This document shows, one piece after another, positions 1 through 64,000 of a DNA stretch of 64,000 nt (positions within the stretch are counted from its first letter, which is position 1; every line of letters starts with the position of its first letter). The stretch comes from Perkinsus chesapeaki ATCC PRA-425. Taxonomy: Eukaryota; Protista; Perkinsozoa. The DNA is taken from contig JAAPAO010000104.1 of the NCBI GenBank assembly GCA_013115145.1, positions 1-64,000 of the forward strand, read 5' to 3'. The notes under the pieces are model-generated. The model was not told the DNA's origin. It worked only from the letters and a program-made list of their open reading frames with translations, and searched no databases. The position numbers were made by a program, and so were the translations under genes.

Positions 1-143
1 TCTTAACATAAATCTCGCTCGCCTGTCGAAATAGAAGTTACTATTGTCGAAATAGGCGTTGAAAAGGTGTAGAAGCCTTCTAGTGGAAACAACTTCGATC
101 AAGGGTCATTAAAAGTCTGTTGTTCGACAGTGGCGAGTTAAGT

Positions 144-554
144 ATGTTCTTCTTCTCCACAACCCTTTACTTGGTTGTTCTGATAAGTCACGCTGAGTAC
201 CCCGACGGTGTGTTTAAAGGTGAAGTCTCTGACCCTTATTTGTTCATCGACATCACGTTCCACGAAGATGTTCCCACTTCTTGGGTATTCATCGAGGTGA
301 AATGTTCAAGGAATACCACCCATCCTCCTAACAGCATATTTGATATTGAAGACTCGGGAGGCTCACCCAAGAAGTTTGAGATCACTGGTGACACTGACGA
401 CTACGACAAGATGATATTTGACTTAAATGTTCTGTGCAACCGCAATTACCAGTCCGGCGACTTCGCCCAGTTTACGGAGGTTACTCCGAACAAGACCTAT
501 AATGTGAAGGTCAAAGACAGCCAGGTTGCCGTCACCAAAACTACTCAAATGTAA
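144..554 (+). CDS. Intronless hypothetical protein with a predicted signal peptide (lineage-specific secreted type)
   Basis: ATG at 144 gives MFFFSTTLYLVVLISHAEYPDGVFKGE..., a hydrophobic N-terminus followed by a beta-rich-looking domain. Stop at 554. No family recognised. Confidence 0.55.
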   Translation: MFFFSTTLYLVVLISHAEYPDGVFKGEVSDPYLFIDITFHEDVPTSWVFIEVKCSRNTTHPPNSIFDIEDSGGSPKKFEITGDTDDYDKMIFDLNVLCNRNYQSGDFAQFTEVTPNKTYNVKVKDSQVAVTKTTQM

Positions 555-1094
555 GCTTATGGTATGCACACCTTCGAGGGTTCCTCATCTTTCAACGTTG
601 GTGCTAGGTAGCCTACATGCATCTCATTTTGCTGGTAGCATGTAGCTGACCGCAAGTTGTCAAGTAGCAGTATTCAGAATTACAGGTGATACGATAGCTC
701 CCGAAATGCCCCATAGAATTATTCTGTTATCAGGTAATAGGCAACGATGGTCTATAATTTTCATAGATATGACTGATCATTTTCCGACGAGCCATTTTAT
801 TGTCAGAGCAGTCAAATATCCTGTGTTTAGTTTTATAAGTAACCCAAAGCTAGCACGAATCCGAAACACTATCTGGTCTGTTGAAATATCTCAACTGAGA
901 GACCAACAGATAACATTCAAGGTTCCGTGGTTGTCGCTGTGTTCCATTCTGGTTGATGGCATACATGTGACCCTTGAACGCGACTCAAACTTTGTATGTC
1001 AAGTCTTGACAGTCAAGAAATACATCTTTCCCTACCATGGGCTATGCTTCATAAGTAATGGACTTCCCAATGCCTCATGGAATCGTCCTCGCTA

Positions 1095-3834
<2,740 letters not shown>

Positions 3835-3907
3835 TCGCAAATGCCCCAACTACTGGCGTTAAGTCTCGTCAATGATAGAACACAAAACACTTGTGGATAG
3901 GAAAGGT

Positions 3908-6575
3908 CTAACGGACAGTCATGCCAAATGAAGTCGATGAGAAGGCTCGTTGAGGTGCGGCTGCGACCAAGATCGACGACTGTGATGCGGATTCTGAGAA
4001 GACAGGCCTCAAGAATGCCGGGGCTAGTCGGGGTGGCGACTGTCGAGTGGGAGTTCCGTTATGGAACTTCCGTAGATCACCTTGAATCGGCGGGAAGATA
4101 TTCCAGAACCGAAGCGTTTCATCCCCAGCTCCAGTGACCACAGTCTGGCCGTCTGGTGAGGCCGAGAGATATAGCACTCGCAGTGTATGCCCGGTCAGAG
4201 TGACGACCTGATTAAAGGCTGCGTTCGCCGGCCAGAACGAAGCCCAAATACCTTGCGCATGCTGGGGTACTTCCACACAACGACCTGGTTTAAGGAATAC
4301 CCGTGCGTTGAGACGACTTCGTTGACACTCTTAGCCCACCTCAGATTGCAAACTTGCGATCCTGAACAACGTATTGGCCAAGAAGGTGCAGGACTCAGGA
4401 ATGCATGCTACCTGTATCAACGCAATTGAGGCAAGTGCCGGTATGAGTATCCCAGAACCGAATACAACGGTCTGCGGTCCCACCACCAGTCGCCAACGTA
4501 TGATGCTGATGTGGCGACCATGCCAGTGCCTGGAAGAGGTGAAGCCCAGAGGGACTTCTAGTGAAGAAATTGGTGCACCTTCACGGCTGCTTGGTGATCT
4601 GCCAGCCTCAGAACGGGTGAAACTCTACCAGACTCATCCTGCGACCAAATAGAATGGGAGACTCATAAAGTAAATTCTGTGAAGAACTCACATCTGCAGC
4701 ACTTCCGCTTGGCATCATAGATGAGCTCCATGTAAGGACCTTGTTATCGTTGCCACCGCTCGCCAGCATCGACCCGTTGAATGACCAGCTCAAACCACAC
4801 ACCTGACGCCGAGTGAAGAGCATCCTGCTAGATACAGCTGGAAGCTGACCTCCTGGCGGTGACCGATGAGCTTGTCTACATTGTGTCCAGGTGATCGTGT
4901 ATCTCTCAGCAATATCGAATGATCCCTCCCTCCAGTTGCCAGCCGCGACCCGTTCCAAGCCAGTGCCCCGACCCTTCCGCTGTGTCCAGCTGTGTCGCAT
5001 ATCTTTTCGCACTAGGGAGAAGACAGGGGAATGACTACTACCAAGTGGCATCCCAGCTAAGTACCTTAACAGGGTCCCAGATCTGAACTTCTCCCTTCCC
5101 TGTCCCGACCGCCACAGTATTTCCCTAAACCAAGAAACCCTTACTGTAGGACCCAGGAAGGGTTATTAAAGGGGCATGTAAGGGAGACACGAAAATATCG
5201 TGATGAGACGCACGCACGCCAAAGGTCGTGCCGCGCGGCTCATAACGGAAACCACATTCCACGGCTCCATGCATGGTCGATGTTTCACTCGACGAATAAC
5301 CATTCAGATATAAACAAAACACCCACCGTGGGGCTCGAACCCACGACCACAAGGTTAAGAGCCTTGCGCTCTACCGACTGAGCTAGACGGGCTACATGCA
5401 CCAGGTTCCTAGCCGTCATTAATTGCCGTAAGAAAGTGGTTCTACTTCTTGATTCCAAGCCACACTGGCAACCAAGTCATCTTCAGGAACATCACAGAGC
5501 TGAGTGACTGCGCCAGTTGTTGGACACCACAAGAAAACTGTCTTCGCCAGTCCGACAGCAAGGAGGTTGCACGCCCTGAACAGACATTTCAGGAGTCCTA
5601 TCATCATCTTTTAACCCGAACCGCAGACTCACCCCCAGTCCACAAGATTCAGGTAGAAGTCATCCTGCAAGTTCGGTGCATCGAGAACTTTCGCTGGCGA
5701 CTGAAGCGAAAATGCAGCATGAAGTGCGAGTGGCAGTCGAGTTGTATCAACTCACTCGAGAGATCTTTCTAAGGGGTTCGGAATACGTCTGAGTCTTCCG
5801 GGCGTTATGGCGGACTGGGTGGAGCTCCTTGGCGTCGCACAGATATTCAGATTCGATCTGAATAACAATCACATATATGAACGAGCACCAACCTCAGTAA
5901 ACAATATGGGAGCTCTCTCTCATCCACACATCCTCGACACAAGAAGACAATTCCTTACTATATGTCCGAATTGGCTGCCTGTTACCGTCCCAAAAAGCGA
6001 CGGTTTCCCTAAGGACGCCCTGTGGCCTTGAGGCGATCCGTCCTGACTGACATTCGAACAATAATTGCATAAGCATTTGCTCATTTCTGGTACTTATATA
6101 CTATGTTCCGTGCAGTGGGAGTTAGAGATGAGGCGTCCTCAGAGTTACCCGCCATGTCCGGGGATAAATCGAAGTCGAGCAGTTCGGAGCATAGCGCTTG
6201 CATATAGGACTCTCGCGATGCTTCTGGAAGTAACCTCATTGAAGCGAACAGAGATTAGAGAGTCACTCCCCACCTGCCCGCATGTTTTGAGCGTCTGCGG
6301 CCGAGTGCCCCACCGACTGAGGAGAGTCAAAGAAGCCAGGTATTGGATAAACTTACTTGCCTTGCCGCTTCGTTCCTCCAGAAGGCGCCGTTGCGGTAGA
6401 GCGTTCCGAGAAAGTTAAAAGCCGACTGAATTTATACGCTATTGCACAAAAAGTATCCATGGCTGACCTGGAACTCTTGCGTATCCCCAGAGACAGGTGG
6501 AACCTGGTGGGAGAACATCGATTGTCGTCCTCGGCCGGCTCGATTAGAGGGAGCCATGAGAGTGGTTGCTGGAGC
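3908..6575 (-). CDS. Cdh1/Fzr (Cdc20/Fizzy family) APC/C activator, WD40, multi-exon; 5' end uncertain
   Basis: Exons give RKISR|[28 protein letters not shown]|[33 protein letters not shown] and [31 protein letters not shown]-terminus ...MTVR*. Confidence 0.88.
5320..5392 (-). tRNA. tRNA-Lys (CTT), inside an intron of the Cdh1-like gene
   Basis: Reverse complement is GCCCGTCTAGCTCAGTCGGTAGAGCGCAAGGCTCTTAACCTTGTGGTCGTGGGTTCGAGCCCCACGGTGGGTG. It is 73 nt with a cloverleaf, A/B boxes and anticodon CTT, followed by a TTTTGTTT Pol III terminator-like run. Confidence 0.95.
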
Positions 6576-6615
6576 CCTAGGATAACACGAAATATGCTAG
6601 TTACGGCCACCGAAC

Positions 6616-7217
6616 TCAAAGCGTTAGGCAGCACATGAATGATAACAGCTTGCTTCGACGGGTGGTGCATGTCTTAACAGCGAACGGCAAGAGTAAGATT
6701 GTAGAGAGCTCGGCTTGCTGAACGGGCAAGTTTCCCTGAGCTCCTAGGAAGATGAGCTGATAGCAAACCACAAGAGGTACGGAATAAACCTGGCTTACTC
6801 GTCCATGGAGGGTCTGCAGGGCCAATAGTGGGCCGATTCACCATCAAATATCTGACCGCGCACACTACAGAGCCAACGCGTTGCCTACAATGACCGACTT
6901 GCCACCTGAGCCACTTGAGAGCCCTAGCGGTGGTCGGTGCAGTTCAGAGTCGGGGTGAACATGAGCAGGCCCCGCGACATACCTGGAGGTCCAGGGGTAG
7001 GAAAGAAGAGACAAGAGCTCACCGATGGGATACGTCAGCTCGAACCGTCTCCTCGGGGTTAAGCTTGGCGATGTGCTTGAGGGCATCCTCGAGTACTCGA
7101 GAGACCTCAACAGCTCTGTGCGCAACATACTGACAACATCGATGTGGCGAGGAGGCTAGAAATGGGCACCTGACTCTGGAGATGTGCGCTCTGTGAGGCA
7201 CTATTGGCGGCCCTCAT
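6616..7217 (-). CDS. Hypothetical multi-exon protein (could instead be the extreme 5' part of the Cdh1-like gene)
   Basis: Four GT-AG introns of ~40-55 nt keep the frame from ATG 7217 (MRAANSAS...YVAHRAVEVSRVLEDALKH...) to a stop at 6616. No homology recognised. Confidence 0.35.
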
Positions 7218-7485
7218 CGAGGCGAGCGTAACTAGGCCCTTAGTTCCGGACTCGGTGAGATCGATTCCCATAAACACACTGCATAGTTGAGTTCAGCAGA
7301 AGGCAAGCAAGAACACAAGCTCTAAGTTGTTAAATGAAATACCGGATTCCCGACTTGACACGAGGACCACGGTGACAGGCAACAACATGCAATAGTTGCA
7401 AGGTTCTCTCAGAGGCCTTAGTGGGAAGCGAGGGAGGCTCAGGTTTACCGGTTTCATGATGGACTGAGCAAAAGAACCTTATAGC

Positions 7486-8070
7486 CTAATGAATGGAGGC
7501 TCTCTCACCGGTGCTCTTCACGTGATGGTGATAGGTTTCGTTATGGTGTAGGCCGAGATGCTCCGGGCGATGCAGCTCCATCAAGGCTCGCATGTCAACC
7601 ACGCCAGACTCGGGATTCAAAACAAGATATCTGAACATTAGCTGTTTCTAAGCTGGCAGCTTGAAGCTGCTCCAGTGCAGCTACCCTTCCTCGTAGGAGT
7701 GTCTACCAGGTGAATCGGTGAGCGGGAGTCTCAGCATCTCCTCTGGAGTTTCACTGAAATGGTGCTCGTGTAGATACCTGCAACACCGTAGTCAGCAGGC
7801 GGTTGACGTATAACAAATCACTTGGCTCGCGCTGCATCGAATTCCACTGGAGCTACTTGGCTTAGTTTATTTAGAAGCTTCAGTGCATGCTGTGCGGAAT
7901 TCACAGCGCTGTGGGCCTGCAGCTGAGAGCCGCACTGTCGCTTGGTCACTGCGTAATGGCCTAACCTGGCTTTTAAAGGCCGCGTTACCAGCGGCATACG
8001 ACGCTATTTTCACCAGATCCGGGGACTGGAGCCCATATTTCGGATCATCGAAGAGCAAAGTCTTGGTCAT
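7486..8070 (-). CDS. Hypothetical multi-exon protein
   Basis: MTKTLLFDDPKYGLQSPDLVKIASY..., YLHEHHFSETPEEMLRLPL... and YLVLNPESGVVDMRALMELHRPEHLG...* are linked by short GT-AG introns. Only the last junction was checked for phase. Confidence 0.45.
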
Positions 8071-8192
8071 AGAGATACACCGAAGTACGCCATCACCACA
8101 CCAGCTGCGGTTGCAATTGACAACAAGGCTACTATTGCGCTGAAACATAGCTTTTTGGTAGAGTACAAAACACGTAATGTTACTGCATATCC

Positions 8193-8607
8193 TCACGAGT
8201 CGAGAGCCTCATCGTAGCTCACGTGCCGAGACGTCTTACCTTGATAAAATGATGGAGTATTAAACATTAAAGGCTGCTGCTGCCTGCAGTGCTCACATCC
8301 CGGCTCTTGTGGATCCTCAGACCCACAACAGTCCCAGAACAGCGCTTTATAGTCATCGCCGTCGACATTTCCTGAAGGGCTCGATGAAACTGCCAAGGCC
8401 TTCGCCCTACCGTAATATCCTAGGTCGTCGCTATCCCACACCCAAGCATCTCGTTTCCGCTCATTGGGGTGCCACCGACATACAAATTGCTTAGGATGGT
8501 ACCGACAAGACTGAGCTGGAGTCTTCCGTGTTCGACCACAGTGGAACTACCGTGTCGGTGTTCTCCATATTATCATAAGTTCTCTGGCACCTTTGACAAA
8601 TGGGCAT
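8193..8607 (-). CDS. Small Cys/His zinc-binding protein (Btk-type zinc-finger-like)
   Basis: Spliced pattern CQRCQRTYDNMEN...VCRWHP...WDCCGSEDPQEPGC...HVSYDE. Confidence 0.65.
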
Positions 8608-8733
8608 AGACTTCCGAGTGAAAGGGTCGGGCCTCACGTAACTCCATAACTCACAACTCGACATGATGGCAAAGTCTAGAAACGCCGCAGCTAGCATTCT
8701 CGCCCTTGCACTATGCATGAAATGCAGCCATCT

Positions 8734-9900
8734 TCATAGCCGGTGATCAGCCTCGCTGTACTCCTTCGGAATGAAACATTTATTGGCCTTGCTGAGCTCA
8801 TTCCGCCGGGTAATGCTGGTGCCGGCTTCCTCTCGCTGAGCCATCAACTCCTGAGGCGAAGGGAACAAGGGGTCATCTAGGCTGACGAAAATGTGCTTCT
8901 CAGATATCTCAAAGTGCTCCACTGCTAAAAGGAAATTCTGCTGGAAAATACGTTCCTGGACCAGAAAAAAAACATCAACTGGATTCCTCCTGGGAACATC
9001 TGGCATTCCTTTTAGGTATCCTACAAGGGAACCACTCGTGCAGCATTTGAACTACCCCACCACAGCTCTCGGGACAGCCGACGATCACATTTCAACAGGC
9101 AATGCTCAACAACAGCTGAGACGCCCCAACGGACTTACCCGCATCCGATTGGCCACAAAATCGGAAGTCTCGTACTTCTTCACACAACGTCGCATCTTCC
9201 ACGCAATCGGCTTGCACTTCAACAAACTTAGATATCTGTCCGTCACGCAGTCGACGTACTCGTCGATCTCCGGCCTGATCAGAGTCACCTCAGCCCCTAC
9301 CCATCGAGGCCAGCGTATCAAAACTCGGAGAAGGCACCTACCGGCATTTTGCGCGGATCTCTGCGCCGATGATCTTCGTCACTTCAGCCTCCTCTGCTCT
9401 CTCAAGCATGACGGCTTCTCGCACCTCAGCGTAAGGAATCCGTCTCATTCGATTTTCCCTACAGATCAGTCGAAGCCGAGCTCCCACCACGGAGACTCAC
9501 CGGAGTTGCTCTTGAGTGAACTTTGGCAGGGAGTCTTGAGACAAGTACTCTAGGGGCTCGACAACAGGCTTGGGCGGCTCCGGAAGTTCGTTTGAGAACT
9601 GCTGCTCATCAGGGTACTCCGGAAAGTCCTCTTCCGGCAGTGTGTGCTCGTATTGTCCTCTTTTCTCACCCTAAAAACACTTTAACAGAAAACGAGGTGA
9701 TGCGTTAATCGCCGCCGTTCTCGACGATAAAGCCATAACGGTCGTCTTATGCTTATAGCTGCTGTTAGAGAGAACCGTGAGAGCATCGATGTGATTTGGC
9801 AGCAGCCGGAAACACTCGAAAGCTGTCTTACCGGCAACCGAATTTGTGGTCCTTGATTGTGGGAATGTAGCTCAGTTGGCTCCACTGGGATTGCCCAGGG
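8734..9900 (-). CDS. Cmc1-like twin CX9C mitochondrial intermembrane-space protein, multi-exon; 5' end uncertain
   Basis: Splicing TGC CG|G CCG gives AEIRAKC-RPEIDEYVD-C-VTDRYLSLLK-C-KPIAWKMRR-C-VKKYE, i.e. two CX9C motifs spaced as in Cmc1. Confidence 0.6.
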
Positions 9901-10330
9901 CGAGTGCCCCATGAAGAAGCTCGCCATAATAAAATGTCAAAACAGGATCCCAATACAGGATCCCCGGACTGTCGCAAATGCCCACAGCGAACGCATACAA
10001 AAGATACCGTGCATACCAATACAACAAGGACGCAATACAGTACAGGTTCAGGGCCATGCTGTAGGACTATACTATCATAGGACACGCCCTGCTCCCAACG
10101 ACAATAACAATAAAGAGAAGAAGACTGCTACAGCTCTCTGTACGCACTTCAGTAGGATAGACTGGGCACAGAACTATCGGCGGCTATAGTGGAAAAACAC
10201 AAAACGCTAGGAATTCACCTACGAAACTTCATGCCCGAAAGTCATGTACACCGAGCTGCAGCACAGCGGGCAACTTGAAGCTCTACCCGCAGTCTCGAGA
10301 CACCCTCTGCATGGTCAGCCCGCCTATCCT

Positions 10331-12480
10331 CTAGAGTGGCATTGATGGACTCTGTGCGATGTCGCAGCTGAATCTGCTGCAGCTCCAGCCCGGCGACCTG
10401 CAGTGGGCAGCATGCCCGACAACGGACACCGGGAAAAATACTCTCTCTCGGAGCGATTGCATAACGTCCTCGAGTGCAGCCCGCTCGAGCCCGGCAGCTT
10501 TGACGGTTTCACAACGCGAATCAGCCCGTCGTCGCAGCGTCTTGAGCCGTAGAGAAAGATCGAGTATCTTCCACAAGCGTAGCACCAGACGACAGAGAGC
10601 GAAGCACATCTTTATTCCGTTGTTGAAGTGCCTTCTGGAAATCCTCCTTGCTTGGATCAACCAACCGTTCCACACTGAGCGTCGAGTACTCGTCCATCAG
10701 CGCACCGAGAGCCTCCTGAACGCGTGTGGTTAGTCAGTTTGCTTTCTGACAAGACCAAGATGTCCTACTTCCCAACCTCCTTACCTCTTCCCTTCGCAGG
10801 GATCTAGCCAGCTCCTTCGAGCTATGTTCCTTATTTTTCTCGGCGGCCTCAAGAATTTCACGCTCGAGTCGATCTATCTGCTTGGCTTGGAATCTTATCT
10901 GAACACGTATTATCTATTTCATCCAACGCTACTCCATCGGCGACCTCTCTTTGCATGTCGCCGATCGGTTCCAGCTGCCGCTCAAGTTTTCCTATTTCCT
11001 TTCCGAGCTGCCGGCCAGCCTCCTCAATATCCTTCAAGCGCCCTTTCACTGCCTTATACGCCTACGGAGAAAGATACCAAATGAGGTCGAATGCATCCTT
11101 CCCATCATCCCGGCTCACCCCGATTCCGTCCCTCATGCATCGCAGTTCATGACACATCTGAAAACAACGTCCCGAAAGATTCTCCGCAGCATGCCTCCAT
11201 TTGCCATGTATCAGCCGTATGGCATCAAAGCCACCGACGCCCTCGACAATACAGTCCACATCCAACTCAGTAAGGCAGACTGGCGGTCGAGAAAGCTCCG
11301 CTAGCCTCTCCTGACAAGCCATCAATGACGCTGCCGTGATTATTCGTGAGAGTTTCTCTCCTCTGGATGAGTTAATCAGTCTATTCAGTTACTTCCTAGA
11401 TATGTCCCGTACCAGCTCAAGCCCTGTCTCGGTCAAGTGCACATACCCGAAGCTCTTGTTGTGCCTTCTCAGCGCTTACGATCTCTCTCTTTATCGCCGC
11501 CAATTGCTCTGTCTTCTCCTCAATGTTCTCCTCCAATAGACGTAGTTCATCCCACGACACAGGGCAGTCAGGTAACGCACTGCACCTGCACGAGCTCCCC
11601 GGTATAACTCAAAGTAGCGTCTACAGTGCTGTCCAGCTCTGGCTTCCCGACCCATCCCCCTCAACAAAGTGCCTGTGTGCCTCCGCCCACGGTATCGTCC
11701 TCGCTGCCAAGCAGGCTGCATCATCAACATCAACCGCCGTCCGCAATACAAGACGAATGATGCAATCCTCTAAACCTAACTCGACCCACTGTAGGGCAGC
11801 CGAGGGCTCGGGAGCCAACCTCGTTGCATGTGGAGATCAACGCTCATGGTAGAGCCTGACAGCACTTCAGCAATAGGTACACTGGTCGACCTCGGCACCA
11901 AGCTCGTAAAACTTCCCGAAGCGGCCTGAATGCGGTAACATCGATAAGCGGATAGCTAACCTACTACTGCCAGCTCAGCAAGGCTCTTCCCCTCACAGAA
12001 GTTCCTATCCACCAGTCCGTAGGAAATACACAGGCCATCGTCCCCAGCCCAACCCTCATACACAAGCGAACACCTGCGGGCTTTCATCGAGAGCATCTCA
12101 ACTAGCAGGGTGCTGCCTAACTTGCCGCCTTTACAGAGCTCCATTAGCCCAATCTCCACAGGCACCTCAGCACTGTTGACGATCGAACAGACCAGAAGGT
12201 ACTCCTGAATGGAGCCACAATTCTACTTGTCCGTCTGCTGGCCATCGTATCTCCGCACTAGGAATTTTTTCAATCCCCGAGCAAGACAATGCTGTGAAGG
12301 TGACATAACCCCCTCTCCCCACCCACTTCAGCTTTTGCCAAATCCGTGCTGAAGACGCCTATACAGAGCCTCACTGCCGACAACCCGTCGAGGGAATCAC
12401 CGCTGATATGACTTGGAGCAATTTCGCCTGGTCCCCTGATAAAAGAACCGCATCCCATACCTTGCCACACTAACAACCAA
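10331..12480 (-). CDS. Hypothetical coiled-coil protein, multi-exon (may be more than one gene)
   Basis: A series of minus-strand open exons with heptad-like segments (KGRLKDIEEAGRQLGKEIGKLERQLE; LEENIEEKTEQL). Full structure not resolved. Confidence 0.4.
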
Positions 12481-12530
12481 ACACCCATCAAGCACTGAAA
12501 TTGCCTTCACTGATATTATTGAAAAAATAG

Positions 12531-13863
12531 TTAAAGTTTTCCGGCCAGCGCCATCTTGTACTGGCCGTTCGCCTGACGAACCGCCAAGTCCAACATGATT
12601 TCCTCCGAGCCGCCGGGGATAGCCAGGGCACGCACATCCCTATAGAGCCGCTCCACTACTTCACCAAGGCCACTGCGAGTGTACGCATTGCCTCCGAAGA
12701 TCTGTGATGCCTCGCGTGCACAATACTCGAACATCTGAAACGGCCAAAGATTCTTCAGAGGTTAAAAGTCGCCTTACCTTAGTGCAGTGCACCTTACACA
12801 GTGCCAGCGGCCCGCCCAACATGAAAATTGCTTCCTTGGGCGGCATGGTACAGAGCTGATGCGTAAGGCTCTCCATCCAGCCTTGAGCTCCTTCTATTTG
12901 CCGCGCCATCTCCGCCAGCTTCCACCTTATAACAGGATGCTCTATCAGAGGCTTACCGAATGTCTTGCGCTTCTGAGCGTACTTGAAGGACACGTCATAG
13001 AGCAAGCGGCTGAATCTGACAGCCTGGACCACAAAGCCCCAACGCTCGTGGTTGAAGTTGTACATGATAACCTTGAAGCCTTCGTTCTCTTTGCCCACTA
13101 TATTCTCCACAGGCACCTTCACATTGTTGAACTCAACGAAGGTAGTGCCGCTTGACCAGACGCCTTGGCAATCCATCTGCCTCACTGTAACGCCTGGACC
13201 CTTCGGAATAAGAAGAACCGATATTCCGTTCATCCCATCAGGACCAGTGCGGACTGCGGTTGTGAAGTAGTCAGAGAAAACACCGTTTGTTATCCATTTC
13301 TTTTCACCGTTCACGATGTAGTGCTTGCCGTCCGCCGTCAACTTGGCCGTAGTGCGGATGCTGGCCACGTCGCTGCCAGTGTGGGGCTCTGTAATGGCAA
13401 GAGAGATGAAGTTCTCCCCTCTCAGGCAGGCTGGAACCACCTTATCTCGGATATGCGGTTGACAGAAGTTCATTACGGGCGTGAGGCCAATAGAGTATCC
13501 GACAATCAGACCACCAACAACTCCTCCACTGCCACACCTCGAGAGCTCGTCCAGCAGAATCAGCTCGTGGAAAACGTCATAATTAGCCGGCTTAGGGGCC
13601 ACAGAGGAATCCACAAAGTCAAAACCGCGTTCGCCAACAACACAGGGCAAAAGTCCAGCCTTGTAGAGCTTCTTGTAGACTTCGACGGGAACCTTCTTGG
13701 CCTCCTCCCAATCCTTCACGTTCGGAATTATCTCTGCATCAACAAATCTTCGGCATCTTTCACGCCACGCACGATGACTCTCGTTGTAGTAGGGCGAGTC
13801 GTGATCACCGCGGTACCAACTGGGCTCACCGTAGGGTACCAAGCTGCCGAACGGTGGGGACAT
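12531..13863 (-). CDS. Acyl-CoA dehydrogenase
   Basis: MSPPFGS... start at 13863. Motifs LAITEPHTGSDVA, NGEKKWITNG, FNHER and QIFGGNAY...LYRDVRALAIPGGSEEIM. Single 43-nt intron at 12735-12777. Confidence 0.95.
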
Positions 13864-13943
13864 TGTGTGGTTGAGAAAGATACTATATAGGTTAACATTG
13901 TCGACCATTCTTGTTACACTACCGTATTGCTACATTCTGAAGT

Positions 13944-14386
13944 TCAAAATTTGAACCACCCAAACTTCTCTAAAAAAGCTGCACTTTTAACTCTCCCCAC
14001 GCCCCATAACGCCAGAGGCACGTATTCGCTCAGCAGGGGGAGTTCACGGTTGGTCAGCACATGGCCAATTCTAACCCGAAACGGCTCTCCAGTTTTTTGG
14101 TATTTTCTAAATGAATCTACCTTTGAGTCCAAGATTTGCATCTTGAAACATTTAGTCCAACTCTTTTGGTTAAAAAGTTGAATATCGAAGATCATATTTG
14201 ACATATTCGGAATACGCGATATATAGAGTGCTGGCAGCACTGCGCTGCCAGAAAAGCATTAATGCAATTCTGGCCCTGCCACGAGACAACATAGTTAGGA
14301 AAATGCAAGTGGCTCGAGTTGCGCAAGAATTCGATTCCTTTATCAAAGGCCGCTTTTACTTTAAGCTCATCCAATCGGTCCTGCAA
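13944..14386 (-). CDS. Possible hypothetical gene or remnant next to the strand-switch region
   Basis: Two overlapping AT-rich open frames (64 aa and 98 aa). No family recognised. Confidence 0.3.
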
Positions 14387-14495
14387 TTTTGAAGCCCAAG
14401 TACCACTTGAAGAATATCTATTCTGTAAATTCCAGTTCTTGCATTGACCTTAGTCTCTCCGCTTTCTGTTGAGTAATCTGGCATCATCTGAGTTG

Positions 14496-14521
14496 CCCCC
14501 TTTTTTTCTCTTTTCCCCGAG
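14496..14521 (+). promoter_or_regulatory. Polypyrimidine tract + AG just upstream of the first ATG of the plus-strand block (candidate SL trans-splice acceptor)
   Basis: CCCCCTTTTTTTCTCTTTTCCCCGAG ends 17 nt before ATG 14539. No upstream donor or exon is evident. Confidence 0.4.
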
Positions 14522-14538
14522 TTCGACACCCCTTAACC

Positions 14539-16199
14539 ATGCTCGGACTGTCTCGTCGTGCCTTGGGCCCTGCACTCGTTCGTCCGCTCTACCAACGCGG
14601 GCTGATGGCAGCATCTACTACCGCCTTCAGGACTACCGCTCCGACCATGTAGCTACAATCCCGCTCCGACTTTGGTTTCAGGCAGTTCTCTGTGGTAGGT
14701 GGTCCAGCGGCGTGCGAGGCTTCGCGAGCATGCCTCCAGTTAAGCCGAACAACTCGTTGGTGCCTGTCAACGATACGGTGGAGAAGTTCACGCAAAAGGC
14801 AAGTCCTGTAGGATGCCTTTCTCGCATCTTGCCACTGTTTAGGTTTCAACTACGGGACTGTTGCCTGCTTGTAAGTCTAAGATAGCTGAGGTTACTAACA
14901 AAAGCGCTATCTTTGAGGTGAGCACTCGAGGATGTGTCTTGATGTTCGTGGGCGTTATTTCTCCAACACGAATATACGCGATACATTCCCGTCTAATTCT
15001 CTATGACCCATAAATTTGCTTAATTACGTCCTCGGTGTAGATTGCTCCATTCAATTCCCAGTGTAAATTACATTATTACACCGGTCAATTCACGTGAATG
15101 AAGCCAGTGGATAACAGGGAACATTTGGTATTGGAATAGAGTAAAGGTACAAAGTATCATCCTGTTACGTATGCAACGGGCTTGAGATAAGACTCAATCG
15201 TGAAACTGGGTATTGCGTCTCATCGCCGTTTGGGCATCGTCGTAACGTAGAGGTTGGTTGCCATTACAAGGGTTCATTTCAGATATCTGTGGGAGTTGTG
15301 GTGGCACAGTACAAGCAGATATTCCTAAGTCTTATGCGTAACATTTTCCAGTCCTTCAGACCCTTGCTGATCACCGTCATTATGGGTAGTAAATAATTCC
15401 TGCAGCAACTTCGAATAATTTTCTATTTCTACTGCTTGTTATTCCCATTCGTCTGAATGTCATATTTATAACTATCATTATTATCTATCATAATATCCAA
15501 TCTCTTCTTTCTCATTACTCTTATTATTACTCTTCTTGCTATATTTCCGCGCTGAATGGTTTACCATTTCCACCGCTTTGAGACCGCTACTGCCTTTATC
15601 ATTCACCATTATCAGCCCTCTCATTCCCATACGATATTTCATCGCTTGGTCTTTGAGAATTGCCGGGGCTATTGGTGTGTATGATTACGGTGGTTTGGGC
15701 TCCTTGTGTGGTGGTTAGGTAACATGCTCAAGATGGCTGCGTTCTTGATGCAATTCCCGATATCATTCTACTCCATATTCTTTTTTGAAGTCTTCTATGG
15801 CATGGCACAGTTGGCGATCAGCTTCGTATTTGTGTGTTTCTTCCACAACAACATGAGCCTCCAAACGAGGGTAGTATCCTTTCGGGTGTGTTTTAGGTAA
15901 CGTGCTAAAGATGGCCGCATTCTTGCTCCAAATTCCAGTGGGCTTTTACTCCATCTTCATGTTTGAAGTCTTTTACGGCATTTTCCAGCTCGGCCTAAGT
16001 TTCGTATTTGTGTGCTTCTTCCATAACGATGTTAGTATGCAGTCGAGGGTAATAGGGAAAGAGCAAGGACAGGTTGAATTTTCTGGGGAAGTGTCTTGGC
16101 TGTCTGCTGGTGCATTTTGGGTTTTGTTCCTGTCAGGCTCGACAGCAGCTGCTTAGGACGATGCGCCGTAACTTGAGGCGGTTCAAGCATATGATGTAG
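14539..16199 (+). CDS. Nucleus-encoded mitochondrial ATP synthase F0 subunit a-like protein (myzozoan type) with duplicated alternative exons
   Basis: Arg-rich presequence MLGLSRRALGPALVRPLYQR. Exon 15283-15385 (ISVGVVVAQYKQIFLSLMRNIFQSFRPLLITVIM-G) splices in phase to NMLKM...FEVFYGMAQLAISFVF. The E-x6-Q spacing matches the last helix of subunit a, and RPLL...G.vmK...FEVFY resembles the Toxoplasma subunit a as I recall it. Last exon 16137-16199. One internal exon between 14870 and 15283 is unresolved. Confidence 0.75.
15719..15870 (+). other. Alternative exon A of the subunit a-like gene
   Basis: ag|GT AAC ATG CTC AAG ... CAA ACG AGG|gt. 152 nt, phase 1 to phase 0. Encodes (G)NMLKMAAFLMQFPISFYSIFFFEVFYGMAQLAISFVFVCFFHNNMSLQTR. 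Confidence 0.85.
15897..16048 (+). other. Alternative exon B of the subunit a-like gene
   Basis: ag|GT AAC GTG CTA AAG ... CAG TCG AGG|gt. 152 nt, phase 1 to phase 0. Encodes (G)NVLKMAAFLLQIPVGFYSIFMFEVFYGIFQLGLSFVFVCFFHNDVSMQSR. Confidence 0.85.
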
Positions 16200-16341
16200 A
16201 GAAGCGAAGCAAGCGTTTTTCAAGAGGCTGGATATTATTGGTGACGATGTAGAGTTTCGTGTGGGAGTAATGAGGCGTTGTGTTGGTGAAGTTGGTAATA
16301 CGCATGCGAACGGAGGCAATCATGACAAGCTTGAAGCCTCT

Positions 16342-19300
16342 ATGTCGTACGAAATACGGCCTACAGACAGGCCGCTGACGGTCGATGCGTTTGTGGATTT
16401 ACAAAGGGAACTTTTGCCTTTGGAACGCGACGAGGAAATCTCGCAGACAACAGAAGTGTTGCAGACGCGGTCCAATGCGGAGCTACAGGTGACAGTGAGA
16501 TCTCGATGGAAAGAGAGCGAACTTGGTCATTAGGATCGAGGAGTGGTGATACTCAAACTCCTACTGGATTCGGTCTCTACTGGACCTTACGGACGTAATG
16601 CACCACTGCCATCATACTGTGTCGTACTGGCGCCGTGCAGGCCCTCTTTTGACGTTCACGAAGCCATCTGGTCGAGGGGAGCAAAGGCCACTTCTGCCAC
16701 CCAACAGGTCGGACGCAGTTCCTCTCTGAGACCCTCTAGCTAACCCACTTGATGACCTGTCTATTAGGTTCACCTCTGGAGACATAGTAGGTGTCTTCAG
16801 TGTGTCCGGACATCAAGGATTCAGTGGAGAGCCGGAAGTCAGCGGTGTGGTAATACTAACGGTAGGGTAGTTTTAATAGGAATACTAAATATTAGGAATA
16901 GGAATACCTATATTAAAATAGGAATTACTATGAATAAAATACGGAGTTTTCGTAACCTACTGCACATTTATTGGCTTCGGGCAGGCAACATGCTCTCGAG
17001 ACTGGCTGAAAAAGTGCGCTCCCTAGTAATGGTAATGCTTAGTAGATATCAAACGTTAGTGTTGTGTATCATCGATGTAAGAATATCAACAAAGCTTGCC
17101 TCCAATACCGCTCCTCAAGACTGATAGTAGGCACCCTATCTTAAGACTTCCTATACAGGATTATGATATAGTGTACAATAAGATGACAGTGCTCATGGAA
17201 ACACGAACTGAAATGTGAACAGGGGTGGGGTAAGGTATTGGAGCCCGGGAGGCTCAGCCTGCTCGTCTTCTCAATATGACTGTAGTGTAACGAGGCAGCA
17301 GGCTGCTGCCAGCAGCCTTTGCTGTCGCTAGCAGCCGGTTAGGACCTTCTGATCCGGAAGTCCTCGAATTTCCGCAAATCTGAAGCTCCCCAAAAATATT
17401 TTTGAGGCAGAGACGCGTTTTAGGATATGGCTCGTAATTGTCCGAGGGCCTCTGAGTAGCCTTACGTATCTTAGGTCCACTCGGTCGGGCAGACTTCAGT
17501 GGTAGTCGTAGCAGATGACCCGGAACTTGACACTGATAATCTCAAAGTGGGAGGAGGCGCCCCAGCATACTCTTTGGCGCTTATGGGTACTAAGGATGGG
17601 TCTGCGATGGTGCCCGGGATCATTGAAACTCTTCGTTGAGTTGGTTTCGTCGCCATGAGCCTCCAATAGCGTCTATCGTATTGGGGAATTCCGGATGGTA
17701 TAAATACGTCTTTGGGCTGCTCCACCCAGCGGAATGTTGTTTATCTAGCTCAGCTGTAGTACGTCACTGTTAGCTCGTAGGGCTATCTGTTACGAGATCA
17801 CTTGAACATCATCATGCATGATCTTCTCTGTATATTCCTGAGAGAAATGTAACAGAGATGATCTCAGGAAAGCTTCAATGTTCATGAGGGGGCAACCTGT
17901 CTGTCTAGCAATATGCTGTTAATGATTATCTTGAAGCCTGGGCAGCGTGTCACACTTAGCTTAAATGTTTTTGGTGTTCTTTTTGCACTGGTGGCTGATC
18001 AGGTAGTGACGTAACCTACAAGCGGCTCAACAGTGTATTGGACAGACTGGCCAAAAGTGTAATGAGCAGGAGTCCATACCGCTCCTTTCTCTGACACCTA
18101 TTCTTCGCATCATGGTATTCTGGTCAGGTCCACAATCCCATTGTGTCATGCTGCTTCGGTGAGACGTCTATACCCTCGCTGCATCCTCGGGTCCAGGATG
18201 ATATCCCACTGACCTATGGTGCTAATCTGAACGAAGTTCAGCGGCGAGCTGTGAGAGTGTGCTTGGACGCGTCCCCTTTGGCATTGGTCCATGGCCCGCC
18301 TGGGACCGGTAAGACTACTGTATTGGTATCGTATATTCTGGAGTCGATCAAAGTAGCTAGTTGCAGCGCCGGTATTTCAGTTAGTTAGCTACTTCAGATT
18401 CATCAGAAGCTACTCGTTTGTGCACCATCGAATGTAGCCGTCGACAATCTGCTGGAGCGAGTGACATCCGTTGGTGGGATCTCCAATGTGGTGCGCATCG
18501 GCCATCCGGCGAGAGTTGGGCAGGGGCTTGAAAAGTAGGGCACTGCTCTTGCTGAGGATCACTTGCCGTGGGCTTTCCTATTTATTAGCTGGCTTACGGA
18601 TGAACTTGTCAGCGGAAGTTCATGTCACCCGTTTCTATTCTCAGCGACGTAGCCTTCAGCTCATCCAAAATAGTCTGTTTTATCTTCATCTCGACGCTAC
18701 TGAATGTAGACGAATGGCCTCATTGATGAAGATCTAGCCTGTGAATTGCGTACTTTGCGGCCACTCTTTTCCTTTGGGCCGTAGTTCAGCGTTCACAAAA
18801 ATGATGTAAGGAGAGCACGGATGGATCTCCCCGGCCATTGGCCGTTTTCGCACATTTTCCGAAAGAGTGCCTCTTTCTGTGTTGTTCGTTGGTGGTATGC
18901 CGCTTCCCAATTTGAAGGTACACATTGGACGCCAAACTAGCTCGTAGCGATCAGCAGCAGTTGGTTGGGGACATACGGGGCGAAATCGATAAGTGCATGA
19001 AGGAGCGCTTGAAAGCCCGAGAGAAGGGAACTAGACGACGTCTGCAAGGAGAAGTTCGTGAACTACGGAAAGAACTGAAGTATATCTCGCCTGAAGTGTC
19101 CACTGGATTATGGAAATATGGTATGCCATACCGTATTTCCATAATCCAGTATACCGGGTATGCTGCATAGCGAAGATTACCATTACACTGTTCAATTTAT
19201 GCGTGGAGGGCTCAGCCAGTCTCGTAGCAGCCTTCGCGATGCACGTGGATGATCGATACGACTGAATCTACAGGCCGGCTCATGCGAGACTAGCAAATGT

Positions 19301-22300
19301 ATGCCATAACTCAGATCTCGAGAGCGTCGAGCAGTATCAGAAGTGATTGGGCAGTCAAGTGTTGTCTTTGCTACTTGTACTGCCGCTGGCGGCCGTGCAT
19401 TGGCGAGGGCGTTGGAGGATGGTGAGTCAAATGATCGATCTGTTGGCGGAGTGTGCGTAGCTGTCAAGGAGCGGTAGTTTGAATCTCGCCGTTGAGGGTC
19501 GGACAGTAGTCTGTAATTCCGGATTGCCAGTGTCGTTTCTTTAGTATACTCGGAAGGGTCAGCGAGGCTTTTTGATGTGGTTGTGATCGACGAAGCTGCT
19601 CAGGCAATAGAAGCTGCATGCTGGATTCCCCTGTTGATGGGGAAGAAAGCAGTAGGTCGAGAATATCATCCATCCGGGGAGGGTGTGGATTGTGTTTCGT
19701 GTGACATTGTAGGTGTTAGCAGGAGATCATAAACAGCTTGCCGCTACTGTGCTGAGCGAGGAAGCTGCTAAGAAGGGACTACAAGTGACGTTGTTTGGGA
19801 GGCTCATGGAGATGATGGAAGATGCGTCCAAGGAGGAGGGCCGCGAGATGCCCAGTGTGATGCTGACTACACAGTGAGTCCTTAAAAATAGCGATACTAA
19901 AAAGCCAAGAATTCGGTGATCATATTTACGTATCTAAAAGGTGTCGGAATAACTTCCTGAGAATGTTATTCGAAAAAAACATATGTATTGGGAACACCCT
20001 GTAGTAGCTCTGAGCTACTAGCTCATGAAAAATTCCGATTTAGACTTCCAAACATCGGCTCAGTGTCAGTGTTGTCCTTTTCGCGCGGCAGAATTTTGCG
20101 GGTTCTATCACAACTCTCAAAATCACGAATCTAGCTAATGATTCATGATAATCGTCGTGTGAGCTGCAATCGCTCCCCTTGACCCGAAGTAGCCCCTAAA
20201 CTTGTCTCGGGACCTGCTTAAATCACGCCGCATCTTCAACGCGCCGCGGTTACGTCAACTTTATATCAGATATCGAATGAACCAAAGCATTATGGGCTGG
20301 AGCAACTCTCAGTTCTACAGCGGGCACCTCATCGCCGATGACTCTGTGAAATCGCGAACATTAGCAGAGCTAACACAGAAAGGTAGACCTCGAACCTCTG
20401 ACGATTTCGAGCTTGCGGATCGCTCGTGCCAGTCCTGCCGCCTGCTACGATAGAGTCCCTCGGACCATGGGTGGATGACGACCTTCTCTCCAGACCACTA
20501 TTGTGGATAGATACAGCGGGTATTAAACTCGGTCGGGAGTGTGTTTGTTGTCGGTGGTCTTTCGATAGGCGTTGATTGGATGCACGAGGATGAAGTCGGA
20601 GAGGAGGAGTCCCGAAGTAACAGCAGCGAGGCGACCATCGTGGTCAAGTACGTCTGGCTTCTAGCCAGTGTGGTCCGTCTTGGGAGTTCCGCGTGATTCA
20701 GGTATATAGAATACCTCCGAGCCTCTGGTATAGGGAAAAATCAGACGGCTGTGATAAGCCCTTATAATAGGCAAGTAGGAATGATCAGAGAAGCGCTGAA
20801 GAACTCTTTCAATGAGGTGATTTTCATGGGTCTGGTCTCTTCATCGTCCAAGTGTCCTTCAGGTCGACGCTTCTTTTGTATCCACGGTTGACTCGTATCA
20901 AGGGCAGGAGCAGGAAGTGGTGGTTTTGTCCCTGGTTCGGTCAAACGATGAAGGTAAGGCTATTCTAAGAACATATGTCGTATATGTGGACTCCACATTG
21001 TGGAGTGCGCAAAAAACACTAGTGAGCTGCTCGAGTATGAAAAATTATTATTATCTTTTTCTTGCATTTGCCGTTTCGTTTTTGAATGCTATGCAGGCTT
21101 TACTAAATCGAGTAACTCGAATCGAGTTTTAATCTGGAAGAGAAGAGATCAAATCAATATAATCCAGATCAAGTGACATTTAGTTAGGTGATTGCTCTGG
21201 GGTACTGTATATAGCCGAATATAGTAACCCGAATATATTGAGCGTTGAAATTTACTGGGTAAATTCGGAAAACGCTATAATTCAAGGAGGAGCAAGAGTT
21301 TGAACACGAAATTAATATAAAAAAAGAGGCATGTATATTTTTCGTAACGATTCAAATCGATCACCGCTGCGTCCGGCTAGGGCGAGCGAAAAGTCACCTT
21401 GCCACTGCTACCCACCGTCCAAATTTACCAGGCAGCGCGACACGTTGGGTATTTACACAAGAGGAACTCCGGACTATATCAACTTACATGCACCAATATA
21501 CCTTCCTTCACTCTGGAAGATACGCTCTACCCTACTGTCCACCGACCAGGTCAGGTAACCACTGACCCAGGCTTCTCATCGTCTGGCTATCCATCGCCTG
21601 GATACTGGGTCGAGTTGAACAATATGACTTATACTGGGTGCCGGTAAGATACAGGCCCCTGATGATCGTTTAGCCAGATTTGGGGACTGAACTTCAGTCA
21701 CCGGAGGGCTGTAGCATTACTATTAGATTATAGCCCACAGGTGTTCTATAGGTTTCATTCCTGGGCTATTAGCCAAACCTTCATCAGACGCGGCCCACGG
21801 AGGCTTCTTCTCTCCGAGCATGGCTGAGTTAAGGCTGGCTATGCGATGAATCGTTGTCCTGTTGCAGGACTCCTCAGGAGTCACAGTGACTCCTGTATAA
21901 GTTTGCGTCTGCGTTCACGCGCTGCCGTCTTTGACTTATACCAAGGAATGAAATCTCGTTGGAGAGTCTTCGTGTCTCTAAAGCTCATTATGAGCTATAT
22001 CCACCAATTTACCTAAGCTCATTTATTAGAGGTATGAGCTGCTCATACCTATTACACTTCAGTAATGCACTCTGACTCGCTCTTTGACTCATTGAACTCT
22101 GAAACCGCAGGCAGCCTCTATGGGGCAGGCTCTATACTAGAGCAGTGGTGTACTAGTAAGATGACCTTACTAAGGTCATTAAACCCAATCAAAGACGCCT
22201 TACCCTATTCTCACTCTTCTGCCTCAAGCTGCTTTCCCAAAGCCTCCGTAGCCGCCATGGAATCAACTAACTGTGGAGCACTACTGCTAGCACTGCCCAC

Positions 22301-25300
22301 TGCATCACCACTAGTAGCAGAAGTAACAAAACCGGGAGCTGACGACGTTGTAGTCGAACGAGACTTGGGCTTCCGTGCAGTTGTAGAAGCTGCCACAGTC
22401 TGTGGCTCATCCATGCTCGTAGTCGCTGGCGGGTTTGACGTCGTACCTTTGCTGCTTGAACTGCCACGAAGGGACTGAGTCAATGAAGTCTTAAACCGAC
22501 TCTCTTCCTTTGTTGTACGACTATAAGGCGCAGCATCTTTCCTTTTCTGCAGCCTAGCTTTCTTCTGCTCAATAGCCGCCTTCGCAAAAAAGGTCATCAA
22601 CTCCTCAATACCACTGCTAACAGTCGAACAAACTGAGTTGCCAGAATTGCGCGTACCAGCATGAGGAAATAACTCACACGTGTTCGCGTAACCGCATGTG
22701 CCCCAGCCCGGCTCAGGGTTCAGCATAAGCCGTTTAGGGCCCTGAGGATCTCGTGAAATTTTAATTCCGATTAGTATTCTTACGACAAGCTGACGTGATG
22801 TATAAACTGGAGAGACCATGTCTGGTACGCAGCGGGCAAGGCCCGCAAAGCGCTAGGACGCTTTTCAAAGCTTTTCGCTAGGAGATGGTCGATTCCCCCA
22901 GCCATACTATGGCTGCCATAGCAACACAACTCTGGAAGAGATGGGAAATATACATGGCAAAATGACACGTGACAACTCACAAACAGCGCGCAATTCCGTG
23001 AGTGTGCAGACTCTGAGCACTTGCCATTCATCTGTCGCTTTGACGTTTCATTCCTTTTGATATTTTTTGGCAAGAACGGATCCAAATGTACGACGGAAAT
23101 GAGAGAAGAGGCACTGGAACTCTCCACACAATGGGAAATATACATGGCAGCTTTCTTCTGCTCAATAGCAGCCTTCGCAAAAAAGGTCATCAACTCCTCA
23201 ATACCACTGCTAACAGCCGAACAAACTGAGTTGCCAGAATTGCGCGTACCAGCATGAGGAAATAACTCACACGTGTTCGCGTAACCGCATGTGCCCCAGC
23301 CCGGCTCAGGGTTTAGCATAAGCCGTTTAGGGCCCTGAGGATCTCGTGAAATTTTGATTCCGATGAGTATTCTTACGACAAGCTGACGTGATGTATCAAT
23401 GAAGAGGACAAATTTACCGAATTCATTTCAGTCGACCGTTTGCTTCAGTACTCGGAAGTTAGTGCGCAGTAATTGGGCAGGAAGATTTCCAGGGAGGATA
23501 AATACATCGCGACGATCACCGAACTCGAGGAACTCGGAATAGAAACTGGCGCATACTCACGGAACCATTCCTCATGGAGCACCAGCCAGGGCTCTTAGCA
23601 CAGAAACGTACTTATTTATATCAGCGGTGGCTGCAGGCCTATAACCTTAGGGGGGTAGAGAGGCAAGACACTTTTTATGAGTGTCCGACTCGGATTCCAA
23701 GTCTTGGAACTACACCTTGAGATACTAGGTTTTTTGAATGATTAAGCCCGTGGCAACGGCCACGGATGGCGGGACTGCAGTCTCTGTAATGCCTTCTGGG
23801 CACCTTGTAAGCTGCGGGAGTTGGATGGCCGGAAAGGCCTGGATGGTGAGTTTTCGAAGGTAGACCGCTAAGGCATCAATAGAGTCAAAGTCGGTGAGAG
23901 CCACCTTTGCCAGATCACGGAAAGACTTAACCGGAGTGGCGCCATATCGGCGACGGAGCTCGGCCTTGACCGTACTTAAGCGAGTCGAGGGAGAGTCAGT
24001 GGACTGGCCAAGGAGAGTGCTCACGGTGGCATAGGCCCCGTCTGTGACACTCAAGGTCAGCAGGCAGAGCGTGGCTTCAGCCGACAAACGAAGGCCAGAA
24101 GCAATGATGTTGAGCTTGTCGAGAAACTCTTCGACGTCCGTTTGACCTTTCGATGCACCATCCCAACTGAACGCATAGCGTTTGAGGCTGCCTAGGTGTT
24201 GAGGGTCACCCGCGGACGCCACCAGGGATTGGCCGTATTTAGCCGCAGCCACCGAGGCAGTAAACTCCTGCTGGGAGACTGTGGGAACCGCAGGGGCTCC
24301 CGAGCGGGGAGGAGGGGGTCCTCGCCTAGAAGGGATCTCGAGGGAGAGTGCCTGCTTCGGCACTGGAAAAAAGGGCGGTGGAGCCTTGGCATAACGCACC
24401 GAACTGCTCTTGGCCGCCATCTGGCGAGGGCCGGAACCGCTGGTCCCACCGGAGGGGAGGGCTCCCGCGGTGTCAACGAGCCCGGGAGGGAGCTCGTGCT
24501 GGCCATCAACCTGCGGGTCATCGCCATGAGGCGAGGGACGAGAACCGCCAGCAGGGGAGAACATTGAACTAAACTATCAAGGGATTTCCTGGGTCTGGGC
24601 ACCAGTTGGATGCCCGAACACAACAACCGGTAGGTTGCAGATAATAGCTTAGAGAACGGCTACGAAGGAGACTGCGGAAGTGGCGTCACCGAGGCGTCAT
24701 GTCACCGCGTGCGACAGGCGCGCGTCGCGGGCGTGCGATATCTGTGTGGGCCTGCCACTGCGGGTAAGCAGCTGGCGCTATGGCGTGGGTTGTTCGATAA
24801 CGGTTATTCATCAGCTATGCGCGTGCGTGCAGCCTGCATAGATTGCCACTGCCTAGTTATGTCGAGTTTATCGTGTCAATAACGTCCCTCTTTGATTGAG
24901 CTTGCATGAAAATGCCCTACCGTTGAGGTTATCTCCGTTGAGAAACACTCAGAGTGGTTTGATCGAACTGCTTCGTTAATCCGACAACAGTGACAACATT
25001 ATTGTCACATCAACTTCATTCCCTCCAAAAAGATTCTCCTAGTGAACTTTGAAAGTATCAATAATATCATCCGGATTCAAGCTTTCAAGCCTCTCACGAA
25101 CAGTATTGTCTATATGAAGTTTATTCTTGAGATATAAAATGGAAAGTTCACAACTATGTTCAAAAAAATATAAATCCTGCCTGTCAGGAGCAATCTTCTC
25201 TTCTTGGGTCCGATCTCCGTTCTCTTCCACACTTTTCCATTTAGGAGAAGTTGGCTTTTTGAAAGACTATCGAAGACTTAATGTAGCCGTTACTCGAGCA

Positions 25301-26570
25301 AAGAGACAACTAGTTATTGTGGGGGACTCCGAGACTATTGGAGCAGACGAAGTCTGTTGCGGTTATGTCTGCAGGTTTCCCGTTTGTCTTACCGCATACC
25401 AGGTACTGGCAACCTTGTACAGCTATGCCAGCGACAGTGGATTCATAATACCTGCACTCAGTGTTGTTGCTGATGTCTCCGAACTCTCAAACTACCTCGC
25501 GGTAGTCCCACCACCGAGGACGTCTCGTGTCGTCCATGATGGGGAGAAAAGGAAAGATCCCAAGGCAAGTCACTAGCCGGAATCCTGGGGCACGGCAAGC
25601 GTTTGGAGGATTTTCTCGACGTGCCCTCTCTCCAATTCATATCCTTCTCAGGCCAAATCCGCCAAGAACCATCAAGCCGTTAGTAAAGTTCCAGCGCGTC
25701 AAGTCGAGGCTCAAACTTGCGAACGCATACCTGAAATACCCCAAGCTCGAGCCGACTTGTCATTGGAAGAAGTCGATGCTATACTGGATTCACTTGCACC
25801 GGACGAGACGCATTCATTCGACAGTTCGCTCAGTGCTGCTTCACGCCGTCTGGTGCATGAACGCTCGGAGCTGAGAGGGTTCAAGCATGGCAGCAGTGGT
25901 GATGGTGCTATGCGGTATGTCTGGGTACGTGCGGCCAGTGGGCCTGGAGAAGACTCGGGCTCGGAGGCTTCCGCGCAAGGTAGGTTTCCCAAGGGCATCG
26001 CCACTGAGGGTTGTACACTCTTTTCAGCTCCCAAAGTTGTTCACGATGAAGAGCCTGCAGCTTCTTTCTCTACGAAAAGTAAAACTCAGAAAAGAGCGGA
26101 CGCTCGCATTCGGCCCAAACCAAAGAAGCATGCCAAGGCAGAGCCTCTAACAAGGAAAGACAAACCGGCCAACATTTGCGCCTATGCAGACTGTAGGGGA
26201 CATGGCCAGGCACTCCGGAGTAGGCAGAATTTCTTCAGGTCCATCCGTAGTGTCTACTTATGGTTTGCCGTGCAAGTATTGTGACCATCGTTTTTGTTTC
26301 TCTCACATACTTGCTGAAGTTCACGGCTGCGGGGACAAAGCTTCCAAGGCCGCTCGCGTACCATTCATCAGTGTACAGCCTTAGTTTGACCTCATTTCTG
26401 TTTAGGCAGCGTATAAGCGCGACATGACCTCCCACACTCGGGGCCAGGGCCTCATTAATCCTTCTGTTGCGGGGTCCGAAGCGAAACGGAAGGTTGTGGC
26501 CAACAGACTGGCAGATAAAATCAAAGAGGCTCAGGAAAAGCGTCGGGCTAAACCTAAAAAAAGGAAATGA
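16342..26570 (+). CDS. IGHMBP2: IGHMBP2/SMUBP-2-like SF1 helicase with R3H and AN1 zinc-finger domains, multi-exon
   Basis: [87 protein letters not shown]3H-like [20 protein letters not shown]1-like [20 protein letters not shown]. Stop at 26568-26570. Confidence 0.92.
22211..23600 (-). pseudogene. Degraded antisense gene or transposon remnant inside the helicase intron
   Basis: One frame reads [34 protein letters not shown]...[54 protein letters not shown] with in-frame stops. The 3' part is duplicated. Confidence 0.45.
22560..23396. repeat. ~245-nt near-identical direct repeat (22560-22803 and 23152-23396)
   Basis: Both copies run TTCTTCTGCTCAATAG...GCTGACGTGATGTAT with few substitutions. 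A 19-nt direct repeat ATGGGAAATATACATGGCA occurs at 22941 and 23131. Confidence 0.92.
23725..24998 (-). mobile_element. 3'-truncated LTR retrotransposon (Ty3/gypsy-like): putative 5' LTR, PBS and partial gag
   Basis: GC-rich 279-aa ORF 24564-23725 with Gag-like [24 protein letters not shown] and [16 protein letters not shown]. Upstream is a TG...CA segment (~24998-24607), then AC, then a PBS-like TGGTGCCCAGACCCAGG at 24604. No pol and no second LTR seen. Confidence 0.72.
25039..25200 (-). mobile_element. Possible hAT-type transposase C-terminal remnant
   Basis: LSILYL...[13 protein letters not shown] resembles the L-x-x-L-S-I...D-x-x-D-I-I-D-x-F tail of ZMYM1-like hAT transposases. Short and weak. 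Confidence 0.3.
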
Positions 26571-26672
26571 ATGTTTCTTGCTCATCGCTGATATGTTGTC
26601 TGTTATTCACTCAAAAGGAATACGCTTAGTTGTGACGGTCTTCTTCCTTGACACCAACGGTTCTGGTTTTCT

Positions 26673-28439
26673 ATGCCATCGTTCAGTCTCGACCGGCGGC
26701 TTAAGGGGCACACACAAGTTGTGACGAGTGTGCGATATAATCATAATGGAAGGTGCTGTATTCCATCTAGCTCTACGTGTTCATCACGTCGTGCTGTAGA
26801 TACTGCATGAGTACCTCGCAAGATCGTTCTATAAGACTGTGGAACCCTTCTAGCAGCTCTTGTGAGCCTATCAAAACATATACTGGACCTCATAATAGGG
26901 ATGTCAACGACTGCTGTAAGTAAGCGCCTTGTCTCTGCTATACGCTTAACAACACTTCTATTGCTACACGCAAACAAGCCTCAATTGCTCAATCAGTTTC
27001 AGTATGTAATCCTTCATCAGGCTATGTGCCTCAGGTATGACAGACGATAATGCAAAGTTCATCTCTGCCGGCGGTGATAAATCAGTCTTCTTATGGGATG
27101 TCGCCACGGCTAAAGTTATCAGAAGATTCGCCAGACACAAAGGACCCGTGAGTCCGTAAATATCTGTTCCTCATGGACCTGATCTTCGTGTATTCTGGTT
27201 GCTTGAATACGTTGCACTCAGGTTAACTGCTGCGACTTCGCTGGACAGGAGCAAAATATATTGATAACCGGAAGCAATGATAAAACTGTGAGAGCAGCTG
27301 CTATTTGTTCATACGTTCGTGCGGCGCACTTCAACCCGTCTTTGACTGAATTAATTCACAAACCCACGGTGTGTTTCGGTGCACTTTCACCACCCCTATC
27401 CGAAAGGTTGGAAAGGAATCATAACAACCTGTAATTTGTATTTCCAAGGTCTGTATCAAGATTTCGATAGACTCCCTCTTGATAGACTCCCTCCTACTTC
27501 TTTTATCCCGCCTTCGTTAGATGCCCGTCCAGAGCGCGCATCTCTAGATGTCGCGTACTGTAGCTCTCTCCGTATGATGATCTACTTAGGTTATGCTGTG
27601 GGACTGGCGCGCCTTTACCAACAACCGGCCATTGCAGACATTGACAGAAGCTTATGATTCAGTTCAGGCCATAAAAGTGATAAACGAGTAAGTTTTCCGT
27701 TGAGGTCTAACGTTTCTCAAGAGCTTGAAGATGTCTAGACTTCCCAGGCGCACACACCCTTGTGGCACAAGGCTTGTGCATGATATCAGCTCCCATATTA
27801 TTATTCGGCTCCTACATACGCCATAGATACGAACTCCTGACAGGGAGTGTTGACGGATGCCTAAGACGCTATGATATCCGCTACGGTCGACTTACGGTAG
27901 ATGAATTTGACGGGCAGTCAATCACTTGCATTTCACCAAGTAAGAGCTTACGAAATAGTCTTACCAACTAGAATCTGTGATGCTCCAGGTTCGGACTCTC
28001 GGTATCTCTTGCTCGGCATGCTTGATAGCGGTATACGGTTATTTGAGACACAAACAAATCGCGTCATCAAGAACTACAAGGGCAAACACGTGAACCGGAC
28101 ATACAAAACCTACTGTACATTCGACGGGTCAGAGAATCTAGTCCTCACGGGCTCAGAGGCCGGCAGCTTGGTCTGGTATGATGTTGCAGATGATGACATA
28201 ACAGGTAGGCTAAGTATGAGCACACATGCGTACCGCACGACATGCGAATGAGTTCCGCACAATTTGGCGAATCAGGTGCCGCTATGGCGCCGAGCAACAG
28301 TGGTGCAATATTGTGCGTGCGGGCTTATGAATCCCAAGTATTGGCCACAACGCAATCTGGCGAAATACTAGTGTACCACTATGATCCTGACCAGTCCAGT
28401 ACCGTTATTGGACCGGCGAAACCTAACGTTTCAAATTGA
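26673..28439 (+). CDS. WDR83: WD40 protein WDR83/MORG1-like, multi-exon
   Basis: MPSFSLDRRLKGHTQVVTSVRYNHNGR|YCMSTSQDRSIRLWNP, SAGGDKSVFLWDVATAKVIRRF, LLTGSVDGCLRRYDIRYG, NYKGKHVN..Y. Confidence 0.82.
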
Positions 28440-28775
28440 ATCACTCTGCTTTGAGCTAGTCATTTACTATAGACGAAAATACGTACTATAATGGCAGTGG
28501 GTTTAACCTCGATGGTTTGGAAGACCCAAAACTGTGTTTGCCGTTTTTAACCCAACACCGTTTTCATTTGTTACTCCAAATGACATCCGACTGGTGGAGT
28601 ATATCGAAATTCGAAGTAACACAGTTTGTTTTTGTTCTTGTTGGCACCTCAGTTCGGCAGGTGAGCCAAAGAGCTTATTTGACATTCTCGTCGAATATGA
28701 CTTTGCAAGGTTCTCGATGCAATTCTCATCGTGCTACTCCCGATCGGTTACATCATATCGCGTGTATGGTCTCGT

Positions 28776-30613
28776 ATGAGATGTCCTGCAAGTCCTCCCA
28801 GCGCCGTGTTAATCACGGGAGCCGGCGGAGAAGGGCTCGGCGCAGCGCTTGCTCTGAAGTATGTTACCCTCCAAGTCGCGTTAGTATTCTCAAAGATACG
28901 CGTCTCCGTCAACACGGAAACTGATTCTCACTGATGTGCGTCGGGAATCGCTCGCCGCTGTGGCTGGAGCTTGTCGCGCAAAAGGTAAGCCTAACTGCCT
29001 AGTCGATCGCTTTTATCAATTCCTGAAGAATGCCCTTAGCCCTCCACCCACGAGAATTTTCGTTTGCCATCCTTCAGGCGCCATCGAAGTCATAACCGTT
29101 GAGGCTGACGTTTGCGATGCCCTAGCAATGCGAAAGCTCGCGGAGCTCCACCCCGATGTTGATCTAGTCATCGCCAACGCAGGTGCTCATTGCTACATTG
29201 CTGAAGCATATCTGTCGCTTTTTCGACAGGTGTTGCCGCTCACACGGTCTCAGGCGCTAGTGCTGCACAACCCACACCTCCTGTGACAGAGTCTTCTGCC
29301 AAACTACTGAGCGTTAATGTTCTAGGTGTCATGAACACGGTGAGTTTCACTCTGCTCGACTGGCTAAGTCTCCTCTAATTGGTCGGCACGCCACGCAATA
29401 GTATTACAACTGGTGTAGTCTATGAGATTTAGCTAGCTATGTGTCTCTGATAATAAGCAAACAATCCAATGCCTTTGGCCAGAAAAAATGATGTTATGGT
29501 AGAACAGCGCGAAACGGGGCGAGGAGTCATCTATTATTACTCCTCCATCCCAAATGCTATTCTGCTGGTTGCAATCCGATTATTACTACCGTGCTTCACA
29601 TCTCTTAAACAGAGCTCAAATAAGCATAAACATCGGAGACCATTTCTAAAGTCACCAGACAATCATCAAGCGAATCGCTTGAAACAATGTTGATAGACGC
29701 TAGTGACTAGAATGAAGCAAGTATAAGGCAATAGAATGACAGGTATCAACAGTACTTCTCGTGTATCTGGAACCCTCTCTCTTTCTCCGGATTTCCACTT
29801 TGGTTCAGATGGTGACTAGCACAATGCATTAGAGAGGTTGCTCTTGTGCATGTGTATTTCGGACACGGTATTGTTAAATTTGCAAGCATTGGGAATGGCG
29901 GTTACTGGCGTCTCCTGCCAAGATACTCCCTTACGTTGATCCGATGCGTCAGCGCGGTCGAGGCCATCTTGTCATAATGTCGTCGATGGGTAGGTATTTC
30001 TTCAGTCTCCGCAGTTGACTAGCATCCTCGTGTGTAGGGTCGTATCTCCCAACCGCTGCATCTCCCGAGTATCACGCCAGTAAGGCTTGTGTGAGAGTCT
30101 ACGGAGAGTCTTTGAGAGTTCTACTTCGCGGCAGTGGAGTTAATGTTACAGTTATATGCCCAGGATTCGTAAGTAACCGATGGCGTATTACTATGGTATA
30201 TCCCTGAGAACACATCGACTATGTGTACCTTTTTCCTTCCATTGGTAGCCGTTACTGCTGCTTTCTAGGAATATCATCTCAAATGAATGAGTTTTGCTGG
30301 TAATTTTTCTTTTTCAGGTCAAGACTCCAATGACAGATATCGCTGCATCGCGTCGTGTTCACCCACTACCACTTATGATGTCCGTGGCAGCTGCAGCTAA
30401 CTATTGCAAGGAAGGCATCGATGCGAACATGGCAGTAGTGAACTTCCCCAATCTGGTGAGCTCTTCCTGGTGGCGAGCGAAATGATCCATTCTTAGCTCC
30501 TGTGGGTTACGGAAACGGTTATGAGTTGGCCTTCGGCAATTCGCGAGCTGATAATTCCGCGCCCTACAGGAGTTCAAGCATCAAGACTGTCTCGGATGTC
30601 AATGCAAAGATAG
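28776..30613 (+). CDS. Short-chain dehydrogenase/reductase, multi-exon
   Basis: VLITGAGGEGLG (TGxxxGxG-like), DLVIANAG, VNVLG, LVIMSS, YHASK (YxxxK), VTVICPGFV|KTPMT. Confidence 0.87.
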
Positions 30614-30678
30614 AATCGCATGCGGCCGTTCCGGATCATACGCTGACGTTGATGAACAAAGCTATTTTCTTTCTATTT

Positions 30679-31158
30679 TCAATTCTTGGCAGCTATGAGT
30701 TTTCTTGTTGGGTTTATGATAAACCCTTTATCTGCCCTCGTGGGGATGACAGTAGTGCGTATTTGGAGAATATGAGCCTGTAACAGTGTTTCAGTCATTA
30801 CCCGTTTCCTTGTGTTGCCCACGGGCGTTAATAGGAGGGCGTGGTACCGCTGAGCAATCGGCCCTGAACCTAAGGTGTGGCACCTTGGTAAATCGGTAAA
30901 CGTATCGTGAAGATGCAAATGGAGAGTAATCACTGCTAGTAGCCCTGCAGTCGTCACATCGTTGGTTTTCGCTGTTAGCTCTGTTTGTTTCAGTTCATCT
31001 AACAAGCGCCGATAACTCAACTCGCTGCTATTACTGTGATAATGAGCCGATAAACCAATAATAAGATAATCGGATAACACGACTCTCAATAAACTATGTA
31101 TTTGACTGCAACTTAAACCCGTTGCATGGTATCGCACTATGCGTGTGAATTCCAACAC
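30679..31158 (-). pseudogene. Hypothetical ORF or remnant, paralogous to 33900-34461
   Basis: Shares GLSCS, LLxAHILQxRTTV and K(L/F)IAxKN with the copy ~3.2 kb downstream. Confidence 0.4.
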
Positions 31159-31538
31159 TCGAAACAGATGATCGAAGGAGGAAAAAGCAGCGAGCGATCG
31201 ATCGTGAACTAACGGATTGGTACATATATTTCAACAAAGACTTGAAATTGCTCGCAACCACTGGCTAACTGATAGTCGAGCCTTCATCGTAGAATCCACG
31301 ACGATGTATAAAACACACATAGCAATACTATGATTCAAACTAACGTCCCTAGTTCAAGGTAGCTGGTAGTCGGTAGGTTAAAAACTCATGACGGTAGACG
31401 GTAGGTTTCAAAAACTTTTGGTAGTTGTAGTTCAATATTGGTGGTAATATCCGTACTTGGCTCTATTGTACGTATAAGACACCGATGCTCTTAGTAGTGA
31501 TTGGTTAGAAGAGTCTGGCATTAGATCTGTTGGGTCCA

Positions 31539-32639
31539 TTATATCAGATTAGCAAAGCCGATCCTTCTTTGGCTTGGCTGAAACTCCACATATCTATCGA
31601 TAAATATGAAGCCAGGCAAAAACCAACTATCTCCAGGGCTCTGACTGATAGCCAGACTGCAGATTCCATGGAAGTTCCGAGTGTAGTGCTTGCCAGCCAT
31701 GGTTAATAGAACAGAACCTCCGCGGCCCAAGCCAACAAATAGCATAGGGAAATAGGAAATATACGAGCAGCCAAATTCCCATATTCTGAGGGCGGGTATC
31801 CAGCTGATTTGTACTTTAGTTTTCGCAGCCTTCGATACTTGATCTGATATATCTTGTATGAAACCGCCAGCGAAGCTTTGCGGGATCACTAAGCCTTGAC
31901 CACCACTATCTATCAAGATAGACTTGTTTATTCCTGTTTTTTTTCGACCGCCGGCAACTTGTAAGGTGTCGATCGTGACGAGATATTCTTGTTGGCTCAA
32001 CAACGGGACATAACGCAGGGGGGCCACGTACAAATGAGGATCACCTCCACCAAGTAGAAGCTCACCTTTGGGAATAGTGTGAGGAGACGATGAACTCCTG
32101 ATAAACATAGCAAAGGTTGGCCCAGCTATTTTACCTTGTAGTTGAGCCATAAGGGAGCGGTACCCGGGTACTTCCCTTAAGCCTAAGCCGATGGAACTCA
32201 TCGGTGCAACCACGTTAGGGGTCGGTTGCTGACCGGCCACCAGTCCGAATTGGATGGGGCTGACAGCACCCGCTGCAAAGACCAGTTGCCCTTGGTGCGA
32301 GAATATGTCGACTTCTGTACCGTCGGTATATTTTATAAATGTTAATGGGCCCACAGTGCAACCTTTTGGGCATTGATAACATCCGGTGAGGAGAGTAGCG
32401 CACGCTCCAGGGCGAGTAAAATATTCGTACCAGTGCTTCCAAGTGAAGTAGAGGGCAGATGATCCAGTGTCCACGAGAGCGTGCATCATCTGACCATCGA
32501 CCGCGACATCCCCAAGAATAGCATAACCATAGGTTGGGATATTGGGGCGATGTGTGGTGACCCTGATTACTTGGCCCACAGTAACAAACAACTCATTCAC
32601 CATGGATAGCACTAGTAGAGGTATGATGAACCCAGACAT
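31539..32639 (-). CDS. Secreted pepsin-like (A1) aspartic protease, intronless, copy 1
   Basis: Signal peptide, VDGQ..HALVDTGSS, GELLLGGGD, LIDSGGQ, and C-terminal YVEFQPSQRRIGFA. 366 aa, intact. Confidence 0.9.
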   Translation of the reverse strand: MSGFIIPLLVLSMVNELFVTVGQVIRVTTHRPNIPTYGYAILGDVAVDGQMMHALVDTGSSALYFTWKHWYEYFTRPGACATLLTGCYQCPKGCTVGPLTFIKYTDGTEVDIFSHQGQLVFAAGAVSPIQFGLVAGQQPTPNVVAPMSSIGLGLREVPGYRSLMAQLQGKIAGPTFAMFIRSSSSPHTIPKGELLLGGGDPHLYVAPLRYVPLLSQQEYLVTIDTLQVAGGRKKTGINKSILIDSGGQGLVIPQSFAGGFIQDISDQVSKAAKTKVQISWIPALRIWEFGCSYISYFPMLFVGLGRGGSVLLTMAGKHYTRNFHGICSLAISQSPGDSWFLPGFIFIDRYVEFQPSQRRIGFANLI

Positions 32640-33344
32640 TATATAATTGAGTCCTCAACTTCACTGCTGAATGGTGACAGGGTTAATGAAGAACAGTCCT
32701 AATCACGTCTTACTCATGGTATCATTCGCGCAACAGACTAGACCCGCATGCATTCTGGAGCATGTCGTGGTTGTATTCTAAGTGACACTTAGTAAGTGTT
32801 AAATTGTTCTAGCATCGGGCTAGCGCAGCTCCGTGAAAGAAATCCTACCGTCACTGCGCGGGTCGCACAGCCATATTTTTTAAGGAAAGCTATGCTATAG
32901 CACCCTGAATATCGTACTGCCATGCATTGTTCCGGCAGGATATGTTGACCCATGAGTGGCGCCCAGATTCAAGAGCTTAATTACTTCTCTCCGTTCCATT
33001 CGACGTGGGCACAGTCCTTCCAGCCTTTAGGGTTGGAACTTGTAGCGGTGCTCCACAGCCTTGCCTCTAGTGGAGACTCTCGGCATCAAGCAGACGGACG
33101 CAATCCCCCTGAAGAGGAAGGTTTTTTTGTTCTCTTCTTGCCGGCGCTGTCCCGCTGTTTCACTCCGCGTTAGTGCCGAGCTCATCCTATGAACTACTAA
33201 CAATTATCAGCAGCGCTACATCCGTAGTGTTTTGAGTGGCTACACTCTGTCTGCCATTGTGCTGCTGCGATTGCTGGCATCTCGTGAGATAAGTTGGAAG
33301 TAGATAGCTGTATAAGTTTCTCTCGGGTTGAGGCTCGCAACTTG

Positions 33345-33620
33345 AGAGTCCGATGACAGATATCGCTGCATCGCTTCGTGTCCACCCTCTACCATTTATA
33401 ACGTCAGTGGCGGGCTGCCACCACCAGCTGCAGCTTAATATTTCAAGGGAGACATTGATGCGAGCGTGGCAGTATTGAACCTCTTCAATCTGGTGAGTTC
33501 TCCTAGGTGGCGAGCAAAAATTCTTAGCTTCTGTAGGTTACACAAACTGTTACGAGTGTTCGCGAGCTGATAATTCTACGCTTTGCAGGGGTTCAAGCGT
33601 CAAAGCTGCCCCTTATCTCA
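33345..33620 (+). pseudogene. Degenerate duplicate of the last two SDR exons
   Basis: GATGACAGATATCGCTGCATCGC..GTCCACCC... and TTCGCGAGCTGATAATTC match 30330-30600, with indels and stops. Confidence 0.75.
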
Positions 33621-33899
33621 GTGTAACTGTTGCCGCTTCTTCGTTTAGCCCCTCTCAAATAGAGTGCCAACACAATTCTCCCTCCCTTGGCGATCAAAGT
33701 CCGCACGGCTTCCTGGAACCGTCGAGTTGACGGCGTCGACACAACCCGTGTCGGCGCAACAATGTTCCCCCCGCTTCAAAGTTGGACTGCTTAGTAGTTT
33801 TTTATTTGTTCTTTCAAACGAAAATAGAATCACCTGTTTCAGCCATTCCCGATCACACACGAGAAGAAATTTCTTGTTTCTTGTTCTTTCTTGTAGAGA

Positions 33900-34461
33900 A
33901 GAAATTTGCTTCGAGCAATTACTTCTTTTAAATTCTTGCCAGCTATGAACTTAGCTGTTAGACTCATCTGCTCTCGAATCGACGGGAGTCTCGAGAAGGC
34001 AACAGTTGTACGTTCCTGAAGAATATGAGCCGGCAACAGTGTTCCAGTCAACATCAGCTCCGTTTTGCCCAAGCCGTATGGGTCAGTGAGAGACTCTTGT
34101 ACCTCGATAAATCTGTCAATGCCCTCGTAGTCGTAGCCCTGTTAGTTTCTGCCAGCACTTTTGCCTATTAGAGCTCGTCTAACAAGCGCCAACAGTTTCA
34201 CTCGTTTGACGGCATTGCGGCGCTAACCAGTCGATAAACGGTATCCGATCGCATACTCAATGGCCTGTGTCCGTGACTGCAACTCAAACCCTTCGTATGG
34301 TTCAGGAAGTGCCTGTACGGCCATCTCTCAACGTCCTCGCTGAGGTTACTGTATGCTTCCAAGTATTGGAGATACGAGGAAACATGCTCGGGACGGATGA
34401 TCGGATGAATGGTACCAACAAACGATCGACCATGAACCAGTGGTATTGTGTGTTCCAACAA
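33900..34461 (-). pseudogene. Broken paralogue of the 30679-31158 ORF
   Basis: Fragments ...KGLSCSHG... and TLLPAHILQERTTV...KFIAGKN lie in separate open frames with stops between them. Confidence 0.45.
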
Positions 34462-34706
34462 AGTGAAACATGCATAGTAATACTTTGATCCAGATTGACG
34501 TCCCTACTTCAAGATAGTTGGTAGTCGGTAGGTTAAAAACTCATGACGGTAGATGGTAGGCTTCAAAAACTTTTGGTAGTTGTAGTTCAATATTGGTGGT
34601 AATATCCGTACTTGGCTCTATTGTACGTATAAGACACCGATGCTCTTAATAGTGATTGGTTGAAAGAGTCTGGCATTAAGCAGTGACTGGCTGTCAGTTG
34701 GGTCAG

Positions 34707-35822
34707 TTACATCGGATTAGCAAACGTCAGATCAGCAAAGCCGACCCTTCCTTCACTTGGTTGGAACTCCACGTACCTATCAATAATCATGAAGTCAGGG
34801 AACACCCAGCTCCCGCCAGGACTCTGAGTGATAGCCAGACTGCAAACTCCACCAAAGTTGCGAGTGTAGTGCTTGCCAGACACGGTTAAATGAACAGAAC
34901 CTCCGTGGCCTAAGCCGACGAACAACTTAGGGAAATAGGAAATAAACGGGCACTCGAAGTTCCATATCCCGAGGGCGGGTGTCCAGGCGATGAAGACTTT
35001 AGTTCCCGCAGCCTTCGATGCTTGGTCAGACAAATCCTCTATGAGACCGCCAACAAAGCTTTGGGGGAGTGTTAAGGCTTGCGCACGGGTATCAATCAAG
35101 ATAGGACTGTTTATTCCTGCCATTTCCTTTCCGCCAGCAACTTGTAAGCTGTCGATCGTGACGAGGTACTCTTGTTGACTCAATAGTGGTACATAATGCA
35201 AAGGGGCCACGTACACCGTGGGATCACCACCGCCGAGCAGGAGTTCACCCTTAGGAGGGGTTCCGGGAGACGGTGAGGTTTTCAGATACATAGCAAAGGT
35301 TGGCCCAGTTATTTTACCTTGTAATTGGACCATAAGCGGACGGTAACCGACGATTTCCCTCAAGCCCAAGCCAATGGAATTCAGCGGTACAAGTTTTTCA
35401 GGAGTCGGATACTGACCGTCCACCACGCCGAATTGGATGGAGTCCACGGTACCCTGAGAAAATGCCAGTTGTCCTTGGTGTGAGAAGATATCGACTCTTG
35501 TACAATCAACATAGGTGATAGGAGATATTTGACCAACCTTGCAGCCCCCTGGGCATTCATAACATCCGGTGAAGAGAGTAGCGCACGCTCCACGGTGAGT
35601 GAAACGCTCGTAAAATGCCGTCCAAGTGAAGTAGAGGGCAGCTATTCTAGTATCCACACGAGCGTGCATCGCTTGTCCGTCGACTGAGACATCGCCAAGC
35701 AGAGCATAACCGTAATTTGGGATAAAGGGGCGATTCGTGAGCACCCTGATCACTTGGGCCACAGTTCCAAAGAACTCATTAACCATCGATATGACTAGTA
35801 GAGGTATGATGAACACAGACAT
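34707..35822 (-). CDS. Secreted pepsin-like protein, copy 2, with both catalytic motifs changed to DTR
   Basis: Intact 371-aa ORF collinear with copy 1. VDTRIAA and LIDTRAQ replace DTG and DSG. Confidence 0.88.
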   Translation of the reverse strand: MSVFIIPLLVISMVNEFFGTVAQVIRVLTNRPFIPNYGYALLGDVSVDGQAMHARVDTRIAALYFTWTAFYERFTHRGACATLFTGCYECPGGCKVGQISPITYVDCTRVDIFSHQGQLAFSQGTVDSIQFGVVDGQYPTPEKLVPLNSIGLGLREIVGYRPLMVQLQGKITGPTFAMYLKTSPSPGTPPKGELLLGGGDPTVYVAPLHYVPLLSQQEYLVTIDSLQVAGGKEMAGINSPILIDTRAQALTLPQSFVGGLIEDLSDQASKAAGTKVFIAWTPALGIWNFECPFISYFPKLFVGLGHGGSVHLTVSGKHYTRNFGGVCSLAITQSPGGSWVFPDFMIIDRYVEFQPSEGRVGFADLTFANPM

Positions 35823-36337
35823 TATATGATAGAGTCCTTAACTAAACTGCTGAACGGTAACGCGGTGGATTAAAATCGTCTTCTATCATGTCTTACACAT
35901 CGGCTACTTGGTGGGCCAGACTAGATGCATTTGTTCCCTCCGCCGAAATCCATACAATACGTTCAGGGACCCATCGACCCACGAAAGGGGGCGACTTGGA
36001 AATCACCGTTCACTTACTCCCAAATTCAGGCAGAATAATCCTGCCCAGTGGTAGCTGTTTCATAAGGAAGCTGTTGTGTGAAGTTTTAGCCGGAGATATC
36101 CCGTAGGCGATCCACACCAAGCTTTAAGAGACCGTAGTATGCACCAGAGCTAAGGAGCACTCGTGACAGCGCATCTTGCATTATATATGCTAACAGCAGA
36201 ATTTTCTTGTAGGATTAGGAGTAGTGCAAATGCACATCGAATATGCATACAGTCGCTGTATAACATCGGAATTCGTGGTCTTATGCTTTGGAATATCCAA
36301 CACTAGCGCCACTAAGCGCTTCTTGTGTTGGTGATCC

Positions 36338-36372
36338 AGTGTGACATAATATAGCCTATATTATGTCACACT
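36338..36372. repeat. Perfect 17-bp inverted repeat, 1-nt spacer
   Basis: AGTGTGACATAATATAG-C-CTATATTATGTCACACT. It is followed directly by CAGTGCA-A-TGCACTG. Confidence 0.95.
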
Positions 36373-36669
36373 CAGTGCAATGCACTGGATGTGACATGGT
36401 CCATACCAGCCGCCAGGATTATCAGCTAGCAGCTTGGCACAATAGTTGGGCATTGCCGTGAGAATTTTACTCTCGACCAAGGTGTTTATTTTGTATGGTG
36501 TTTTATTTTTTCAGGGTTTATCTTTTCTAGTTGTACTCTCGTTTGGCAGCCGGTCGTGGGCGAGGGCTCTGAATTTCAGTCTGAAAGATGGTGAGTGACT
36601 CATCGTGAGTCCAAAGTCTGACACAAGGGCCCGCAAATTGAAGTGGCCCAGGCCTTCTAAATTAAAACC

Positions 36670-36702
36670 GTACGACGTATTAGAAGTTCTAATACGTCGT
36701 AC
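36670..36702. repeat. Perfect 16-bp inverted repeat, 1-nt spacer
   Basis: GTACGACGTATTAGAA-G-TTCTAATACGTCGTAC. Confidence 0.95.
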
Positions 36703-36937
36703 TCTTCGGGACCTACCCGAGCATCGCCTGCACACTACAGGAGGTATTGGTTTGGCCACAGGCTCTTACTCAAGGATTTATAACGCGTGCAGACATAAAC
36801 TAGCTGTTGTCTGATAAAAGAAGAGACAAGCCATAGTAGAAAATATCTTAGGAATCTTTGAGGTAAATGCTGAACACGACTTCAAAAGTGGTTGAGAATC
36901 ATCTTGCGGGCACCGGATTACCCTATTCAAGTTGAAT

Positions 36938-36980
36938 CAACCCCAGAAGCAGTTGAATAATTCAACTGCTTCTGGGGTTG
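36938..36980. repeat. Perfect 21-bp inverted repeat, 1-nt spacer
   Basis: CAACCCCAGAAGCAGTTGAAT-A-ATTCAACTGCTTCTGGGGTTG. Confidence 0.95.
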
Positions 36981-38559
36981 CGCGCCGGACTATCTTCTGA
37001 AATTGTATGTGAGTTACGCGGCAAGTAATTGTATTGATAATACGGCGATCTCTCACGGTATTCAATAGAGGGCGACGTGTACATGCGCGGCGCGAATTCT
37101 ACGGAGTGGCACTAGAGATTGTCAATGAGTGCACTCGACGAGCCTAGTTGCCAACTAGTAGTTGAGCGTAGCTGAGTCGAGAGACTCGAGTCCCGGAAGT
37201 GATTCGCATTTTGGGAGTGATTGTGTTCTGCTACACATGCGCCTGGTTGCGTCAGTGAATTGCGTTAGAAAGAGTAGGATCGCTTGACTCTAGTAACATT
37301 TCTATTCGGTGAAACACAATGATAAAATAGAGGTATTATGCTGGACAATTAACTCACACCCACGGTAGTAGGCGAGCTGCTCACCTTGCTGCATATCTCC
37401 TCCCGCACAGCAGGTGTTTGAAGTAATCGTTGCGTTGGTCAGTGATTAGCTGCACTTCACCGCACATTCATCACTTTACCTCTATGCTCATTGGTATATC
37501 GATATATGATGAATCGTTTGATAAAATTGATTTGTGAGGAGCTAGCGAGCTTTGTTCTATTTTACTGCCTAGCAGTAACTGCTGCGGAAGCCTCTCCATC
37601 GTTAACTGTCGGGCCTGTGCTGACGCTAAGCAGCTTTCTTTTGAGGTAGACCACCACGCACCCTTCCCAGATGGTCACTCTATTCAGTCTCAACATGTCC
37701 TAAGCCACGTGATGATCCTCGTGTTGTCTCAGCTCGAAAGGTCCTGTTGGTACGCATATTCCAGTGAATAGCCTTATACGTAGTCTGAGGCCGTATTGCT
37801 TACCTGCACTTACGGTTTCTACCTTGTGGTTTGGGAAGAGGAGCCAGCTGTCTTCAGCCCTAGGATCTCAGGGTAGTTAGACAGGGCAGTGATCCAGGGG
37901 AGAGGCTTGTCCAACTTGGGCCAAAACACTCTCAGTGCCAGCTGTGTCGGGATCTTGCTAGTTTTAGCTAGAAGTGAGGTAGCTACCTCTGCTGCAGTTC
38001 AACGGTTGGCTCAAAACTGAGTTGTAATGCCGATAGCTCGGCGTCTAAGGCTTAGGCGCACATGGCGGACTCATCGAGTGGGACACCGTAGTTCTCTAAC
38101 CTCTGGGTCGCCTACCCTGCCAAGCTCGCACTTATACAGCATCGTGACTAACATGATGTAGAAAGGCAGCGCACTGGTGTATGTTGAGTCATCATTGAAG
38201 AACGACTGATGCTGAACTCAATGCGCCCAGTGAACATCTGCTCCTCAAAGAGGGGGTGCCTTCGAGGATCAGTTTGACCTGAACCACACAACCCGCTTCA
38301 CGAGTATGAAACAGCAGCACCGGCAGATATACCTCCGCTACCCCTCCCCCTTCTCGGTATTTATGCGTAATAGTAGTTACTTTGTCGAACATCGTGCCCA
38401 CTTTACCGATGTTTTCATGACTCCACTGACCTTAGAGCTGCCTTCCGTTTTTTTGCGCCATGTGTTGCCAGATCCCTCCATGGTGCCCGCGATCTGGCAC
38501 CACAGCGCAAGCACCCGCGCTTGCAAAATTACCTCTTTTCGGTGCCAGTTCTAACCTCC

Positions 38560-39447
38560 ATGGACTTGATCATTGTCATTATTGTCTCGCTCTACAGCGG
38601 GTTGGCTTACGCAGCCAACTCAAATCCTGCTACCTACGCAAGGCCAACCGGGGATTGCTACTATGTATTCAACAAGCTTCATGATTGTACTTGCCCAAAG
38701 GGGACTGAACCAGTCATTACAGACGTGAGATCAGGACCAGCCTTTGTCGGTACTTGCTGAGTCTAGGACTCTGATAGCAGTTTGAGTATGTGCTGCAGGT
38801 TTTGGATAGCTAGAATGATACATTACTAATTGTCATTCACTGTGGCCCTGAAGCATACCCATGAGCCTACCGTCTTATGCATGCTGATAGGAAAACTATC
38901 TACTATGAGTAGAGTATCTGCTAAGAGAGCTCTCTTCGATTAGTGCGTGATTTACGACATGTCCACAATGGCCTTGTTAAATATTATTATGAGGTTCCTG
39001 CATTCGAATAATTCAAATCAAATGGATCGCTTGGAGTGATACTAAGCAGCTTTCGATCTTTCAGGCCAGTCGTATTTGCTCGCCTCCCTGCAAGGCAGAT
39101 CACGATTGCCCTCCAAGCACAGGTGGAGTTGCCATAAGCACGATCTGCTACGCTGGGAAGCATTGCCTACTATCGTGCTACTCGGTGATAGAGAAACACA
39201 CGTTCTTATGGATTCAATGTGTACCCAGTATTTCATCGAATGGATCGTTCACAATAAACCAGAACTCCCAGGAATTGTTTGCTGTGTCATAATAGCGTGC
39301 AGTGTCGATTCCTCTGCTGGCATTCGCGTCGTTTGAGACTTTAAGCGCGTTAAAACTTGAACTCTGTGTCAGATATTCGAGACCTGCCCTGGCGACACCG
39401 TGTGCAAAACAACCAACGTGGGCCGTTTATGTCTGTATCCCTCATAA
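38560..39447 (+). CDS. Small secreted cysteine-rich protein, multi-exon (internal structure uncertain)
   Basis: MDLIIVIIVSLYSGLAYA signal peptide, then GDCYYVFNKLHDCTCPKG. Later Cys-rich frames DHDCPPS..ICYAGKHCLLSC and ETCPGDTVCKTTNVGRLCLYPS*. Confidence 0.5.
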
Positions 39448-40652
39448 TTGCTGTATTTAGCGGTAGCCATGAGTAAACTCGTTCTGTGGTTCGCTGCAAT
39501 TTTGAATGTCACAGAGTAGTAATACCATTAGCGGTTTTTCGCAACGAAACCCCTTTTTATATCACCTCGTCTTGTCGAAGGTTGCCGTACCTGGATATCG
39601 GCTTCAAGTAATATATGAGTAGTGTTATTAAGTAAATTGAGGCTTCAAGTGGTTCGGTGCGACACCCCTTGGTGACTTCTTTATTGTTATTGTTCGCCCT
39701 CTTCGGGCTCGGGCTTAGTGTTCTCTCTGTTTTAGGATCGGTCTTCTGGGCGGGTTTAGCAGTTCCTTTAGCACGCTTCCCTTGGAGCGCGCGTTGCGGT
39801 TCAAGCTTCTCCTCGACGATTTCTCTCGCTTATGTCTCCGATTCCACTGCAGTCTCCACCCGAACGCTGATATCCTCCCTAGGCTACACATTCCGCGTCG
39901 GGGTACCACTAGGGCCAACCTCAGAGACTTGGCTCTTCGCGGCAGTCGTTGAACACTTGAGTGGCTCAGTATTAGGTGACTCCAATACGCCACATTTACT
40001 TCTATGCATAACCGCCACACTGCGCCGACACTTTCACCTGCTTTACTTCATTGCCATCTGTATTTTTCTATTGTGTTACGTTAGCTATTGAGCCAATCAA
40101 CTATCATGTATTGACGCGAACGGAGCAATTCTTTCAATGAGAAAACGTAGTATCGTTGAGCTCAACCGTTGAGCCCAGTGGTATGTTGACTGCATTCATT
40201 TGTAGGTATGTTACCATGCAACTTGAGCAGAGAATGAAAAGCACGAATTGCTAGCGGGCCAGTTGTTGTAGCAATGTTAGCTACACCAGTCCTGACTGTC
40301 TTGAATGGCTTGTCGGCCGCCGATACTTTTGAATTTTCTCGGACAAGATGGCCTTAACTCAACGCCATCGTCTGGTTAGAAAACATCTGCGAACTGCGAT
40401 CCAGCTATTCTTGCCGATGTAACTATGTAGGCCTCATTTTGGACTGTCGAATGACTGCATCAAACATAGCAACACCATCGCTCATTGTCGATCTTAGTCC
40501 AGAGTAGTTAGAGATTAGATTAGAGGTTCAAAAACTCTTGAAAAGAATTTGCGTTCCAAGAATTGTTGCTGGTACTAACCGTGCCATATTTGGAGGTAGA
40601 CGGCGAATATCACTGCTTTCATCGTACATTGGCTGTATTAAGATATCTACCG

Positions 40653-41749
40653 CTACAGCAGGTTGGCAAACCCGATTCTCCTTTGAGTTGGCTGAAACTC
40701 CACGTACCTATCAATAATCACAAAATCCGGCAAAACCCACTCATCTTCCGTAGTCGGAGTGATAGCCACCGTGCAGAATCCCTCGTTGCTGCGAGTATAG
40801 TACTTGCCGGCCACAGTCAGTGTTACAGACCCTCCCCTACCCAAGCCAATTAGTAGCAATGGGAAGAAGGAAATATACGCGCAAGCGAATTCATATGTAC
40901 CAAGTTCGGGATCATAGGTGATTCGGACGGTAGTTCCAGCCTTCTTCGATGCTTGCTTAGATATATCGTTCACGAAACCATCTGCAAATCTCCGAGGGAA
41001 TACCATACCTTGGCCGCCGGTATCGATGAGGATAGGCTTATTAAGTCCAGTTCTTTTGGTTTCACCGCTAACCTGTAAGGTGTCCATGGTGACGAGGTAT
41101 TCTTGTTGGCTTAGCAGGGGCACAAAATAGAGAGGGGACACGTATATCCTCGGATCACCGCCACCGAGTAGAAGCTCCCCCTTCGGAGTCGTGCCAGGTG
41201 ACGATGAGCTTCTGAGGTACATAGCGAAGGTTCGGCTAGCTACTTTTCCTTGTAACTGATCCATGAGGGAACGGTAACCACGGATGATGTTCAGGCCGAG
41301 GCCAATAGAATTCGTCGGTACTGTCAGCGGGATTTGGTTGGTTACCAAACCGAACTGAATGAGGTTGACGGTGCCCAGTGCAAAGGCCAGCTGTCCTTGG
41401 TGCGAGAAGATTTCGACCCTAGTACCATCGGCATAGGTTATAGTAGTTTTTGGACCAACGGTGCAGCCTTGCGGACATTGATAACATCACGTGAAAAGGT
41501 TAGCACATGCTCCACGGTGGGTGGACCGCTCGTACCAGTCTTTCCAAGAGAAGTAGAGAGCGGATGCTCCAGTGTCAATGAGAGCGTGCATCACTTGACC
41601 ATCGACCTTGACAATTCAACCAGAGCTTCTACGTACATAGGGATATATGGCCGTTGTATTCTCATTCTGATCACTTGGCCTACAGTGCCCAAACGCTTAC
41701 TTGCCAGTAGTATGAATATAAATGGAGGAGGGATGAGCCAAAGCATCAT
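40653..41749 (-). pseudogene. Pepsin-like aspartic protease pseudogene, copy 3
   Basis: Collinear with copies 1 and 2 (IDTGASALY, LIDTGGQ, YVEFQPTQRRIGFA). It has a frameshift just before VDGQ and an in-frame TGA (TTC ACG TGA TGT; copy 1 has GGA). Confidence 0.82.
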
Positions 41750-43635
41750 TCAAGAAAATAACCTAAGACTCACAATACAAATTTTGTTCCGTAACACAAA
41801 GAGGTGCTACGTTTGTGAAAGTAGAATCTACTTTCTAGAATCTACTCGGTAGATCATTCGCGGATCGGCTCCACCGGAGCACACTGCGGAGAAGTCAATC
41901 CTCAAAAGTGACTGCTACTCTAACGTGCTCCCTAGGCATCAGCATCTGGTGGTAGTCGGCGGGTGCAGCTTGCGGAGAATTTTTTCTATCTTAACCCTTA
42001 CCTGAAGCCCTTCTGTTACCAAGTATTGTTTGAGCAGGCTGGGAAATCCCCAATAGATTAATAGGTCCTTAAGAAACTAGCGCCAGCACGTTGATCAGGT
42101 TTTTGTAGTGGTTTCGTTCCGAACCTCTTTTTGGCTAGTGGACTCCGTTCCGTAAGAAATGAGAGCTCTGTTCACATTCTGGCATTACATAAATGGTGTG
42201 TAGCACCAGAGTAGGTCTCTATCGAACGTTGAAATGGTCACGGGCGGTGCGCCGCCTACGTTCTCAAGAATTTGAGCTATTAGTGGAATTCAACAGGCTC
42301 TTCCTAGATTACATGCCATCGTGAAATTGGATAGTCTAGATACATACGTCTGCCTTCTCGCAACCGGTGATGGATTGGATTCAGGTAAAATGTGTTGACG
42401 CGAGCAGTCGCTTTTGGCTTATGCGACATTGGCTACGCCGCCCAAGGGGACAATGTAGTGCATTCATGGCTCTATTCGAGGCCCCATCGTAAGTTCTCGA
42501 GTTGGAGCACCTCAAACGCGGGTCTTCGCTAACGCCTCAGGCACTTGGTTATACATTGTTCCCTCGAATATGCCATTCGAGCACTGCTCAGCTCCAGGTC
42601 GTTCCATCGGATAAGTATAGTATTGCGGAAGTTCTTTTCTTCATTTCCCCACTCCTTGTTGCTTCTCCGCTCACTAAAATAGGATGATTCAACGTGACGT
42701 GTGCATGAAATGTAAATAGCTCCAGATCAGCGGTTGCTTATTCAGTTAGTCACAACACAGCTTGCTTACAGGTCTTCATACTGGGCCAAAAGCTATGCCT
42801 TACTCAGAGCATAACGCAAGAAGACCAATCGGTCTCTTGAAGATCTTTGCGCCTTTTTAGAGTCATGACTATGCATTAATGTTCGCAGAAGAACTAAAGG
42901 TACGGTCTGTGCATCTGAGAGAGCTATGTCCCCACTTTCCAATCGTTTGTTGGATTCACGATCTATCGCTGACGATGTGTTCTAGTTCAATGTCAAACTC
43001 GCCTCCCGTGAGACTTCTGCTTTTTGAGACCGATCACATCGAAGAACTACTTTCATATTTCGATCTATTCACCATAGATCATCCGCACATGGTGGTTTTT
43101 GCCAATTTCTATTTGCCAAGTGTGCGCATGTTACAAGATGGGCACTAAATAGGTGCCTCTGTGAAGTGACTACATCCCTCTTATCGCTGTTAATTATGAC
43201 CCTACATTAACACTCTCGAAGATTTCTGCTGGACGGTTTCGTCAGGCAACAATGTGGCTTGTTAAGAATATGCTTTGTGTTGTGCATCCCCTTAACCAAG
43301 CTTACATAGATTGGTTCACCTAGCCAACTTATCCACCCTTTACTAGCAGCTGTTGCGCTCCCTACGATTGGCTCTGGTGAAAGTTAATAGGCATGTCGCA
43401 ACGCGTCCGCTATATGATACAGCGGGCAGAACACAGCTTATATTCTTCGGTATCGCACTCTTCGCACTGCGCTTTCATCGAACTTTTCGCTCGCCAAGAT
43501 TCTTCCCATTGTATCTTGAGATATCGCATAGCATCTACTCCCGGAAACCATGATAAGCGAATATCGCCTCCAAACACTGTCTAATTACAGGTCTTCCCTA
43601 CACACCTCGGCATTAGGGTTCATCTCCATTCTGCC

Positions 43636-46600
43636 ATGTCCAACACACCAGAAGGTCATAAAAATGAGATCGCAGGGTCACCTTCAGCATCGAGACTCCC
43701 ACCAATAGAAGGCAGATCGTCCAGTGACAGCAAAGCCAAGAGAGTGATGCCCATTAATTTGGGAAGAACTACCATACCTTTCTTCAGGTTTACTTTGGCC
43801 TTCCGGAGGGTCTCAGCTCCGATAGCGCGGTTCCTAATATCCGAAGTCCTCTTGTGTCTTCCAGCAGCTGTCGCTTCCTAGGAACCGGGCGGCTCTGGAA
43901 AGTAGGCATCTCACAAGTACTTCCTGCTGACCAGTTACTCAAGGTCCCCGGATCTGAAACTAAGGGAACCTTCAGCGCGTCACGCCGCTCCCACTCTTTG
44001 AGCACGCTTCCGCGCCATCCGAGTAGCAGCCAGCTCGGCGGAGGTCAGCAGTCTCGGCAGTTGCTAAAACGCCGATCCTCCTCCAGTATCCTGGATCTTG
44101 GTATGAACGCGTTGACTAGAACATCCTCGTGCTTTGTGGCGTCTTGGTAGATTCTGAGACGGTCAGGCGACAGGTCGTACCGAAGCACATGAGATATATC
44201 AAGCGCCTCTACTTGGAGCCATTATACTCTAAGACTGGTGGAGGATCTAAGAAGGCCGTTGACATAGATACAGTGAACATACCGCTCACAAGCGTCGAGG
44301 TGCATACGTACTGAGACTTTCTTGGTCACACTGCTATATTCAGCACGCACGCGACGATCATTTAGATGAAGAGACGAAAAGCTATAGAGAAGCTGGAGGA
44401 TTGAGAACAGGTGAACGCTTCCACTGTGCAGTGGGTGGGGAATCTTATGGTCAGGCGATGACGCAATCGCATTCTTCGCCAAGCATGGTGACGACATCCC
44501 CATCAAGTTCATTTACTGCCAGAGAGCTGATACCGGTCGGCACTTCCAGCCGTATGCCATCGAGGTGAGAGGCAATTATATAGCTGCCTGAGTAGCTCGT
44601 AGTTCAGTGCATCCCGGGGCAATTCTCTCAAGCGGAAGGTGCTGGTGACGCACTGGACGTGATAATCTCAAAACTGCCTGAGTAGGCTACTGAGGCAGAT
44701 TCGCTTATTACCTCTTGAAAGATATTTTATCGTCACTCCGTTGGGTATTTCCCACATAAAAAAGGGATGCGACGATTCAACTGAGTTCATCACCAACTCA
44801 GAGTGGATGCGTCAAAGCCGCGCGTAAGTCCTTCAAGCCATTCGTGTGAAGTCCAGCCCACGGCAGATTCAGCACGGTCTCGAAGTTGGGGTTCTTCCGT
44901 AACTATACCAAGAACCGATCCCTTCGATCGTGGCGCGAGAATGCCAAGGCGCAGCGATTTAAGACTGTCCGAGCGAAGTAACGCCTCTACCCAGAAGCCT
45001 TTGTTTGAGCGGCCTACGAATGAACTACTTACCCTTCCAGATTGGCAAGCGGTCTCCTACTCGCGCGGCCTTTACTGGCGCCGACACTCGGGAAAATCAA
45101 CTCTATCTGCAAGGCTGATATACAACAGCACACGAGGCTATTCTATACTCCGCCTAATCGAGGTTAAACACCCGATGAAAGACTATGATCACTTTAAATT
45201 TAGGCTCCGGCGCTCCGACGTATAAAATAGACGACTTCCACAAGCTCCAAGAGTCGCATCGTTACCAAGAATCGGATGCCGGGGCTAAGCTCCTTGAAGC
45301 TGGAAGAGACGACATCGCCGATAGTGTAGAGGCGTTGGTGGATAAGGTATATTGGATGAAACGGTTTTTCTATCCTGCCAATGTTTTTCTATCCTGCCAA
45401 TGTTTGAAGTAGGTAAGTAGCCTCCAGAAGGAGACCGAAGCCGGAGTCATCGACGTCGCTCTACTGGGTGAGTCTTGGAAAGAAAGGACTGCCAAGTCGC
45501 TGGTAAGGACGGACGAGTCGGCGAGGCGCTAGATGGACCTCTGTGCGTCAGGTGCAGCAGAAGAAATTGGCGGAGATCTTGGCCAAGCGGAAGAAACTTG
45601 CGTGCCGAGAGATGACGCTCTTGTGGTTCGCGATCAGACTTGCTGAGCAACAGCTCCGAAGCTCTCTGATTGGTGTTGCTACAGCATCGGTAACAATAAT
45701 ATCTTCTCAGCTCTTGAACAGCGTGATGCTTCGAAAGGTGCGCGAGTTCTCAACCCTCCTTGCTGAAGGCGCTGAGCTCTCCCTCACTGGCTTCACATGC
45801 CTGCTCACGAGCCTCGGTGGCGCACTCGTCAAGCTAGTTGCACCGATCGAGGAAGTACAGGTAGTGTCCCATCTGTCTGGCATGTCAAAGGCAAGAGTCG
45901 ACCACACTCAGGCCAGACCCCTATTTTCTATGACCGTAAGCTTCGACACCTCGGGTGACAGCCGCCAAGATGGCCTTAACTTTAATCCTACCGCGGACGA
46001 CTTCGTTGAGGGGACCGATAAGTTTTGGAAGGGCCTTACGGAAGGGCTGTCTAGGATACCCAATATTCTGTGCACTCGACAGTGGGATCTGCCGCACACC
46101 GGAGATGGCGGCGAATGTCATGTGCCAGTTACGACTCGCTGCCGGCACCAGCAGGCCGCCTGGAGCTCTCTCGATTGAGCGGAACGCCTATTTCGGAGGT
46201 GATACATAACGTTGAAGAATTTGAAGTGTAAGTCGGTGAGATATCGTCTCGTATATTGCTTTGGTGAGATAGGCTGACGAACTACGTGTTCGAGAAGCTC
46301 CTGGGGGATGTGAAGACGGCTATGGCGTACAGCGTCGATCATTTCGTGCCGGCGAGAGATGTCTTTGAGTTCGGTGAGAAATGGAATGAAGAAAAGTGAT
46401 AAGCTAAGCCTGAAATGTTTGTGGAAGTTTGCGCGACAGATACGCCGGAGAGGTCGGAGAAGATTTTGAGCGCATTTCCGAAGATATGAAACTTATGAAG
46501 CATTTCAAGGAGAAGATGATACCAAATATCAAGCTTCATCATGCTGTTGGTGAGAGCCTTGATAAATCATTGATTCCTCAAACGAAAGGCTGCAGGGGCG

Positions 46601-49600
46601 ATTTTGATTGATGGTCAACCAATGCGGTCGTCCCTGGAGCCGGTGCCGCTGAGAGGCTTAGAAGTTATGAAACGAATGCTGAATGACATTGCGAATAGGA
46701 AGGGCAAAGAGGTAGATCGGCAGCTTTGAGAATTTCAACGATTTTGGGGTTGGTTCAGGTGGTGGATAAACTAGAGCGAATTCATCGAACGTTGGACAAC
46801 AAACCTGTGTCTGAGGTTGCCGATGAAGAAGAACCGCCAGCCTCGCTCCCTGTGTACGATATCGCTTGACTGGCTTAGGAAGCAGAAAGTGCTAGCAACT
46901 CTCCTGGAGAGTCTGTCAATATCTCGATACTATTCCACTAGCAAAACCGGCACTGATAGACGAATACGTATGTAGCGGACTGAAAAGAACCTAAAGAGTA
47001 GCTCTACTGCCCAAATTGTAGCATGAGAGTCATTATACTACAGTAGTTTGACGTATGTTGATTGCTTGAATCGTGCAGTAAAGCTTTGATTTAACAAGCT
47101 AAAATGTCGGCGGCGATCTTCACTCGGTTGCTTTGGAGTGTTCCTCCCCTGTCACTAATTGTAGGCTGATAGGTGACCCTCAGTTACACAAAGTATATAA
47201 AGTCTGTGAAGCAAATACAGGAAGGTCTATCGGAGTTGGAGGAGTCCAGTGCGATGGTTACAGAAATGTACACGACACTTCGGAAGTTCGGCGCTCCGGT
47301 AAGGCGGCTGCGATGCTACTGGGGATGAGCACGAGTCATTGTGGTAGATATCGCTTGATGAGCAAATGCAACTGGATAGTATGCAGACTAGGATGGAGGA
47401 GCTGATAGAGAAGAAGTTGATGGAAGGCAGCGTGTGCATCGAGAAGATTCGCGTGGACATGACAAAGGATTGTCTGGACAAATGCGCTACGCTGGAGGAG
47501 GAGCTGGTTAGTGGTTGAAGTGGTTCGCAGGTGGATTGATATGCTATTCAGTGTGTATTGGAGAGCTCGCTGGGAGAGGGTGTGTTTTTGAGCGATGAGC
47601 CGATAGTAGAAGGAACCCATGGAGAGGTGATGAGCGAGCTTGAGAAGATCCAAGAGAAGATACTAAAGGGAGAGGAGCGCGTTAATGTAAGGAGGAAAGA
47701 TTTGCGGAAGCAGCTCTTGACTCGCCTTGCAGACGCTACTGCAGTCTCTGCAGCTGATGAAGGCTCAGAAGTACGATTTCAGCCAGTTGAACAAGCTGAA
47801 GTCGCGGTATGAGCAGCGGCGAGGGATATGGAACACGGTGGTGACTTGGAGGGAACTGACAGATGGCTGGCAAGGCTCAGTCACTCGTTTAGCTGGACTG
47901 AGGTTTTTAGGTTGACATCTCCTTTGAGGGAAGTTGATGTGGAGGAAATGAACAAGACAGTCAGTGGAATGTTTAAGGAGGCGTTTAAGTTGAGCAAGCA
48001 GCTGGAAGGGGATAAAGTGGTGAATAAGATGAAGGCTTTAATTGAGAATTGGAAAGGCAATATGTCGGTAAGAGTTACGTTATAACCCCACCACTGGGGC
48101 TGTGTCTGGCGGCTGCCCGTGCGATTGCTGCATTGGGTGGCTGGCCTTCAGGTTATTCTCGAACTTGGGAATCCTGTTATGCAACAGAGACATTGGGAGA
48201 AGATATGCCAGGCTGTGGGGCTGCCTTTAACAGGCTCCGCTGCTGTCCGTGTCACACTGCGTAGGCTTGAGCCTTGAAAGATTCCAATAAGGTCATTTCA
48301 GAGACATTGGAAAATGAGGATATCTATTCTCATCGAGAAGTTGTTGGGGAAGTATCGGCGGCAGCGAGCGGAGAGCATGCTCTCGAGAAGACCATGGAGA
48401 AGGTGGCAGGAGCCTGGGAGGGGTCGGAGAGCCTGACGAAGTGCATCACCGTCGAATGTGTTTTGGATCAGACTGCAGCTTCCCCTCATGAACCACCGTA
48501 ATTCGAAGTACTTGTGGATCTTGGGTGACGTATCGGACCTCATCACGCTTCTGGAAGATCACGCTGTAACGATTCAAACAGTGTTGGGAAGCCGGTGAGA
48601 AGGAACTAGCTCCTGGGGCTTTTTCCGGGTGTTACTAGGTTTGTCGGTGGAGTCAAAGAACGCGTTGAAGAATGGTCGAAAAAGATTTCTACATCTTCCG
48701 ACGTTCTGGATGAGTGGCTCCAGGTTGGTTGGGTTTTTCAAGTTTTCTATCCGTGCTTGTGGCTCAAATTTTTTGCAATGATAGCACTGCTTTCTCTCCC
48801 TGCCTCCCTTCTTTGGCCGTAATCGAAGGGCCCTTTGTTTTAGGTTCAGAGGAGCTGGATGTATCTCGAGAACATCTTCTCAGCAGAGGACATTCAGAGG
48901 CAGCTGCCGAGCGAGGCAGCGAAGTTCAAGTCCGTCGATAAGTTCTGGACGGAATTGTTCAAGAAAATCCGCCGATCGTTTCCGGGCGCGATGGAAGCCT
49001 TTCACATACCGAACTTGTTGGCTCAGCTCCAAGAGGCAGGGAGATGGCATCTAGAAGGAGATGTTGAAAGTGTGTGTTTAGGCCAACGAGACTTTAGATC
49101 AAGTTCAGAAGTCACTGGAGGACTATCTTGAGACTAAGCGAGCTCTTTTCCCGAGGTTCTATTTCCTATCTAATGACGAGCTGTTATCTATTCTGAGCCA
49201 AACGAGAAACCCACACGCAGTTCAGGTATGTTGGATATCCCATAGTTGATAGAGGAGCGAAGTGTGGTATAGAGACTAGCGTTGTTTTTCGGGTTTTCTA
49301 CTTATCCGGGTTTTCGGGTTTTCTTCTTATCCGGGTTTTCGGGTTTTCTACTTATCCGGGTTTTCGGGTTTTCCATTCCTATCCAGCATTTGGATTCTTA
49401 CTCCTAGAAGTTCTGCAGTTTCTACATTTTCTAGAAGTCAGATGCGATTCTCTTGGAGCATTGAATCTCGCTCCCCGCGACCTACATCGTATCTGTTCGA
49501 GTGGAACAAGTGGTGAGGCGATTGGTACACTGTTGTCCGTACCTATGTCCCGCTGTCATCTGGTTCAAAGAGTGTTTGAATACCTTCTTCTTTCAGGAGC

Positions 49601-52600
49601 ATCTATCCAAGTGCTTCGACGCTATGAATCGCGTTGTATTCGATGCCGACAAGACCAACCCGCCGGAGATAACACATTTTAGTGACATCGCCGGCGAGAA
49701 GGTAGAGACGCGTCTCCTAGATTCACGGAACATCCGTCCTGGCAGGTGCCCAACTCCGTTCCGGTTAGAGCGGAAGGAGCGGTAGAGATCTGGTTGAATC
49801 ACATACTTGACCAGATGATACAAAGTTTGTACGATCTCACCAAGCGGAGCCTTGTGGAGTATCCTGAGGATGGCAGGTCGACTCGCTGCTAGGTGTTCAT
49901 CGAGGCATCATTCGTTCAAGGTACCGCCGAGACTGGCTATTCGGCGATTATCCAGCCCAGAGCGTGTTGCTTGTTGATATGATAAGCTGGACTTCCAAGT
50001 GCGAGAAGGTGCTGCCTCTTCCGTTACATTCTGTGCTGGAAATTAGCATGTAGGCCTTGGAAGTGGGGGAAGCTAAGAAGGGAGAGAATCCACTTGCGGA
50101 GTGCATCAAATACCACCAGGATCAACTGCAAGAATCGGTATGAAATCCCTGCTTTAGAGGATATCTTTCGGTGATGCTAGGTCGCGTATGTCCGCCAGGA
50201 CCTCAGTAAGCTGCAGAGGATCCTGATGGGAGCGCTCATTGTTCTTGATGTGCACAACATAACTGTGATAGAGCAGCTCCTGGCGGCGGACTGCAGGAGT
50301 GTAGATGATTTTGATTGGTCTAAGCAGCTGAGATATTACTGGGATACTAATGTACCGCTCTAAAGTGAGGGTGGAGAGAGGGGAAGTGTCGTTGGTCAGG
50401 TTGACGACTGTATGTGCCGGCAAACCATTTCTTCCTTCAAGTAGGATGGCAATGATGACGAGTCGGGCATTAGGCTGTCAGGTATTCGTATGAGTATTTG
50501 GGGAATGGCCCGAGGCTTGTTATTACCCCGCTGACTGACAAGTGCTATATGACCCTTACAGGCGCGCTTCATCTGAACTACGGTGGAGCTCCGGCTGGTC
50601 CCGCAGGTAGGTATCGAGCTAGATAGTGGAGTCGATGAAGAAGAGGCCTTCAGCTGCAACTAGGCGCGAGGAGAGGGAAATCCTACCGCTACGAACTTCG
50701 AAATGCCGACTATTTCATTGCGTATTCCAAATGTCTCCTCCACCATAATAGGTGTAAACTCACCGTTTGAAACAGTGCCTTTCGTATGTTAGTGATAGAC
50801 TAAATTGCCCATGGAGACATGGAGATAATCGTACTCAGGCACGGGTAAAACAGAGACCACTAAAGACCTGGGTAAAGCATTGGCAGTACAGTGTGTGGTA
50901 TTCAACTGCAGTGATGGACTTGATTACAAAATAATGGGAAGGTAGGTCTTGGGTAGCTGGTCTGTGTGTGAGACTCACACTATGAGTCTAATAGACTTGG
51001 TCTATAGTTCAACGTCGACGATTTCTAAGATAGACAATCCGCTTCATGACCGCTTCATTCCCTCGGGAGTGGTATAACTGCTTCATAGAGCTCCGTGATT
51101 TAATTCAGATTGTGTTCTTGTTGTTCATCTCATCGTGGATTGACTCTGGAAGTCCTGATTAATGCTAGCAAGGCTTCTATTTCAGTGGGAAGTTCCAGCC
51201 TGCCGTTTGTCTCAGGTTCTTCTCCGGACTGGCTCAAGCCGGAGCCTGGGCATGTTTTGACGAGTTCAACCGAATTCAGGTTAGCATTATTATGCAGCTC
51301 GATCGATATCTCTGGACAGGTTGAAGTACTCTCGGTCATCGCCCAACAGATGCTGACCATCACTCAAGCCATCAGATCCAAGAAGGCCGTCTTCGAATTC
51401 TCCGGCCGGGAGATTCCTCTCAATCCTCGATTCGGAGTTTTCATCACAATGAATCCGGGCTACGCAGGTAACCTGTGGCGCGTTAATTTCGTGGCGAGCG
51501 GTCTCAGGGCGAACGGAGCTTCCCGATAATCTGAAGTCTCTGTTTCGTCCAGTGGCGATGATGGTTCCCGACTACGCTCTGATTGCCGAGATCATTCTTT
51601 ATTCTGAGGGATTTGAAGCAGGATCGATGCTGGCTAGAAAGATGGTGAGATTTCGATCAGATTAAATTGGCGCAAATTGACGATTGACGCTCATTAGCGT
51701 AACTCCATTTAGTAGAGTCCATTATTGGTCGCGGAGCGTCATTCAAGACTCAACAGATTCAAGTCAACGTATTATGCAGCGTAGATTAACAAATATCTCA
51801 TTAGTACAACTCCATTATTAGCACCACAGTGTGACCTAAGGTCCAACTGTATCGCTTGGCGAGCGAGCAGCTGTCCAAACAAGATCATTACGACTTTGGA
51901 ATGAGGGCGGTGAAATCTGTATTGGTGATGGCCGGGCAACTTAAGAGAAGGTAATATGGTTCCAGGCGACCAGCTTGGATAGGGTGTTGATAAGATACCC
52001 TGAGCTCAATGAAGATGTGACACTGATTCGAGCGATGCGAGATTCCAACTTGCCCAAGTTCTTAAGCGCGGATCTGCCACTCTTTATGGGGATCATAAGC
52101 GATTTGTTTCCCGGCATTAAAGTAAGCCGCGGCGGCAGAAGTGATGGTGTGACCGCCTGCTCAGGTGCCGTACGTGGACTATGGGGCGCTGCAGAAGGAA
52201 ATTGAAGCGCAGCTCAGAAAGGAGCATTTGCAGGTCGTTGAAGGATACGTTGGCAAGATCATTCAACTGCTGGAGACACAGCTTGTTCGTCACGGTAAGA
52301 ACTTGACGGTTTCTGAAGGAAGTGTCGGTATGAGAATCAAGGTGTGATGGTTGTTGGTGTCACCGCTACTGGCAAGTCTACCTGCACAACAGTCCTGTCC
52401 CGGGCGCTGTCGCAGCTGAGAGCAGACAGGTCTCCGGATGCAGCCCATCAGTTGACTAAAGTGATGGCATTGAATCCAAAGAGTATCTCGATGGAAGAGC
52501 TTTATGGGAGTTTCAACGAGAACACTGGTAGCTTTACCTTCACCGCATTCGTGAAGCCGATCGGCCAGGCGAGTGGTCTGATGGACTGGTGGCAATTTTG

Positions 52601-55600
52601 GTGCGAGAGGCTCTCAGTGACACATCTGAAAATAAGAAATGGGTGCAGTTTGATGGTCCTGTGGATGCTATATGGATTGAGAATATGAACACTGTACGGT
52701 ATGGGCTGTAGGGTATGACAGGGCGGGTGAGATTTTATTAGGTGCTGGATGACAATAAGATGCTTTGTCTTAATAACGGAGAGCGTATTAAGCTTGCCCC
52801 TACAATGACAATGATGTTTGAGGTGACCCTGCGATCGAGAGGCAGCACCGCCTTGGTGCTTCTCGCTTCTAGGTTAATGATTTGGCAGTGGCTTCACCAG
52901 CGACTGTCTCCCGGTGCGGTATGGTTTTCATTGAACCTTTGCATCTTGGATGGAAGGCGCCGATCGACACGTGGAAGGAGGTCCCCCCTGCGTCCAGCAT
53001 CCCCGCTTCTTATCGGCTCCGTAGATCCGCTCTCAATCGTATCCGAAGTATGCCTCCAAGCTCCACGAGCTGGTGGTCTCCCTATGCCGTACAGCGCTCC
53101 CGTTCATCCGGGAGAATCTTAAAGAAGCGCCGGGCATTCCTAGCGTGGATGCCAATCTTTGCAAGTATCCTAGAGATTTCCGTGCGCTGCGACTCCAATT
53201 TTTCAGATCGTTTATGAACTTCTGCGATGCCTTCGTGAACGACAAAAACGGCTTTGAGAGAGTGAGTTTTGACCCTGCTCACTAAGCAGTGCTTAGGTCC
53301 TATCGGATTTATGTCCTTTTAGGTCATGCCATTGGAGCCCGGCCAAGAGGAGCCTACCATTAAGGCGGCGACGAGATCGGATGCCGCTAACGACAAACTC
53401 CTGAAGATGTTCGTGGTTATCTCGGCAGTGCGCAGTTTAGGCGGGAACCTTCACGAGGCCAGTCGGGGAGAGTTCCTGGTAAGATACCTATTGGGTTTGT
53501 GAAATAGCATAGTTGCTGAGTAGGACTTCATGCGGCCGTATTTCGAGGGTATCTGTCCGGAGGCTTCAGAGCATGGTGATTTATTCATGGTAGCTGTGAA
53601 CGCCGAAAAGGGTACCAATGGAACCGAAGCTGCTGCGGCTGCTGGAATGCAGAAAGATTTCGCAGGTTGCTTCGAGCCTATTGCAGAGCGAGTGCAGAAA
53701 TTCACGTACACCCCAGGAATGCCGTTCTTCAGCATTTTGGTACCTACGACGGAGTCTACGAGCCAGTTCATCACTCTGGACGCTCTGACTAGAAATGGAA
53801 CGAATGTGTTGTTTTCGGGTAAGCCGGGAGCTTCTAGTCTGACTTGAGGGCGAGTGCGACAGGCGAGACGGGTGTCGGAAAGTCAGTGGGAATCACAGCC
53901 TTCTTGGATGATCTCCTCAAAAGTGGGGAGGACAACGACGCGGAGTTGCGGTGAGATGGACACGGAAAGCTCAGCGGAAGCCGGAGGGTCCTTGTAGGTT
54001 CACAGTGGCCACGGCGAATTTCTCCGCACAAACCAGCAGCGGCAATGTTGTGGATATCTTCGAGACAAGGCTCGACAGGAAGCGAAAGAATCTTCTGGGA
54101 CCGCCGGCCGGTACCTTAACCCACTACAATTGCTCCGTTGAGTGTAGCTGCTGGTAGGGTCCAAGATGGTGCTCTTTGTTGACGACATTAACATGCCTCT
54201 CGTGGAGGTATACGGAGCTCAACCGCCTATTGAGCTACTGAGGCAGGTTGTCGACTACAAGGGATTCTATGACCGGTAGGAGGGCATGACGGAGTAAGGT
54301 GCTTTAGACTGGTGTAATAGGCGTAAGCTGTTCTGGAAGACTGTGGCCGACACTCAAGTTATTGCTGCCTGTGGGCCGCCGGGGGGAGGAAGAAACGCTG
54401 TCACGCCTCGCCTGCTGCGACATTTCTGTATGCAATGGATTCCGGATATCAGCAAAGATGCTATGGTTCTTATATTCGATAGCATACTTAACGGCTGGCT
54501 TATGGTAGTATCGCGGAACCCGAAAACCCAAAACCCGTTCTGTCAACAGTTGGAAGCACCGCACTTGGCGGAGTTGAGCGGCTTTGTGGTTCGGGCGACA
54601 GTCGACGCATTTTTCGAGATTTCGACGGACTTGCTGCCCACGCCAGTGAAGAGCCACTACACGTTCAATCTGCGAGATCCAGCGAAGATGCTGCAAGGTA
54701 AAGTATCAGAAAAGACACGCTTGTTGACGTGTTGACGGGAAAGTGAGCAGGCATGCTGATGGTGGACGGCACGAAGGTCCTCATCGGCAGAGACCAACTC
54801 TTGGAGTTATGGCTGCACGAGGCGACTAGACAGTTCCGCGACAGGTAGCTTCTTCGGCGGCTTTAGAGTAGCACGGTCTTCTGCCTTAGACTGATCGATG
54901 ATACCGACCGTCACTGGTTTGATGAACTGTTCAACAGGAAGCTCTCTGAGTGTTGTGGAGTTTCGTGGGAGATATCTCAATGGCGAGAGCTCATGTTTGG
55001 CGACTACCTGGATAGGAGCACCAACGCTTACACAGAGTGCCATGACTCGGACAAGCTTGTGACGGTATTCCAGGTGAGCTCACAGCTAGCGGTCAGAGGG
55101 GCTTGTTGGGGAAAGTTTTCATCGTATCAGGAGTATCTTGATGAGTATAATATAACCTATCCGTCGACAATGAACCTGATATTCTTCAGCGATGCAAGAG
55201 CGCATCTCTCGAGAGTGGCTCGAGTTATCAGACAACCGAGAGGTGAGCGAATTGTCCGTTGTATTGGAGGTAGCATGGAAGACTTACTAAGTGTTGTCTA
55301 CTCGTCCTGGCTGGAGGAAATAACATTCGGCTTCAATGAGCGTGCGCATTCTCGGTCGGAAGACTTGAAGTTCAACCGGAAATTGGGGGGGGATGTTTCA
55401 ACACGACTATCTTGCGAATCGAAACTTGCTTGAACTTACGTCCTTCCGCCAAAAGTAGAAATTAGATGCACTCCTTCCAGAAGCATCTGATATTCTTTTC
55501 TGACACCTTGGATCGCCAGGATTGATGCCCTCAGGAAACGCACTATTGGTCGGAGTGTCTGGGGTCGGGCGGAAAAGTATGACACGAATGGCAGCCTTCA

Positions 55601-58600
55601 TGGCGGAGTACTCGCTGGTGACAATTGAGATCACCCGAAGCTACGATTCAGCAGCCTTCAAGGAGGACCTAAAGGCGATGATGCTGAATGTGGGGGCGGC
55701 GGCGGGCATCAGCCAGTAGCAGACGGCTCGGTGGCAGGTTGCGAAGTCCGCGGGAAAAGGTTTGGTGTTTCTATTTTCCGACACGCAAATTGTCAAGGAG
55801 AACTTCCTCGAATACATCAATAACATCCTTAACACGGGAGAGGTCCCGAATCTCTTCGCTCCAGATGAACTAGAGCAGGTGAGATATGTCAGGGCTCAGG
55901 TCGTAGCTCAGCTTCGGGTCAGGTGATAGGACTGGTGAGACCGCTGGCCAAGGCGGCGGGGAAGCAGGATTCTCGAGATGTTATCTGGAGCCACTTTGTG
56001 TACCTGGTCAGAGAGAGCCTTCATATTGTGCTTGCATTTTCGCCTGTTGGGGAAGCATTCCGAGCACGGTGGGTCGACTAGGGGGTCATGCAGCTTCACT
56101 GCAAAGTCTTCTTTGGGGGTAGAAAAGTGTTTCGAGATATGCGATAGGAATTATGGTCCTAAGGCAAACAGAAGGATAAAGCGCATCCATTCTGGGAGCA
56201 CCCGATGTTCCTCTACGCCGGCAAGATTAATTACACGGCACTTCAGATGCCGACAATTCCCTTCCTTAATAAACTGCTGCACGATTGACTGGTTCATGCC
56301 TTGGCCAGAGGATGCACTCTACAGTGTGGCCGAGAGGTGGGGCCCTTCTAGGTAGGTAGTATGTCAAGTCGTGATTGCAGAAACTACAAGGACGCTGACA
56401 AGTCTCTTGGAATCGATAATTTTGTCGGGCCGCTGTCCAGCATGTCTGGGATAATTCACTCCTCTGTAAGCTGCTGGAAGTGCTTGGGGGTGGAGAGTTT
56501 TCGATTATTAGGTGACGTCAATGGCAGAGACATTTTTCACCACTTTAAGGCGGCGGACTTATATAACACCTACCAGCTACTTGGAGCTCATCAAACTATT
56601 CTTGAGCTTGCTGGAGGAGATACAAGGTTTGCAGGAGATGGAGGGGTGCGCGTGGAGCGTTGATGATGATCAGGAATATTGTCTACTCGATTGAAGCGCT
56701 ACACTGTGGGTGTTGAGAAACTCAATGAGACCAATGCCCTAGTTGATAAGCTGAAGCATGATTTGACTGAGATGCAGCCTGTGTTGAAGAAGGCTAGCGA
56801 GGACACAGCCGTGCTTATGGAGCAGGTGAGGATGTGGCAGGGGAATGAGGAAGTCGCTTTTCTGGACGATTTGATGCTTGCTTAGAACCATTTAACGTAT
56901 TATCGAAAGGGTTAAGTTTATTTGGGAGATGCTCGATATCTGTTTCGCATGAGATGTTTTCACCATGCATGCTGCGTGATGGGGATTCTCCGAATAGGAT
57001 CCTGAGTACTGTACGCAGGTTACTCGAGATGAAGCTGATGCTCAAGAGAAGAAGCTTGCCTGTGCCGAGGACGAGAAGGTACCTCTGCCCCCCCCTCCCA
57101 AACCGGATTCACAAACCGTCGATAGGCGGCATCAGCGGCAGCAGCTGAAGCGAACGCCATCAAGACGGAGTGCCAAGCTGACCTGGATGAGGCAATGCCG
57201 GCGTATCATAGCGCTATGAAAAGTTTGGAGTCGTTGGATAAGAAAGATATACAAGAGGTAGTAGCGTCGGTATCGCTACCGTGGTGCCGAGTAGGCTGTG
57301 GCTTAGGCAAAGTCATTCACGAAACCTCCAGCACTGGTAGAGGTAGTGCTTAAAGCTGTGTGTCTGTTACTTGGTAAGAGCGTCTGGCAGTTGGAGGGAA
57401 TATCGGATTTGTAGGGAAAAAGGAAACATGGGATGATGCGAAGAAGGTTATGGGAGATATGGGGTTCCTGCAGTCCTTGAAGACTTACGATAAGGACGCC
57501 TTGGCCAGCAACCAGAAACTTACGGCGAAGCTTCAAGTGGGGAGATATCTCAGCAGAGCTGCTGGAAATGGAGGGACGGTCTTTCCACTTAGACGTACAT
57601 CAGCCGTGATGACTTCAACGCAGAGAGCGTCTCTCGAGTGTCCAAGGCGGCAACGTCCTTGTGTATGTGGGTAATAGCGATGAACGTGTATGGAAGGGTG
57701 GCTAGAGGGATTGAACCGAAGAAAGCGAAGTTGGCAGAAGCTGAGAAAATGCTAGCAGACGCGGAGCACCAGTTGGCGACGAAGAAGGCGGCTTTAAAGG
57801 AGGTGGAGGATCGGGTTGAAGGACTGCGGGCGAAGCTTAGACAAGCGAAGGTAGATCGGCGCTTCCACTGGCTTGATAGGCAACGGAGAGAGCTCAGGAA
57901 AAAGCCCAGCAGCTGGAGAAGGATATGGAGATAGCCACTATAAAATTGGGGAGGGCGGAGAAGCTGCTGGCTGGCCTGGGCAATGAGTGAGTTGTAAGTC
58001 ACGGATTTGGTCATCGAGGTTGCGAAATGCAGGGCGGTGAGATGGAAGGATGCATCGGAGGAGCTCCAGCAGAATCTTAAGCAAGTAGTCGGTAACGTCA
58101 TCCTCGGCGGAGGATTCGTAGCGTAAGACGTGGCTTACTAGCCTTGAGAATGCAATGGCTACGATCAGATACCTAGGGCCGTTCACTGCTGACTTCCGGG
58201 AGAAGCTGGCGGGGAGTTGGATAGAGAAGTGCTCCAAAGACGGTATAGGCCTCGAAGTCGATCCTAGCTGGAGCTGCCAGGCTGTCCTCGGGGATCCTGC
58301 ACAGGTACGCTGCCGGTGAGGGGTGTAAATTTGGACGTCCGAATCAGATACGCGAATGGAATATTCAAGGACTGCCGAATGACAAACTGTCGGTTGAAAA
58401 TGGAATTATAGTGTCTCGTGGAAGACGGTGATCGAATTGATGTTACCATTGTGTCTGGTCGGAGTGGTGATTCAGGTGGCCACTGATGATCGACCCACAG
58501 GGACAAGCTAATAAGTGGATTAGGAACTTTGGGAAAACTAAAGATATTCAAGGTTGATCTGGCGTATTTCGGGTTTGCAATCGTACGAGTAGTTATCAAA

Positions 58601-61600
58601 CTAACCGATGCTACTTACCTCCGTACGCTTGAGAACGGCATTCGATATGGAAATGCTGTCCTACTTGAGAATGTCGAGGAAGTCTTGGATCCCGCGCTGG
58701 AGCCTGTGCTGTCGAAACAGGTGGGCTTTGAAGCAGTGGAAATTGTGGGCATGCGTCCTTGATAGGTGTTCAAGAAAGGCGGACAAAGTCTGATCCGTTT
58801 GGGAACTGAGGACGTGCCCTACTCCAACGACTTTGCCTTCTTCATCACGTCCAAGATGCCGAATCCGCATTATCTCCCGGAGATCTGCATTAAGGTGGAA
58901 ATCGAACTATCCCAGCCAGGCCAACTTCCCCTGCAGGTTACCGTTATCAACTTTACCGTTACACCCTCGGGACTGGAGTCCCAGCTAGTTTCAGAAGTCG
59001 TAGCTCATGAAAGGCCCGACTTAGAGCAGCAGAGGTAGGTAGAGTACTGTGTATCGCAGCTTGTAGTGGTCTGCCTTGTAGAGGAGAACTAGTGGTACAA
59101 ATTGCGGCCGATAAGAACGAGCTCAATCGTATCGAGCAGTTGATCCTAAAGCTTCTGGCTGAGAATGAGGTAAGCGAAGAAGAGCGTCGTTCGCAGGTGC
59201 GTATTTTTGGGTCAGGGAGATATATTGGCGGATGACACACTCATTAGAACGCTCGACCAATCTAAGGAAACAACGGACGCCGTGAACGAGCGAATGAGCA
59301 ATGCGGAGAAGACTATGCTTGAGATAGAGAAGGCACGAGTGGACTACACTCCAGTGGGGAGCAGAGGAAGCATCTTGTTAGCAATACCATCTCTTAGGAC
59401 ATCGTAGCACTGATAAGTGTCAGGTATTTTGTCGTGGCCGATATGTCAACTATAGATCCCATGTACCAGTATTCGCTGGAGTTCTTTGTGAACCTCTTCA
59501 AAGCAAGACTTGCAAAGTCAGAGAAGTCAGATGATATCCAGGCGAGAGTTTCTCTGATCATTGAAGATTTGACCATCTCTACGTAAGGCGGCACCGTCTT
59601 GGGCAGCGGGAGTGTCCCTATTAGGTATAATAATATTTGCAGAGGCTTGTTTGAGGACCATAAGCTGTTGTACTCCGCGCTGAATACGATACAAATCCTT
59701 CGGCATAAGAAACAGGCAGGGGGCTAGTATGGACAAAGCGACTAGGATTGGTCAGCTTTAGATTCCGCCACAAACCTGGCAGTTCTTCCAGATTGGTCTC
59801 GAGGCTCTTAGTGGCCTCGGAGATCTGGACTCGGTGAGGCCGCTGGGAACAAGCTCATTCGTCTGTTGTTTTGTGTTCAGGCCCTTACTGCCAATCCCTG
59901 CCCAGCGTGGTGCACGGCCGCCTCGTGGAGCAAGGTTGTCGCTTTAGTTTGCCTCGCAGAGCTCGCCGGGGCTCGAGATCTCGACGGCATTCTCCAACAC
60001 ATGAAGGAAACTCCCTCTGAATGGGAGAAGGTGTGTTATTATTGTTCATGGTAGCTACATCTGCTCGTATGCATGTAGTTCAATTCATCGGACCAAATGT
60101 ATGACGCACCTTTGCCGGGTGAACTAGAAGGCAAAGTTAGTAGCTTCCACAGGCTTTGTATCATCAAGGTTAGTTGCCACCTCCTGGGCCTATAGCTGAT
60201 TATCTAATTTTAGTCCCTGCGAGAGGATCTTTTGGTGCCAGCTACGCGAGTCTTTGTGGCCAAGAATATTGGGGAAGCCTTCGTTGTATCTCAAGCGTTG
60301 GATCTTAAGAGCTGCTTTGATGACTCCAACAGCTCTACACCGATTATTTTCGTCCTAAGCCCCGGTGCGGATCCCACCGAGTAGGGTGTGCCTCCATAAT
60401 ACAATTCGATTCGGAGGCTCTCCTCAGCAACGTCATCAAGTTGGCCGCTTCCCTCGGCTACACGGACCGTCTGCATATGTTGTCACTCGGCCAAGGACAA
60501 GGGCCAAAAGCTGAGGCTCTGATCGATCGAGCTAGAGAGAAGGGTAATGTGATACTCATTGCCTGTCTCAGTGAACTGGTTTATTTAAGGCGACTGGGTT
60601 ATGCTGCAAAACTGCCATCTAGCTGCTTCTTGGATGACGTCTCTGGAGCAAATACAGGTTGATAATGTGAAGCTGGAGAGGGCTAATTGCAGTGTTAGGC
60701 TCAATTGGACCTGAATACGGTCAGCCGTTCATACCGTCTCTGGTTGACTTCGATGCCAAGCAAAGCATTCCCCGTCCCAGTGCTGCAGGCTGGCATAAAA
60801 ATAACAAATGAACCTCCAAAGGGTCTCAAGGCAAACCTGACAAGAAGCTTCCAGAACATCACAGAGGAGCTGTTCGAGGGAAACACCAAACCGAGAGCCT
60901 TCAAGAAGCTTCTGTTCTCGCTGGCCTTTTTCCATGCTGTTATTTTGGAACGTCGAAAATTTGGACCTATTGGTTGGAATATCCCATACGAGTGGATGGA
61001 TTCGGACTTCCAAGTAGCGCCGTTGAGGGATGCGACATTTTTTCGATCTCTAACTATTGCAGGTCTCTACGGAACAACTGGACATGTATCTGAACGGTCA
61101 GCCAGGAGTGCCTTTGAAGACTCTCAGCTATCTTGTCGCTGAGGTTAACTATGGTAAACAAGCCTCTATCGTTTTCAGCTTGAAGGTTTTGATGTAGGTG
61201 GTAGAGTAACTGACGATAAGGATGTCCGTTTGATAACAGCGATACTCGCCAGCTTCTTCCGTACCGAAACAGTAGAGGAGAGCAAGTAAATTATTGTCAC
61301 TCGAGTACCTGCCACTCAATCCTTACCTTCTCAGTTCTTAGTACCAGCTCAGTTGTTGATTGTCAGTTATCGTTTCTCGGCGGCGGAGATGTATTATGCC
61401 CCCGATGCTTCAGACTTAACTGATCTCAGAAAGTATATTGGAGGGCTTCCTCAAGATGAAGACCCTATTGTAAGGAGTGCATGAGCTTGCCAGCTGTTTG
61501 ACATTCGTGTAACAGGTCTTCGGGTTACACTCCAACGCCCTCATTACAGCGCAAATCAGCCAGGCGAGGAAGTTGCTGGACGCCATAGTGTCCGTTCAAC

Positions 61601-62765
61601 CACAGCTTAGTGCGAGTGATGGAGGCTTAACACCAGAGGATATCGTCTCTAATATGGTCCATTCGTATCTTGATCTTTAATCGTTATAGTATCTGACAGG
61701 TGACGGAGTTCGCGGAGCGCATGCCGGAGGAGATCTCAAAGGCTGGTGGTCATGAGCTGAGTTTCGCCAAGGAGGAGTCCGGCAGGACAATTTCACTTGG
61801 TGTCTTTCTAGAACAAGAGATTGACAGGCAACGGGGGGCTTCACCAATGGAATACGTTCTTGAACATCAGATTCAATTTACTTGTTCGAACTGTGAGAAC
61901 GAGCCTGGCGGCCTTGGAAAAGGCAATCAAAGGACTTATAGTCATGTCCTCGGACTTGGAAGAAATGTCCGCTATACCATTTGATCCTCTCTCGACTCTC
62001 TTACAGGTTCAAAAGCTTCCTTATACAGCGAGTTCCGGGGAAGTGGGCATCTGTTGCCTATCCTTGTCTGAAGCCTCTGAACTCCTGGGTGGGCGACTTC
62101 ATTCAAAGAGTGGAGTTTATGAAGAATTGGACCTATGGAGGGCCGCCGGCCAGCTTCTGGCTGCCCGCATTCTTTTTCCCTCAGGGGTTCATGACAGCCG
62201 GCATGCAAGTAGATATCTCCATTGCTTCTGAATTGCTTAGCTGATTTTGTCAGATGCATGCACGAGCCCACAAGATTCCGATCGACTCTTTGATGTTCGA
62301 GACCGTTGTTCTCACACATTCAACACCCGAAGGGCTGCCTGCACACCCGGAAAATGGTGTAAATATTCACGGTCTATTTCTCCAGGTAACCCCATGTATT
62401 TAAGTAACTACGAGTGTGTTTATCTCATAGGGAGCTGGATGGAATCTCGGTGAAGGGTGTCTTCAAGAATCGGCGCCTACAGTTCTTTTTGTGTCGCTGC
62501 CGGTTATATGGCTCCGTCCTATATTAAGCGGAGAAGCAGTGGAATCAAGCGAGAAGTATCTATGTCCTCTATACAAGACATCAGTCCGCGCGGGGACTCT
62601 ATCCACCACAGGACACTCTACCAATTTCATCATGTGAACCCACTGCGGACCGCTCCTTTCACACTGAGTTCTTTTGGTAGGTATTTGAGTATTAATGGAA
62701 GCAAAGAATCACCGGCACATTGGGTTCGCCGAGGAGTGGCTATTCTGTGCATGTTGGATGATTAG
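43636..62765 (+). CDS. DNAH6: Axonemal dynein heavy chain, DNAH6-like (single-headed inner-arm type), many short introns; start approximate
   Basis: [16 protein letters not shown]1 GGAPAGPA|[45 protein letters not shown] (DNAH6-like), P-loops [16 protein letters not shown] and GVSGVGRKS, stalk coiled coil, [16 protein letters not shown], and C-terminal [15 protein letters not shown]. Confidence 0.95.
49286..49373. repeat. 25-nt minisatellite, ~3.5 copies, in a dynein intron
   Basis: Unit TTTTCGGGTTTTCT(A/T)CTTATCCGGG. Confidence 0.93.
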
Positions 62766-63169
62766 TGTCTCAATATATTTCATATTTGTGTCGATTTATA
62801 TGGTTTCGTAGTGGCCAGAAAAGAGCCTCATAAATGACAAGGAACACGAAGCAGCAGCACGGGCAGAATATTAACGGACAAGAAACGCAACTGATTTCGC
62901 TAAGGGAACAACAACAGCACAGCAGCATGACATGGAATAACGATAAAAATGACATCTTCTTTCTTCTTTAATATATGAACCACAGCAATTTCTTTTTTAT
63001 CTTTTATGTAATTATTAAAATAACATCTTTTTTAATTCTCAGAATATAAGCTTACTTCATAATAATACGATGAACATTTGATAAACAATGCAACTGGTCA
63101 ACAGCATACACCACACGCTGAGCAAGAGACTTCATCAGCTCATGATCCACGATATATATCTATTCGGCA

Positions 63170-64000
63170 TTATTCCCCTCCTGGGCTATGTCGTCGGAAA
63201 TCAATCTTAACGACATGCTCAGCATCAGGAGACAGTCCGCCGAAGTAAACAGCTAGTTTGTTATCTCCATCTGGACAAATATAAAATCCTTTCTCTGGTC
63301 GGAACTCATCATCTGGGGTAGTCAAGTCAGTGACACTCTCCATTATGCGGGTTAAGAATAAAGCATTCGGTTCATCCGGCAAATGCACTGCTGAACAACC
63401 GTCCCACTTTTCTTCTTTTTTAATGATACTCAGACCGAGGGAGAACGTTTCTCCATTTAAGAAGTCAAAGAGTAAGTCCGAGCTATCTGGAGAAAGTATG
63501 ACCGCCATCGAGCTTGTACCATCCGATTTCTGAGCGACGTATCTCCCTTCTTTCATGATATTCCCAGGCGATAATTTCACCTGCTTAACAGGAGTAGATG
63601 GTTGTAGAACGTCATCGTGTGGAATTGGACGCTTCCTCCTCATCTGTGGCACATCAGCTCCCAGTACCGGACCTCCTCCTAAAGTGAATTTGACGGATTT
63701 CATTTTTTCCGTGCCCCACTTTTCACTGTTCAGCACTAGAATCACGGAGTTTTCACCATCTGGGCAAACGGATAAATATTGTTCGGTGGTATGAAGCCCA
63801 GCCAAGTTGCCCAGATTGGCCAGAACGGGATCGAGCTGGCGAATGATGGCTGTACAGTAGCAGCCGGCAGCTGCACGCTCTCTCCTCAAGAACGGTTGGG
63901 TGATGGTGTTTTGTTCTCTACGGAGAATCATGAAGGGGGTCGACTCCGACTTGCTTGATTCAGGATCTGCATGATCTATACGAAATGCGTATGCAACCTG
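63170..64000 (-). CDS. Intronless hypothetical protein with an internal CPDG repeat; 5' end lies beyond the window
   Basis: The frame stays open to the window edge. Repeated motif YLSVCPDGENSVILVL / FYICPDGDNKLAVYF. Stop at 63170. Confidence 0.65.
   Translation of the reverse strand, partial: QVAYAFRIDHADPESSKSESTPFMILRREQNTITQPFLRRERAAAGCYCTAIIRQLDPVLANLGNLAGLHTTEQYLSVCPDGENSVILVLNSEKWGTEKMKSVKFTLGGGPVLGADVPQMRRKRPIPHDDVLQPSTPVKQVKLSPGNIMKEGRYVAQKSDGTSSMAVILSPDSSDLLFDFLNGETFSLGLSIIKKEEKWDGCSAVHLPDEPNALFLTRIMESVTDLTTPDDEFRPEKGFYICPDGDNKLAVYFGGLSPDAEHVVKIDFRRHSPGGE

Follow-up and report, generated by a model that had tools for sequence, protein, structure and literature searches.

In almost all eukaryotes, subunit a of the mitochondrial ATP synthase is encoded in the mitochondrion, and it consequently exists in a single form and is not spliced. 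The subunit a of Toxoplasma gondii (6TMG, 6TMJ, 6TMK and 6TML) is a nuclear-encoded, minimal protein whose only remaining helices are the horizontal H5 and H6 (Muehleip et al., 2021; PMC7785744). The essential arginine of this protein is R166, on H5. R159 faces the matrix half-channel, and E201, positioned between the two helices, borders the lumenal half-channel; R166 and E201 are the functional residues (PMC7785744). The Perkinsus subunit a described here resembles that of Toxoplasma. Both are nuclear and approximately 200-224 residues long, both have a long N-terminal targeting region followed by the H5-H6 hairpin only, and the two proteins are about 30% identical over 74 residues. However, no alternative exon or isoform has been described for Toxoplasma, whereas the Perkinsus genome encodes two versions of H6.

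The arrangement of these two versions resembles that of a tandem duplication with mutually exclusive use, of which exons 2 and 3 of alpha-tropomyosin are a classical pair. Like the pairs found in a survey of human mutually exclusive exons (PMC5740500) and exons 4a and 4b of OGDH (PMC7969005), the Perkinsus exons are adjacent, homologous, and equal in length and phase. In classical pairs, exclusive use results from an incompatibility of reading frame and from a very short intervening intron, in which the branch site and acceptor lie beside the upstream donor; the Perkinsus pair shares the frame incompatibility and the short spacer. Unlike the classical pairs, the Perkinsus exons are found in a unicellular alveolate that uses spliced-leader trans-splicing, and their target is the stator of an F-type proton channel. 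In addition, no conserved competing RNA structure was found for the Perkinsus pair.

Three further systems produce alternative versions of proteins of the inner mitochondrial membrane or of Fo. In helminths and C. elegans, coq-2 likewise has an alternative homologous exon in a gene for an inner-membrane protein, and the choice of exon alters the chemistry of the respiratory chain in organisms that alternate between oxygen-rich and oxygen-poor habitats (PMC7434440). Coq-2 differs in that it is another protein of another pathway and is found in animals; a link to oxygen or life stage is unshown for Perkinsus. The alternative oxidase of Crassostrea virginica (PMC5589949) is a second inner-membrane respiratory protein with two forms that arise by splicing of duplicated exons. 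It is, however, an animal gene for a different enzyme; the oyster is also a host of P. marinus. In Podospora anserina, a nuclear-encoded component of the Fo rotor-stator also occurs in two structurally different versions, which are involved in the regulation of energy metabolism (PMC4956034), but these are two separate nuclear paralogues rather than alternative exons, and they encode subunit c rather than subunit a.

In this study, we analysed a window of 64,000 nucleotides, that is, the whole stretch of Perkinsus DNA introduced above. All positions refer to the window, and all features described lie on the + strand. We found a gene for subunit a which contains two adjacent versions of its fifth exon, 5A and 5B. 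It is likely, in our judgement, that the two exons are mutually exclusive and that the gene gives rise to two proteins of 200 residues each, with the reservation that the 3′ junctions and the absence of double inclusion have not been seen. We infer mutually exclusive use because RNA junctions lead from the upstream exon to both A and B, because the pair is conserved in three species, and because both copies are under purifying selection. Our verdict is that this is a genuine, genus-wide mutually exclusive exon pair, the regulation and function of which are untested.

Identity and exon structure of the gene

A profile of the two exon peptides was searched against 1.84 billion representative sequences. 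This search returned 26 homologues of 74-271 amino acids, most of which have a long, variable N-terminus and a shared C-terminal pattern (FE..., HY, R..FQ.FRPLL, G..LK, P..FYS and FEV.YG..Q..SF.F). Two homologue profiles, A2 and A3, matched chain 6tmg_k, the 'subunit a' of T. gondii, with E-values of 1.7e-7 and 6e-7. This chain (in 6TMG, 6TMJ, 6TMK and 6TML) was the only solved protein that was matched; there was no other match at E<0.1. In the HMM alignment, the positions of T. gondii R159, R166, E201 and Q208 were aligned and conserved. The two arginines of the motif LMRNIFQSFRPLL, which is encoded by exon 4, align with R159 and the essential R166, and the motif FEVFYG..Q, whose glutamate aligns with E201, is present in exons A and B of all four genomes that were compared. 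In an alignment of 27 sequences, the two H5 arginines and the H6 glutamate and glutamine form invariant columns.

The closest named proteins are Pmar_PMAR002991 of Perkinsus marinus ATCC 50983, which is identical at 176 of 200 positions, and three P. olseni models. As modelled by AF2, the P. marinus orthologue has long helices at residues 82-140 and 145-199 and disordered residues 1-80, with block pLDDT values of 61-92 (mostly ≥76). Together with composition, this model indicates a two-helix H5-H6 hairpin that follows a putative targeting sequence, with no H1-H4. For P. marinus, a complexome study reports joint migration, at about 1.9 MDa, of 26 of the 27 homologues of Toxoplasma subunits; subunit c alone was missing (PMC13623125). 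As far as comparison of sequences can establish it, the gene is supported as the nuclear, minimal, myzozoan-type subunit a of the mitochondrial F1Fo ATP synthase.

The original prediction had called the protein ATP synthase subunit a-like, and the profile match and the aligned arginine, glutamate and glutamine positions bear this out. It had also described the exon pair as encoding the proton-channel helices, which needs one refinement. The alternative exon starts at a conserved Gly-Asn and encodes the last ~10 residues of H5, the turn and H6; the part of H5 that carries the essential arginine is encoded by the constitutive exon 4.

Several other searches were made. No Pfam match was obtained for the exon pieces or for 17 homologues. 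A phmmer search of one 50-aa exon against the PDB gave no match, and only the family profile worked. Foldseek comparison of the AF2 model with the PDB returned only insignificant, coiled-coil-like matches, as a bare helical hairpin is not discriminating. The family ATP-synt_A (Pfam PF00119) was considered and did not match, as is expected for a very divergent and truncated lineage, and the gene is not filed under this family.

The gene is nuclear, contains six exons and 200 codons, and is spliced-leader trans-spliced. Exon 1 (14493..14648) begins with a 5′ UTR, which follows an inferred spliced-leader acceptor (AG at 14491-14492). The coding sequence begins at the ATG at 14539, a start codon which we add to the original description. 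A contig of RNA run X2 carries TTTGGCTCAAG ahead of the 5′ UTR. We take this sequence to be the 3′ end of the dinoflagellate/perkinsid spliced leader. Thus, the mRNA appears to be trans-spliced at about 14492/14493. Exon 1 encodes an Arg-rich presequence, a description which rests on composition only: the first 50 residues include six arginines and no aspartate or glutamate.

RNA contigs cover exon 1 over 14545-14648 and join it to exon 2 (14699..14798) by removal of a 50-nt GT-AG intron (14648>14699). The next joint was read as 14796>14841, with three ambiguous letters, in RNA runs X1, X2, X3 and X5. The only placement with a standard acceptor is 14798>14843, and the 44-nt intron (14799-14842) therefore reads GC-AG. 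Exon 3 (14843..14917) is joined to exon 4 by a joint seen at 14915>15281 in four RNA runs; cutting two bases further on gives GT..AG and an intron of 365 nt (14917>15283). Exon 4 (15283..15385) is constitutive and has RNA joints on both sides. The terminal coding exon, exon 6 (16137..16199), encodes a basic C-terminal tail and ends with the stop codon at 16197-16199. No RNA contig reached exon 6 in the runs examined. Its acceptor and 63-nt length are kept in four genomes, and the C-terminal end of the P. marinus gene model P0049 matches it. The coding exons (14539-14648, 14699-14798, 14843-14917, 15283-15385, either 5A or 5B, and 16137-16199) add up to 603 nt. When exon 4, either version of exon 5 and 16137-16199 are joined, the frame is open and the protein has 200 residues in the A form and in the B form.

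The duplicated exon and its conservation

Exon 5A (15719..15870) and exon 5B (15897..16048) are each exactly 152 nt long, run from phase 1 to phase 0, and are preceded by AG and followed by GT. Exon 5A, which includes the codons for the glutamate of FEVFYG and the glutamine seven residues on, specifies the end of H5, the turn and H6; exon 5B has the same phases and appears to be the derived version. The two are identical at 110 of 152 nucleotides and at 36 of 50 complete codons, or 37 of 51 residues if the Gly codon that is split over the upstream junction is counted. There are no stops and no indels in either exon. The spacer between them (15871..15896) is 26 nt long, starts with GTAGTA and ends with TTTTAG, and holds both the donor of A and the acceptor of B. 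Of these features, the two 152-nt exons with equal phases and intact splice sites, the 37 of 51 identical residues, the absence of stops and indels, and the gap of 26 nt had been part of the original prediction, and each was recovered when the sequence was re-measured.

The A/B pair is the sole family of direct repeats between 14000 and 17000 (162 nt, 73%). The nucleotide differences between A and B are distributed over codon positions 1, 2 and 3 as 13/3/26. This is a coding pattern and not a chance distribution. In X9, an independent DNA run on another sample, one contig covers 15802-16058, which includes the end of A, the spacer and B. Thus, the duplication is not an artefact of assembly, an outcome which would have refuted the prediction.

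We compared four genomic sequences from three Perkinsus species: the window, P. marinus ATCC 50983 and two P. olseni assemblies. Synteny is kept, with an acyl-CoA dehydrogenase upstream and a helicase downstream. In P. marinus and both P. olseni assemblies, the two exons are intact, exactly 152 nt long, and flanked by AG and GT. Exons 4, 5A and 5B are 86-91% identical to those of these relatives, whereas the neighbouring coding DNA is only ~77% identical. The window therefore belongs to a Perkinsus species other than P. marinus and P. olseni. The orthologous spacers are 32, 31 and 31 nt long, compared with 26 nt here, and across the four genomes the flanking introns vary from 204 to 333 nt and from 88 to 132 nt. 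In more distant relatives, which are represented by metagenome contigs and have compact genomes, the gene is intronless and has the region in one copy only.

When the eight exon sequences were placed in a maximum-likelihood tree, they formed an A clade and a B clade, each with support of 100/100. Thus, the duplication is older than these species, and no homogenisation of the copies has taken place. Between orthologues, dN/dS ranged from 0 to 0.08 for A and from 0 to 0.12 for B (dS was 0.16-1.2 where the members of a pair differed), and the variable sites fell on codon positions 1, 2 and 3 as 3/1/16 in A and 5/1/16 in B. Between A and B, synonymous sites were saturated (pS 0.77-1.0), while pN was 0.16-0.18. 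These results agree with the earlier inference that both copies are under purifying selection, and both are kept in related species, a point which the original prediction had set as a check. Only direct splicing to exon 4 allows the frame of exon B to be read, and the selection acting on B is strong evolutionary evidence for a B mRNA; this support is independent of the RNA contig described below. Two scans of JGI metagenome contigs for exact patterns, namely the exon-5>exon-6 junction and the core of exon B, gave 0 matches each, and a homologue search with the 93-aa open frame around exon B, which looked for transcript-derived fragments, yielded no candidates.

Probable use of one exon at a time

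Our RNA evidence consists of contigs assembled from small public runs. Reads were not counted, and contigs show presence, not absence. Exon 4 was joined to exon A (15385>15719, intron of 333 nt) in runs X1, X2, X6 and X13. Exon 4 was joined to exon B, with A skipped (15385>15897, intron of 511 nt, GT..AG), in run X7 only, in a single contig of 323 nt. Thus, on the 5′ side, both of the junctions named in the original prediction were found, one in four runs and the other in one. No RNA contig reached either 3′ junction (15870>16137 or 16048>16137). The contigs of X7 contained B only and those of X1, X2, X6 and X13 contained A only, which is a hint of sample-specific use.

We propose that an ancient tandem duplication of exon 5 produced two alternative exons, one of which would be used at a time. 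Exon 4, which encodes the essential arginine on H5, would be spliced either to 5A or past 5A to 5B, and either exon would then be spliced to exon 6. Exclusivity could be enforced by two routes. The first is shown by the reading frames: as the exons are 152 nt long, any other combination would cause a frameshift and an early stop. If A and B are both included, a stop is encountered three codons into B, in agreement with the earlier statement that including both exons breaks the frame. If the spacer is retained, the first codon of B is a stop, and if both exons are skipped, a stop occurs a few codons into exon 6.

The second route is inferred. The donor of A may lie too near the branch/acceptor region of B for both to be used. 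The branch site for the B acceptor would have to fall within the spacer or the final bases of exon A, beside the A donor. Across species, the spacer is 26-32 nt long, compared with 44 and 50 nt for the RNA-verified short introns of this gene. That 26-32 nt is too short to splice remains an inference, because the minimum length of a spliceable Perkinsus intron is lacking. We attempted to estimate intron lengths in the window from the continuity of open reading frames, and the resulting histogram was flat and noisy and was discarded. In a search for RNA pairing of the docking/selector type, no inverted repeats of at least 10 nt were found in the window. The spacer region was no more structured than shuffled sequences (z = +1.3), and Rfam contained no element matching 14000-17000. 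In P. marinus, one intronic element shows complementarity to both exons at the same site; this element is not conserved. As the RNA evidence is limited to contigs, double inclusion or retention of the spacer at some level is not excluded.

A different explanation for the two RNA junctions is that they come from diverged haplotypes or homeologous copies, one of which always uses A and another always B, so that the choice is set by genotype. A second sequence version does occur in the RNA and DNA runs, and it differs by 6-9% in exons 1, 2 and 4 and by ~7% in intron 4. The sole exon-B contig, from X7, bears a variant exon 4, with six differences from the window in its upstream part, and the division of the runs into one with only B (X7) and four with only A (X1, X2, X6 and X13) would fit such copies. 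These upstream differences could reflect a second allele, a paralogue, or a de Bruijn path over a shared 45-mer, and the use of B could be copy-specific. However, the exon-B part of the X7 contig is the same as the window over 98 nt and lacks the change at 15905 that marks the variant haplotype, which fits a graph path through the shared 45 nt. Moreover, both exons and their splice sites are intact and under purifying selection in the window, the X9 variant haplotype, P. marinus and the two P. olseni assemblies. As a copy that never used one of the exons would be expected to lose it, we regard copy-specific use as unlikely. As a separate observation, the second haplotype was present in a DNA run at roughly half depth.

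It is also conceivable that A and B are included in tandem, if A is joined to an AG that lies 14 nt inside B (15911). This would remove a 40-nt intron and produce a protein with two H6-like helices. The frame of such a product is open, an intron of 40-46 nt is near the normal size of short introns here, and an automatic P. olseni model (KAF4717463, 247 aa) has this structure. The RNA contig, however, uses the full B acceptor directly from exon 4, and the X13 contig extends by one further base after exon A, a G, which mismatches the A at 15911. In addition, all variation among the four genomes in the first 14 nt of B is synonymous and confined to third positions of the N-V-L-K codons, the internal AG is part of a conserved Lys codon that is present in exon A as well, and a duplicated H6 was found in 0 of 26 homologues. 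We consider tandem inclusion very improbable. The idea that exon B is a non-functional leftover of the duplication, which is occasionally spliced as noise while only the A form matters, has least to recommend it and is likewise very improbable. It would account for the consensus-like sequence of A, for the presence of A in the P. marinus reference model, and for its presence in four of the five informative runs. It would not account for an exon B that is free of stops and indels in four genomes when the synonymous sites between A and B are saturated, or for its dN/dS of 0-0.12 and the occurrence of 16 of its 22 variable sites at third positions; furthermore, X7 assembled only the B form, at a depth of 19.5. 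Mutually exclusive use of 5A and 5B remains the reading that we favour.

The two forms and their possible significance

At twelve amino acid positions, A and B carry fixed differences across the four genomes. The region contains no internal Lys or Arg over 46 residues. When H6 is drawn as an ideal helix, an arc of 300-40 degrees holds its invariant residues (Glu, Tyr, Gly, Gln, Ser and two Phe), and the fixed differences in H6 (exon positions 21, 28, 29, 32 and 33) occupy the opposite face, at 140-280 degrees. Both forms retain the stripe of invariant Glu, Gln, Ser and Phe residues of H6. This geometry, for which there are no coordinates, suggests that B keeps the residues of the proton path and changes a packing surface. 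The switch probably retunes the packing of H6 against its neighbours, which could be the c-ring, lipid or other Fo subunits, and leaves the proton-carrying residues as they are. A was closer than B to the family consensus in 24 of 26 homologues, with two ties, and the residues that B has at positions 29 (Phe), 32 (Gly) and 44 (Asp) are rare or absent in other homologues. We infer from these comparisons of sequence that A is the ancestral-like default and B a derived, specialised version.

The Perkinsus cell can probably build two versions of the ATP synthase stator, and incorporation of the B form into complex V is unshown. In the nuclear Perkinsus copy, a conserved two-way switch has evolved in the helix which borders the lumenal proton half-channel and lies next to the c-ring. 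Should both forms be incorporated into the complex, they would provide a natural experiment on how the surface of H6 tunes proton coupling, contact with the c-ring, or assembly of Fo. They would also represent a rare case of isoform regulation in the respiratory chain of a protist parasite of commercial oysters.

A broader hypothesis is that Perkinsus assembles two functionally different ATP synthases by regulated switching of H6, which became possible only after the gene had moved to the nucleus, and that B serves a particular stage or condition, such as a hypoxic or dormant phase within the host, or operation of the enzyme in reverse. We offer this hypothesis tentatively, as a real possibility that we do not yet favour; regulation and function are untested. 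If it is true, Perkinsus would provide the first example, in any F-type ATP synthase, of a splice-isoform switch at the interface of rotor and stator.

In the full-text literature, we found no description of this gene, of splice isoforms of subunit a, of mutually exclusive exons in ATP synthase, or of alternative or mutually exclusive splicing in Perkinsus. The Perkinsus complexome paper (PMC13623125) and its preprint do not mention isoforms. Mutually exclusive exons that arose by tandem duplication are well known; as far as we have checked, their use on an F-type subunit a is undescribed. At this locus, the gene models now available for P. olseni are wrong: one fuses both exons into a protein of 247 aa, and one enters an intron. 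The P. marinus reference contains only the A form. Thus, unless the B isoform is added, it would be overlooked in proteomic analysis and in the building of cryo-EM models.

The 5' end and a GC-AG intron

In one RNA contig, TTTGGCTCAAG was found joined to the 5'UTR of the subunit a gene (window about 14491-14519). We take TTTGGCTCAAG to be the 3'-terminal part of the spliced leader (SL) of dinoflagellates and perkinsids. Therefore, the subunit a mRNA is SL trans-spliced, with the acceptor AG about 47 nt 5' of the ATG. The intron between exons 2 and 3 (window 14799-14842, 44 nt) has GC-AG ends instead of GT-AG, with support from spliced RNA contigs of four runs.

Conservation of the locus and a second version of the gene

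The subunit a gene is flanked by an acyl-CoA dehydrogenase gene (window 12522-13863, minus strand) and a SMUBP-2-like helicase gene (window 18140-18533); in both P. marinus and P. olseni, these neighbours are syntenic. These flanking genes share only about 77% DNA identity with their counterparts in the two species, and the conservation of exons 4 (15283-15385), 5A (15719-15870) and 5B (15897-16048) is far above this.

Over window 14545-15339 and 15562-16058, there is evidence of second versions. One, 6-9% divergent in exons 1, 2 and 4 of the subunit a gene, was present in the same RNA runs. Additionally, a DNA run from another sample contained a second haplotype with about half the depth, and its intron 4 diverged by about 7%, indels included. 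These second versions are homeologous copies, or else the haplotypes here are very deep.

Other Perkinsus species and metagenomes

In P. marinus, the intron that separates exon B from exon 6 contains a 13-15-nt element (locus L001, 4251-4265) that is complementary to the homologous site TTCTTCCAYAACG, which is present in exon A and exon B alike. This element resembles a selector element, but neither the window nor P. olseni has conserved it.

At the subunit a locus of P. olseni (L005 2501-3967; L006 3501-4310), the public gene models look wrong. KAF4717463 (247 aa) splices exon A to an AG internal to exon B, in KAF4657163 (150 aa) exon 4 runs on into the intron, and KAF4735950 is a partial model.

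Orthologues of 130-165 aa without introns were found on three metagenome contigs (L002, L003 and L004). These contigs are eukaryotic and very compact, with intergenic gaps of 40-100 nt; a possible source is uncultured, perkinsid-like alveolates whose genomes are streamlined. The recurrent neighbours of these orthologues are a TBCA gene upstream and an acylphosphatase gene downstream.
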